Shown: piece after piece, positions 1 to 34,059 of the stretch | How positions within the stretch are numbered: the stretch's first letter is position 1 | How the letters are laid out: each line of letters starts with the position of its first letter | Source: a virus | Taxonomy: Duplodnaviria; Heunggongvirae; Uroviricota; Caudoviricetes | Direction: 5' to 3' (one strand) | Virus record (IMG/VR): IMGVR_UViG_3300028888_000086 | DNA: 34,059 nucleotides | Position numbers and translations under genes: made by a program | Notes under the pieces: model-generated | Told to the model about the DNA's origin: nothing | What the model saw: only the letters and a program-made list of their open reading frames with translations | The model's database searches: none

Positions 1-1
1 A

Positions 2-316
2 AGAGAACATTTAGATTTAGTTCCTATGCTTAAAAAAGGTAATGATGATATTGAATACTTTTCATGTTCATCTGGAGAAAAAACCTTTATAGACTTACAC
101 TTATTGGATAAATTGATTTCTACTGCTGGAATTTTAGTACTGGATGAGACACTTAAGAACCTAGATGTAAATCGTATGAGTGAGGCGTTAGAATTAATTA
201 GTTGTTTGAAAGTAAATCTATTAATACTAACATCTCATTCTGAAAGTGTTAATGGATTCTATAACAAAACAATAAATCTTTCTATAAATGAACAAGGATT
301 AACAGAAATAAATTAA
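2..316 (+). CDS. C-terminal part of SbcC/Rad50/gp46-like ABC ATPase (recombination nuclease subunit), 5'-truncated by window edge
   Basis: Frame is open from base 2 (REHLDLVPM...). ABC signature variant SSGEK, Walker B ILVLDE followed by LKNLD, and H-loop LTSH. Confidence 0.75.
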   Translation, partial: REHLDLVPMLKKGNDDIEYFSCSSGEKTFIDLHLLDKLISTAGILVLDETLKNLDVNRMSEALELISCLKVNLLILTSHSESVNGFYNKTINLSINEQGLTEIN

Positions 317-323
317 AAATATT

Positions 324-1319
324 ATGAGTGGAGATGAATTTTTAGAAGAGATTAGAAAAACGACTAAAGAGGAACAAGAAAAATATGAAAAGTATAATAA
401 AGATTTTCTTAGTTCTTGGGCAGATAGAGCTGTTGTTTATAAAAAAGTAAGTAGCTTAGTACAGCCACTTTTTGAAAAGATATTAGATACCGTAGTTGAT
501 TATTGTTTAGAAATCAATAAGAAAGAAAAATCTAATACATTTATGAAAAAGACTATCGATAAAATGGTAGATGTATTAAATGATTACTATGATGATGCTA
601 CTGATAAAATAGAAGAAAAGGAAGAAAATAGTAATTATTTTTACAAAAATAAAGACAGTAATAAAGATGTAGATATTGAAAAAGATCCTAAAAAGTTTTA
701 TTTAAGTGAAGAGTCTATAAATGAAATAAATAAAGGAGATATAAATCTAGATTTTAAAATCCTCAATAAAACAGATATTGATAATTTAGAGGAAGAAACA
801 AAAATATCTAAATTTACTGAAATAACATATGATGAATCTGTATTTGAATATAATATAAATAAATGTATGGATCGATCCTTTATGTATATTTGTATCAGTG
901 GTTCAAATAAAGATGTTTTTAGCTCTGCTGAATTAATATTATATGGTCTACCAAATAATAAACTAAAAATTATTGAACATAAGAAAAAAGATCAAAATAT
1001 TATTGATTTAGAGAATATAATAAGTTATATTTTCCTTGATTCTGATATTTATATAATTCCAGAAGAAAAATCAAGTGATAATATATATTTTGATAAAATA
1101 AAATCTTTAGAACAATGTAAAGAATATTTTAAAAGTCAAGGAAAAGATATTAGTAACTTAGATGAATCAATAAAATATAATAAAGGATGGTCAGATATGT
1201 TTGAAAGATGGAATAAAAGTAAAGAAACACAAGAAGAATCATCCACTATTGATGCTATAAAACAAACAGCTGAAGAAACTGAACAAATAATTAAAGACAA
1301 TGCTAAACCTATATTATAA
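324..1319 (+). CDS. hypothetical protein, acidic/charged, 331 aa
   Basis: Long ORF 8 nt after the upstream stop; no recognisable motif. Confidence 0.8.
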   Translation: MSGDEFLEEIRKTTKEEQEKYEKYNKDFLSSWADRAVVYKKVSSLVQPLFEKILDTVVDYCLEINKKEKSNTFMKKTIDKMVDVLNDYYDDATDKIEEKEENSNYFYKNKDSNKDVDIEKDPKKFYLSEESINEINKGDINLDFKILNKTDIDNLEEETKISKFTEITYDESVFEYNINKCMDRSFMYICISGSNKDVFSSAELILYGLPNNKLKIIEHKKKDQNIIDLENIISYIFLDSDIYIIPEEKSSDNIYFDKIKSLEQCKEYFKSQGKDISNLDESIKYNKGWSDMFERWNKSKETQEESSTIDAIKQTAEETEQIIKDNAKPIL

Positions 1320-1692
1320 ACTGCTTAACTATTCCCAAGTATCTGATTATGATAGTTTTTATAAAGAAGCCTTACCCGAAGTACTTAAAGTGAAGGGTGC
1401 TATTGAGGCCTGTAAGATACTTTACTCTATGTCAAATAATCGTATTATTTTATCTGTAGCTGAAGGAGAAAGAGTATATAAGATTGATCTACTAACATCT
1501 GGAGCAAATAAATCAATTTTTGGTACTTTAATTTATATGCCATTAGATAAAAGATTGGATTTATACGGTTATGATACTAATATTCCACTTATACAGTGGA
1601 AAAATAAAAAAGTAGTATTTAATAACTTAGAGACTTTATTAGAATTAGCAAAGGCTGATAAAATTTTCAGTAATATAATAAATGTACTATAA
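1300..1692 (+). CDS. hypothetical protein
   Basis: 130-aa ORF overlapping the previous stop; followed by a terminator. Confidence 0.75.
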   Translation: MLNLYYKLLNYSQVSDYDSFYKEALPEVLKVKGAIEACKILYSMSNNRIILSVAEGERVYKIDLLTSGANKSIFGTLIYMPLDKRLDLYGYDTNIPLIQWKNKKVVFNNLETLLELAKADKIFSNIINVL

Positions 1693-1699
1693 AAAATAA

Positions 1700-1732
1700 A
1701 AAGAGATAGGGTAAAATCTATCTCTTTCTTTT
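1700..1732 (+). terminator. intrinsic terminator
   Basis: AAAGAGATAG (1700-1709) / CTATCTCTTT (1718-1727) stem followed by a T-rich tract. Confidence 0.75.
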
Positions 1733-1734
1733 CT

Positions 1735-1751
1735 CCAAACTCTTATTTATG
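1735..1751 (+). promoter_or_regulatory. phage promoter motif copy
   Basis: CCAAACTCTTATTTATG immediately before ATG 1754. Confidence 0.6.
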
Positions 1752-1753
1752 AT

Positions 1754-2302
1754 ATGAGTAAAAAATTTTGTAAAGTAGATAAAAAGTGGTGTAAATTCTT
1801 AAAAAGAGGTATTTGTAGTTTTTGTAATACCAAATTAGTATATGTCAATAGATGTCCTCGTCTTAGATTAATAGAAACTACCAGATTACATGAACTTATG
1901 AAAATTGTTAATTTTAGTTCTGTTTTTACTTGTATCTATAATTGGTATGAAAGTCAACGTGGAAATTCAAAATTATACTATTATGTTTTTTACAAATGTT
2001 GTTTAATGAGGCCAAAAAAACATAATCTTACTGATTTATTTATAGATATAAAACTGTTTGAGGATCCTAATATTAAATTTCCAAATGTATCTGGTGTTAA
2101 AATAATAAATAAAGATAATATAAGCTATGGATTAGAATCTTTTAAATGGAATGATTGGGTATCTATGTTTATTACAAAAGAAACATTAGATAATTTTTCT
2201 CCGGAAGAAATAGTTGCAGCCTGTCTCTATGAAATGACTTTTTATGGATTTAATGAAGATGTTATTCAAGAATATTTAATTAAACTAGGTAAAGTAAAAT
2301 AA
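1754..2302 (+). CDS. hypothetical protein with Cys-rich N-terminus and DUF6557-like C-terminus
   Basis: N-terminal CKVDKKWC..GICSFC..RCP. C-terminal EEIVAACLYEMTFYGF resembles DUF6557-type proteins (recognised from memory). Confidence 0.6.
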   Translation: MSKKFCKVDKKWCKFLKRGICSFCNTKLVYVNRCPRLRLIETTRLHELMKIVNFSSVFTCIYNWYESQRGNSKLYYYVFYKCCLMRPKKHNLTDLFIDIKLFEDPNIKFPNVSGVKIINKDNISYGLESFKWNDWVSMFITKETLDNFSPEEIVAACLYEMTFYGFNEDVIQEYLIKLGKVK

Positions 2303-2345
2303 AAAGATAGAAAGGATTAAATCCAATCTATCTTCTCTTTTTTTT
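2301..2345. terminator. bidirectional intrinsic terminator between convergent genes
   Basis: AAGATAGA (2304-2311) / TCTATCTT (2327-2334) with inner GGAT/ATCC, flanked by A and T tracts. Confidence 0.7.
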
Positions 2346-2730
2346 ACATCACTGCTTTTCTTATCTCATTTACCATGATATTCATAACCTTACTCATTTG
2401 TGATTTTATTGCTAAGTTTTTTATAAAATCAAGTTTAGGATTACAGTCAATAGTAAACTTGACCTCTGTTTTTTCTCCTTCTCCTACAGATTTTAACTCG
2501 GCAGTGATTGTAGTTCCTATTTGATTTGAATAGACACAGACTGTATTATTTTTTTCGTCAGCCTTTAAATCTATTCTAATAATTCCTAAAATCGGTACAC
2601 TTGCATTAGCTGCAGTACCAGCTTTATTTAATTTTACATTCTCAATACTTTTTGAGATGTAGTTATTTCCATTTTTCAGAAAATTAAATACCCTATCTAT
2701 TGGGTAATTTACTGTTATTGTTTGTTGCAT
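2344..2730 (-). CDS. hypothetical protein, possible SRPBCC/CoxG-like fold
   Basis: 128 aa. N-terminal ITVNYPIDRVFNFL pattern, beta-rich core and C-terminal helix match SRPBCC architecture; the fold call is tentative. Confidence 0.6.
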   Translation of the reverse strand: MQQTITVNYPIDRVFNFLKNGNNYISKSIENVKLNKAGTAANASVPILGIIRIDLKADEKNNTVCVYSNQIGTTITAELKSVGEGEKTEVKFTIDCNPKLDFIKNLAIKSQMSKVMNIMVNEIRKAVM

Positions 2731-2847
2731 AATAATTTAAATTTAAGTTGTTAATATTTTGAAAAATAAATGTCATCATAGTTTTACCTACAATAACATT
2801 TACTATTTTGTGTTCCGACTTCGTTCCGTAAACTTCACTAGTCTTCA

Positions 2848-2867
2848 CATATATAAGGCTTTTAAGG
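2848..2867 (-). promoter_or_regulatory. phage promoter motif copy
   Basis: CCTTAAAAGCCTTATATATG on the minus strand; 26-nt identity with 18271-18296. Confidence 0.65.
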
Positions 2868-2883
2868 ATTATAAGTTACTGTT

Positions 2884-4391
2884 TTATTGATCTTGGTTGT
2901 CTACATAACCTTGAATCATTTCTCCATCCACTTTACCGGCATCCATTTTCTTGCCTTCTTGTTCGTAAAATTTAACACACTTCAGCTTAAATGCTTCTCT
3001 TAGTGGATCATCATTCTTTCTTAATACTATGCCTTCTCTAGGAACTTTATGATATATACATAAAGGTTCATCTTTTTCCATACCAAATCTCTTATCTACT
3101 TTCATAGCTTCTAATACATTTTCATGCCAATGTTCATCAATAGGAATATTTGGATATAAGTCTTTCAGTGTACCTTCATAAACAATATCAATTACATGTA
3201 TATTTGGAATTAATTCAGGATGTTCTTTTATTAATTTTTCGGTCCAAGTTTTTACATCACTCACATTCCACTCTTTTATACCTTTTTCTTCTATAGTAGT
3301 AATTCTATAAGGCATAAATTTATTTTCACTTTCTAAACACCCATAATCAAATTCAGGAAAATCAGTGTATCCATCAGTATCACCCATTATTTCTCCGTAT
3401 ACTGTCATACCCTCGGGAATATATGGTTCTAATATTTTTGCATATTTTCCCCAAATATTTTCTGTATACTTACTCTTAACTCCTTTTTTCCTAGAGACTT
3501 TTATGTATCTATTCTGTATTACGTTACGGCTAGAATAAATCAAATCATATTTTTCTTCTATCTTTTGCCACTTTTCTGGTAAACTAATACGTATATAATT
3601 AACTATATTATTAAACCAGTTAAATCTTGTATTAATAAGCTTTGGCACTCTACACAAAATATTAGCAAAGATAGCAGAAGTACCATGAATTTTAATACTT
3701 ATATTAACTACATCTTCTGGATTAATCTCTTTTATCTTCCTATTAAGCTGGTCTGTATCAAAATGCTTAAAGAATTGTCCATCTATAATATGATCGATTT
3801 TCTTTACACCCTTTTCTTAGGTTCTTGAGGTCTTTTTCTTGTTTCTGGTACATAGGGGACATAAACTTTGACAAATAACTCATCACATACAGTATCAAAG
3901 TCCTTATCCACATAATCTTCTAAATTGAGATCCTTTAATTCAGGTTTCCAATTTACAAGACTATCTTTATGAAACAAGAATCCGAATGATGGTTGTTTTC
4001 TTAATCTTATACATTTTACTCTTCCGTGTTTATTAAAGAAACCAACTAATTTTTTTGCTTCATCATTTTTACCCTCATCTAATAACTTCTGAACTTTTTC
4101 GTAATTTTTATTTAATGATCTTTCTCCTAGCTCAAACAAATTATTACAACTTAAGAAATTTTTATTCAGTTGTGTTTCGTTTGCAGCATATATCATTAAA
4201 TCTCCTTCTTTACATTCATCTTTTCTTACTACTATCTGAAATCCGTTTACTTGTGTTGTAGCTAAGAAATCTGAATTTTCTACTGGTGTAATTTTTCCTA
4301 ATCTAACAACAGTACAACAATATTCGTGTTGTATCTTTTCTGATTCTTTTAAAAATTGTGTCATTATTTTTTTTATTAAATTTAAATTCAT
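2884..4391 (-). CDS. ATP-dependent RNA ligase (DRB0094/Rnl2-like), interrupted by a 1-nt frameshift near 3812-3815
   Basis: N-terminal domain CTVVRLGKITPVENSDFL...KEGDLMIYA. Motif I SIKIHGTS (Lys at 3691-3693) lies between the two called ORFs. TVYGEIMG, REGIVLR and AFKLK lie in the distal ORF. One extra A restores a single 502-aa frame. Confidence 0.8.
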
Positions 4392-4406
4392 ATATAAGAG
4401 TTTGGG
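4389..4406 (-). promoter_or_regulatory. phage promoter motif copy
   Basis: CCCAAACTCTTATATATG; its terminal ATG is the track's start codon, so the true start may be ATG 4364. Confidence 0.6.
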
Positions 4407-4408
4407 TT

Positions 4409-4451
4409 AAAAAAAAACAAAAAGAGTAGACGTTTAATTTATCTACTCTTT
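4409..4451 (-). terminator. intrinsic terminator
   Basis: AAAGAGTAGA (4421-4430) / TCTACTCTTT (4442-4451) plus a long T tract on the minus strand; same stem as 32022-32051. Confidence 0.8.
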
Positions 4452-4457
4452 AAAATT

Positions 4458-5030
4458 TTATCCTCTATAACACCCACAATTTCTATTCTTTTGTCCGCTT
4501 GTAGTACTCCATGCAGAATTAGATCTTATATAGTTACTTCGATCATATTCTTCATCTTCTGGATAAATTCCACTAGTCCAAGATTCATAATCCTTAACTG
4601 TTTGTCCTTTAGGTAAACAAGTACAGCAGTCCCAATTTTGGTCTTCTACAAATAAATCAGCATATTGGAATTTAAGTCTCATACAAAGTGAAGTTAGAGC
4701 ATTTGACCAAGTGAATACAAAAATATCTTGATCATATAATTCATTGCTTGTGTCAATATTTACTTCATAAGCTAAATCTAGTGTGCCTTTATTACAAATT
4801 AATTCAGCTCCATATCTAAATATTCTAAGTATTTCTTCAATTTTAATCTTTATATCGTCTGTACCAAGAATTATAAGTTTATTATTTAAATAGTTTATAA
4901 TTTGTACTTGATATGGAAGCATTTGTGGGAGATTCATATAAAAATCTAATTGAACTAAGCCCAATGAGTCTAATAAATATTTAGAATTTTGTGTATAAAG
5001 GAAAAAACACTCATTATAATCCCAAGTCAT
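4458..5030 (-). CDS. hypothetical protein
   Basis: 190-aa ORF in a tight minus-strand operon; Cys motifs WDCCTC and NCGCY. Confidence 0.8.
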   Translation of the reverse strand: MTWDYNECFFLYTQNSKYLLDSLGLVQLDFYMNLPQMLPYQVQIINYLNNKLIILGTDDIKIKIEEILRIFRYGAELICNKGTLDLAYEVNIDTSNELYDQDIFVFTWSNALTSLCMRLKFQYADLFVEDQNWDCCTCLPKGQTVKDYESWTSGIYPEDEEYDRSNYIRSNSAWSTTSGQKNRNCGCYRG

Positions 5031-5032
5031 AT

Positions 5033-5413
5033 TTATTCTCCTTCATCAATATTATTATTATTTTCATTTGTATCATTAAAAAGGATTCCATTAATGCATA
5101 ACCACCAATTGGGTTTAAGACATATATAGATTAAATTTATCTTATCTACTTCGATATAAAAATCTCCGGGAGTTCCTTTTGAATTTGATGATGCAGGCTT
5201 TTCATCTACTTCTCTTAATACAATTCCATTAAAATCTAAAGATATATTCCCATCAGTTATTGTAGGTTTTATTTGACTATTAGTATCAAAATCAGCAGGA
5301 CTTAAAGATAAATTATATAATGTTTCTAATGCATTTTCTATTTTATTCATATTATTTGCATTAACCGGAGTTTCATTATCTACCCAGGTTGTTTTATCAT
5401 ATCTTATTCTCAT
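5033..5413 (-). CDS. putative virion structural protein (tail/baseplate-associated)
   Basis: N-terminal TTWVDNETPVNANNMNKIENAL resembles a motif typical of phage tail-associated proteins. Confidence 0.55.
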   Translation of the reverse strand: MRIRYDKTTWVDNETPVNANNMNKIENALETLYNLSLSPADFDTNSQIKPTITDGNISLDFNGIVLREVDEKPASSNSKGTPGDFYIEVDKINLIYICLKPNWWLCINGILFNDTNENNNNIDEGE

Positions 5414-5778
5414 TGTATTTCTCCTCCATCAATAAATCCAATATTATCAACCCAATTACTTTCATTAATAAAATCAGATAATTCTAAAGATTCCCCTATA
5501 TAAGAATATTCAACATATTTTCCGCTATTAGAAAGAAATCTAATTTTCATTCCTTTAGATCTTCTAGCTCTTGATACTAATTTAATAGCTTCATCTAAAT
5601 TAAACTTTCTTTCAAAATCATTAATTTCTTGATTTAAATTATATATACCTTTAAGAAGATAATTAACAGCATTAACTAAGCTGTTTATAGTGCTATTCAT
5701 TTTACTTAAATCAGAAGAGGAAAGTTTCTGACCTGATTTAAATATTAATCCTGTTTGTCCTATTAATTCCATAATCAA
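5410..5778 (-). CDS. hypothetical protein, possibly structural
   Basis: GQKLSSSDLSKMNSTINSL resembles the neighbour's 'xxxLNxxE' motif; 4-nt overlaps on both sides (ATG 5772 is an alternative start). Confidence 0.7.
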   Translation of the reverse strand: MIMELIGQTGLIFKSGQKLSSSDLSKMNSTINSLVNAVNYLLKGIYNLNQEINDFERKFNLDEAIKLVSRARRSKGMKIRFLSNSGKYVEYSYIGESLELSDFINESNWVDNIGFIDGGEIQ

Positions 5779-5954
5779 TCTAATATTAAATTATCTAAGT
5801 TACAATCATCCAGCGTAGTTCCTTTTTTAGTTTTTACTGGCTTTTTGGTTGTTTTATTTTTACTTTGTATATCTATTTTACCCATTCTTTTACTAGATTT
5901 TTCTAATCTAGTATAGGATTCTATTTTATTTGGTGAACTAACTTTTCTAATCAT
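5775..5954 (-). CDS. small basic hypothetical protein (59 aa), not in the ORF track
   Basis: Hand translation: MIRKVSSPNKIESYTRLEKSSKRMGKIDIQSKNKTTKKPVKTKKGTTLDDCNLDNLILD*. Fills the operon gap, and its TGA overlaps the next start. Confidence 0.6.
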   Translation of the reverse strand: MIRKVSSPNKIESYTRLEKSSKRMGKIDIQSKNKTTKKPVKTKKGTTLDDCNLDNLILD

Positions 5955-5965
5955 AATCTTTAATT

Positions 5966-6271
5966 TTAATTATTATTACTACATATAAATTCTCCGACGA
6001 TTCTATTAGTTTTTCTTTTTATTCCAACTAATTCTAAATCTCGAAGTGTAAAAAATAATCCAGGCAGTTCTTTTAATCTTACTATTGTTATTATTTTACC
6101 ATCTATAGAAACTCTAAAATAAATATCATCAATAGTAAATGTTTGATTAGAATCTATAGCACAAAAATTACTAGTTGGCATTGATTTTATATTTACACCA
6201 GAACCTATTAAATCTTTATAATCCCAAGTACCTGCTGGATCTTGTTTACATTCACATCTATTATTTTTCAT
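5966..6271 (-). CDS. hypothetical protein
   Basis: 101-aa ORF; ATGA overlap with the RNase H gene. Confidence 0.75.
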   Translation of the reverse strand: MKNNRCECKQDPAGTWDYKDLIGSGVNIKSMPTSNFCAIDSNQTFTIDDIYFRVSIDGKIITIVRLKELPGLFFTLRDLELVGIKRKTNRIVGEFICSNNN

Positions 6272-6744
6272 ATAATTTCTCCTTTAGCTAATTTATCAAC
6301 TATATTATTATAATTGGCATCTTCATCATGTTTTGTGCTATGTCCCTTTACCCAATTAAATGAAATTCTTCCTTTAAGATTTTGATTATTAATTTCATCC
6401 ATTATATCTGATTTTATTTTAGCTATATATGGTTTATTTATTTTCCATTTATTTGTCATCCAATAAGTTACTCCTGTATAATCAGATAAAATTTCTATAG
6501 TATCTTGAGGTCCTATATTATGTTTAAATTCAGATAAAGCAATTAAAACACCTAACATTTCACAAGTTGGATTAGAAACGTCACTAGTACCATAATGGAT
6601 TTTTAAAAAATTTGGTTCAATTTCCATAGAGAGTTTATTTATTATTTTTCCATCTTTAACAATGATTCCCCCTATTCCTAATCTTCCAGAACCGCCCTTA
6701 CTTTTAAAATGAGATCCATCAGTATATATTCTTAATTTGCTCAT
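6268..6744 (-). CDS. rnhA: ribonuclease HI
   Basis: IYTDGS, SNPTCEMLG, ILSDY, WVKGHS and NNIVDKLAK supply the D-E-D-D active site plus His. Confidence 0.92.
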   Translation of the reverse strand: MSKLRIYTDGSHFKSKGGSGRLGIGGIIVKDGKIINKLSMEIEPNFLKIHYGTSDVSNPTCEMLGVLIALSEFKHNIGPQDTIEILSDYTGVTYWMTNKWKINKPYIAKIKSDIMDEINNQNLKGRISFNWVKGHSTKHDEDANYNNIVDKLAKGEII

Positions 6745-7175
6745 ATTTCTATTATTTTATTTGGTGTTCTTATCTCTATACTATCTAATTTTAATTTTTC
6801 ATAAATAGTAGTAAATTCTTTTGTATTAATACTTAAAATATTAGTTAAAGAATTCATAAATAAGTCTTCATCTTTTGTTTCTACTCCTCTTATTAAGTTT
6901 AAAAAATGAAAAATTAATTTATCAATATTATCTTCTTTAATTGATTCTATAATTCTATCTCCTCCCCAAGTATTAAGAGCAGAAAATAAATCAACAAATT
7001 TCCAGGGTATTATTATATGAATTCCATTAGTAAGATAATAAATTATATATGTTTTATTTAGAATTCTTAATATTATATTTTGACTTATTAATATATCTTT
7101 TAATTTTATAATTTCTGTATTATCTTGAACATAATATAGTTCTAAGAATTCATTAAACAATTCTTTAGTATTCAT
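6741..7175 (-). CDS. hypothetical protein
   Basis: 144-aa ORF with 4-nt overlaps. Confidence 0.75.
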   Translation of the reverse strand: MNTKELFNEFLELYYVQDNTEIIKLKDILISQNIILRILNKTYIIYYLTNGIHIIIPWKFVDLFSALNTWGGDRIIESIKEDNIDKLIFHFLNLIRGVETKDEDLFMNSLTNILSINTKEFTTIYEKLKLDSIEIRTPNKIIEI

Positions 7176-7450
7176 AGTGTTGAAAATATATCATTTGTTA
7201 AAGCTATTCCAGATAAACAGATTGTATTTGTATCTTTAAAAATATTATAACCAGATTTATCACATTGATTTTTATAGTTTAATATTTTTAATAATTCTTC
7301 TAAATCATCTTGTATATAAAATGTAATACTTAGAATACTATCATTTAGATCCCAAGCATCGGTAAAAAATACTGAAAATGGATAAATTTCAAATTTTTCT
7401 AGTCCTTTTAAAATTGATTCCTGTATTTCTATTTCTCTAGGTTGTTTCAT
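7172..7450 (-). CDS. hypothetical protein
   Basis: 92-aa ORF overlapping both neighbours. Confidence 0.7.
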   Translation of the reverse strand: MKQPREIEIQESILKGLEKFEIYPFSVFFTDAWDLNDSILSITFYIQDDLEELLKILNYKNQCDKSGYNIFKDTNTICLSGIALTNDIFSTL

Positions 7451-7868
7451 ATTCAGTTATTTTATAATTTAAAATATCTAATTTATTTAAAATATCTGAT
7501 AATATATTTCTATGAGATTCTTTATTATCAGAGCCATAATCTAAAATAACTACACCATCAGCATGACATAATTTAACTAATTGTTCTAGTTTTTTTATTA
7601 TGTTTTGAAAATTTGATTGTTCAGAGAGTTCTATTATATATTTTTTCTCATATTCCTCTCTTGTTATCTTTCTATCTCTTCTATTTTGATATAATTCATC
7701 TGATGGTGCTAAATTTTTAAAATGAATCGCTGTATCTGAATATTTACCTATTATTTTAGAATTTTTAATATTTCTAATTATAAAAATAGGTAATAAATTA
7801 TTTTTTATTATATCAATTAAATTTTTAGGAGAGACATATGAAGTATAAATTTTTAAATTTGATTTCAT
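7437..7868 (-). CDS. DUF488-like protein
   Basis: IYTSY...LAPSDELY...EYEKKYIIEL...VILDYG...HRNIL matches the DUF488 pattern. Confidence 0.7.
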   Translation of the reverse strand: MKSNLKIYTSYVSPKNLIDIIKNNLLPIFIIRNIKNSKIIGKYSDTAIHFKNLAPSDELYQNRRDRKITREEYEKKYIIELSEQSNFQNIIKKLEQLVKLCHADGVVILDYGSDNKESHRNILSDILNKLDILNYKITEYETT

Positions 7869-8287
7869 TTATTTCCAAATTTTTTATTTGAGCTATTAAA
7901 TGAGGATTTTGAAAATGTTCCTGTACTTTTATTATATTTTTTCTTATATTCTTTAAAATCCCCCTTTTGATTATTATTATTGTTATTATTTTGTATTCCG
8001 AATCTTTGAGAACTAATCATAAAACCCGATGGAGCAGTATTTAATCGCTTTAAAAGAGATACATTAGAACTTACCATAGCTATAAAAGTCGCAGAATCTA
8101 TATGATAATTAATTTCAGCAGTATTTAATATATCAGCTCCTTGAATTAATCCATTTAATTTCAAAAATTCATCAAATTTTATAAATAATTCACCTAAACT
8201 TGTAGTAATTAATAATGTATCTGTTGTTGGTTCATATAAATTAAATTCTTCTTTTTCTTTATCAAACCCTATTACGACATCTATCAT
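7865..8287 (-). CDS. hypothetical protein with Asn-rich tail
   Basis: 140-aa ORF with an N7 run near the C-terminus. Confidence 0.75.
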   Translation of the reverse strand: MIDVVIGFDKEKEEFNLYEPTTDTLLITTSLGELFIKFDEFLKLNGLIQGADILNTAEINYHIDSATFIAMVSSNVSLLKRLNTAPSGFMISSQRFGIQNNNNNNNQKGDFKEYKKKYNKSTGTFSKSSFNSSNKKFGNK

Positions 8288-8970
8288 TTCTTAAATATTA
8301 TATAACTAGTTAATAAGGATGTTACTATTGCTCCTCCTATAATCCAATAAGTTTTTTCTTGTCTTTCTTTTTCTAAAGCTACTTCAAGATTATTTTTCAT
8401 TATATTATAAGCCTGTTCTTGATTTTCTATAATAGCATCTTTATTATAAAGTATTTCGTTCTTTAATGAAATTGTTATAGAATCATTATAAACTATTTCA
8501 TTAAGTATATTATTTTTATTTAACTCTCCTTCATATTTTGTTACTATTATATTTGCATCAATTATATTATTTTTTGATAAAACAGCTACGGTATCTTGAT
8601 CTATTTCTACTAAAGAGGGATGTGGATCATCAAGAGTAGATAATTCTCCATAATAAAGTAAGTTATCTTTTAGTAATTCTATGTTTTCTGTTATAGGAAG
8701 TTCTTTTATTTTTTCAACTTCTTTTATAACAACTTTTTCAACTATAATTATACTATCTTTTAATTGTTGTATAAGTTTATCTTGTATATTAATTACAGTA
8801 GTTAAAGAATCAATAGTTTCTAATTCTTTTTTGTTATCCACTATAATAGTTGTAGGTCTATTCATAATTTCTTTTATTTTATTTATTGAATAAGAAATTA
8901 TAAATACACTAGCTAATACAAAAAAGACTATACTAAATATTTTTAATAATTTTTTCTTTGAATCTGTCAT
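8284..8970 (-). CDS. membrane-anchored coiled-coil protein with N- and C-terminal hydrophobic helices
   Basis: TM1 IFSIVFFVLASVFIISYSI, heptad-rich middle, TM2 YWIIGGAIVTSLLTSYIIF. Confidence 0.75.
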   Translation of the reverse strand: MTDSKKKLLKIFSIVFFVLASVFIISYSINKIKEIMNRPTTIIVDNKKELETIDSLTTVINIQDKLIQQLKDSIIIVEKVVIKEVEKIKELPITENIELLKDNLLYYGELSTLDDPHPSLVEIDQDTVAVLSKNNIIDANIIVTKYEGELNKNNILNEIVYNDSITISLKNEILYNKDAIIENQEQAYNIMKNNLEVALEKERQEKTYWIIGGAIVTSLLTSYIIFKK

Positions 8971-9032
8971 AATAAATAAAATTAAAATAGAAAGAGATAA
9001 ACTATTTTACTAGTCATCTCCCTCTAATCGGT

Positions 9033-9611
9033 TTATGCTTTTATATTTTCGCTAACAAAGATACCAATTCTATATTCGGTATCTCCTTCTTTTTTATAAT
9101 TTACTTTTTGATGATAAATTTTATAATTTTCATTTTCTTTTAATATATTATGAGACTCCCAACCATTAGTTGTAGTTAATTTATTGATTAAGTCTTGTAG
9201 TTTAGATACTTTTGGAGCATATTCTTGAAGAACAGCAGTATCTTCCTTAGTATTCATTTTTTCTTTTAGTTTACCCAACTCTTCTTCTGCTTTTTCTTTA
9301 TTTAAGAAATTATCACCAGAATTATTTAAAGTGTATTGTTCAGGAGTTTCTAAATTAATAACTGTGTTTAAAAACTGATTACCTATTTTTTTACTTGATA
9401 TTTCAGCAATAACAGCAGAATAATCTCCAGTATTAGCAATAGCACTTCTAATATCCTCTAAAGATTTCATAGAAGTTGTTATTCCTAAACTTACAAAAAC
9501 TCCAAGAGGTTTAATAAATGTTTTACCATCAATAGAGTTTATATAGAAAGTTTTAAAATTTTGTTGATAAAAAACTTCAACAATGTCATTTACTTTTTCT
9601 CTAATAATCAT
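9033..9611 (-). CDS. hypothetical protein co-transcribed with the AAA/VWA pair
   Basis: 192 aa; ATGA overlap with the VWA gene stop. Confidence 0.8.
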   Translation of the reverse strand: MIIREKVNDIVEVFYQQNFKTFYINSIDGKTFIKPLGVFVSLGITTSMKSLEDIRSAIANTGDYSAVIAEISSKKIGNQFLNTVINLETPEQYTLNNSGDNFLNKEKAEEELGKLKEKMNTKEDTAVLQEYAPKVSKLQDLINKLTTTNGWESHNILKENENYKIYHQKVNYKKEGDTEYRIGIFVSENIKA

Positions 9612-11632
9612 TTATTACTAAATTTTCTAATCTTCATATGTTTCCAGTTTATCTTATCACTATCAAAATAATTACTATTTCCATAATTAAATCCATAGAG
9701 AAGATATCCTGGCATATTTTCCTCAACTTTATTCCACTCTTCTAAATAATCTTCAAAATCAGATATAACAATTAGTATAGCATCCTGTTTATAATTATCT
9801 CTGAAATATTCAATACCTTTTGCTAATCTTGTTCCTCCACCCATATGAATCTTTGGAACTCCTTTTTTAGGATCAATATTTTTAATATGTTCACCTAAAC
9901 TAGTATTCCAGGTTATAATATCATATTTTAACCCTCTATTAAGTTTTCTCATACATTGTCCAATAGTTTTTAAGATTCTATCAACAAGTCTAGTATCCAT
10001 AGATCCAGAGATATCGATTAAATACACGATCTTAGGCTGATTTGATATAGTTACTTTTCTAGAAACCGTAGGAGCGATAACAGATCTATTTATTCCTTTA
10101 TTGTAAAGTTTCATAAGATCTTTTTTAGTATCAACTTTAATAACACGACTTCTAAAATTTAACATAACCTCTCTTAATGCAATATCAACTGCATCAACAT
10201 CTTTATCGACCTCTCTTATAGCTTCAGAACCTCCATTACTTCCACAACCAATTCCACCTTTACTTCTTATTTTACCTAATTTTCTTAAGTTATCAGCTTC
10301 AACTCTAGAATCAGTATTATGGTCTTGTCTAGTGCTATTTCTTATTCCTTTGTATGGACTTTCTTTCTTTTCTCCACCTCCGTCTTTGCCATCTCCATCA
10401 CGACCATCTTGACCATCAGAATTACTATCTTCTGTTAATCCAAGGTCGCTCATTAAGTTAGATAATCCTTGCATTCCTTGACCAGAACCAATTTGTCCAT
10501 TTGCTATATCTCTTAAAGCATCATTATAACCTTTTTGATAATCACCTTGACCTGCAGAACTTTGAGAACCACCATTTCCACCCAGTTGAGAGCTTCCACT
10601 TCCACTACCTTGACCTGATGATGGTTGACCTCCACTTCCAGGCATATTTCCTTGACCTGGCATTCCCTGTCCTGGCATACCCTGATCATTCTGATTCCCT
10701 TGTCCTTGTTGTGATTGTTCTTGTCCAGATTGTCCCTGTTGGCCCATTTGTTGATTCTGCATACTCTTACCAACTTGCCCATTATTATAGTCTCTCAAAG
10801 CATCATTATAACCTTTTTGATACTCTGGACTCATATTAGCAAATTGATTTAATGCATTCTGAATATCCTGTTGAGTAACCTGGGATGTATCACCATTACC
10901 TCCCATTTGAATATTGACAAGCATTTTTACAAACTTATCTAAATTCTTGATAATCAGCATAAGATATTCTACATAGGTCAAATCATTAGGGAATTCATAT
11001 CTTTCAGGAATCATTAGTTTTATTTTAGATTCCTTCTGCATTTTATCCAATCTATCTTGCAGGTCCTTCTTAAATGCTGGATCTACTGCATGATCTTGTA
11101 AATACTTCAATAACTCTTCATCCGTTTTTGGAAGAGCTGAAGATATATCATGCTCCATTTCTTCAATATCATCTTTACTAAGAACAGAAGAATTAACTTC
11201 CATATCCATAGCAATATTATGAATTTGATGATTAAGATATGGATCATCAATAACCCTTTCAATTAACTTATCGGCAAAATTAATACCACAATTTTTATTA
11301 ATTTCTGCAATAAGATCATCTCTATAGTTATTAAAAACATTACAAATACTAGAATCAAGATCTTCATGTATTCCATCCATATGACCTAAATAAATATGAC
11401 CATACTCATGCATCATGATTCTAAAATCTGTTCTGTCAATTCCAAGTTTACTACATACAATTTTATAAACTATATGACCAGAATCTTTATCTTTATATTT
11501 AAAGCAATACCCCAAATCATTTAATTTGGGGTCATACTTTTCATCAATGTCTAATATTAATAGATTACCAAACCTATTATATGTACTATCAACAAAATTT
11601 TTTATTGCTTCTAGTTCAGATTTTGTTCTCAT
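9608..11632 (-). CDS. metallopeptidase (HExxH) plus G/Q-rich linker plus VWA domain protein (DUF2201-like)
   Basis: MMHEYGHIY and HNIAMDMEVN in the N-terminal domain. MIDAS DISGS, MGGGT and VISDFE in the C-terminal domain. Confidence 0.85.
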   Translation of the reverse strand: MRTKSELEAIKNFVDSTYNRFGNLLILDIDEKYDPKLNDLGYCFKYKDKDSGHIVYKIVCSKLGIDRTDFRIMMHEYGHIYLGHMDGIHEDLDSSICNVFNNYRDDLIAEINKNCGINFADKLIERVIDDPYLNHQIHNIAMDMEVNSSVLSKDDIEEMEHDISSALPKTDEELLKYLQDHAVDPAFKKDLQDRLDKMQKESKIKLMIPERYEFPNDLTYVEYLMLIIKNLDKFVKMLVNIQMGGNGDTSQVTQQDIQNALNQFANMSPEYQKGYNDALRDYNNGQVGKSMQNQQMGQQGQSGQEQSQQGQGNQNDQGMPGQGMPGQGNMPGSGGQPSSGQGSGSGSSQLGGNGGSQSSAGQGDYQKGYNDALRDIANGQIGSGQGMQGLSNLMSDLGLTEDSNSDGQDGRDGDGKDGGGEKKESPYKGIRNSTRQDHNTDSRVEADNLRKLGKIRSKGGIGCGSNGGSEAIREVDKDVDAVDIALREVMLNFRSRVIKVDTKKDLMKLYNKGINRSVIAPTVSRKVTISNQPKIVYLIDISGSMDTRLVDRILKTIGQCMRKLNRGLKYDIITWNTSLGEHIKNIDPKKGVPKIHMGGGTRLAKGIEYFRDNYKQDAILIVISDFEDYLEEWNKVEENMPGYLLYGFNYGNSNYFDSDKINWKHMKIRKFSNK
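10509..10822. repeat. 32-nt direct repeat (31/32 identical) encoding YQKGYNDALRD twice
   Basis: TCTCT(T/C)AAAGCATCATTATAACCTTTTTGATA at 10509-10540 and 10791-10822. Confidence 0.9.
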
Positions 11633-11644
11633 AGTATTTATTTT

Positions 11645-13201
11645 TTATACTCTAATTTCTGGTATTATCTTTGAAACTGCTGGTGAAAAGTTGATTGCAT
11701 ATTTTCTAAACATCTTCAACTTATATTCAACTTGACGAAGTTTAGTCATGGTATCATTTAAATCTTTCTTAATATCAGTTTCATAAGATTTTTCTGGTTT
11801 CTCTATTAAAGATTTTAATTCAGTGATTATATCTTTGACTCTATTCCAAGTGACAATTTTAGCAGCAAAAGCTTCTGGTGTAATATCAAAATCTTTAAAA
11901 ACATCTTTACTTGTACTAGAATCAGAATCTCCAATTTTTACTTCAGGTTTAAACTTCTCAATTAATAAGTTACCAGTTTTAACTAAACAGGTAAAAATTG
12001 GCTTAATCGTTTCTGGATTAATTGGACGTTCAATATTTTCAAGATCTTTATCCTTTATAATTTCATTAACTTTATTAAACAAAGCTTGTAATTCAGGATC
12101 AGTAAAAGCTTTTGTAGTTTTTGACATCTTCTGTAAATAATCTTCATACTCAGAAAGTCTGTCATTATTTAATTTTTCTACATCATTTATAACTTTTATC
12201 ATATATTCTTGAAAATCTTTACCAACCTTTGTTACAACAACATCATCACCGTTAGTTGTTTTCTTTGGATTTCTACTAACACCAACTCCACAAAGACCAT
12301 CAATAACATTTCGATATAGATTACTAGATATTCCTTCTTTTCCAAAACATTGATAAATCGCAATCGTAGCTTCTCTCAGATAACATAAAGTTCTAAAAGT
12401 AATAAATCCATATAACTTTGAATCTTTATCAGTATCCGAATAAATATTTTGTAAATCAGTAACAGCAAGATCGACAGGTTTATCTCCTTGAGTCATTAAA
12501 ATTTTCATTACATCTTTTAACCCTCTTTCAATATACTCTCCTATCATATTATATTTTTTCTCAGGAATATCTTTTTCTTGTTCATCTAATTCCCGCATAT
12601 TCTTTTCTAACTCCGTAAAGTAATTTTTCTTCTCACCCCTCATACTACCCTCAAATTTGTTTAAAAATACATTTAAATCATCTGCAGTAGGAATGATATT
12701 GAAAATCATAAAACGATTCATTACTGGAGGAAGTAAGTTCATAGTATTTGATAAATTTTGAGCATAGTTACCAGCAGATACAATTAACGTATCATCTGGT
12801 ATTTTTTCTGTTTTAACCATTCTCTCAAAAATCAAATGTAATAAAGCAGCTTGTACATATTCATTCGCTGTAGTAATTTCATCTAAGAATAATAAGGTTT
12901 TCTTTCCCTCATTATGATTTCTTATAACTTCCTCAAACCAACTAGGTCTAAGAGGTACTGCTGCCATTTTACGATCATAACTTACATCCTTTGGAGCTAC
13001 ATCATATCCAGTTACTTCTTCTGCAGTAGTTGAATTACCTCTAAGTAATACAACTTCATAACCTCTAACTTTTGCAAATAAATTTACCGTTGAGCTTTTA
13101 CCTGCTCCTGGATTAGATAAGAATAATACCGGAACTCCGCTTTTTTCAGCAATTTTTAACGCACAGAAAATATCTGTATTAATGTTATTTTTTCTTGCCA
13201 T
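11645..13201 (-). CDS. MoxR-like AAA+ ATPase
   Basis: Walker A SNPGAGKSS, Walker B LLFLDEI, sensor AGN and the RF arginine-finger region; adjacent to a VWA partner. Confidence 0.85.
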   Translation of the reverse strand: MARKNNINTDIFCALKIAEKSGVPVLFLSNPGAGKSSTVNLFAKVRGYEVVLLRGNSTTAEEVTGYDVAPKDVSYDRKMAAVPLRPSWFEEVIRNHNEGKKTLLFLDEITTANEYVQAALLHLIFERMVKTEKIPDDTLIVSAGNYAQNLSNTMNLLPPVMNRFMIFNIIPTADDLNVFLNKFEGSMRGEKKNYFTELEKNMRELDEQEKDIPEKKYNMIGEYIERGLKDVMKILMTQGDKPVDLAVTDLQNIYSDTDKDSKLYGFITFRTLCYLREATIAIYQCFGKEGISSNLYRNVIDGLCGVGVSRNPKKTTNGDDVVVTKVGKDFQEYMIKVINDVEKLNNDRLSEYEDYLQKMSKTTKAFTDPELQALFNKVNEIIKDKDLENIERPINPETIKPIFTCLVKTGNLLIEKFKPEVKIGDSDSSTSKDVFKDFDITPEAFAAKIVTWNRVKDIITELKSLIEKPEKSYETDIKKDLNDTMTKLRQVEYKLKMFRKYAINFSPAVSKIIPEIRV

Positions 13202-13238
13202 CTTTTAAAATTTTAAATTGTAAATTTTATATTTATGT

Positions 13239-13257
13239 CATATATAAGAATTTGAGG
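13239..13257 (-). promoter_or_regulatory. phage promoter motif copy driving the AAA-VWA operon
   Basis: CCTCAAATTCTTATATATG about 38 nt before ATG 13201. Confidence 0.65.
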
Positions 13258-13539
13258 CTTACTAATTCGCATTTTATTAATCTTAATTTCCTTATATTTG
13301 TTATGATTATTGAATCTAATAAAATAATAACATCAATAAATAAAAAGTATATCAATAAAATATTAGTAGTCAATTTTCTAATAGTGTGGGGAGAAATTGA
13401 GTTTAATACTTATTTAACCCCATGTTATAGATAAATTATATTCATCTTTAATTAATTAGATCTGGACATAATTTTTATAACTGGCAAACTTGATAAATCT
13501 AACTATAGAGTATTATAAACAATAATAGTATATATAAAT

Positions 13540-13770
13540 ATGATAGTTAAAGTATTTTTAATTGGAAAAGATAGAATTTTTGTTGAATTTGATAATAATA
13601 ATAAAGATATTGGATTTCATATTATAGAAAACCATAGTAATTTTGGAAAATTAGTTTCTAAAAGCATATATCTTAAAATAAAAAAACAAGCTGGATTCAT
13701 TAATTATCATGCTTTTTGTTATAGTAAATATTTTGAAAATAAAATACCACAACAAATAATAAATATATAA
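13540..13770 (+). CDS. hypothetical protein
   Basis: 76-aa ORF with an A-rich initiation region, convergent with 13808..14380. Confidence 0.6.
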   Translation: MIVKVFLIGKDRIFVEFDNNNKDIGFHIIENHSNFGKLVSKSIYLKIKKQAGFINYHAFCYSKYFENKIPQQIINI

Positions 13771-13807
13771 AAAAAGTAACTCAAATAGAACCGAGTTACT
13801 TTTTTCT

Positions 13808-14380
13808 TTATTCATACAGTGCTTTAGAAACACTTGCTAAACTTGGATGATTTTTTAAACTATTCCAATTATTTTTTAATTTATCATTAGTGTCTTCTAT
13901 TGCTTTAGTAATGTCAACATCTCTATAATAAGTTTGTAATATCATAACTAATAAGGCATGTTCTAAACTTATTGGAGACAAGGCTATCATATTATATTCA
14001 TCATTTAACGTTTTGTAGAAGAAATCAGTTCCCCATTTAATAATAGGTGACTTTATACAAACTCTCCATACAGATTCAACATATGTTGCAAGTTCATTAT
14101 AATTATCTATATGAATAGGGTCTTCTAATCTAATCTCTTCTACTTCTTTATTTTTTAATTCTTGTATTGAAGAGTTTTTATTATAAGTATTTTCTTTTTC
14201 TATAAAATCCCAACTTATAATATCATCAGATGTAGATAAATATTTATATATATCTTTATTTTCTTCTATATCTAAATCTACAGTTATAAATTCAGAAGAT
14301 TTATTTAATTTTTCTAAAACTTCTTTAATTTTACTAACTCTTATACTTACTTTTATTTTTCTATTTTGCATATACTCCAA
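13808..14380 (-). CDS. hypothetical protein
   Basis: 190-aa ORF overlapping the upstream phosphoesterase. Confidence 0.75.
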   Translation of the reverse strand: MEYMQNRKIKVSIRVSKIKEVLEKLNKSSEFITVDLDIEENKDIYKYLSTSDDIISWDFIEKENTYNKNSSIQELKNKEVEEIRLEDPIHIDNYNELATYVESVWRVCIKSPIIKWGTDFFYKTLNDEYNMIALSPISLEHALLVMILQTYYRDVDITKAIEDTNDKLKNNWNSLKNHPSLASVSKALYE

Positions 14381-15564
14381 TTATTTTTATATTGTTCTGC
14401 ATATAATATTTCTTCATCTGTTGGTGGATCTAAATTTATAACTTTTGGAAATTTTAAAACTTCCCAACAATCAGGATATTGACAATGAGCATGAATAGAC
14501 CATAAATTATTGTTTTTATTAACTTCTGAAAATTCTTTATCAAATTTATTCATATCTCTATTTCCATATATTAAAGTTCCAATATAACGAGGATCTATTT
14601 GCTCAATATATTTAATTCCAGCATGAGAACTAATATATCTATTTTTATTTAGTGTTATATAGTTAAACATATTTAATTTTTTATTCAATTTTTCTAGATA
14701 TACTCGAGCTTGATTACTATCTAAATCATCATATTCTTTTGAAGTTGTGTTTAAAAAATCTTCTGGTAATGTTCTTAGTAAATATTCTTTAAGCTCTTTT
14801 TTCGCATTTCCATCCTTTAACATTAAATAACCTAGATATTTTCTTAATCTAAGCTCATGATTTCCTTCTAACCATAAAAAATTATCTTTTTTATTGTTTA
14901 TTATGTAATCAGTTATTTTTCTAGATCCATTTTTTTCTGGACCATCTATATAATCCCCATAAAATATAGTTAAATCATATAGGGAAAATTTGGGTAATTT
15001 ATTAAATAATTTAAAATTTGAATGTAAATCAGAAACATGTAATATTTTTGAATTTATTGTAAATGAATACTTCTTTTTTTGTTTCTTCCAATAATTTAAA
15101 ACATCTGAATAAGTTTTAATAATTGTTTGTTCTGATACAGGAAACAAAGAATAGTTAAGTATATCATGCTCTAATTCATGTTTTTTCTTAGTTTGATAAT
15201 AATTTACTGTATATTTTTTTCCACTTGTTGTATAATCTTCTGGTATATCATGAATTACGTAAAAAATAGTATATCCAAATATTAAAGCTACAGTTTCTAA
15301 AAAATTATTAGCTTCATTTTCAGAATCTATAACTATTAAACAACCTTTAGACATTCTAGTACATACAACTTCAATAAATCTTCTATATACTAAATCACTA
15401 AAAGATCTATTTAATATTTCTCTTCCTGGATATAATAATTCAGGAATAGCATATATTTTTCTAATTAAATTAATATCAATAAAATAATTTTCTAATTTTT
15501 CACTCTTTACCCAATTTAATTTTTCATCTTTTACTAATCCTTTTAAAATAATTAAACTTCTCAT
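14353..15564 (-). CDS. Pnkp-like protein: degenerate P-loop kinase domain plus calcineurin-like metallophosphoesterase
   Basis: Phosphoesterase motifs SDLHS, YGDYIDG, LEGNHE, SHAG and IHAH. The N-terminus aligns with the AAA_33-type kinase but the P-loop reads GLVKDEKL. Confidence 0.8.
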   Translation of the reverse strand: MRSLIILKGLVKDEKLNWVKSEKLENYFIDINLIRKIYAIPELLYPGREILNRSFSDLVYRRFIEVVCTRMSKGCLIVIDSENEANNFLETVALIFGYTIFYVIHDIPEDYTTSGKKYTVNYYQTKKKHELEHDILNYSLFPVSEQTIIKTYSDVLNYWKKQKKKYSFTINSKILHVSDLHSNFKLFNKLPKFSLYDLTIFYGDYIDGPEKNGSRKITDYIINNKKDNFLWLEGNHELRLRKYLGYLMLKDGNAKKELKEYLLRTLPEDFLNTTSKEYDDLDSNQARVYLEKLNKKLNMFNYITLNKNRYISSHAGIKYIEQIDPRYIGTLIYGNRDMNKFDKEFSEVNKNNNLWSIHAHCQYPDCWEVLKFPKVINLDPPTDEEILYAEQYKNNWSICKIEK

Positions 15565-15570
15565 TCATTT

Positions 15571-16137
15571 TCATTCTGGTAGTTGTAATTTTTGATTTTG
15601 TTGTAAAGCAGGCAAGATAGAAAAGAATGCCCAAATAGAATCTTTTACATTACTGCTTGTTGGAAGAAGAGGTACTCCACACTTATTACAAATAAATGAT
15701 ATAAGTCCATATTGAAAATATTCTGGATTACATCTTACAACAAGTTTTCCTGAAGAAGAAGCAAGTCCAAATTCAAAAAGAGGAACCGGTGACATAGACT
15801 TCTTTAAGAAATTCATAAAAATACCATCAGCGGCAAACATCATGTTATAACACCAATCCATCTTTTGCATAAATTCTGGATTATCTGGAGAGGGCATAGG
15901 ATTCATTTGAGGTGACATAAGAGGATTAATAAAGATCCATTTATGTGCTTTAAAAACCGAAATAGCCCCAGGACCCTCAGTTAATGTTACCATAGCTTGA
16001 CATACTTTATCTTGCCAATGCTCATTAGCTGGATTTAAGTCTTGTGTTCCAGCTAAATAAATTTTAACAGCATCAGTAGCTTCAGGTAATTGATCCCCTA
16101 CATTTAACACTAATACATTATTTGATAGTTGTTGCAT
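15571..16137 (-). CDS. nucleoside 2-deoxyribosyltransferase-like protein
   Basis: IYLAGT..WQDKV..FINP..QKMDWCY..ADGIFMNF..SPVPLFEFGL matches the Nuc_deoxyri_tr2-type pattern. ATG 16137 is preferred over the track's TTG. Confidence 0.75.
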   Translation of the reverse strand: MQQLSNNVLVLNVGDQLPEATDAVKIYLAGTQDLNPANEHWQDKVCQAMVTLTEGPGAISVFKAHKWIFINPLMSPQMNPMPSPDNPEFMQKMDWCYNMMFAADGIFMNFLKKSMSPVPLFEFGLASSSGKLVVRCNPEYFQYGLISFICNKCGVPLLPTSSNVKDSIWAFFSILPALQQNQKLQLPE

Positions 16138-16200
16138 ATTCTTAATTTTATTTTTCTTAAATAAAAGAAGATTAGAACCAATCTTCAATTATACATTAAT

Positions 16201-16770
16201 TTAACTCCAATCTTCTAATTTAAGTTTATTTTTGTAAATTTTATTTATTTGTTCTAAATCTCCTTTATAAATCATAATAACAACATCAGCATATTCAGAA
16301 CTATTAGGTTCAATTATATATTGATGATATATAGGTTTCGATGTTTTTTCAGCATTTAAAAATTCATCATAATCTTTTATTATACATAGACGTCTTTTAT
16401 TTTTTACAGCTTCTGGTATTTCTTTTTGCATTTTTTCAATTGGATATCCTTCAAGTGGTATAAATTCTGTTTTTTTATACTCATGTCTTATTGCTCCAAT
16501 TACAAAGTTATATACGGTTTTTATTAATTCAGATACTGGTTTACTATTAAACTCACCATTATCATTGATATTCAAATTAGGCGTATTAACTGAAAATGTA
16601 ATAAGCGCTGTCTTAAAATTGACTTTTTCTATAACAATATCATTAGGTAATTCATCTACTTTTTTTACTAATCCAGATAAATTTGCAAAATAATTATTTA
16701 TTAGTTTTGTATCTAATAACATTGAAAATTTTTTATCAACCGGATTAAAACTTGTTGAAATTACTATCAT
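16201..16770 (-). CDS. hypothetical protein
   Basis: 189-aa ORF downstream of a promoter motif. Confidence 0.8.
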   Translation of the reverse strand: MIVISTSFNPVDKKFSMLLDTKLINNYFANLSGLVKKVDELPNDIVIEKVNFKTALITFSVNTPNLNINDNGEFNSKPVSELIKTVYNFVIGAIRHEYKKTEFIPLEGYPIEKMQKEIPEAVKNKRRLCIIKDYDEFLNAEKTSKPIYHQYIIEPNSSEYADVVIMIYKGDLEQINKIYKNKLKLEDWS

Positions 16771-16800
16771 TTTTATTCAAATTTTTTCGTTATTAAAATT

Positions 16801-16820
16801 CATATATAAGGAAATTAAGA
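16801..16820 (-). promoter_or_regulatory. phage promoter motif copy
   Basis: TCTTAATTTCCTTATATATG, 30 nt before ATG 16770. Confidence 0.6.
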
Positions 16821-16827
16821 CTAGTGT

Positions 16828-16859
16828 AAAGGGGATAAATGGTTTTCTTATCCCCTTTT
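16828..16859. terminator. intrinsic terminator
   Basis: AAAGGGGATAA (16828-16838) / TTATCCCCTTT (16848-16858), an 11-bp stem. Confidence 0.8.
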
Positions 16860-16883
16860 ATCATTATAAATCTTTATGATAAT

Positions 16884-17399
16884 TTAGATAATATTAATCT
16901 GGTTAATACTAGTAGTTATAGAAATCATATTATCATTTTCATCTTTAACAAAAACCACTCCAGTAATTTCTATTGGATTATCTCCAGTAGTTCCAACAGC
17001 ATATAAAACACCGTCTCTTACATATGCTTTTGACATATCACTGCTTGAAAAACAAACTTGATTAACTGAGATATTTGCTATAGAATTACTATTTTCACTA
17101 GTATTTGTAGTAATAACTATAGGATAAAAATCACCAACATTAAGAGTATAAGTAGTAATATTATCACTAACAGTAGGAGTTGTTCTACTAAGTTGAATAC
17201 TTATATCTTCAATTAAAGCGGGATTATAAATACTATAGTCACTTTTTTCATCTAACTGGGAATAAGACTTATCATTGCGTTCTCCAGCTCTTTCTTGTTT
17301 ACGACTATCATTACCTACATCAAAGTTAATATCGTCTTCGGATCTTTTGGTAAATGATTCTGTAATAAACTCATTTTCATTAATTTCATTTTCATTCAT
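16884..17399 (-). CDS. protein with acidic N-terminus and C-terminal Ig-like (Big_2-type) domain
   Basis: TLNVGD...FSSSDMSKAYVRDGVLYAVGTTG resembles the Ig-like 'SSd..vAtV..G.v.av..G' pattern. Confidence 0.6.
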   Translation of the reverse strand: MNENEINENEFITESFTKRSEDDINFDVGNDSRKQERAGERNDKSYSQLDEKSDYSIYNPALIEDISIQLSRTTPTVSDNITTYTLNVGDFYPIVITTNTSENSNSIANISVNQVCFSSSDMSKAYVRDGVLYAVGTTGDNPIEITGVVFVKDENDNMISITTSINQINII

Positions 17400-17491
17400 A
17401 TCATTCGTGTTTAAAATGTTTATAAAATTATAAATTGATTTAATTATTTAAGATTAGTTTGTCCATTAAAACAAAACTAATCTTTTTAATA

Positions 17492-17510
17492 CATATATAA
17501 GAATAATAAA
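17492..17510 (-). promoter_or_regulatory. phage promoter motif copy (core only)
   Basis: TTCTTATATATG upstream of ATG 17399. Confidence 0.5.
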
Positions 17511-17545
17511 CTTTCTGAAGCGCATTTTTATCATTTCAGAAAGCC

Positions 17546-17580
17546 AAAAAAAAAAATAAACTACTACTCTTAGTAATTTA
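17546..17580 (-). terminator. intrinsic terminator closing the approx. 700-nt non-coding unit
   Basis: Minus strand TAAATTACTA-AGAG-TAGTAGTTTA followed by T11. Confidence 0.75.
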
Positions 17581-18265
17581 AATATTGTTATTACTAATTT
17601 CATAAGTTAATTTTTACCTAAAATTTCTCTTTTTAGGATTTTTGTTCAGGATTTAAAACTCAAAAGAATTCCTCTTCAGAATTTTTATTTTATTCTAAAT
17701 AATTAGTACTGTATCCTAATCGTCCCTCCCTGCGTTCTATTACTCTTAAAACTGATAATACAGTATCAGATTAATTTTATAGTTTATCAAGTATACTTGA
17801 CTACACGCTTTGTATGTCCCTATAATATAATTTTATCAATTATATCTCAACATACTAGTCTAAAATCTTTTCGACTTTAGAATTTTAAATTTTTGTTATA
17901 AAAACTTGCTGTTCAGACTAAATGCCCGTAACTAGCTAAGTTTTTTATATCTCTTAATCATTTTATTTTCCGCTTTTGGCCTATCCTTAACACTCCTCAC
18001 GGAAAGGGCTAACAACAACCCTAAACTTGATTATAAAATCAAGGTGTTAAGTCTTGGATATTTTATACTCGCCAAAACGAGTCTGGGTGCATAACTTCCA
18101 GCTTCATTATATAAAGTTCCCTCCAAGCACCTTCAGTATGCTTTATATAACTAAGTATTTTTCACCAAATACATGACAGTAAACGAAAGATGATCCCATA
18201 GGACTAGACTGAAGCTAATCATAAGATCATCTTAAGGTAATTCTCGAAAATAAAAAAATTTTATT
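17550..18265 (-). ncRNA. candidate large, highly structured non-coding RNA (approx. 700 nt)
   Basis: Bounded by promoter motif 18272-18291 and terminator 17546-17580, with no ORF of 60 aa or more. At least 10 helices and several loop-loop complementarities; G.U pairs favour the minus strand. Confidence 0.6.
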
Positions 18266-18271
18266 TCATTA

Positions 18272-18291
18272 CATATATAAGGCTTTTAAGG
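18272..18291 (-). promoter_or_regulatory. phage promoter motif copy
   Basis: CCTTAAAAGCCTTATATATG. Confidence 0.65.
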
Positions 18292-18302
18292 ATTATTAGA
18301 AG

Positions 18303-18498
18303 GAAAAAAAAATAAACCAACCAAATCTTTAAGATAGATTTCATCCAGCGGTGGTAGACTTTTTACTGTCTAGGAACCCTTTCCGCTTTACCATCTTTAT
18401 TGATTTGGTTGGGTAAGGGCGGGACTTTTTTAATTTGGACTGTCCCGCCCATAATACATAACATAATATATATATATAAATGAGCGATTTCTCTTCTC
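18303..18498 (-). ncRNA. candidate approx. 190-nt structured RNA (GC hairpin plus interrupted rod ending in a U tract)
   Basis: GGGCGGGAC/GTCCCGCCC hairpin, then CCAACCAAATC/GATTTGGTTGG, AAGAT/ATCTT, AGCGG/CCGCT and TAGAC/GTCTA nested stems, then T9. Promoter motif at 18500-18520. Confidence 0.55.
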
Positions 18499-18499
18499 T

Positions 18500-18520
18500 C
18501 TATATATAAGGCTTTTAAGG
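18500..18520 (-). promoter_or_regulatory. phage promoter motif copy
   Basis: CCTTAAAAGCCTTATATATAG. Confidence 0.65.
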
Positions 18521-18532
18521 TTTTTGAGACGG

Positions 18533-18567
18533 AAAAAAAGGAGTTTCACCATCACGGCTATACTCCT
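18533..18567 (-). terminator. intrinsic terminator
   Basis: AGGAGT/ACTCCT stem plus T7 on the minus strand. Confidence 0.65.
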
Positions 18568-18604
18568 AAACAATCCTTTAAAATACAAATTATGAACAGA
18601 ATTT

Positions 18605-18624
18605 CTATATATAAGGCTTTGAGG
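18605..18624 (-). promoter_or_regulatory. phage promoter motif copy
   Basis: CCTCAAAGCCTTATATATAG, back-to-back with the plus-strand copy at 18642-18662. Confidence 0.6.
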
Positions 18625-18641
18625 GGCTCTAAATTACATAC

Positions 18642-18662
18642 CATTGAAATTCTTATAATAGA
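18642..18662 (+). promoter_or_regulatory. phage promoter motif copy directly before the rlaP-like start
   Basis: CATTGAAATTCTTATAATAGA, then ATG 18664. Confidence 0.55.
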
Positions 18663-18663
18663 G

Positions 18664-19887
18664 ATGAATAATTTAACATTTGAAGAGATTAGAAAAAATA
18701 ATAATTTATTATTTGAAAGTATACGGGGATCTCATTTATTCGGATTAGACACAGAGACATCAGACGTAGATACATTTGGAATTTTCTGTTGTGAGCCAGA
18801 TTTATTATTAGGAACAGGTAATAATTATGTATCTATGGTTCAATCCGAAAAGAATGATGATTACTGGGATGAAATAGGTAAGTTTGTAAAAGAGCTATGT
18901 AAATCTAATCCAAATGCGTTAGAGGCTTTATTTACACCAGAAAAATATATTAAGTATTTCAATCCAGTATTACAACCTCTTTGGGATATAAGAGATCAAT
19001 TAATTACTAAGGATTGTTTTAGGTCTTTTTCTGGATATGCTGTGATGCAAATAAAGAAAGCAAAGGGATTAGGTAAAGCGATTAATATAGATCCAGACTC
19101 AGTCAAAAGAAGAAAAAATCCATTAGAATTTTGTTGGGTGGCACAGAAGGATGGAGATGGAGATATAAGATTAGATAAATGGTTAAGAAAATGTGGATTA
19201 AAACAAGAACATTGTGGCATAGTTCATCTTACTAATAGTCTTGAAATGTATAACCTTTATTATGATTGGTTTGCTGATAAAGACTTGAGTGTAGAAAGTT
19301 ATGCAAAAATGAGATACGGAGAAATTAATAATCCAGCTAAATATGAAAAAGAATTAATTGAAGGTAAAAAAACTGAATTTATAGGATATAGAGGCTTACT
19401 TGATCCATCAGACCTAGAAACTAGTCAATTAAGGTGTTCTAGTATTAGTAAAGAAGATGCAGAAAGTCCTTTATGTACATTTCAATATAATTATTTAGCA
19501 TTTTCTCAACATTGTGCTGATTATAAAAGATATTGGGATTGGGTTAAAAATAGAAATCCAGAACGTTTTGAATTGAATAAAGGTTATAACTATGATGGAA
19601 AAAATTGTTGTGCCTGTATTCGATTAATGACTATGGCTCGTGAAATGGCTGAAGGTAAAGGTATGCTATTAGATCGTTCAGATATAGATAGAGACTTTTT
19701 ATTAGATATTAAGACACATAAGCTAACATTTGACGAGATTATGAAACAAATGGAATCTATACAAGCTAATATGGAAGTAGCATTTCAAAAATCAACTTTA
19801 CCAGAAAAACCAGATGCTGAACTTCTAGAAAAAATATTAGTTAGTATTAGAAAATCTCACTACGGCCTAAAAATAGATGAGGGCTGA
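18664..19887 (+). CDS. DNA polymerase beta-superfamily nucleotidyltransferase, RlaP-type
   Basis: IRGSHLFGLDTETSDVDTFGIF (GS..DxD), KSNPNALEALF and the C-terminal helical region LPEKPD. ATG 18664 is preferred because the longer start overlaps promoter motifs. Confidence 0.85.
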   Translation: MNNLTFEEIRKNNNLLFESIRGSHLFGLDTETSDVDTFGIFCCEPDLLLGTGNNYVSMVQSEKNDDYWDEIGKFVKELCKSNPNALEALFTPEKYIKYFNPVLQPLWDIRDQLITKDCFRSFSGYAVMQIKKAKGLGKAINIDPDSVKRRKNPLEFCWVAQKDGDGDIRLDKWLRKCGLKQEHCGIVHLTNSLEMYNLYYDWFADKDLSVESYAKMRYGEINNPAKYEKELIEGKKTEFIGYRGLLDPSDLETSQLRCSSISKEDAESPLCTFQYNYLAFSQHCADYKRYWDWVKNRNPERFELNKGYNYDGKNCCACIRLMTMAREMAEGKGMLLDRSDIDRDFLLDIKTHKLTFDEIMKQMESIQANMEVAFQKSTLPEKPDAELLEKILVSIRKSHYGLKIDEG

Positions 19888-19902
19888 ATTCCTTATAAGT
19901 AG
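19883..19902 (+). promoter_or_regulatory. phage promoter motif copy
   Basis: GCTGAATTCCTTATAAGTAG. Confidence 0.5.
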
Positions 19903-19907
19903 AAAAA

Positions 19908-19970
19908 TTTACAATTCACAATTTACAATTCAAAATTTAAAATTCACAATTTACAATTCAAAATTTAAAA
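19908..19970 (+). repeat. tandem heptamer array TTYAMAA x9 (28-nt higher-order unit x2)
   Basis: TTTACAA TTCACAA TTTACAA TTCAAAA TTTAAAA TTCACAA TTTACAA TTCAAAA TTTAAAA. Confidence 0.9.
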
Positions 19971-19997
19971 TTATGTTTGATTATAATAAAATTAAAT

Positions 19998-20516
19998 ATG
20001 GACTGGAAGATAGTAGCGAAATTAGGTTTAAAAATACTTGCTTCAACAATCGCAGGTGTAATTATTTTTATGGGTGTAGACAAAGCAGTAAGTGGGGAAA
20101 CAGCAGTTAAGAGAAATAATCAACCTCAACCTCAACCAAAACCCAACAATAATGTATTTACAGGTTCTGAAAATAATGAACCTGAAAATATGAGCGTAAA
20201 TGATAATTTGAATAATGTAAATGAAGTTGGTAATAAAAAAAATGCTATAGTGAGTGGTTTAAAAGGAGCAGTTAATTCTTGTGGGAAATTATATTTATTA
20301 ACACAATCATTAACTTCACTTGCTGAAAATATTAGCAGGCTTTTTAATAACAATCAAGAGTATTATACTCAACCGTATAACAATGATCCTTGGTTTAGTG
20401 GTGGATATAATTATGGAACTGGGTATAATAATGGTTGGTCCAGGATTAATCCTTATGTGATAACCGCATCACCGCAAGGGCCAATATTTAATAACGGAAA
20501 TAACTATCCTTTTTAA
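19998..20516 (+). CDS. membrane-anchored low-complexity (N/Q/P/G/Y-rich) protein
   Basis: MDWKIVAKLGLKILASTIAGVIIFMGV hydrophobic N-terminus, QPQPQP linker and a GYNYG-type tail. Confidence 0.7.
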   Translation: MDWKIVAKLGLKILASTIAGVIIFMGVDKAVSGETAVKRNNQPQPQPKPNNNVFTGSENNEPENMSVNDNLNNVNEVGNKKNAIVSGLKGAVNSCGKLYLLTQSLTSLAENISRLFNNNQEYYTQPYNNDPWFSGGYNYGTGYNNGWSRINPYVITASPQGPIFNNGNNYPF

Positions 20517-20704
20517 ATATAAATAATATTGTTAATCATGTTTGTGACGTGATTTAATTAAAAAGAAGATATAAGATAGTTATAAATTATTATAGATCAA
20601 ATAAAATAATTTAGAATTTTGTGTTTGTAATAAAGATAGAATAGAATAATATCTAATCTATCTTAATTTTAAATTTTTCAAAACAATAAAGGGGAATTTA
20701 GAAG

Positions 20705-20724
20705 CCCCGAAATTCTTATACATG
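20705..20724 (+). promoter_or_regulatory. phage promoter motif copy driving the tRNA / DIP1984-like unit
   Basis: CCCCGAAATTCTTATACATG, 14 nt before the tRNA. Confidence 0.65.
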
Positions 20725-20738
20725 TAAATTAATCATAA

Positions 20739-20810
20739 TGCGGGTTGGAGAAGTGGTATCTCGTTTGGCTCATAACCAAAAGATCGGTGGATCGTAACCA
20801 CCACCCGCTA
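20739..20810 (+). tRNA. tRNA-Met(CAT), initiator-like, with atypical T-loop; CCA not encoded
   Basis: Acceptor TGCGGGT/ACCCGCT with discriminator A, D stem GAGA/TCTC, anticodon arm TTTGG-CTCATAA-CCAAA, T stem GGTGG/CCACC with loop ATCGTAA. Confidence 0.85.
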
Positions 20811-20852
20811 CATTTCGAAACACAAAATTCATATATTTTAAATTATTATACA

Positions 20853-20963
20853 ATACAGTTGTATCAGGCTATGTAATATAACTTGATATCGAAATATTAG
20901 ATTATGTAATATAGTTTAATATGGAGGAGCTAGAGGACGAAGTTACCGAATGCTTAGCTGTAT
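20853..20963 (+). promoter_or_regulatory. structured 5' leader with twin hairpins sharing TATGTAATATA
   Basis: Closing stem ATACAGTT/AGCTGTAT; hairpins TATCA/TGATA and ATATTA/TAATAT each carry the same 11-mer (20870-20880, 20903-20913). Confidence 0.5.
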
Positions 20964-21013
20964 GGTGAAGATTGATTATTTTATATTTTCAAAACATTTA
21001 TAAAAGTTTAAAA

Positions 21014-21640
21014 ATGAAGTATACTATCACAAGAGCCTTAGCAGAATTAACAACACTTAAGGACAAACACCAGAAAGAAGTAACAAAGTTAAACTTGATT
21101 GCTGTAAAACAAGGTGCTAAAATTAGAAAACCTAATTCGTCTTATGATGAAAAAAGTTTTATAGATCAAGCTAAACAAACTTATCAAAGTGTATTAGACA
21201 TTGAAAGAAGAATCTTAGAAATTAAAAATAAGATTGATATGTCTAATTTCACTACAAAAATTAAAATTGGTGAAGTTGAAATGACGGTACAAGAGGCACT
21301 TAACATGAAGAGGCTTATAGATCTTAAGACTTCACGCCTCATGTATCTGAAGAATATGAAACAAAGAGCACAAATTGATTTTGATGCTGGTAATGAAGAA
21401 AATCGTAGAAGAATCGAAAAAATGAGTCAGGATCAAATGTCAAATAGCTCAGTAAAAGCTGGTGATGCCGAGAAAGAAATAGTTGAGTCTGTTGAAAAAA
21501 TTTATAAAATGGACTTTATTGATCCCATTGATCTTACCAAGGAAATTGAAAAACTTGAGAATGAGATCTCTGAGTTTAATAATAATATCGACTACGTTCT
21601 TTCTGAGAGTAATTCAACTACTTATATTGAAGTTGAATAA
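21014..21640 (+). CDS. DIP1984/septicolysin-like (DUF6847-like) coiled-coil protein
   Basis: M.TITRAL.EL, KIDMSNFTTKI, MTVQEAL and DPIDLTKEIEKLENEISEF...SESNSTTYIEV parallel the DIP1984 family pattern. ATG 21014 is preferred. Confidence 0.65.
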   Translation: MKYTITRALAELTTLKDKHQKEVTKLNLIAVKQGAKIRKPNSSYDEKSFIDQAKQTYQSVLDIERRILEIKNKIDMSNFTTKIKIGEVEMTVQEALNMKRLIDLKTSRLMYLKNMKQRAQIDFDAGNEENRRRIEKMSQDQMSNSSVKAGDAEKEIVESVEKIYKMDFIDPIDLTKEIEKLENEISEFNNNIDYVLSESNSTTYIEVE

Positions 21641-21975
21641 GACTACGGCGTGGTACTATATATATAGAAATTATTAATCGAAAATGACCAAAAATAACGC
21701 CTTGTCATTAATCAGCAAGTGAAATATTGATTAAGCTTATACCGACAAACTCCATGTTTGTTAATTCCGCAGTTTTATGGAATTTATTAAAATAATGAAT
21801 GTAACCTTAAAGCTGAAAGTTTATAAGCTAAAAGTTCAAATCTCAAAGTTAATGAAAATATTAAAGTTAACAAGATTAGAGATTAAAGATAGAAAAAATC
21901 TACGAGCAAGTTTATCTCTTAGTAATGAGAGTAGGAGTTTTGCAGTTGTATCCTCCGGTTGTTTGTACGTAGCTG
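21640..21975 (+). ncRNA. candidate approx. 330-nt structured RNA with a central AAAGTT-type repeat tract
   Basis: Long-range closure CTACG (21643-47) / CGTAG (21968-72), 5' pseudoknot GGCGT/ACGCC, five local hairpins, and about 10 imperfect 7-nt repeats at 21809-21891. A terminator follows. Confidence 0.5.
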
Positions 21976-21988
21976 ATTAAAAAATTTG

Positions 21989-22025
21989 AAAACCTCCTCT
22001 GGCCTGGCTATGAGGTTTTTTATTT
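21989..22025 (+). terminator. intrinsic terminator
   Basis: AAAACCTC (21989-21996) / GAGGTTTT (22012-22019) plus a T tract. Confidence 0.75.
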
Positions 22026-22049
22026 TCAAGAATTTAAATTAACAGCAAG

Positions 22050-22502
22050 ATGAAAAAATTATTATTATTTGCTTTATTAGTATTATCTTTTAATTTGATA
22101 GCCCAAGATAGAATGGAATTTTTAGGTATATATTTTTCAAACAGTAGTAAAGAATTTCAAAAACAATTAGAAGAAATTGGATTTGAGTATACAGGAGATT
22201 ATTACTACACTGGAGAATTTATGGGTTATATTAGATTAGTTGATTTTATTCCAAGTTGTATAGAAGATGAAATATATAAACTTACACTAACCTGTACTCA
22301 CTTTAATTCAGAAAAAGCTATAGAAGATTATAATAGAATAAAAAATGAGTTAACTTATAAAAATTCATATTGGGATGTAAGCTATTGTTATTGTATTATA
22401 TATTTAAATAGCGGAGAAATAGATTTAATTATAGAAAATAATAAAGTAATAATTGAATTTATAGATAAGATAAGTGAAGAAAGAATTTTAAAACAAAAAT
22501 AA
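22050..22502 (+). CDS. secreted hypothetical protein (Bacteroidota-type signal peptide)
   Basis: MKKLLLFALLVLSFNLIA|QD, then MEFLGIYF..FQKQLEEIGF. Confidence 0.75.
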   Translation: MKKLLLFALLVLSFNLIAQDRMEFLGIYFSNSSKEFQKQLEEIGFEYTGDYYYTGEFMGYIRLVDFIPSCIEDEIYKLTLTCTHFNSEKAIEDYNRIKNELTYKNSYWDVSYCYCIIYLNSGEIDLIIENNKVIIEFIDKISEERILKQK

Positions 22503-22575
22503 AATACGGCCAAATTTAAAATATTATATCGCTTGTAGAAATAAAATTACAAGCGGTTTTATTTTTTTTTATTAT

Positions 22576-22595
22576 GGCCGAAATTCTTATATTTG
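22576..22595 (+). promoter_or_regulatory. phage promoter motif copy containing a perfect Bacteroidota -7 element
   Basis: GGCCGAAATTCTTATATTTG (TA-TA-TTTG). Confidence 0.6.
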
Positions 22596-22618
22596 AACTT
22601 AATATATAAATAAATAGT

Positions 22619-22936
22619 ATGAAAAAAGAGTTTAAATTAGGTAAAAACATAATACCAAACCCAGACACATTAAATGAAGAAGGTTTGAAAAAAATATTAA
22701 AAAAATTCAACATATCAATTACCTTTTTATATGAGGATGGAATTTTAATTGAATATGATGATAATAAATTTGATGCTAAACCTACTCCCGGGGATTTCTC
22801 TTTATATGATACTAAAACTAAATGTAGAGTATTAACAATTTTAGATTATTTTGGATCATTAGATTTTTATGGTGTTGGTGATTATGATGAATTAGAACAC
22901 AAAGATGCTATCTATAGTATAGAAACGCTTTATTAA
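22619..22936 (+). CDS. hypothetical protein
   Basis: 105-aa ORF after a promoter motif. Confidence 0.75.
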   Translation: MKKEFKLGKNIIPNPDTLNEEGLKKILKKFNISITFLYEDGILIEYDDNKFDAKPTPGDFSLYDTKTKCRVLTILDYFGSLDFYGVGDYDELEHKDAIYSIETLY

Positions 22937-22943
22937 AATAATT

Positions 22944-23492
22944 ATGAAAATTATTGATTTAGTTAATATAAAATTTGTATCCTATGGGTTAAGTGAATAT
23001 AATCCAGACTTGTTTAATTCTATAAAAAATACTGAATATAATATAAAACCATCAGGAGGATTGTGGACCAGTCCTAAAAATAGTGATTATGGTTGGATTG
23101 ATTTTTGTAGAGATGAAAATTATTTTAAGTCTGGTGGATTTAGAACTGGTTTTGAATTTCAATTAAAACCAAATTCAAAAGTTTATATTATTGATACATT
23201 TCTTGATTTAATACAAGTCCCTTATAAAATAAAAAATCCATTATACTCTTCAAATATATCTTTTCATCAAAACTTTATTGATTATGAAGAAATGTCTAAA
23301 GAATATGATGCTATTTGGTTAACAGATAATGGAGAGAAGGATACTAGATTACCAGAAATGTATGGACTTTTTGATTTTGATGGAAATACTATTAATCTAT
23401 ATGGTTGGGATTGTGAGTCTTTACTTATATTAAGAAAAGATTGTATAATTAATACAAGAAATTTAAATAAAGAAGAATTACCTATATTCTAA
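22944..23492 (+). CDS. conserved phage hypothetical protein, possibly ADP-ribosyltransferase-like fold
   Basis: KPSGGLWTSP..WIDFC..YDAIWLT..LYGWDCESLLIL; the fold call is speculative. Confidence 0.7.
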   Translation: MKIIDLVNIKFVSYGLSEYNPDLFNSIKNTEYNIKPSGGLWTSPKNSDYGWIDFCRDENYFKSGGFRTGFEFQLKPNSKVYIIDTFLDLIQVPYKIKNPLYSSNISFHQNFIDYEEMSKEYDAIWLTDNGEKDTRLPEMYGLFDFDGNTINLYGWDCESLLILRKDCIINTRNLNKEELPIF

Positions 23493-23494
23493 AT

Positions 23495-23523
23495 AATAGA
23501 AGTGTATTATACTTCTATTTTTC
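23495..23523 (+). terminator. intrinsic terminator
   Basis: AATAGAAGT (23495-23503) / ACTTCTATT (23511-23519) plus a T tract. Confidence 0.7.
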
Positions 23524-23542
23524 TTCAAACCCTTATTTATAG
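23523..23542 (+). promoter_or_regulatory. phage promoter motif copy
   Basis: CTTCAAACCCTTATTTATAG directly after the terminator. Confidence 0.6.
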
Positions 23543-23572
23543 ATAATAGATTTAAAATTAAAATAAAATAAA

Positions 23573-23842
23573 ATGAAAAAGATTAAATTATTTGTAGTAA
23601 TTATTGGTTTAGTAACATTTATTTGTGGATGTAAACAAACAATTTCTAGGAATTATGGAGGAACAACCGAAATAACATTAGAGCCTGGAAAGAAATTAAT
23701 AGAGGTGACATGGAAAAATTCTGACTTATGGTATTTAGTTGAACCTATGGAACCTAACTATGTACCTAAAACTAAAGAATTTATTGAGAGTTCTAATTAT
23801 GGTATACTTGAAGGAAAAGTTATATTTTATGAATCTAAATAA
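23573..23842 (+). CDS. phage lipoprotein
   Basis: Signal peptide II with lipobox FICG|C, followed by RNYGGT..LEPGKKL..VTWK..LWYL. Confidence 0.8.
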   Translation: MKKIKLFVVIIGLVTFICGCKQTISRNYGGTTEITLEPGKKLIEVTWKNSDLWYLVEPMEPNYVPKTKEFIESSNYGILEGKVIFYESK

Positions 23843-23850
23843 AAATAGAT

Positions 23851-24054
23851 ATGAAAAAAGTAGAAATTGGAGATACCGTTTACTTTGAAAATAAAAAAGG
23901 AAAGATAGATAGCTTTATTTGTAATAAGATAACTGAAGATGAATGTGGATTTGTACTTCATAGTAAGGGAAGAAAGCGTATATATTTTGAACAAGCTTTA
24001 GAAGAAACAGATCCAAAAGTAATTGAGTATAAACAAAACAAAAATAAAGAATAA
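23851..24054 (+). CDS. hypothetical protein
   Basis: 67-aa ORF in the operon. Confidence 0.65.
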   Translation: MKKVEIGDTVYFENKKGKIDSFICNKITEDECGFVLHSKGRKRIYFEQALEETDPKVIEYKQNKNKE

Positions 24055-24058
24055 TAAT

Positions 24059-24523
24059 ATGGCTTGGTTATGTGTAGATGAAAATGGACAAGAGATGATT
24101 TTTGATAATAAACCATATAGAGATATAAGCAGTGTTGGTGGTTATTGGAACAGAAGTAAAAAAGCAGATTATTGTAATGTAGATCTTCCAAAAGGTACTA
24201 TTAAAAAACTTATTGGAAAAGAATTAACCTGGGAAGATGAACCTTATAAATTTATTTTACAAGATGAAGATAAAGACTATATTACAACAAAAAAGAAAAA
24301 ATTTAATTGGAAAATTTTATTATTAGCTATTATATGGTCTTTATTATTTATCTGCTTATCTAATGTCGCTATGGATTTAAAAGGAGTGTGGAAACTAATA
24401 GCCATAATTATTATCACAGCTTTGATATCTGTTGTATTTTATTTTGGATATAGAGATTTTGATACTACTTTAGACACATCATATACAGAAGATGAAAAAG
24501 ATTTCTTTAATAAAAAATCATGA
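24059..24523 (+). CDS. membrane protein with two C-terminal TM helices
   Basis: MAWLCVDENGQE..LPKGTIKKLIGKELTWEDEP N-terminal domain, then two hydrophobic helices. ATG 24059 is preferred. Confidence 0.75.
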   Translation: MAWLCVDENGQEMIFDNKPYRDISSVGGYWNRSKKADYCNVDLPKGTIKKLIGKELTWEDEPYKFILQDEDKDYITTKKKKFNWKILLLAIIWSLLFICLSNVAMDLKGVWKLIAIIIITALISVVFYFGYRDFDTTLDTSYTEDEKDFFNKKS

Positions 24524-24744
24524 GTCCTGAAGAAATAAAAATTATGACAAAAAATAAGAAAAATATTTGGCATAAAAATACAGAGGAGCCAGAAGAAGAT
24601 AAACAGGTATTAGTATGTTTTGATAATAAATTCTGTTATGTTTGCTTTTATCATAAAGATGAATACAGATTTTATAAAGAGGGAAAGCCCAGTTTTTCCC
24701 TCCCATCTATTACAAAGTGGATGTATGTAGATAAATTACTGTAA
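24520..24744 (+). CDS. small DUF551-like phage protein
   Basis: WHKNTEEPEEDKQVLV...ITKWMY pattern. Confidence 0.6.
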   Translation: MSPEEIKIMTKNKKNIWHKNTEEPEEDKQVLVCFDNKFCYVCFYHKDEYRFYKEGKPSFSLPSITKWMYVDKLL

Positions 24745-24764
24745 TAAAAAGTTAAGTAGACCTA

Positions 24765-25133
24765 ATGGAACCTAGTGAAATTTTAGAAATACTTAAAGAT
24801 TGTGCTAATTTCGAAATTAGAAAACCAAGATATGGAAATCTTATTGATGGATTTGGTTCAATCCATAGTTGTCCTATATGTAAAGATATGAGTCCAGAGT
24901 TTTACTGTTCTATTCATTATCCAACAATGGCAAAAATTCTAGAATCATTACCTTGGACAAAAAATATTGAGAATCCAAGAAATCCAAAACCTGAAGATTA
25001 TCCTACTGAAGATGGTTTGTATATTACTATGATGGACTGCAATGAACATGAAATCTGTACAAATATATTTAAGGATGGGAATTTTTTATGGATGAATAGA
25101 ACACATATAAAGTGGTGGATGCCTATACCATAA
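24765..25133 (+). CDS. hypothetical protein with DUF551-like C-terminus
   Basis: CPIC motif, YPTEDGLYIT and IKWWMPIP. Confidence 0.7.
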   Translation: MEPSEILEILKDCANFEIRKPRYGNLIDGFGSIHSCPICKDMSPEFYCSIHYPTMAKILESLPWTKNIENPRNPKPEDYPTEDGLYITMMDCNEHEICTNIFKDGNFLWMNRTHIKWWMPIP

Positions 25134-25149
25134 TAAAAAATTAATTTAA

Positions 25150-25464
25150 ATGAAAAAACCAAAAATTAAATGGAAGAATTTTAAGATTTGGATAGTTGAT
25201 CAATTTAAGAGAAAGACATTTTTTAGAAATTTCTTTATAACTAGAAATGCTTGGGGTGCTTTTAGTATAAACTCTCATATAAATCAACACACAGGTAATC
25301 CTAAAGTAACATATAATACTATAAAATCTGCACAAAAGGCTGCTGATTCTATGGGAAAGAAATATAATACGCACTTTAGTTATTATAAGTGTTTGTTTTG
25401 TGATGGATACCATATAGGAAAAAATAGAGATAATAAAACTGAATATGATAAACAAAACGACTAA
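25150..25464 (+). CDS. basic hypothetical protein with putative Zn-binding motif
   Basis: KVTYNTIKSAQKAA..YKCLFCDGYHIG. Confidence 0.75.
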   Translation: MKKPKIKWKNFKIWIVDQFKRKTFFRNFFITRNAWGAFSINSHINQHTGNPKVTYNTIKSAQKAADSMGKKYNTHFSYYKCLFCDGYHIGKNRDNKTEYDKQND

Positions 25465-25486
25465 AATATATTTAATTCCTAAGAAT

Positions 25487-25528
25487 AAAAAGAAATAGAG
25501 GACTTTTACATTCTCTATCTCTTTTTTT
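25487..25528. terminator. bidirectional terminator
   Basis: AAAAGAAATAGAG / CTCTATCTCTTTT flanked by A and T tracts between convergent genes. Confidence 0.7.
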
Positions 25529-25533
25529 AAACT

Positions 25534-26634
25534 CTACTCAATGATATCGTATCTATATTCTGTAGTAACAATTTCATCAGTCTTTTTATCAATGATGTAA
25601 TAATAATTTAAATTATAATCATCATTTGAATCAAGAGCTTGAAACATTACACTGTCGAATTTATCAAAATCAATAATATCCTCTAAATCTGCAGTATCTT
25701 CGTCATTCTTTTTTATTATTTTGAATTCTTTAAGCAGATAATTAAGGCATTTAAGAGTTTTTGCTACGTCGATTCCTTGATACTGTTTATCTTTAGGATT
25801 CCAAAACTTTTCAGGAAATGATATTTTATAAGCCATGAAAACTTCAAAGACTCTAACATCATCCTCTTTAGTAAGACCTAAAAATTCTAATAAGTCTTGT
25901 GTAGGTTCAATACAAACTTCATCTTCGCCACCACTTAAAATTTCAGCATCGTAAAACATCTTATTATAGTCTTTGACGAAATCATAAATTCCATCATGGT
26001 TACTCTCAGGATTTTTTTTATAACTTTCTGTAAATTCTGGAGTAATTTCTATAGTTTCAGCGATTCTTTCTTTTGGCTTATTTGGATTTATTCTATCATA
26101 TCCTACGAAACCAACAAGTCTTTTCTTAGGACGGATACAGGTTATTACAATACGTTCCCACATATAAGAAGCTGCTTTATCACAACATCTTACATAATCT
26201 CCTAAATTAAATCCAAATTCAGGATCGAAATATCCAGGAATTTCAAGTAAAAACTCAATATTTTTTCTATTTCTTTCATCAACAACTTCTCTAACACGAA
26301 TTAAATTTCCATTTTCGTGTTGATCTGCATTTACATCTACTCCACTATCTGTGCTATAAAGCATATCTTTGGAGAAATTTTCATTGTTTGTAAATCCGTA
26401 AAATGCAGACTTGATAAATGCATTTTTTTCAAATTTGTTGACCTTTTTAACAACTTTCTTTTCAAAAGTTTTGTCAACTCCCGCTTTTTTCAAGTTTGTA
26501 GTTGATTGTTTTTCTGACTTATTAATATCAGTCAGAAGTTTTTTTACTGCTTTATAGCCTTCAATAGCTAAACCAGCAATAACTGCTCCTATTCCAATTC
26601 CGATAAGAGCGTCTCCGTCAATTTTCCTTTTCAT
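25534..26634 (-). CDS. membrane-anchored hypothetical protein, 366 aa
   Basis: N-terminal ALIGIGIGAVIAGLAI helix followed by an acidic soluble domain. Confidence 0.8.
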   Translation of the reverse strand: MKRKIDGDALIGIGIGAVIAGLAIEGYKAVKKLLTDINKSEKQSTTNLKKAGVDKTFEKKVVKKVNKFEKNAFIKSAFYGFTNNENFSKDMLYSTDSGVDVNADQHENGNLIRVREVVDERNRKNIEFLLEIPGYFDPEFGFNLGDYVRCCDKAASYMWERIVITCIRPKKRLVGFVGYDRINPNKPKERIAETIEITPEFTESYKKNPESNHDGIYDFVKDYNKMFYDAEILSGGEDEVCIEPTQDLLEFLGLTKEDDVRVFEVFMAYKISFPEKFWNPKDKQYQGIDVAKTLKCLNYLLKEFKIIKKNDEDTADLEDIIDFDKFDSVMFQALDSNDDYNLNYYYIIDKKTDEIVTTEYRYDIIE

Positions 26635-26660
26635 AATTTTTTTAATTTTTCTAGGTTATT

Positions 26661-26897
26661 CTAATATTTTCTTTTATTTGACCTAATCGGTTTAGGTCTT
26701 TCAATTGGTTTTACTAACCAGTCTAAACATGTTATTAAAACCGTTGATACCGTAGCAACTAAAATACCGGCAATTATACAATTATTTCCAGCATTTTTGC
26801 TATAAGTTTTAGCATTACGATAATGGTTTGGATTACCATTATTAGTACTTCCAGTGAAGACTTTAGCTGCTCCACTTAAATCGGTTTGATTTGCCAT
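26661..26897 (-). CDS. small single-TM protein
   Basis: CIIAGILVATVSTVLITCL hydrophobic segment and basic tail. Confidence 0.65.
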   Translation of the reverse strand: MANQTDLSGAAKVFTGSTNNGNPNHYRNAKTYSKNAGNNCIIAGILVATVSTVLITCLDWLVKPIERPKPIRSNKRKY

Positions 26898-26908
26898 TTT
26901 TTAACATT

Positions 26909-27154
26909 TTATTTTGTTTTAAAACTCTCTTTAATTTCTTTTCTTTCGCATCCATCCAAAACAAGTGAGGCAATTAATCCCACTACAAAAAAACCTACGG
27001 ATGCAATAGCTGTTATTCGCGTTAATTTTCCACACGCATTTGCAGTCACATAACTGACTTTTTTTACTTTAGTTCTATTCATTTTTTTCTTTATTTTAAT
27101 TAATACTTTGTTAATTTTCGTTTTGAAAATAAAAACACGCAAGTCCTTAGACAA
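26909..27154 (-). CDS. small single-TM protein
   Basis: ITAIASVGFFVVGLIASLVL segment; the start may be the internal MNRTK. Confidence 0.6.
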   Translation of the reverse strand: MSKDLRVFIFKTKINKVLIKIKKKMNRTKVKKVSYVTANACGKLTRITAIASVGFFVVGLIASLVLDGCERKEIKESFKTK

Positions 27155-27199
27155 ACGTGTTTTCGAATATTATGGAAAAATTGTCGGATTAATCTTTAT

Positions 27200-27412
27200 T
27201 TATTCCTGAGGATTCTTCGGATTTTCTTTTTCTTCCTCTACCTGAGACTCCTCTGGAGCAGGAACTTCTTCTTTCTCATCCCTTGAAGCTTCATCTAACT
27301 TATCTTTCAGGTTAATTAATCCTTTCTTAACCCAATCAATGCCTTTTTTAATATATGGTGCGAATAAATATCCTGCAGCTACACCACAAACTGCCCAAGT
27401 TGCTTTTTTCAT
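27200..27412 (-). CDS. small protein with N-terminal hydrophobic helix and acidic tail
   Basis: ATWAVCGVAAGYLFAP, then an EEEVPAPEE-rich tail. Confidence 0.7.
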   Translation of the reverse strand: MKKATWAVCGVAAGYLFAPYIKKGIDWVKKGLINLKDKLDEASRDEKEEVPAPEESQVEEEKENPKNPQE

Positions 27413-27430
27413 TTTATTTATCTCCTTTTT

Positions 27431-27661
27431 TTAACTTTTCCTAATATTATTATTTATTCTCCTGGGATTGTTATTTCCAGTATTGGTATTTCCACTATTT
27501 ACCGGATTTTTAAATATCTTTTTTGATATTGATCTACAAGTAGATCCAATTTGTTTTCTGTGATCATAAATAGCTAAACCTGTTCCTGCAATAAGAATAG
27601 CTAACCCAATCCCTCTCAAAATTTTTCCGAATGTTGTTGTCTCTTTTTTTTCGTTATTCAT
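27431..27661 (-). CDS. small single-TM protein
   Basis: ILRGIGLAILIAGTGLAIY and an Asn-rich tail. Confidence 0.7.
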   Translation of the reverse strand: MNNEKKETTTFGKILRGIGLAILIAGTGLAIYDHRKQIGSTCRSISKKIFKNPVNSGNTNTGNNNPRRINNNIRKS

Positions 27662-27691
27662 TTTCTTTAAAATTTAATTTTACAATTTTTA

Positions 27692-27711
27692 CAAATATGA
27701 GGATTTCAAGG
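27692..27711 (-). promoter_or_regulatory. phage promoter motif copy driving the membrane-protein operon
   Basis: CCTTGAAATCCTCATATTTG. Confidence 0.6.
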
Positions 27712-27724
27712 CTTCTAAATTACT

Positions 27725-28480
27725 TCAAATTTTCATAATTTTAGAAGCACCGTGTTCTTTTATAGCTTTTTCATAAATTTCTAATATCTTATTATTTTTT
27801 GTGATTGATGACATACAAGGTTCAACAAAAACTAATTTATTTTCATAATCTCCAGTCTTTATCATATCAATAACAGTATAGGCTACACAATAATCCTTAC
27901 AAAAACCACAAATATAAACTTTATCATATTTTTGATTTCTCCAGAATTGTTTAACCCCAAATATATTTTCTTCTGTTAATGCCGAAAATGATTCTAGAAC
28001 AGGAATATCACCTTTTTTCTGTATAATATAACTTCTTTTTTTCTTTATACCCCAATTATTTACCTCTCTCATAATTTTTAAAGGAATAGACTGACCATTA
28101 GTACCTTCTAAACAATGATTAGGCCATATAGTAATAGGTCCATATTTATCTATACCTTCAAACATTAAATCATAATCAATTTCATCTTTAGTTGCTATTG
28201 GTATATATCTAGATTGTAATATATCTTCTTTTGTAATTACTGTTCCTGGTTTTACTTTTTCATCCCAGAAATACTGAGAAGATATATGAAATCTTTGATG
28301 TGTATCCTGAGTTATAACAATATCCTTGAAATAATCCATATTCTTTGTTAAAAACTGTACAATATTTTCTACAGCAACATCAGCACCTTCTACATATAAT
28401 TTTCCTGATTTATCTACAAAATCATATTGAGGATCTATAATCAATAACAATGAGTTCTCTACTAAATCTTTTTTTACCAT
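27725..28480 (-). CDS. pncA: nicotinamidase / isochorismatase-family cysteine hydrolase
   Basis: IIDPQYDF (catalytic Asp), TQDTH and WPNHC (metal ligands), KKG (Lys), CGFCKDYCV (catalytic Cys). Confidence 0.85.
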   Translation of the reverse strand: MVKKDLVENSLLLIIDPQYDFVDKSGKLYVEGADVAVENIVQFLTKNMDYFKDIVITQDTHQRFHISSQYFWDEKVKPGTVITKEDILQSRYIPIATKDEIDYDLMFEGIDKYGPITIWPNHCLEGTNGQSIPLKIMREVNNWGIKKKRSYIIQKKGDIPVLESFSALTEENIFGVKQFWRNQKYDKVYICGFCKDYCVAYTVIDMIKTGDYENKLVFVEPCMSSITKNNKILEIYEKAIKEHGASKIMKI

Positions 28481-28502
28481 AGTTATTTTCTTTTATAATT
28501 TA

Positions 28503-28534
28503 CATTGATAAGGCTTTGACATTCTTATATATAG
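28503..28534. promoter_or_regulatory. overlapping divergent pair of phage promoter motifs
   Basis: Minus GTCAAAGCCTTATCAATG (28503-28520) and plus CTTTGACATTCTTATATATAG (28514-28534). Confidence 0.6.
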
Positions 28535-28550
28535 AAAATAAAATATAAAT

Positions 28551-29027
28551 ATGAATACAAAGAAACATAATCAGAGAAAAAGAAAGCGTGGATATAAGAA
28601 TTTATTTTGGTTAGTTAAAAGTACATTAATAGGAAGTAAACAACTGCTACTTTATAATAGAAAACCATATAAAATAGATATATCATATTATGAATATGGT
28701 CATGAATATTATGATAAACTTAAATGGTTTTCCTGTTATGATGAAACTTACTTAAAAAATGATGCTATAAATAAATTTCCAATAACACACAATGATATAA
28801 TACCTGTTAAGATTGTATTAGATTTAGATAATAATAATCCGGACTTATTAATATATAGAAAAAGAGATAATCTATTCATAAGTGATGGTATAGTAAAGTA
28901 TAAAAAAGGAAAAGAAGAGGTTATAGAACTTAGATGTCCCTCTAGAATATCTCCAAAATTATTTCCAGAAATTACAGAAAAAGATGGAATAGTTGGAGTA
29001 AAAATAGAAAAATACAATAAAAATTAA
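28551..29027 (+). CDS. hypothetical protein
   Basis: 158 aa with internally duplicated LLLYNRKP / LLIYRKR and PVKIVL / VGVKIE segments. Confidence 0.75.
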   Translation: MNTKKHNQRKRKRGYKNLFWLVKSTLIGSKQLLLYNRKPYKIDISYYEYGHEYYDKLKWFSCYDETYLKNDAINKFPITHNDIIPVKIVLDLDNNNPDLLIYRKRDNLFISDGIVKYKKGKEEVIELRCPSRISPKLFPEITEKDGIVGVKIEKYNKN

Positions 29028-29035
29028 TTTAAATA

Positions 29036-29416
29036 GTGAAACCTGATATTTGGTACAAAATTGGATGTAATTTAAGAAGTACTAAAGGTATACGTATAAT
29101 ATTAGTAGTAAAACTTAATAATTCTATATTTGCTATTAATTTTTATTGTAAATCTATAAATGAAACTATAATAAAAAAACAATTAGGGATAAAATCTTTA
29201 ATGTTACTAGTTTCAAAATCTATATACATATCTTTAAAAGATCATTTAAGTGTTGATGTTTTTAATATATTTAATTATCATCCAATAAATATTTCTAAAA
29301 ATAAAATATTTATTAGAACTGTTGATAAAATAAGACAGATTTTAATTGATTTTAAATATGATACTAGTAAAAATTTAGAGGTTCAAACAAAAACTTTTTT
29401 AAAAAAATTATTTTAA
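29036..29416 (+). CDS. hypothetical protein
   Basis: 126-aa ORF with a GTG start, tightly packed. Confidence 0.6.
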   Translation: MKPDIWYKIGCNLRSTKGIRIILVVKLNNSIFAINFYCKSINETIIKKQLGIKSLMLLVSKSIYISLKDHLSVDVFNIFNYHPINISKNKIFIRTVDKIRQILIDFKYDTSKNLEVQTKTFLKKLF

Positions 29417-29417
29417 A

Positions 29418-30089
29418 ATGAAAATAAAACAACGATTTTTTAATAGTGAAGATAGTAGAATCCTATTTATTTCAGATCTTCACGTTGGACATAAAAATAT
29501 ATTAAATATAGATAAACGGCCGTATAAAGATATGGTTGAGATGACTGATTATATAATCCAAGAGTTCAACCAAAAAATACGGCCGAATGATATACTATTT
29601 GATTTAGGAGATATGTTTTTTGCAATGAATAATAAAGACTGTCTTGAATTCTTAGATAAAATACCAACTAAAAATTTATATAAAATAATGGGAAATCATG
29701 ATAAACAGGGACAATATCTAGGAACACAGCCAGCCCTTAGAGATAAATTTCTTATGATTGAAGATATATTAACTATTACTATTGTAGATAATAATAAAGA
29801 ATATCAAACAACTTTATGTCATTATCCTATACTTGACTATCCCTATCAATATCATGGAGGAATTCATATATTTGGACATACTCACGGACATATGGACAAT
29901 TGGTGTAATAATCATAATAATTTAATGGTTGATGTAGGTTTTAATGCTTTATTAGCTCAAACATTAGGAACTTTTGTTATTTCCTTTGATGATATTTTAA
30001 ACTATTTTTATAATAAAACTGGTGGAATGGATTTTAAAAAATGGGCAGACGAAAAATATCATGAACCAGAACTTTGGAACGATAAATAA
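29418..30089 (+). CDS. calcineurin-like metallophosphoesterase
   Basis: FISDLHVGH, LGDMF, MGNHD, CHYP and GHTHG. Confidence 0.9.
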   Translation: MKIKQRFFNSEDSRILFISDLHVGHKNILNIDKRPYKDMVEMTDYIIQEFNQKIRPNDILFDLGDMFFAMNNKDCLEFLDKIPTKNLYKIMGNHDKQGQYLGTQPALRDKFLMIEDILTITIVDNNKEYQTTLCHYPILDYPYQYHGGIHIFGHTHGHMDNWCNNHNNLMVDVGFNALLAQTLGTFVISFDDILNYFYNKTGGMDFKKWADEKYHEPELWNDK

Positions 30090-30091
30090 AG

Positions 30092-30111
30092 CCTTGAAAT
30101 CCTTATATATG
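30092..30111 (+). promoter_or_regulatory. phage promoter motif copy
   Basis: CCTTGAAATCCTTATATATG. Confidence 0.65.
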
Positions 30112-30268
30112 TAATAATTTAATAGCGAAGGTAGTGTTGACATGAAAATTGATACATGAAGTGTAGTTTTTTAAATTATTATTAAAAATGTTATTGTAAT
30201 ATTTAAATTATAGTAGCATTTTTATTTTATTTCAAAACATTAACATTAACAATTAAAATTTATATATT

Positions 30269-30646
30269 ATGAAAAACTTAATTAATTTAACAATCTTACT
30301 ATTTATTTCACAAATAGTGTTATCTCAAGAAGTTAATTATACTGTAACTATTTATAATGCAGTATCAAATCAATGTAATGAAAATCCATTAATAACAGCA
30401 GATGGATCAATAATAGATATAAAAAAAGTAGAAAATGGCATAATAAAATGGGTTGCAGTAAGTAGAGATATATTAAAAGAGTTTAAATATGGTGATAAGA
30501 TTGAAATAATTAGTGATGATCCATTAATCTCAGGGGTATATGAAATTCATGATACGATGTCAAAAAGATTTACAAAACGTATAGATATTTTAATGCCTAG
30601 AAAAATAAATAAAGGTAAATGGATTGTAAAAATAAGGAGGGCTTGA
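30269..30646 (+). CDS. secreted 3D-domain (double-psi beta-barrel, peptidoglycan-acting) protein
   Basis: Signal peptide, TIYNA..CNENPLITADG, VAVSRD, HDTM and RIDIL supply the three Asp motifs. Confidence 0.8.
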   Translation: MKNLINLTILLFISQIVLSQEVNYTVTIYNAVSNQCNENPLITADGSIIDIKKVENGIIKWVAVSRDILKEFKYGDKIEIISDDPLISGVYEIHDTMSKRFTKRIDILMPRKINKGKWIVKIRRA

Positions 30647-30660
30647 AATCCTTATAGTTG
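30641..30660 (+). promoter_or_regulatory. phage promoter motif copy driving a non-coding unit
   Basis: GCTTGAAATCCTTATAGTTG overlapping the 3D gene stop. Confidence 0.6.
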
Positions 30661-30975
30661 AGAGGTGAGGCTTGTTGGATACGCAAAGACTTCAAGAGTT
30701 TTACTTAATAGATGATTATATGATAAATAAAAAGTATTCAAATTGATAATAGAATAATAGATTATATTATCAGTACTTAACTCTGGTCGAAATTCCTTCC
30801 TCTCATTTTAACTCGTAAGATACCCCTGAACCTTTACTGTAGATGCCTATGGACGGTTTACGAGATAAGATAACCACTAAAGATTGGGAACTAATACAGG
30901 GCGAAGATTATAAGGAGAAATTTTATAATTCTGTTTTATAATTGGAGTACTAGTCTGATAATAGATTCAGAAATA
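30659..30975 (+). ncRNA. candidate approx. 315-nt structured RNA: 147-nt rod plus pseudoknotted domain
   Basis: TGAGAGG/CCTCTCA, AGAGTT/AACTCT, AAGTA/TACTT and TGATAAT/ATTATCA nested stems. CTCGTA/TACGAG plus AACC/GGTT is crossed by CCCTG/CAGGG. No ORF. Confidence 0.55.
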
Positions 30976-31058
30976 AGATGAATAGAATGAAGTAATTTAT
31001 TCTATTTATTTTTTAGTTAATAAAAAAAGAGAAACCAATTAAGGTTTCTTATTTTATT
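30973..31058. terminator. tandem terminator hairpins between convergent units
   Basis: GAATAGAAT/ATTCTATTT plus T tract, and AAGAGAAACC/GGTTTCTT flanked by A and T tracts. Confidence 0.6.
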
Positions 31059-31059
31059 T

Positions 31060-31728
31060 TTAATCGTATTTAAAATCTGTATGTTTTTTAAAGAATTCTA
31101 TAATATCTTTATTCATTTTATAATTATTTATAATATCATCACTATATGTTTCATGAGTATTTTCATCTGTATATAGTTTTTCTTCTTGTAAAAATTGTTC
31201 TGGTGTTATTTCTTCCCAAAATACTCTATAATTATCTACAACCTTGAGATCCGGACTTTTACTATCTATATACTCTTCTCCATCATAACCTTTCTTTATT
31301 GGTAATTTTCCTATATAAGTAAAGGGATCCATCTTAAAGCCCATCAAATATTCTTCATCCTGTATTTCTTTAAGACTATCTATAAACTCATTCACTTCAC
31401 CAATAATAGCACAGATTTGATACACTACTTCATCCTCTCTAAAAAGCCATCTTAGACTAAATCCATGAGCATTTTTAAGTTCTGGATTCATTTCTTTTTC
31501 TAGTTCTTCTCGAGAATTAAAATATCTATGCATTAATGGTTCATAGTTCCACCATATATCTACTTGCTTATCAAACGGTAATAAAGAAGGTTTAACCCAA
31601 TAATGATAACCTCCTCCACCAGGTGCTATTATCTTTATTACTTTATCTCCTTGTTGTTCTTTTGATGAGAAATATTCCTTCATTTTTTCATAATACTCAT
31701 CTACTGTCCAGATGTTTAATTCTTTCAT
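31060..31728 (-). CDS. hypothetical protein
   Basis: 222-aa ORF with no recognised motif. Confidence 0.8.
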   Translation of the reverse strand: MKELNIWTVDEYYEKMKEYFSSKEQQGDKVIKIIAPGGGGYHYWVKPSLLPFDKQVDIWWNYEPLMHRYFNSREELEKEMNPELKNAHGFSLRWLFREDEVVYQICAIIGEVNEFIDSLKEIQDEEYLMGFKMDPFTYIGKLPIKKGYDGEEYIDSKSPDLKVVDNYRVFWEEITPEQFLQEEKLYTDENTHETYSDDIINNYKMNKDIIEFFKKHTDFKYD

Positions 31729-31796
31729 TTTTATCTATTTTTACCAGTAATCAAATTCAAACTTTCTTGTAGTATAAATAACTTCTAATATAATAT

Positions 31797-31916
31797 TTAA
31801 GTTTCAAAGTCAGGACAATTAGGATCATCTTCATCACATTCACAGTTCTGACAAAAACACCACCAGATTGTTCTTCCAAATCCTTCACTTTCTCTATTTT
31901 TACATTTAAAGCTCAT
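31797..31916 (-). CDS. Cys-rich microprotein (39 aa), not in the ORF track
   Basis: MSFKCKNRESEGFGRTIWWCFCQNCECDEDDPNCPDFET*; A-rich start and a promoter motif at 31994-32013 upstream. Confidence 0.6.
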   Translation of the reverse strand: MSFKCKNRESEGFGRTIWWCFCQNCECDEDDPNCPDFET

Positions 31917-31993
31917 TGTTTAAAATTATTTATTAATAGTTATCCAATTATCTCCTAATAATTTTTTCATAATAATTAATTTATATTTTAGTT

Positions 31994-32013
31994 CTATTAA
32001 TAAGGCTATGAAA
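31994..32013 (-). promoter_or_regulatory. phage promoter motif copy
   Basis: TTTCATAGCCTTATTAATAG directly after a terminator. Confidence 0.5.
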
Positions 32014-32051
32014 ATAAAATAAAAAGAGTAGAAATTTTAATCTACTCTTTA
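32011..32051 (-). terminator. intrinsic terminator
   Basis: AAAAGAGTAGA (32022-32032) / TCTACTCTTTT (32041-32051); same stem as 4421-4451. Confidence 0.8.
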
Positions 32052-32055
32052 ATTT

Positions 32056-32397
32056 TTATACACATCCACCACAACAACCCCAAGAAACATTATTATTAAA
32101 TATTTTCATAAGTTCTTCTATATCTTCTTTATCAAACTCTGGATAATCATCTAAATCCCCAGTATAAATCCAAGGACCAGATTCTACAGTTTCATTCCAA
32201 TCCGTATCAAACCAAACAGATCCTCCAGACATCCAAAAGGGCGGATAATACTGTCTCTGTATTGTTCCATCATCATTATCTTCTATCCAACCATACCCAA
32301 ATTTAGTTTCTTCACCATCTATTTTTACAGTTAAGACACCACTACATAAATTTGGAAATTCACCAGTATAATCAACAAATTCTATTTTCTTGTTCAT
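32056..32397 (-). CDS. hypothetical protein with C-terminal GCCGGC motif
   Basis: YTGEFPNLCSG..FWMSGGSV..WGCCGGCV. Confidence 0.8.
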   Translation of the reverse strand: MNKKIEFVDYTGEFPNLCSGVLTVKIDGEETKFGYGWIEDNDDGTIQRQYYPPFWMSGGSVWFDTDWNETVESGPWIYTGDLDDYPEFDKEDIEELMKIFNNNVSWGCCGGCV

Positions 32398-32822
32398 CTT
32401 CTTATATCTTCAAAATACTCACCCAACTCATTATAAAATTTCTCATATAATTCTTTATTAAAGTCGGGATAATCTTTCTTAAATTCTTTTAATGGTTTTA
32501 TATTATCGAGATACTGAACATCCTCCATAGATAGAATTATTTTTCCATCTAACTTTTGATCCAACGCTTCATAAGAATAATTTACATATCCTCCTGTTAA
32601 AATTGGATCTGCTGGTTCATCTGCTTTATGTACTTCCCCTAAAAATAATATAACCTCACTTATTGGTTTATTAGTGTAAATTGTAGAGTCGTATTCAAGT
32701 ATTGTTTTATCTTCATTACTGTAAATTTCTCCGTCTATTCCAAATAATTCAATACATTTTTCAGGAGACATTAAAATCCCGTTCCACCTACACCAGTCTT
32801 CACCTTCTATAAATTCAATCAT
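32394..32822 (-). CDS. hypothetical acidic protein
   Basis: 142-aa ORF with overlaps on both sides. Confidence 0.75.
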   Translation of the reverse strand: MIEFIEGEDWCRWNGILMSPEKCIELFGIDGEIYSNEDKTILEYDSTIYTNKPISEVILFLGEVHKADEPADPILTGGYVNYSYEALDQKLDGKIILSMEDVQYLDNIKPLKEFKKDYPDFNKELYEKFYNELGEYFEDIRR

Positions 32823-33141
32823 TTTCTTGTTGTTTTTCTAATTGTTCTATATATTCTAAAGGTGAGTATCCAGGCGGTAAAGTAGTTATATTTTTAAACC
32901 CATTTTCTTCTGTTATTAAAGATTCGGATTCTTTTATAGCTCCTTTATGTTTAGATCCATAGTCACCCTCTATCTTTTTTGTTGCTGGATTTATGTCTCC
33001 CCAATCAATTCTCTCGCCACTGTCAATAGGTTCAATATAATAAGTTTTTCCGGTTTTTAGACTTTTAACTATAAATCTTCCTGTATCATCACTATTTACT
33101 AAGAAATTTTTAATAGCTTCATTTTTCATAGTATTCTTCAA
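32815..33141 (-). CDS. conserved hypothetical protein
   Basis: DDTGRFIVKS..YYIEPI..WGDINPATKK..ITEENGFKNI; globular-looking and tightly coupled to the Tpt1 gene. Confidence 0.8.
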   Translation of the reverse strand: MKNTMKNEAIKNFLVNSDDTGRFIVKSLKTGKTYYIEPIDSGERIDWGDINPATKKIEGDYGSKHKGAIKESESLITEENGFKNITTLPPGYSPLEYIEQLEKQQEND

Positions 33142-33667
33142 TTATATATTTTTGATTTATATATTCAGTTAACCATACATTATTATTAGACTTGAAAAAT
33201 TTAATACCATCTTCTTTCATTTTCTTAGTATTTATAGACAAAACTACAGGATTTCCATGTCTAGCTCCAACTTTCTTAGCTGTTTCGATATCACTAGAAA
33301 GATGAACATGTTGCCTTTTTCCTTTTAATATGCCTTGTTTATAAATTGACTCTAAGAATTTGCTAGAAGTTCCATGATATAAGACGTCTGGGGGTAATTC
33401 TTCTTTTAACTCAACATCAACATCAATAGAGTGTCCTTGTCTTGCTCTTATTTTAGTTTTATCTTTATTAAATTCATATCGCTGTTTATCATTAGTTTCA
33501 ACAATTTCTTCTAATAACTCTTTTGTATATTGATGTGATTTAATAAGCTCATCTACTTTTCTCCAGCCATTTTTATCAATTAATCCTTTTTCAAATCCCT
33601 CTTTATCATGTCTTAATAAAAATGCTAAATGTTTTCCTTGTTTTATTATATCAGACATTATTTTCAT
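33119..33667 (-). CDS. kptA: RNA 2'-phosphotransferase Tpt1/KptA (NAD+-dependent)
   Basis: LLRH, DKQRY, IRARQGHS, LYHGT, RQHVHLS and GARHG are the Tpt1 signature motifs. Confidence 0.93.
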   Translation of the reverse strand: MKIMSDIIKQGKHLAFLLRHDKEGFEKGLIDKNGWRKVDELIKSHQYTKELLEEIVETNDKQRYEFNKDKTKIRARQGHSIDVDVELKEELPPDVLYHGTSSKFLESIYKQGILKGKRQHVHLSSDIETAKKVGARHGNPVVLSINTKKMKEDGIKFFKSNNNVWLTEYINQKYIIEEYYEK

Positions 33668-34058
33668 CTATTATTTCAAACTTATTCTGAAGGACATTAT
33701 TAAATTGATTTCTTTCATCTTTTTTAATAATTTTCCATCCATCAACTTCAGGATATTCTTTACCATGTCTCTCAAAGAAAGAATTACATTTTAATAGATC
33801 TAATTTTGGAAATTCTTCAACTTTTAAAAGAAATATGTGTATATTCTTTTCTTTGTTGTGTTTAAATGTCCCCAAATCTATTAAATCTTTCTTATCTTTG
33901 TTAGTTAATTTTATATTAGTCTCTTCATACAATTCTCTACAGGCTGCATCTATATCTTCTTCATTCTCTTCTTTACAGCCCTTTGGAAAATCATATCCGG
34001 TATTTTTCTTTTTACCATAAGAATGACAGCCTAATATACTCCCATCTTTATCTATTAA
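33651..34058 (-). CDS. Nudix hydrolase, 5'-truncated by window edge
   Basis: The frame extends upstream of the track ORF: ...GYDFPKGCKEENEEDIDAACRELYEETN matches G-x5-E-x7-REUxEE. Confidence 0.88.
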   Translation of the reverse strand, partial: LIDKDGSILGCHSYGKKKNTGYDFPKGCKEENEEDIDAACRELYEETNIKLTNKDKKDLIDLGTFKHNKEKNIHIFLLKVEEFPKLDLLKCNSFFERHGKEYPEVDGWKIIKKDERNQFNNVLQNKFEIIDENNV

Positions 34059-34059
34059 A

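Follow-up and report, generated by a model that had tools for sequence, protein, structure and literature searches.

Few non-coding RNAs are both large and highly structured, and those known from phages, ROOL and GOLLD, form RNA-only nanocages of unknown function. ROOL RNAs are carried by phages and prophages and were first found in the cow rumen; they contain many helices (the env-120 RNA measures 659 nt), and neither a protein partner nor a function is known for them (PMC12286853). GOLLD RNAs are also borne by phages and prophages. They are often longer than 800 nt, often lie near tRNA genes and are made during phage lysis, their function being unknown as well (PMC12286853). A further point of comparison is provided by the jumbo phage 201phi2-1, in which ONT-cappable-seq detected 10 transcription units devoid of a CDS and 11 small RNAs, of which 3 are intergenic; their functions are unknown (PMC11512511).

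An earlier note on a 34,059-nt stretch of phage DNA (the window, i.e. the whole of the DNA that was analysed) had proposed that its minus strand encodes an ornate non-coding RNA of about 700 nt, with its own promoter and terminator, reminiscent of ROOL and GOLLD. The likeness held for size and phage context, but neither covariance model matched. Like ROOL (RF03087), the unit is of considerable length (~715 nt), is predicted to form many helices, belongs to a jumbo phage of the ruminant gut and has a tRNA gene in its vicinity (tRNA-Met at 20739-20811, on the opposite strand, 2.4 kb distant). Unlike ROOL, it did not match the family model in sequence and structure, it does not lie in a tRNA island, this tRNA gene being a single one, and it shows covariation in only two hairpins; ROOL is moreover a broad family, whereas the unit occurs in one narrow phage lineage. 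ROOL RNAs assemble into a homo-octameric, RNA-only nanocage through conserved kissing loops; the unit contains loop-loop complements as candidate contacts. With GOLLD (RF01998) the unit shares a large size and a phage location. Yet, it did not match the GOLLD model in sequence and structure either, and GOLLD is found in phages of Lactobacillales and Mycobacterium, whereas the unit is found in a Bacteroidota-type jumbo phage. The CDS-less units of 201phi2-1 and phiKZ follow the same promoter-to-terminator cassette logic as the unit, but the 201phi2-1 RNAs are shorter than 250 nt and are mostly fragments of 5'-UTRs, whereas the present RNA would be about three times longer and is predicted to be highly structured.

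The search for known families was extended to the whole of Rfam 15. At the gathering score, cmscan found the tRNA alone in the whole window, and with E values up to 10 the region 17200-18700 gave no ROOL, GOLLD, OLE, group I or group II intron, tmRNA or RNase P. Six weak Rfam matches (ES173, Pistol, CRISPR-DR52 and others) were put down to chance; the partial Pistol match amounted to hairpin H4 only. Group I introns are common in 'Jug' phages (PMC12880540). A group I intron (RF00028) was rejected, as there was no Rfam match and the unit is located between a promoter and a terminator, not between the halves of a gene. In keeping with the suggestion that the RNA might stand outside the known classes, no Rfam family was found; a new, large non-coding RNA is the likeliest reading of the unit, which is not a member of ROOL or GOLLD. 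We estimate the probability that 17546-18291 is an independent, lineage-restricted gene for a structured non-coding RNA, placed in a variable island of terminator-promoter cassettes beside RNA-repair genes, at roughly 0.6.

Genomic setting and boundaries of the unit

The window is AT-rich (~26% G+C) and its genes are densely packed. The right-hand neighbour of the unit is a gene for an RlaP-type nucleotidyltransferase (PF10127), and to its left are encoded a Pnkp-like metallophosphoesterase, a nucleoside deoxyribosyltransferase-like protein, a MoxR-type ATPase and a VWA protein. A 171-aa gene on the minus strand (start at 17399) adjoins the unit downstream, in the same orientation, and the gene-free zone of 1.2 kb between this gene and RlaP holds the unit. 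Relatives of RlaP are carried on IMG/VR contigs of 230-400 kb, and the sample labels of the closer relatives are ruminant gut metagenomes. These features are consistent with kinship of the source phage to the 'Jug' jumbo phages of the gut, and its hosts would be ruminant gut Bacteroidota. Jug phages have genomes of 360-402 kb with 27-30% G+C and use the standard code; their predicted hosts are Bacteroides/Phocaeicola, and they have kin in sheep and cows (PMC12880540). The main text of the paper describing them makes no mention of non-coding RNA, intergenic regions or promoters (PMC12880540). A partnership of the Ro60/Y-RNA type was also considered and rejected, the N-terminal part of the VWA protein resembling a DUF2201_N peptidase and not TROVE; with no Ro60-like protein in the VWA gene product, nothing supports a Y-RNA-type reading.

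The proposed promoter proved to be a motif found throughout the clade, preceding genes and tRNA-Met in the sense direction (Table 1). Its core, TTATATATGTA, recurs in that direction before genes on both strands of the window, and a variant ends 13 nt before tRNA-Met. An extended 21-mer, CTTAAAAGCCTTATATATGTA, was found exactly in 42 stretches of IMG/VR phage contigs (200-400 kb), and a restricted form of the 21-mer pattern was found in 8 metagenome stretches of related jumbo phages. In related stretches, a protein gene normally begins 70-155 nt after the 21-mer. Three tandem copies are present on the minus strand, at 18625, 18520 and 18291, and the one at 18291, which precedes the unit, is the best match to the consensus, the unit having the strongest promoter motif of the clade.

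The proposed terminator was found as well, its hairpin being followed by the longest T-run in the window (T11, 17546-17556). The promoter of the 171-aa gene itself lies 45 nt downstream of this run. T-runs of at least 9 on the transcribed strand mark the ends of units, all three of those on the minus strand are followed by a promoter, and terminator-promoter cassettes delimit units in this genome. The terminator of the upstream unit and the promoter belonging to the downstream gene insulate the unit at either end. As expected of a stand-alone non-coding RNA gene, the unit has its own promoter and terminator, both on one strand.

The upstream unit (unit A, 18303-18520) is also free of ORFs and stands in tandem with the candidate (unit B) on the same strand. 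The two share the same promoter and the same type of terminator (stem and T-run), and neither encodes a protein. They differ in that they show no sequence similarity and that unit A is only ~190 nt long. Unit A has a weak homologue in another locus (L074), where the promoter that follows drives a protein gene instead.

Table 1. Positions in the window of the candidate RNA unit, its predicted structural elements and its flanking signals
Feature	Position	Strand	Basis or remark
Terminator of upstream unit A: stem + T9	18302-18332	minus	direct repeats D1 and D7, inverted repeat I4, T-run list
Phage promoter motif CCTTAAAAGCCTTATATATGTA, drives the unit	18270-18291	minus	motif recurs in sense direction before genes and tRNA-Met
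Putative transcript, ~715 nt, non-coding	17546-18265	minus	no ORF under four codes; MFE and z-score
Putative transcript start	~18262	minus	few nt downstream of promoter
H1, 5' hairpin, 13 + 7 bp, apical loop GCUUCAGUC	18187-18233	minus	predicted; pair probability 0.94-0.95; 9-bp core confirmed
H2, 11-bp stem, 24-nt purine-rich loop	18106-18151	minus	predicted; pair probability 0.75; 10-bp core perfect
H3 and H4, short hairpins (CUGG/CCAG, ACUCGU/GCGAGU)	18067-18101	minus	predicted; pair probabilities 0.75-0.81
Three-way junction: 8-bp closing stem, two 7-bp hairpins, short GUGA-loop arm	17986-18051	minus	predicted; 0.94-0.97
H8, imperfect hairpin, 22 pairs	17897-17949	minus	predicted; pair probability 0.90; in local window with z -6.4
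H9, 9-bp hairpin, GAAAA loop	17859-17881	minus	predicted; pair probability 0.98
H10, 7-bp stem stacked on 9-bp AU hairpin	17812-17855	minus	predicted; pair probabilities 0.94-0.98
Palindrome TCAAGTATACTTGA, 5-6 bp hairpin with UAUA loop	17786-17801	minus	predicted fold; confirmed sequence
6-bp hairpin CUGAUA/UAUCAG	17752-17769	minus	one compensatory change in L079
Conserved body of 3' domain	17621-17869	minus	92.8% identity to L079
Terminator of the unit: AU-rich long hairpin, then T11 (17546-17556)	17546-17615	minus	top stem 17590-17597/17570-17577
Separate promoter of 171-aa gene, exact motif TTATATATGTA	17490-17503	minus	3' boundary of unit; kept in L079

We considered the possibility that the unit is a long cis-acting leader, expressed by read-through of a weak AU-rich terminator into the operon of the 171-aa gene, or a precursor that is cut into small RNAs. 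The unit abuts this operon in the same orientation, its terminator stem contains a single G-C pair and is not called by a consensus terminator scan, its 3' domain consists of separate hairpins in a row, and 13 of 14 positions of 17826-17839 are complementary to the 5' UTR of the 171-aa gene (repeat I8); the small RNAs of 201phi2-1 are, besides, mostly derived from 5' UTRs (PMC11512511). Yet, the 171-aa gene has its own exact promoter motif, which is conserved in the diverged homologue L079 described below, and homologues of this gene exist without the unit (L026). The exceptional length of the T-run and the maintenance of the terminator stem by compensatory changes also argue against read-through, while the complement is made up of A and T only and is not significant, the duplex energies to all translation-start regions being ordinary. 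We consider a leader or precursor very unlikely. Similarly, an antisense regulator of genes of the window was rejected, since neither the tRNA, nor unit A, nor any of 46 translation-start regions proved an outstanding duplex partner.

The non-coding nature of the unit was examined in several ways. No ORF of at least 60 aa was present in the 1.2 kb between the 171-aa gene and RlaP under code 11, code 4, TAG=Q or TAA=Q, which upholds what had been claimed and rejects an explanation by recoded stop codons. The longest ORF starting with ATG on the transcribed strand of the unit encodes 23 aa. None of nine candidate mini-ORFs was found in a collection of 15 billion proteins, and no gene caller predicted a protein there; the six read-through frames gave no PHROG match and nothing over the Pfam cut-off. 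A pseudogene, which the earlier note had named as an outcome that would speak against an RNA, was rejected, as 1,321 ORFs of relatives left no tblastn trace and a match to FAF1 was under its cut-off, so that no remnant of a protein family or of relatives' ORFs was detected in six frames. A small protein was also dismissed as the cause of the conservation described below, because comparison with L079 revealed stops or a non-synonymous excess in every frame. By ORF, Pfam/PHROG, tblastn and substitution tests, the unit has no protein-coding capacity.

Fold energy and predicted architecture

The minus strand of the unit (725 nt) had a predicted folding energy of -170.1 kcal/mol (z -4.9 to -5.1), as compared with -118.4 kcal/mol (z -2.7 to -2.9) when the same stretch was folded as plus strand. 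Among 38 windows of 725 nt taken from both strands of the whole window, it had both the lowest energy and the lowest z-score, the others ranging from +0.9 to -3.4. Complementary 7-mers were also more frequent in the unit (81) than in shuffled sequences (47 ± 10). When analysed in windows of 150 nt, the fold signal fell within 17726-18250, with a peak z of -6.4 at 17801-17950, whereas 17576-17800 folded no better than chance in such local windows.

The helices and loop-loop complements that had been listed previously were all perfect Watson-Crick complements at the positions given (11 out of 11), and the 14-nt palindrome was confirmed at 17787-17800. The helix closing the multiway junction in that list coincided with the predicted closing stem of the three-way junction. 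Helix 17856-61/17915-20 fared less well: its complementarity was perfect, but it competes with helices of higher probability and is absent from the centroid structure. The pseudoknots and loop-loop contacts are candidates read from complementarity and, like dimerisation driven by the palindrome, should be taken as conjectures; the multi-junction architecture of the 5' part, in which most of the predicted structure lies, is putative.

Could the unit act as DNA, as a replication origin (possibly primed by the transcript from the promoter, as at T4 oriF/oriG), a packaging site or a field of operators? It sits at the switch between divergent gene blocks, in the 1.2-kb gene-free zone where both gene orientation and GC skew change sign; its 14-bp palindrome is perfect and conserved, as are sites to which dimeric DNA-binding proteins attach; the contigs of many relatives stop near RlaP; and compensatory changes keep inverted repeats in DNA equally well. 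Several observations go against such a role. GC skew merely mirrors gene orientation at every switch in the window and tracks nothing beyond it. A replication origin, another outcome that the earlier note had foreseen, would be expected to show iterons or arrays of repeated binding sites and an AT-rich unwinding element, but there were no iteron arrays and the sole repeats with three or more copies were the promoters, the others being two-copy and weak. A recurring operator was rejected too, since the palindrome TCAAGTATACTTGA is unique in the window and among 79 loci. The ends of the contigs are accounted for by the repeated cassettes, the unit is framed by a promoter and a terminator in the sense direction, and the fold favours one strand (-170 versus -118 kcal/mol, z -5.1 versus -2.9). 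The probability of a DNA-level element therefore appears low to us.

Conservation and covariation in a diverged homologue

A search for relatives of the 171-aa gene led to L079, a 976-nt Logan contig that aligned by blastn to 17869-16920 with 83% identity. It is the single diverged homologue that was reached, and it covers 17546-17869, that is, the 3' 45% of the unit, and not 17870-18270. Identity was unevenly distributed along this alignment. The RNA body (17621-17869) was 92.8% identical, with 18 differences in 249 nt, as compared with 78.7% for the terminator (17546-17620), 78.1% for the spacer (17400-17545) and 77.4% for the coding sequence of the 171-aa gene (84, 86 and 74% at the three codon positions, 85% at positions 1 and 2 together). 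The body had changed less than the spacer (p = 4e-5) and the third codon positions (p = 2e-7), and less even than positions 1 and 2 of the codons (p = 0.005); Fisher tests against the adjacent coding sequence, its third codon positions and the spacer gave p = 4e-5 to 4e-8. These comparisons, made on one alignment, support a tighter constraint on the 3' third than on the gene beside it.

The proposal that homologues should be checked for covariation was followed with this contig, and the outcome was mixed: three compensatory changes were found in two hairpins, but long-range pairs of the MFE structure were broken, all of this in the 3' part covered by L079. One compensatory change (17768/17753, U-A to A-U) affected the 6-bp hairpin that had been listed previously. 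The other two were located in the top stem of the terminator (17596/17571, U-A to C-G, and 17594/17573, G-C to A-U), in which pairing was kept in L079 through these two double changes and one wobble change. One of the two covarying hairpins is thus the terminator. RNAalifold, applied to the window and L079, also indicated four wobble-compatible single changes. On the fold computed from the window only, three compensatory changes had a permutation P of 0.003; with RNAalifold and column shuffles, the three compensatory pairs had a P of 0.025. The absence of any broken pair in the RNAalifold consensus is trivial, as column shuffles give the same, and the consensus energy had a z of -3.9, versus -3.4 for the opposite strand.

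Among the 16 pairs of the window-only MFE structure that were touched by a substitution, 9 were broken in L079; for 3 of these the partner falls outside the contig, and the remaining ones were mostly long-range or belonged to the lower terminator stem. The long-range MFE pairs of the 3' part are thus unsupported. All pairs of H10 were unchanged, its sole change lying in the loop. The 3' arm of H9 showed 3 changes, the contig of L079 starting inside the loop of this hairpin. The palindrome was identical although the bases on both its flanks differ; 14 unchanged bases are expected about one time in three at 7% divergence. As judged from this alignment, covariation argues for the conservation of local hairpins and for a functional terminator. 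It is strand-neutral and, read on its own, does not decide the strand; the minus strand was assigned because of the orientation of the promoter and terminator and of thermodynamics.

As these are two mosaic phage genomes, the block of 93% identity could mirror a recent exchange of a cassette instead of selection. The unit might then be transcribed but functionless filler, a decayed gene cassette or a spacer that remained between a promoter and a terminator, resembling L079 through recent recombination. The assemblies of relatives break at repeated terminator-promoter cassettes, which are natural sites of recombination, the unit appears restricted to one lineage, and the sequence upstream of RlaP can be wholly different between close relatives (see below). 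However, a decayed gene would not be expected to be the extreme outlier of the genome in fold energy, nor did six frames retain a trace of a protein family or of a relative's ORF. The conserved block moreover ends at the terminator, which is itself diverged but with compensatory changes, and this fits selection for pairing better than wholesale transfer. We consider filler to be unlikely.

Occurrence among relatives and possible role

The unit was searched for in several collections. A blastn search against 50,697 phage records gave nothing, three exact patterns of the unit (20-29 nt) were absent from IMG/VR, a fourth (21 nt) was absent from GTDB genomes, and nhmmer against 79 loci and the rest of the window retrieved an identical sequence alone (L024, from a JGI sample), which is 100% identical to 16661-17952. 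In relatives with a 77% identical RlaP, protein genes occupy the place of the unit upstream of RlaP, and the unit is absent from this position in more distant relatives also. The contigs of relatives with 91-93% identical RlaP end 130-440 nt upstream of this gene. In one of the close relatives (L022, RlaP 91% identical), the unit is absent, and unrelated sequence is found upstream beyond a leader hairpin of ~40 nt. On the sequences searched, the unit is thus lineage-restricted and has been seen in two phages so far; with this count, and with coverage of the 3' part in L079, it is a good candidate and should be taken for no more.

Several sequences resembling the unit in their layout were also examined. 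A contig of 379,862 bp (GCA_016648615.1, JAEEGL013338223.1) is syntenic and contains an ORF-free gap of 1.4 kb beside its homologue of the 171-aa gene. An 820-nt 'gap' in another locus (L017) was rejected as an analogous RNA, as it is coding sequence. An ORF-poor unit of ~800 nt located behind the same promoter in IMG/VR phages was rejected as a homologue, since it contains a mini-ORF for a 58-aa membrane protein and shows no similarity.

Under the reading of an independent RNA gene, transcription would begin on the minus strand a few nucleotides past the clade-wide promoter CCTTAAAAGCCTTATATATGTA, and the transcript would run for ~715 nt and end at the AU-rich hairpin and U11 (17546-17615). 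The RNA would fold in two parts: a compact 5' half containing H1, H2, the three-way junction and the 22-pair hairpin, and a 3' part consisting of a string of short hairpins, the sequence of which would be under purifying selection. We hypothesize that this RNA acts in trans during infection, its most probable role being that of a stable, protein-binding scaffold or decoy, and that the nearby genes would not be controlled by an antisense action. We favour a scaffold or decoy acting in trans over regulation of neighbours because there are no antisense targets, the unit is insulated on both sides and its promoter has the strongest consensus, and also because it is placed among RNA-repair genes, at a site where relatives carry different cassettes.

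A bolder proposal sees in unit B the first representative of a new class of RNAs, large and ornate, that would be specific to Jug-like Bacteroidota jumbo phages. In the manner of ROOL and GOLLD, it would form an RNA-only or RNA-scaffolded assembly for which the invariant palindrome and the complement between the loops of H1 and H2 would provide intermolecular or tertiary contacts. It would then belong to an island of swappable non-coding RNA cassettes beside RlaP, the Pnkp-like phosphoesterase and an RNA ligase, and would perhaps serve as a decoy for RNA-targeting defences of the host. We offer this as a speculation with only a slim chance of being right.

Jug-like jumbo phages abound in the guts of humans and animals. 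A conserved and insulated RNA gene of ~715 nt beside an RNA-repair module would be a new, experimentally tractable candidate among large structured RNAs, and it would also suggest that Jug-like phages carry exchangeable non-coding RNA cassettes.

Promoters and cassettes upstream of unit B

The promoter motif shared across this phage clade occurs a third time within the predicted start of the gene for RlaP (an RlaP-type nucleotidyltransferase, PF10127), to the right of unit B, the candidate non-coding RNA unit. As called, this protein has 431 aa in the window versus about 403 aa in most relatives, and for this reason the called start is probably too early (18592-18676), the real one probably lying near 18676. 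A start at this position would place three minus-strand promoters in tandem within the gene-free zone. The neighbouring cassette, unit A, is ORF-free and directly upstream of unit B. A weak homologue of it was found in the related locus L074:1030-1254 (-) (nhmmer E = 2.5e-8), where the promoter that follows drives the gene of a 106-aa protein in place of unit B.

Features of the window discussed here
Feature	Position	Strand	Details
MoxR-type AAA ATPase, then 674-aa VWA protein	9608-13201	-	
Sigma-70-type promoter match	17797-17826	+	11/12; TTGACT, 18 nt, TATAAT
Unit A, cassette of ~190 nt	18303-18520	-	own promoter, 9-bp G+C-rich hairpin, 11-bp closing stem, T9
Leader hairpin, ~40 nt ahead of RlaP	about 18537-18575	+	conserved between window and L021/L022
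Promoter motif, third copy	18604-18625	-	inside called start of RlaP ORF

The identical 21-nt promoter also drives a conserved unit in L039:1213-2023 and in about 30 other IMG/VR loci (L029-L066) of related jumbo phages. This unit consists of a 58-aa membrane mini-ORF and a terminator, followed by about 400 nt free of ORFs and then by a 680-aa protein, which has no Pfam family.

Candidates set aside

In a relative whose RlaP is 77% identical, an 820-nt stretch that looked free of genes (L017:3536-4358 (-)) proved to be coding: the gene caller had overlooked a 37-aa ORF behind a AGGAAAGGAGG box and a second, longer open frame lacking an ATG start. This stretch nonetheless folds at z = -4.2, which shows that a fold z-score by itself is no proof of an RNA gene. 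The sigma-70-type match, inside unit B on the opposite strand and overlapping its 14-nt palindrome, is, for a Bacteroidota host, probably accidental. We also rejected a Ro60/TROVE identity for the 674-aa protein, which carries a CoxE-like VWA domain at its C-terminal end and whose N-terminal part resembles, by language-model features, a DUF2201_N metallopeptidase.

Divergence upstream of RlaP and contig ends

Further upstream of the leader hairpin, the window and the relatives with a 91% identical RlaP (L021, L022) are wholly unrelated, and L022 has a different G+C-rich self-complementary stretch there (alignment columns about 300-430). In many independent assemblies (L004, L010, L013, L014, L016, L021-L023, L025, L027 and L028), contigs stop upstream of RlaP (by 60-700 nt) or of the 150-171-aa gene (by 125-190 nt), at positions coinciding with repeated terminator-promoter cassettes. 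De Bruijn graph assemblies probably break at these repeats, and the cassettes may be recombination hot spots.

Follow-up and report, generated by a model that had tools for sequence, protein, structure and literature searches.

Two of the HDV variants of Weinberg et al. 2015, one from an Ackermannviridae phage and one from C. briggsae, were crystallised in 2026 (PMC13635239). The phage ribozyme has a P1.1 that consists of a U-A pair plus a U·U, cleaves at 4.2-4.6 per min, and is dead with C58U; the C. briggsae ribozyme carries C1-G37 and A38 and cleaves at 9.3 per min (PMC13635239). Both lose activity on a C75U-type change (PMC13635239). In the C1-G37/U22-A38 subtype, changes of G25 also nearly abolish cleavage, with none seen in 60 s for G25A and a 1000-fold slower reaction for 6-thioG. 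A further group, the theta ribozymes of gut phages, follow tRNAs and give them a defined 3′ end (PMC10879173). Among the papers searched, none linked an 'HDV-like ribozyme' to a 'jumbo phage'; the only ribozymes named in the Jug phage paper are group I-like.

The DNA analysed here, a stretch of 34,059 nt referred to as the window, comes from a large, AT-rich ruminant-gut phage and is present in sheep and goat gut runs. Relatives of its 125-aa gene sit on contigs of 340-380 kb. The ORF-free gap between this gene and a convergent gene is occupied by a conserved RNA of about 355 nt that runs up to a U-tract (Table 1), longer than the roughly 315 nt given by an earlier sequence-only reading. That reading correctly saw no ORF in the unit, as none of at least 40 aa lies within 30647-31059. 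It also assigned the unit its own promoter and terminator. The promoter-like motif is indeed enriched in the window (0 of 100 shuffles reach its count), and we infer a transcription start near 30658-60; in each of the five lineages described below, a similar motif precedes the ribozyme by 115-305 nt. At the other end, the hairpin and U-tract are kept among relatives and their A-U/G·U changes fit the plus strand, although a simple terminator scan gave no score. As a weak hint, an RNA contig of run X3 stops at 31016, near the U-tract. Elsewhere in the window, adjacent AAA ATPase and VWA-domain genes form a MoxR/VWA-type pair (9608-13201), and a tRNA-Met(CAT) at 20739-20811 has an unusual T-loop, with A at position 54 and U at position 58.

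Folding energy compared with shuffles is weak for this locus (z -0.7 for domain 1, +0.3 for domain 2, and -2.5 for the whole) and does not by itself single out the helices, so the support for the RNA comes from its homologues. An Rfam search of the window, at the gathering threshold and at E up to 10, gave no meaningful match.

Table 1. Features of the RNA unit and its flanks (window coordinates)
Feature	Position	Strand	Remarks
125-aa gene	30269-30646		upstream of the RNA; named 3D-domain protein by JGI in relatives
Phage promoter-like motif	30642-30656	+	seen 16 times in the window, 5.25 expected
Domain 1, predicted 5′ product	30659-30805	+	147 nt; covariation in 8 sequences
Domain 1 closing stem, 11 bp	30659-70/30795-805	+	
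Domain 1 hairpin, 4 bp	30672-86	+	loop 30677-82 pairs with 30734-39
Domain 1 long arm	30688-700/30779-88	+	variable AU-rich interior
Predicted cleavage site, A(-1)/C1	30811/30812	+	placed by HDV numbering
HDV-like ribozyme	30812-30901	+	from homologue comparison and published active sequences
P1, 7 bp	30812-18/30858-64	+	
P2	30824-29/30895-901	+	sixth pair A30829-U30895 beyond bulged A30896
P3, 3 bp	30830-32/30855-57	+	
L3, 22 nt	30833-54	+	
14-nt hairpin inserted in L3	30838-30851	+	between the C24 (30837) and G25 (30852) equivalents; window lineage only
P1.1	U30835-A30865 with U30834·U30866	+	
P4 region, 24 nt	30867-90	+	
J4/2 (CUAA)	30891-94	+	catalytic-C equivalent is C30891
3′ extension (P5)	30902-30948	+	C-G pair, 3x3 purine-rich internal loop, variable hairpin, GAGUA
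Small invariant hairpin, window lineage	30954-30971	+	never varies, hence gives no covariation evidence
Terminator-like AU-rich hairpin and U-tract	30981-31013	+	5 of 11 pairs change between A-U and G·U on one side
Second, bidirectional terminator-like site	31029-50		
Convergent gene	31060-31728		downstream of the RNA

Nine further distinct copies belong to the same lineage (L123, L125, L132, L163-L166, L315 and L158). All but L158, which is a partial contig, follow the same 125-aa gene. Compared with the window, the copies are 73-83% identical in this gene, 62-75% in domain 1, 92-99% over 30812-901 and 77-94% over 30902-978; conservation does not stop at P2 but extends to about 30975. Exact-motif scans from the window sequence recovered two true copies in metagenomes and only chance matches in IMG/VR and GTDB, and blastn searches of INPHARED, using the window, L263, L285 and L312 as queries, gave matches at chance level only. 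Two copies carry additional sequence between the promoter-like motif and domain 1: L132 has an insert of about 46 nt with a 7-bp hairpin (about 4385-4432), and L125 has a shorter A-rich one. In the more distant phages L126 (about 716-775), L127 (about 4385-4450) and L131 (about 3760-3780), the 3D-domain gene is accompanied by another small unit with a promoter-like motif, a GCCAAGG start and a U-tract, with a GC-rich hairpin in L126 and L127; this is possibly another small RNA.

The sequence-only reading described domain 2 as a nested pseudoknot in HDV strand order with a CUAA joiner like J4/2, and every strand it listed is present where it was placed. The helices differ in extent, as P1 has 7 bp rather than 6, P3 has 3 rather than 4, and P2 gains a sixth pair. 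The double pseudoknot of P1, P2, P3, P1.1 and P4 occurs in HDV order in all five lineages, and the catalytic C stands first in J4/2, followed by N-A-A and P2 (CUAA in the window; CUAA or CCAA in all homologues). The equivalents of the core positions U20, U22-A38, C75, A77 and A78 are all intact in the window, although at a within-lineage identity of about 94% the invariance of C30891 carries little weight. Inside the window lineage the sole covarying pair of domain 2 is P2 pair 30827/30898, which takes U-A, C-G and A-U. The P1.1 mini-helix is present as U22-A38 with U21·U39 (C21·U39 in L311) instead of the viral C-G pairs and, being invariant, shows no covariation. The lack of a canonical G+1 and of a P1.1 GG, noted earlier as a weakness, is real, but it is no defect, since C1-G37 and a U-A/U·U P1.1 are normal in this HDV subtype and the active crystallised ribozymes have C1 or a U-A plus U·U P1.1.

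A classical descriptor that requires G at position 1 and G38 does not match the window. A relaxed HDV descriptor, composed after the window had been seen, recovers both published ribozymes (sequences from bioRxiv 10.64898/2026.02.27.708514) as well as L263 and L285 without an insert; to recover the window lineage, it must allow for 14 inserted nt in L3. Run on 150 shuffled windows it gave 2 matches, and the 2.2 Mb of loci that were fetched contained no unrelated one.

Searching with a covariance model built on the window lineage brought up divergent homologues in four phage records of IMG/VR, namely L263 in G001 (254 kb; E 4e-4), L285 in G037 (47 kb; E 2e-5; first reached through a motif scan), L311 in G003 (305 kb; E 7e-8), and L312 in G008 (401 kb, complete; E 2e-5), all E-values being rough. 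Weaker model matches in G024, G015, G074 and at a second place in G001 were taken as chance. Lak-B2 and LR756502 gave no copy among the candidates scored, which in large records were a part of the total. The four outside lineages have an L3 of 7 nt and lack the 14-nt insert. Together with the window lineage they share a 7-bp P1 that differs in sequence but always starts with C1-G37, a 3-bp P3, U20, U22-A38, A38-U39 directly after P1, and C-Y-A-A directly before the P2 3′ strand. The covariation proposed earlier as a check on the helices is present in P1 and P2, where both-sided changes affect 5 of 7 and 3 of 5 pairs, respectively, in a model-fitted alignment that leans towards the model. P3 differs only in L311 and L312, where it stays paired.

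These homologues bear on the alternative that domain 2 is an unrelated fold that merely imitates HDV in its strand order, or the degenerate core of a tmRNA, an RNase P RNA or a group I-like RNA. An unrelated fold would agree with the lack of an Rfam match in the window and with the extra conserved 3′ domain, which published HDV constructs do not have. However, the cores of the insert-free homologues are almost identical, base for base, to the published active one, and in L285 both L3 and the AAACUAA junction are identical to those of the Ackermannviridae ribozyme. The helix that resembles a group I P7 (30888-93 with 30951-56) varies on one side without compensation, and searches of this locus gave neither a tRNA nor a tmRNA. 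A new fold, which the sequence-only reading had left as an option, is thus very improbable, and domain 2 is very likely of HDV descent and fold. The insert-free homologues are very probably active. Two other motifs were set aside or left weak: words in the 3′ domain that recall a hammerhead proved on inspection to lack its core, and a long-range helix (30881-87/30950-56) shows only a wobble change.

In each of the five lineages a predicted stem closes 1-9 nt before C1, and in the aligned relatives of the window lineage the closed upstream stem ends 3-6 nt before it. The upstream RNAs themselves differ between lineages, and in L263 and L285 they are predicted to fold much more stably than their shuffles. 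Structured, ORF-free RNAs that the model finds unrelated to domain 1 precede the ribozyme in L263 (1205-1504, z -5.4), L285 (9903-10016, z -6.6) and L311 (1669-1843, minus strand, z -2.0), of which the first two have no Rfam match. The L312 leader (about 1660-1780, minus strand) contains a 32-codon ORF that encodes a hydrophobic stretch and, close to the end, a Cys, and the hairpin that follows this ORF ends beside ribozyme position 1. A tRNA scan found none beside any copy scanned, and the tRNA 3′ end within 5 nt of the cut site that characterises the tRNA-associated subset of theta ribozymes is absent here.

Domain 1 is a structured phage RNA without a known family. It had been described as a long interrupted rod, but its conserved pairing instead forms a three-way junction with a loop-loop pseudoknot. 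Both-sided changes occur in 11 of 30 proposed pairs, against none of 500 shuffles and at most 3 in slid controls. In all eight sequences the loop of the hairpin can form 6-7 bp with a conserved word of the AU-rich arm; L166, L123 and L165 carry changes that match on the two sides. This loop-loop pairing accounts for the conserved word AAGUAUUC. ARAGORN and Rfam recognised no tRNA, tmRNA or other family in domain 1. Searches with the domain-1 model covered 39 phage records and the regions upstream of L263 and L285 and gave no homologue, so domain 1 is detected only in the window lineage. Three resemblances were rejected: the apparent anticodon arm of a tRNA-Leu(CAA) is not retained in L123, L125 and L165; a tmRNA is contradicted by the lack of a T-stem and of a common tag stop in the AU-rich part; and a T-loop-like word has no T-stem and is partly paired within the arm.

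What distinguishes the window lineage from its homologues is L3. The earlier reading gave its length correctly as 22 nt, and the comparison resolves this into a standard HDV loop plus an inserted 14-nt hairpin. A compact L3 of 7-8 nt is present in L263, L285, L311 and L312 and absent from the window, which sets the window RNA apart from plain HDV-family members. The insert, loop included, is invariant except for U30838C, a change that strengthens its stem. Both partners of the metal-binding U20·G25 pair are present (U30833 and G30852), but a secondary-structure model without pseudoknots or metal pairs G30852 with C30837, the C24 equivalent, at a probability predicted as 0.86-0.99. Since G25 is needed for fast cleavage and is predicted to be paired, the activity of the window lineage is in doubt. 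Two further elements surround the core. The P4 loop word CACUAAAG is retained in all five lineages, and the P5 extension is found in all five, each time with a different stem. The P4 of the window is more altered than in the other four. No precedent for the L3 hairpin, the conserved P4 loop or the conserved 3′ stem was found in the literature covered, which included the two crystallised variants.

The element is covered by RNA contigs from three runs, which belong to three studies. Uncut contigs bridge 30811/30812 in X3 (30541-849), in X8 (30682-857) and, with one contig, in X18. They may be precursor, read-through or DNA, and as assembled contigs they show presence, not level; they fit slow, partial or absent cleavage alike and prove none of these. 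The X18 contig is identical to the window over 30805-904 and differs at its domain-1 end, a pattern that points to stronger constraint on the ribozyme than on domain 1. The RNA contigs gave no cover over the convergent gene, which is not counted as evidence.

The paired G25, the stabilising U30838C variant and the uncut contigs could together mean that the ribozyme is retired, with catalysis lost through the L3 insert and the altered P4, and with the HDV fold retained for a structural or protein-binding role within an uncut ncRNA of about 355 nt. Additionally, an ORF follows the ribozyme in L285, L311 and L312, whereas in the window lineage a terminator-like hairpin follows, leaving no downstream ORF to release. 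Against this reading, every core position is intact, the closed upstream stem still stops 3-6 nt before C1 in the aligned relatives, and the contigs carry no information on level. On balance, we regard a retired ribozyme as rather unlikely. Instead, the ribozyme of the window lineage is somewhat more probably still cleaving than not, and because the insert competes for G25, cutting is probably slow or incomplete.

An almost invariant insert and loop beside an intact core could also indicate a switchable ribozyme, in which the insert holds G25 off until an RNA, protein or metabolite partner opens it, making the release of domain 1 conditional. A metabolite link has been suggested for the F. prausnitzii HDV-like ribozyme (PMC6765202). 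Against such a switch, no partner or covarying pairing was found for the insert loop. An inhibitory 'off' pairing between L3 and L4 also failed, as L4 is constant yet its complement is missing in L263, L311 and L312. We consider conditional release unlikely. It is likewise improbable, if marginally less so, that the L3 hairpin is a built-in off-switch on G25 in a conditionally activated HDV-like ribozyme that, given a signal, sets free a new class of pseudoknotted phage RNA, with the P4 loop and 3′ extension forming a peripheral domain new to the HDV family.

The explanation that we favour, with a little better than even confidence, is HDV-type processing of the upstream domain 1. The phage promoter would drive a transcript of about 355 nt, the 3′ half of which would fold as an HDV-family ribozyme of the C1-G37/U22-A38 subtype. 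If the ribozyme is active, C30891 would serve as general acid, Mg2+ at the U20·G25 pair would activate the 2′-OH, and the cut would fall between A30811 and C30812. Cleavage would release domain 1, a closed RNA of 147 nt, with a short tail that bears a terminal 2′,3′-cyclic phosphate, and would leave a downstream 5′-OH RNA of about 200 nt. The unit would thus be a processing module that provides a defined 3′ end for the upstream RNA and a 5′-OH end for the downstream RNA, applying to a non-tRNA RNA the job that theta ribozymes do for tRNAs. The sequence-only reading proposed a divergent HDV-family ribozyme with a possible role in processing the upstream RNA; the homologues bear out the fold, and processing is predicted from it. 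The window also holds RNA-repair-type genes, for a Tpt1/KptA 2′-phosphotransferase (33119-33667), an RlaP-like nucleotidyltransferase (18592-19887) and a metallophosphoesterase (14353-15564) that matches a PHROG annotated as RNA ligase; their products could act on cyclic-phosphate or 5′-OH ends.

These results add to the HDV-like ribozymes a conserved family from large gut phages, one that escapes both standard descriptors and Rfam, and also delineate a covarying 147-nt phage RNA without a known family. The cleavage chemistry itself would be ordinary. The value of the family lies in a natural matched set, in which four copies with a compact L3 stand against one lineage whose active-site loop carries a selected hairpin; whether this lineage proves active, dead or switchable, each outcome informs how far the HDV core can be remodelled.

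Among known systems, the theta ribozymes resemble the window RNA in being HDV-like, in occurring in gut phages and in placing the cut site a few bases past a folded upstream RNA (PMC10879173). However, they are minimal, lack P4, begin with G1 and follow tRNAs, whereas the window RNA has a 24-nt P4 region, C1 and a non-tRNA RNA upstream. In Rfam, L285 scores best against RF02682 HDV-F-prausnitzii (20.4 bits, E 0.066; gathering score 44), the consensus of which also has A after P1 and a similar L3; the window itself is unmatched, and RF02682 is bacterial and lies upstream of glmM. With the crystallised variants the family shares a 7-bp P1, a 3-bp P3, U22-A38, a 21·39 pyrimidine mismatch and a CUAA junction (PMC13635239). 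[quoted passage not shown] Unlike these variants, the present family features the conserved CACUAAAG P4 loop, a conserved 3′ P5, a fixed upstream structured RNA and, in the window lineage, the 14-nt L3 hairpin.
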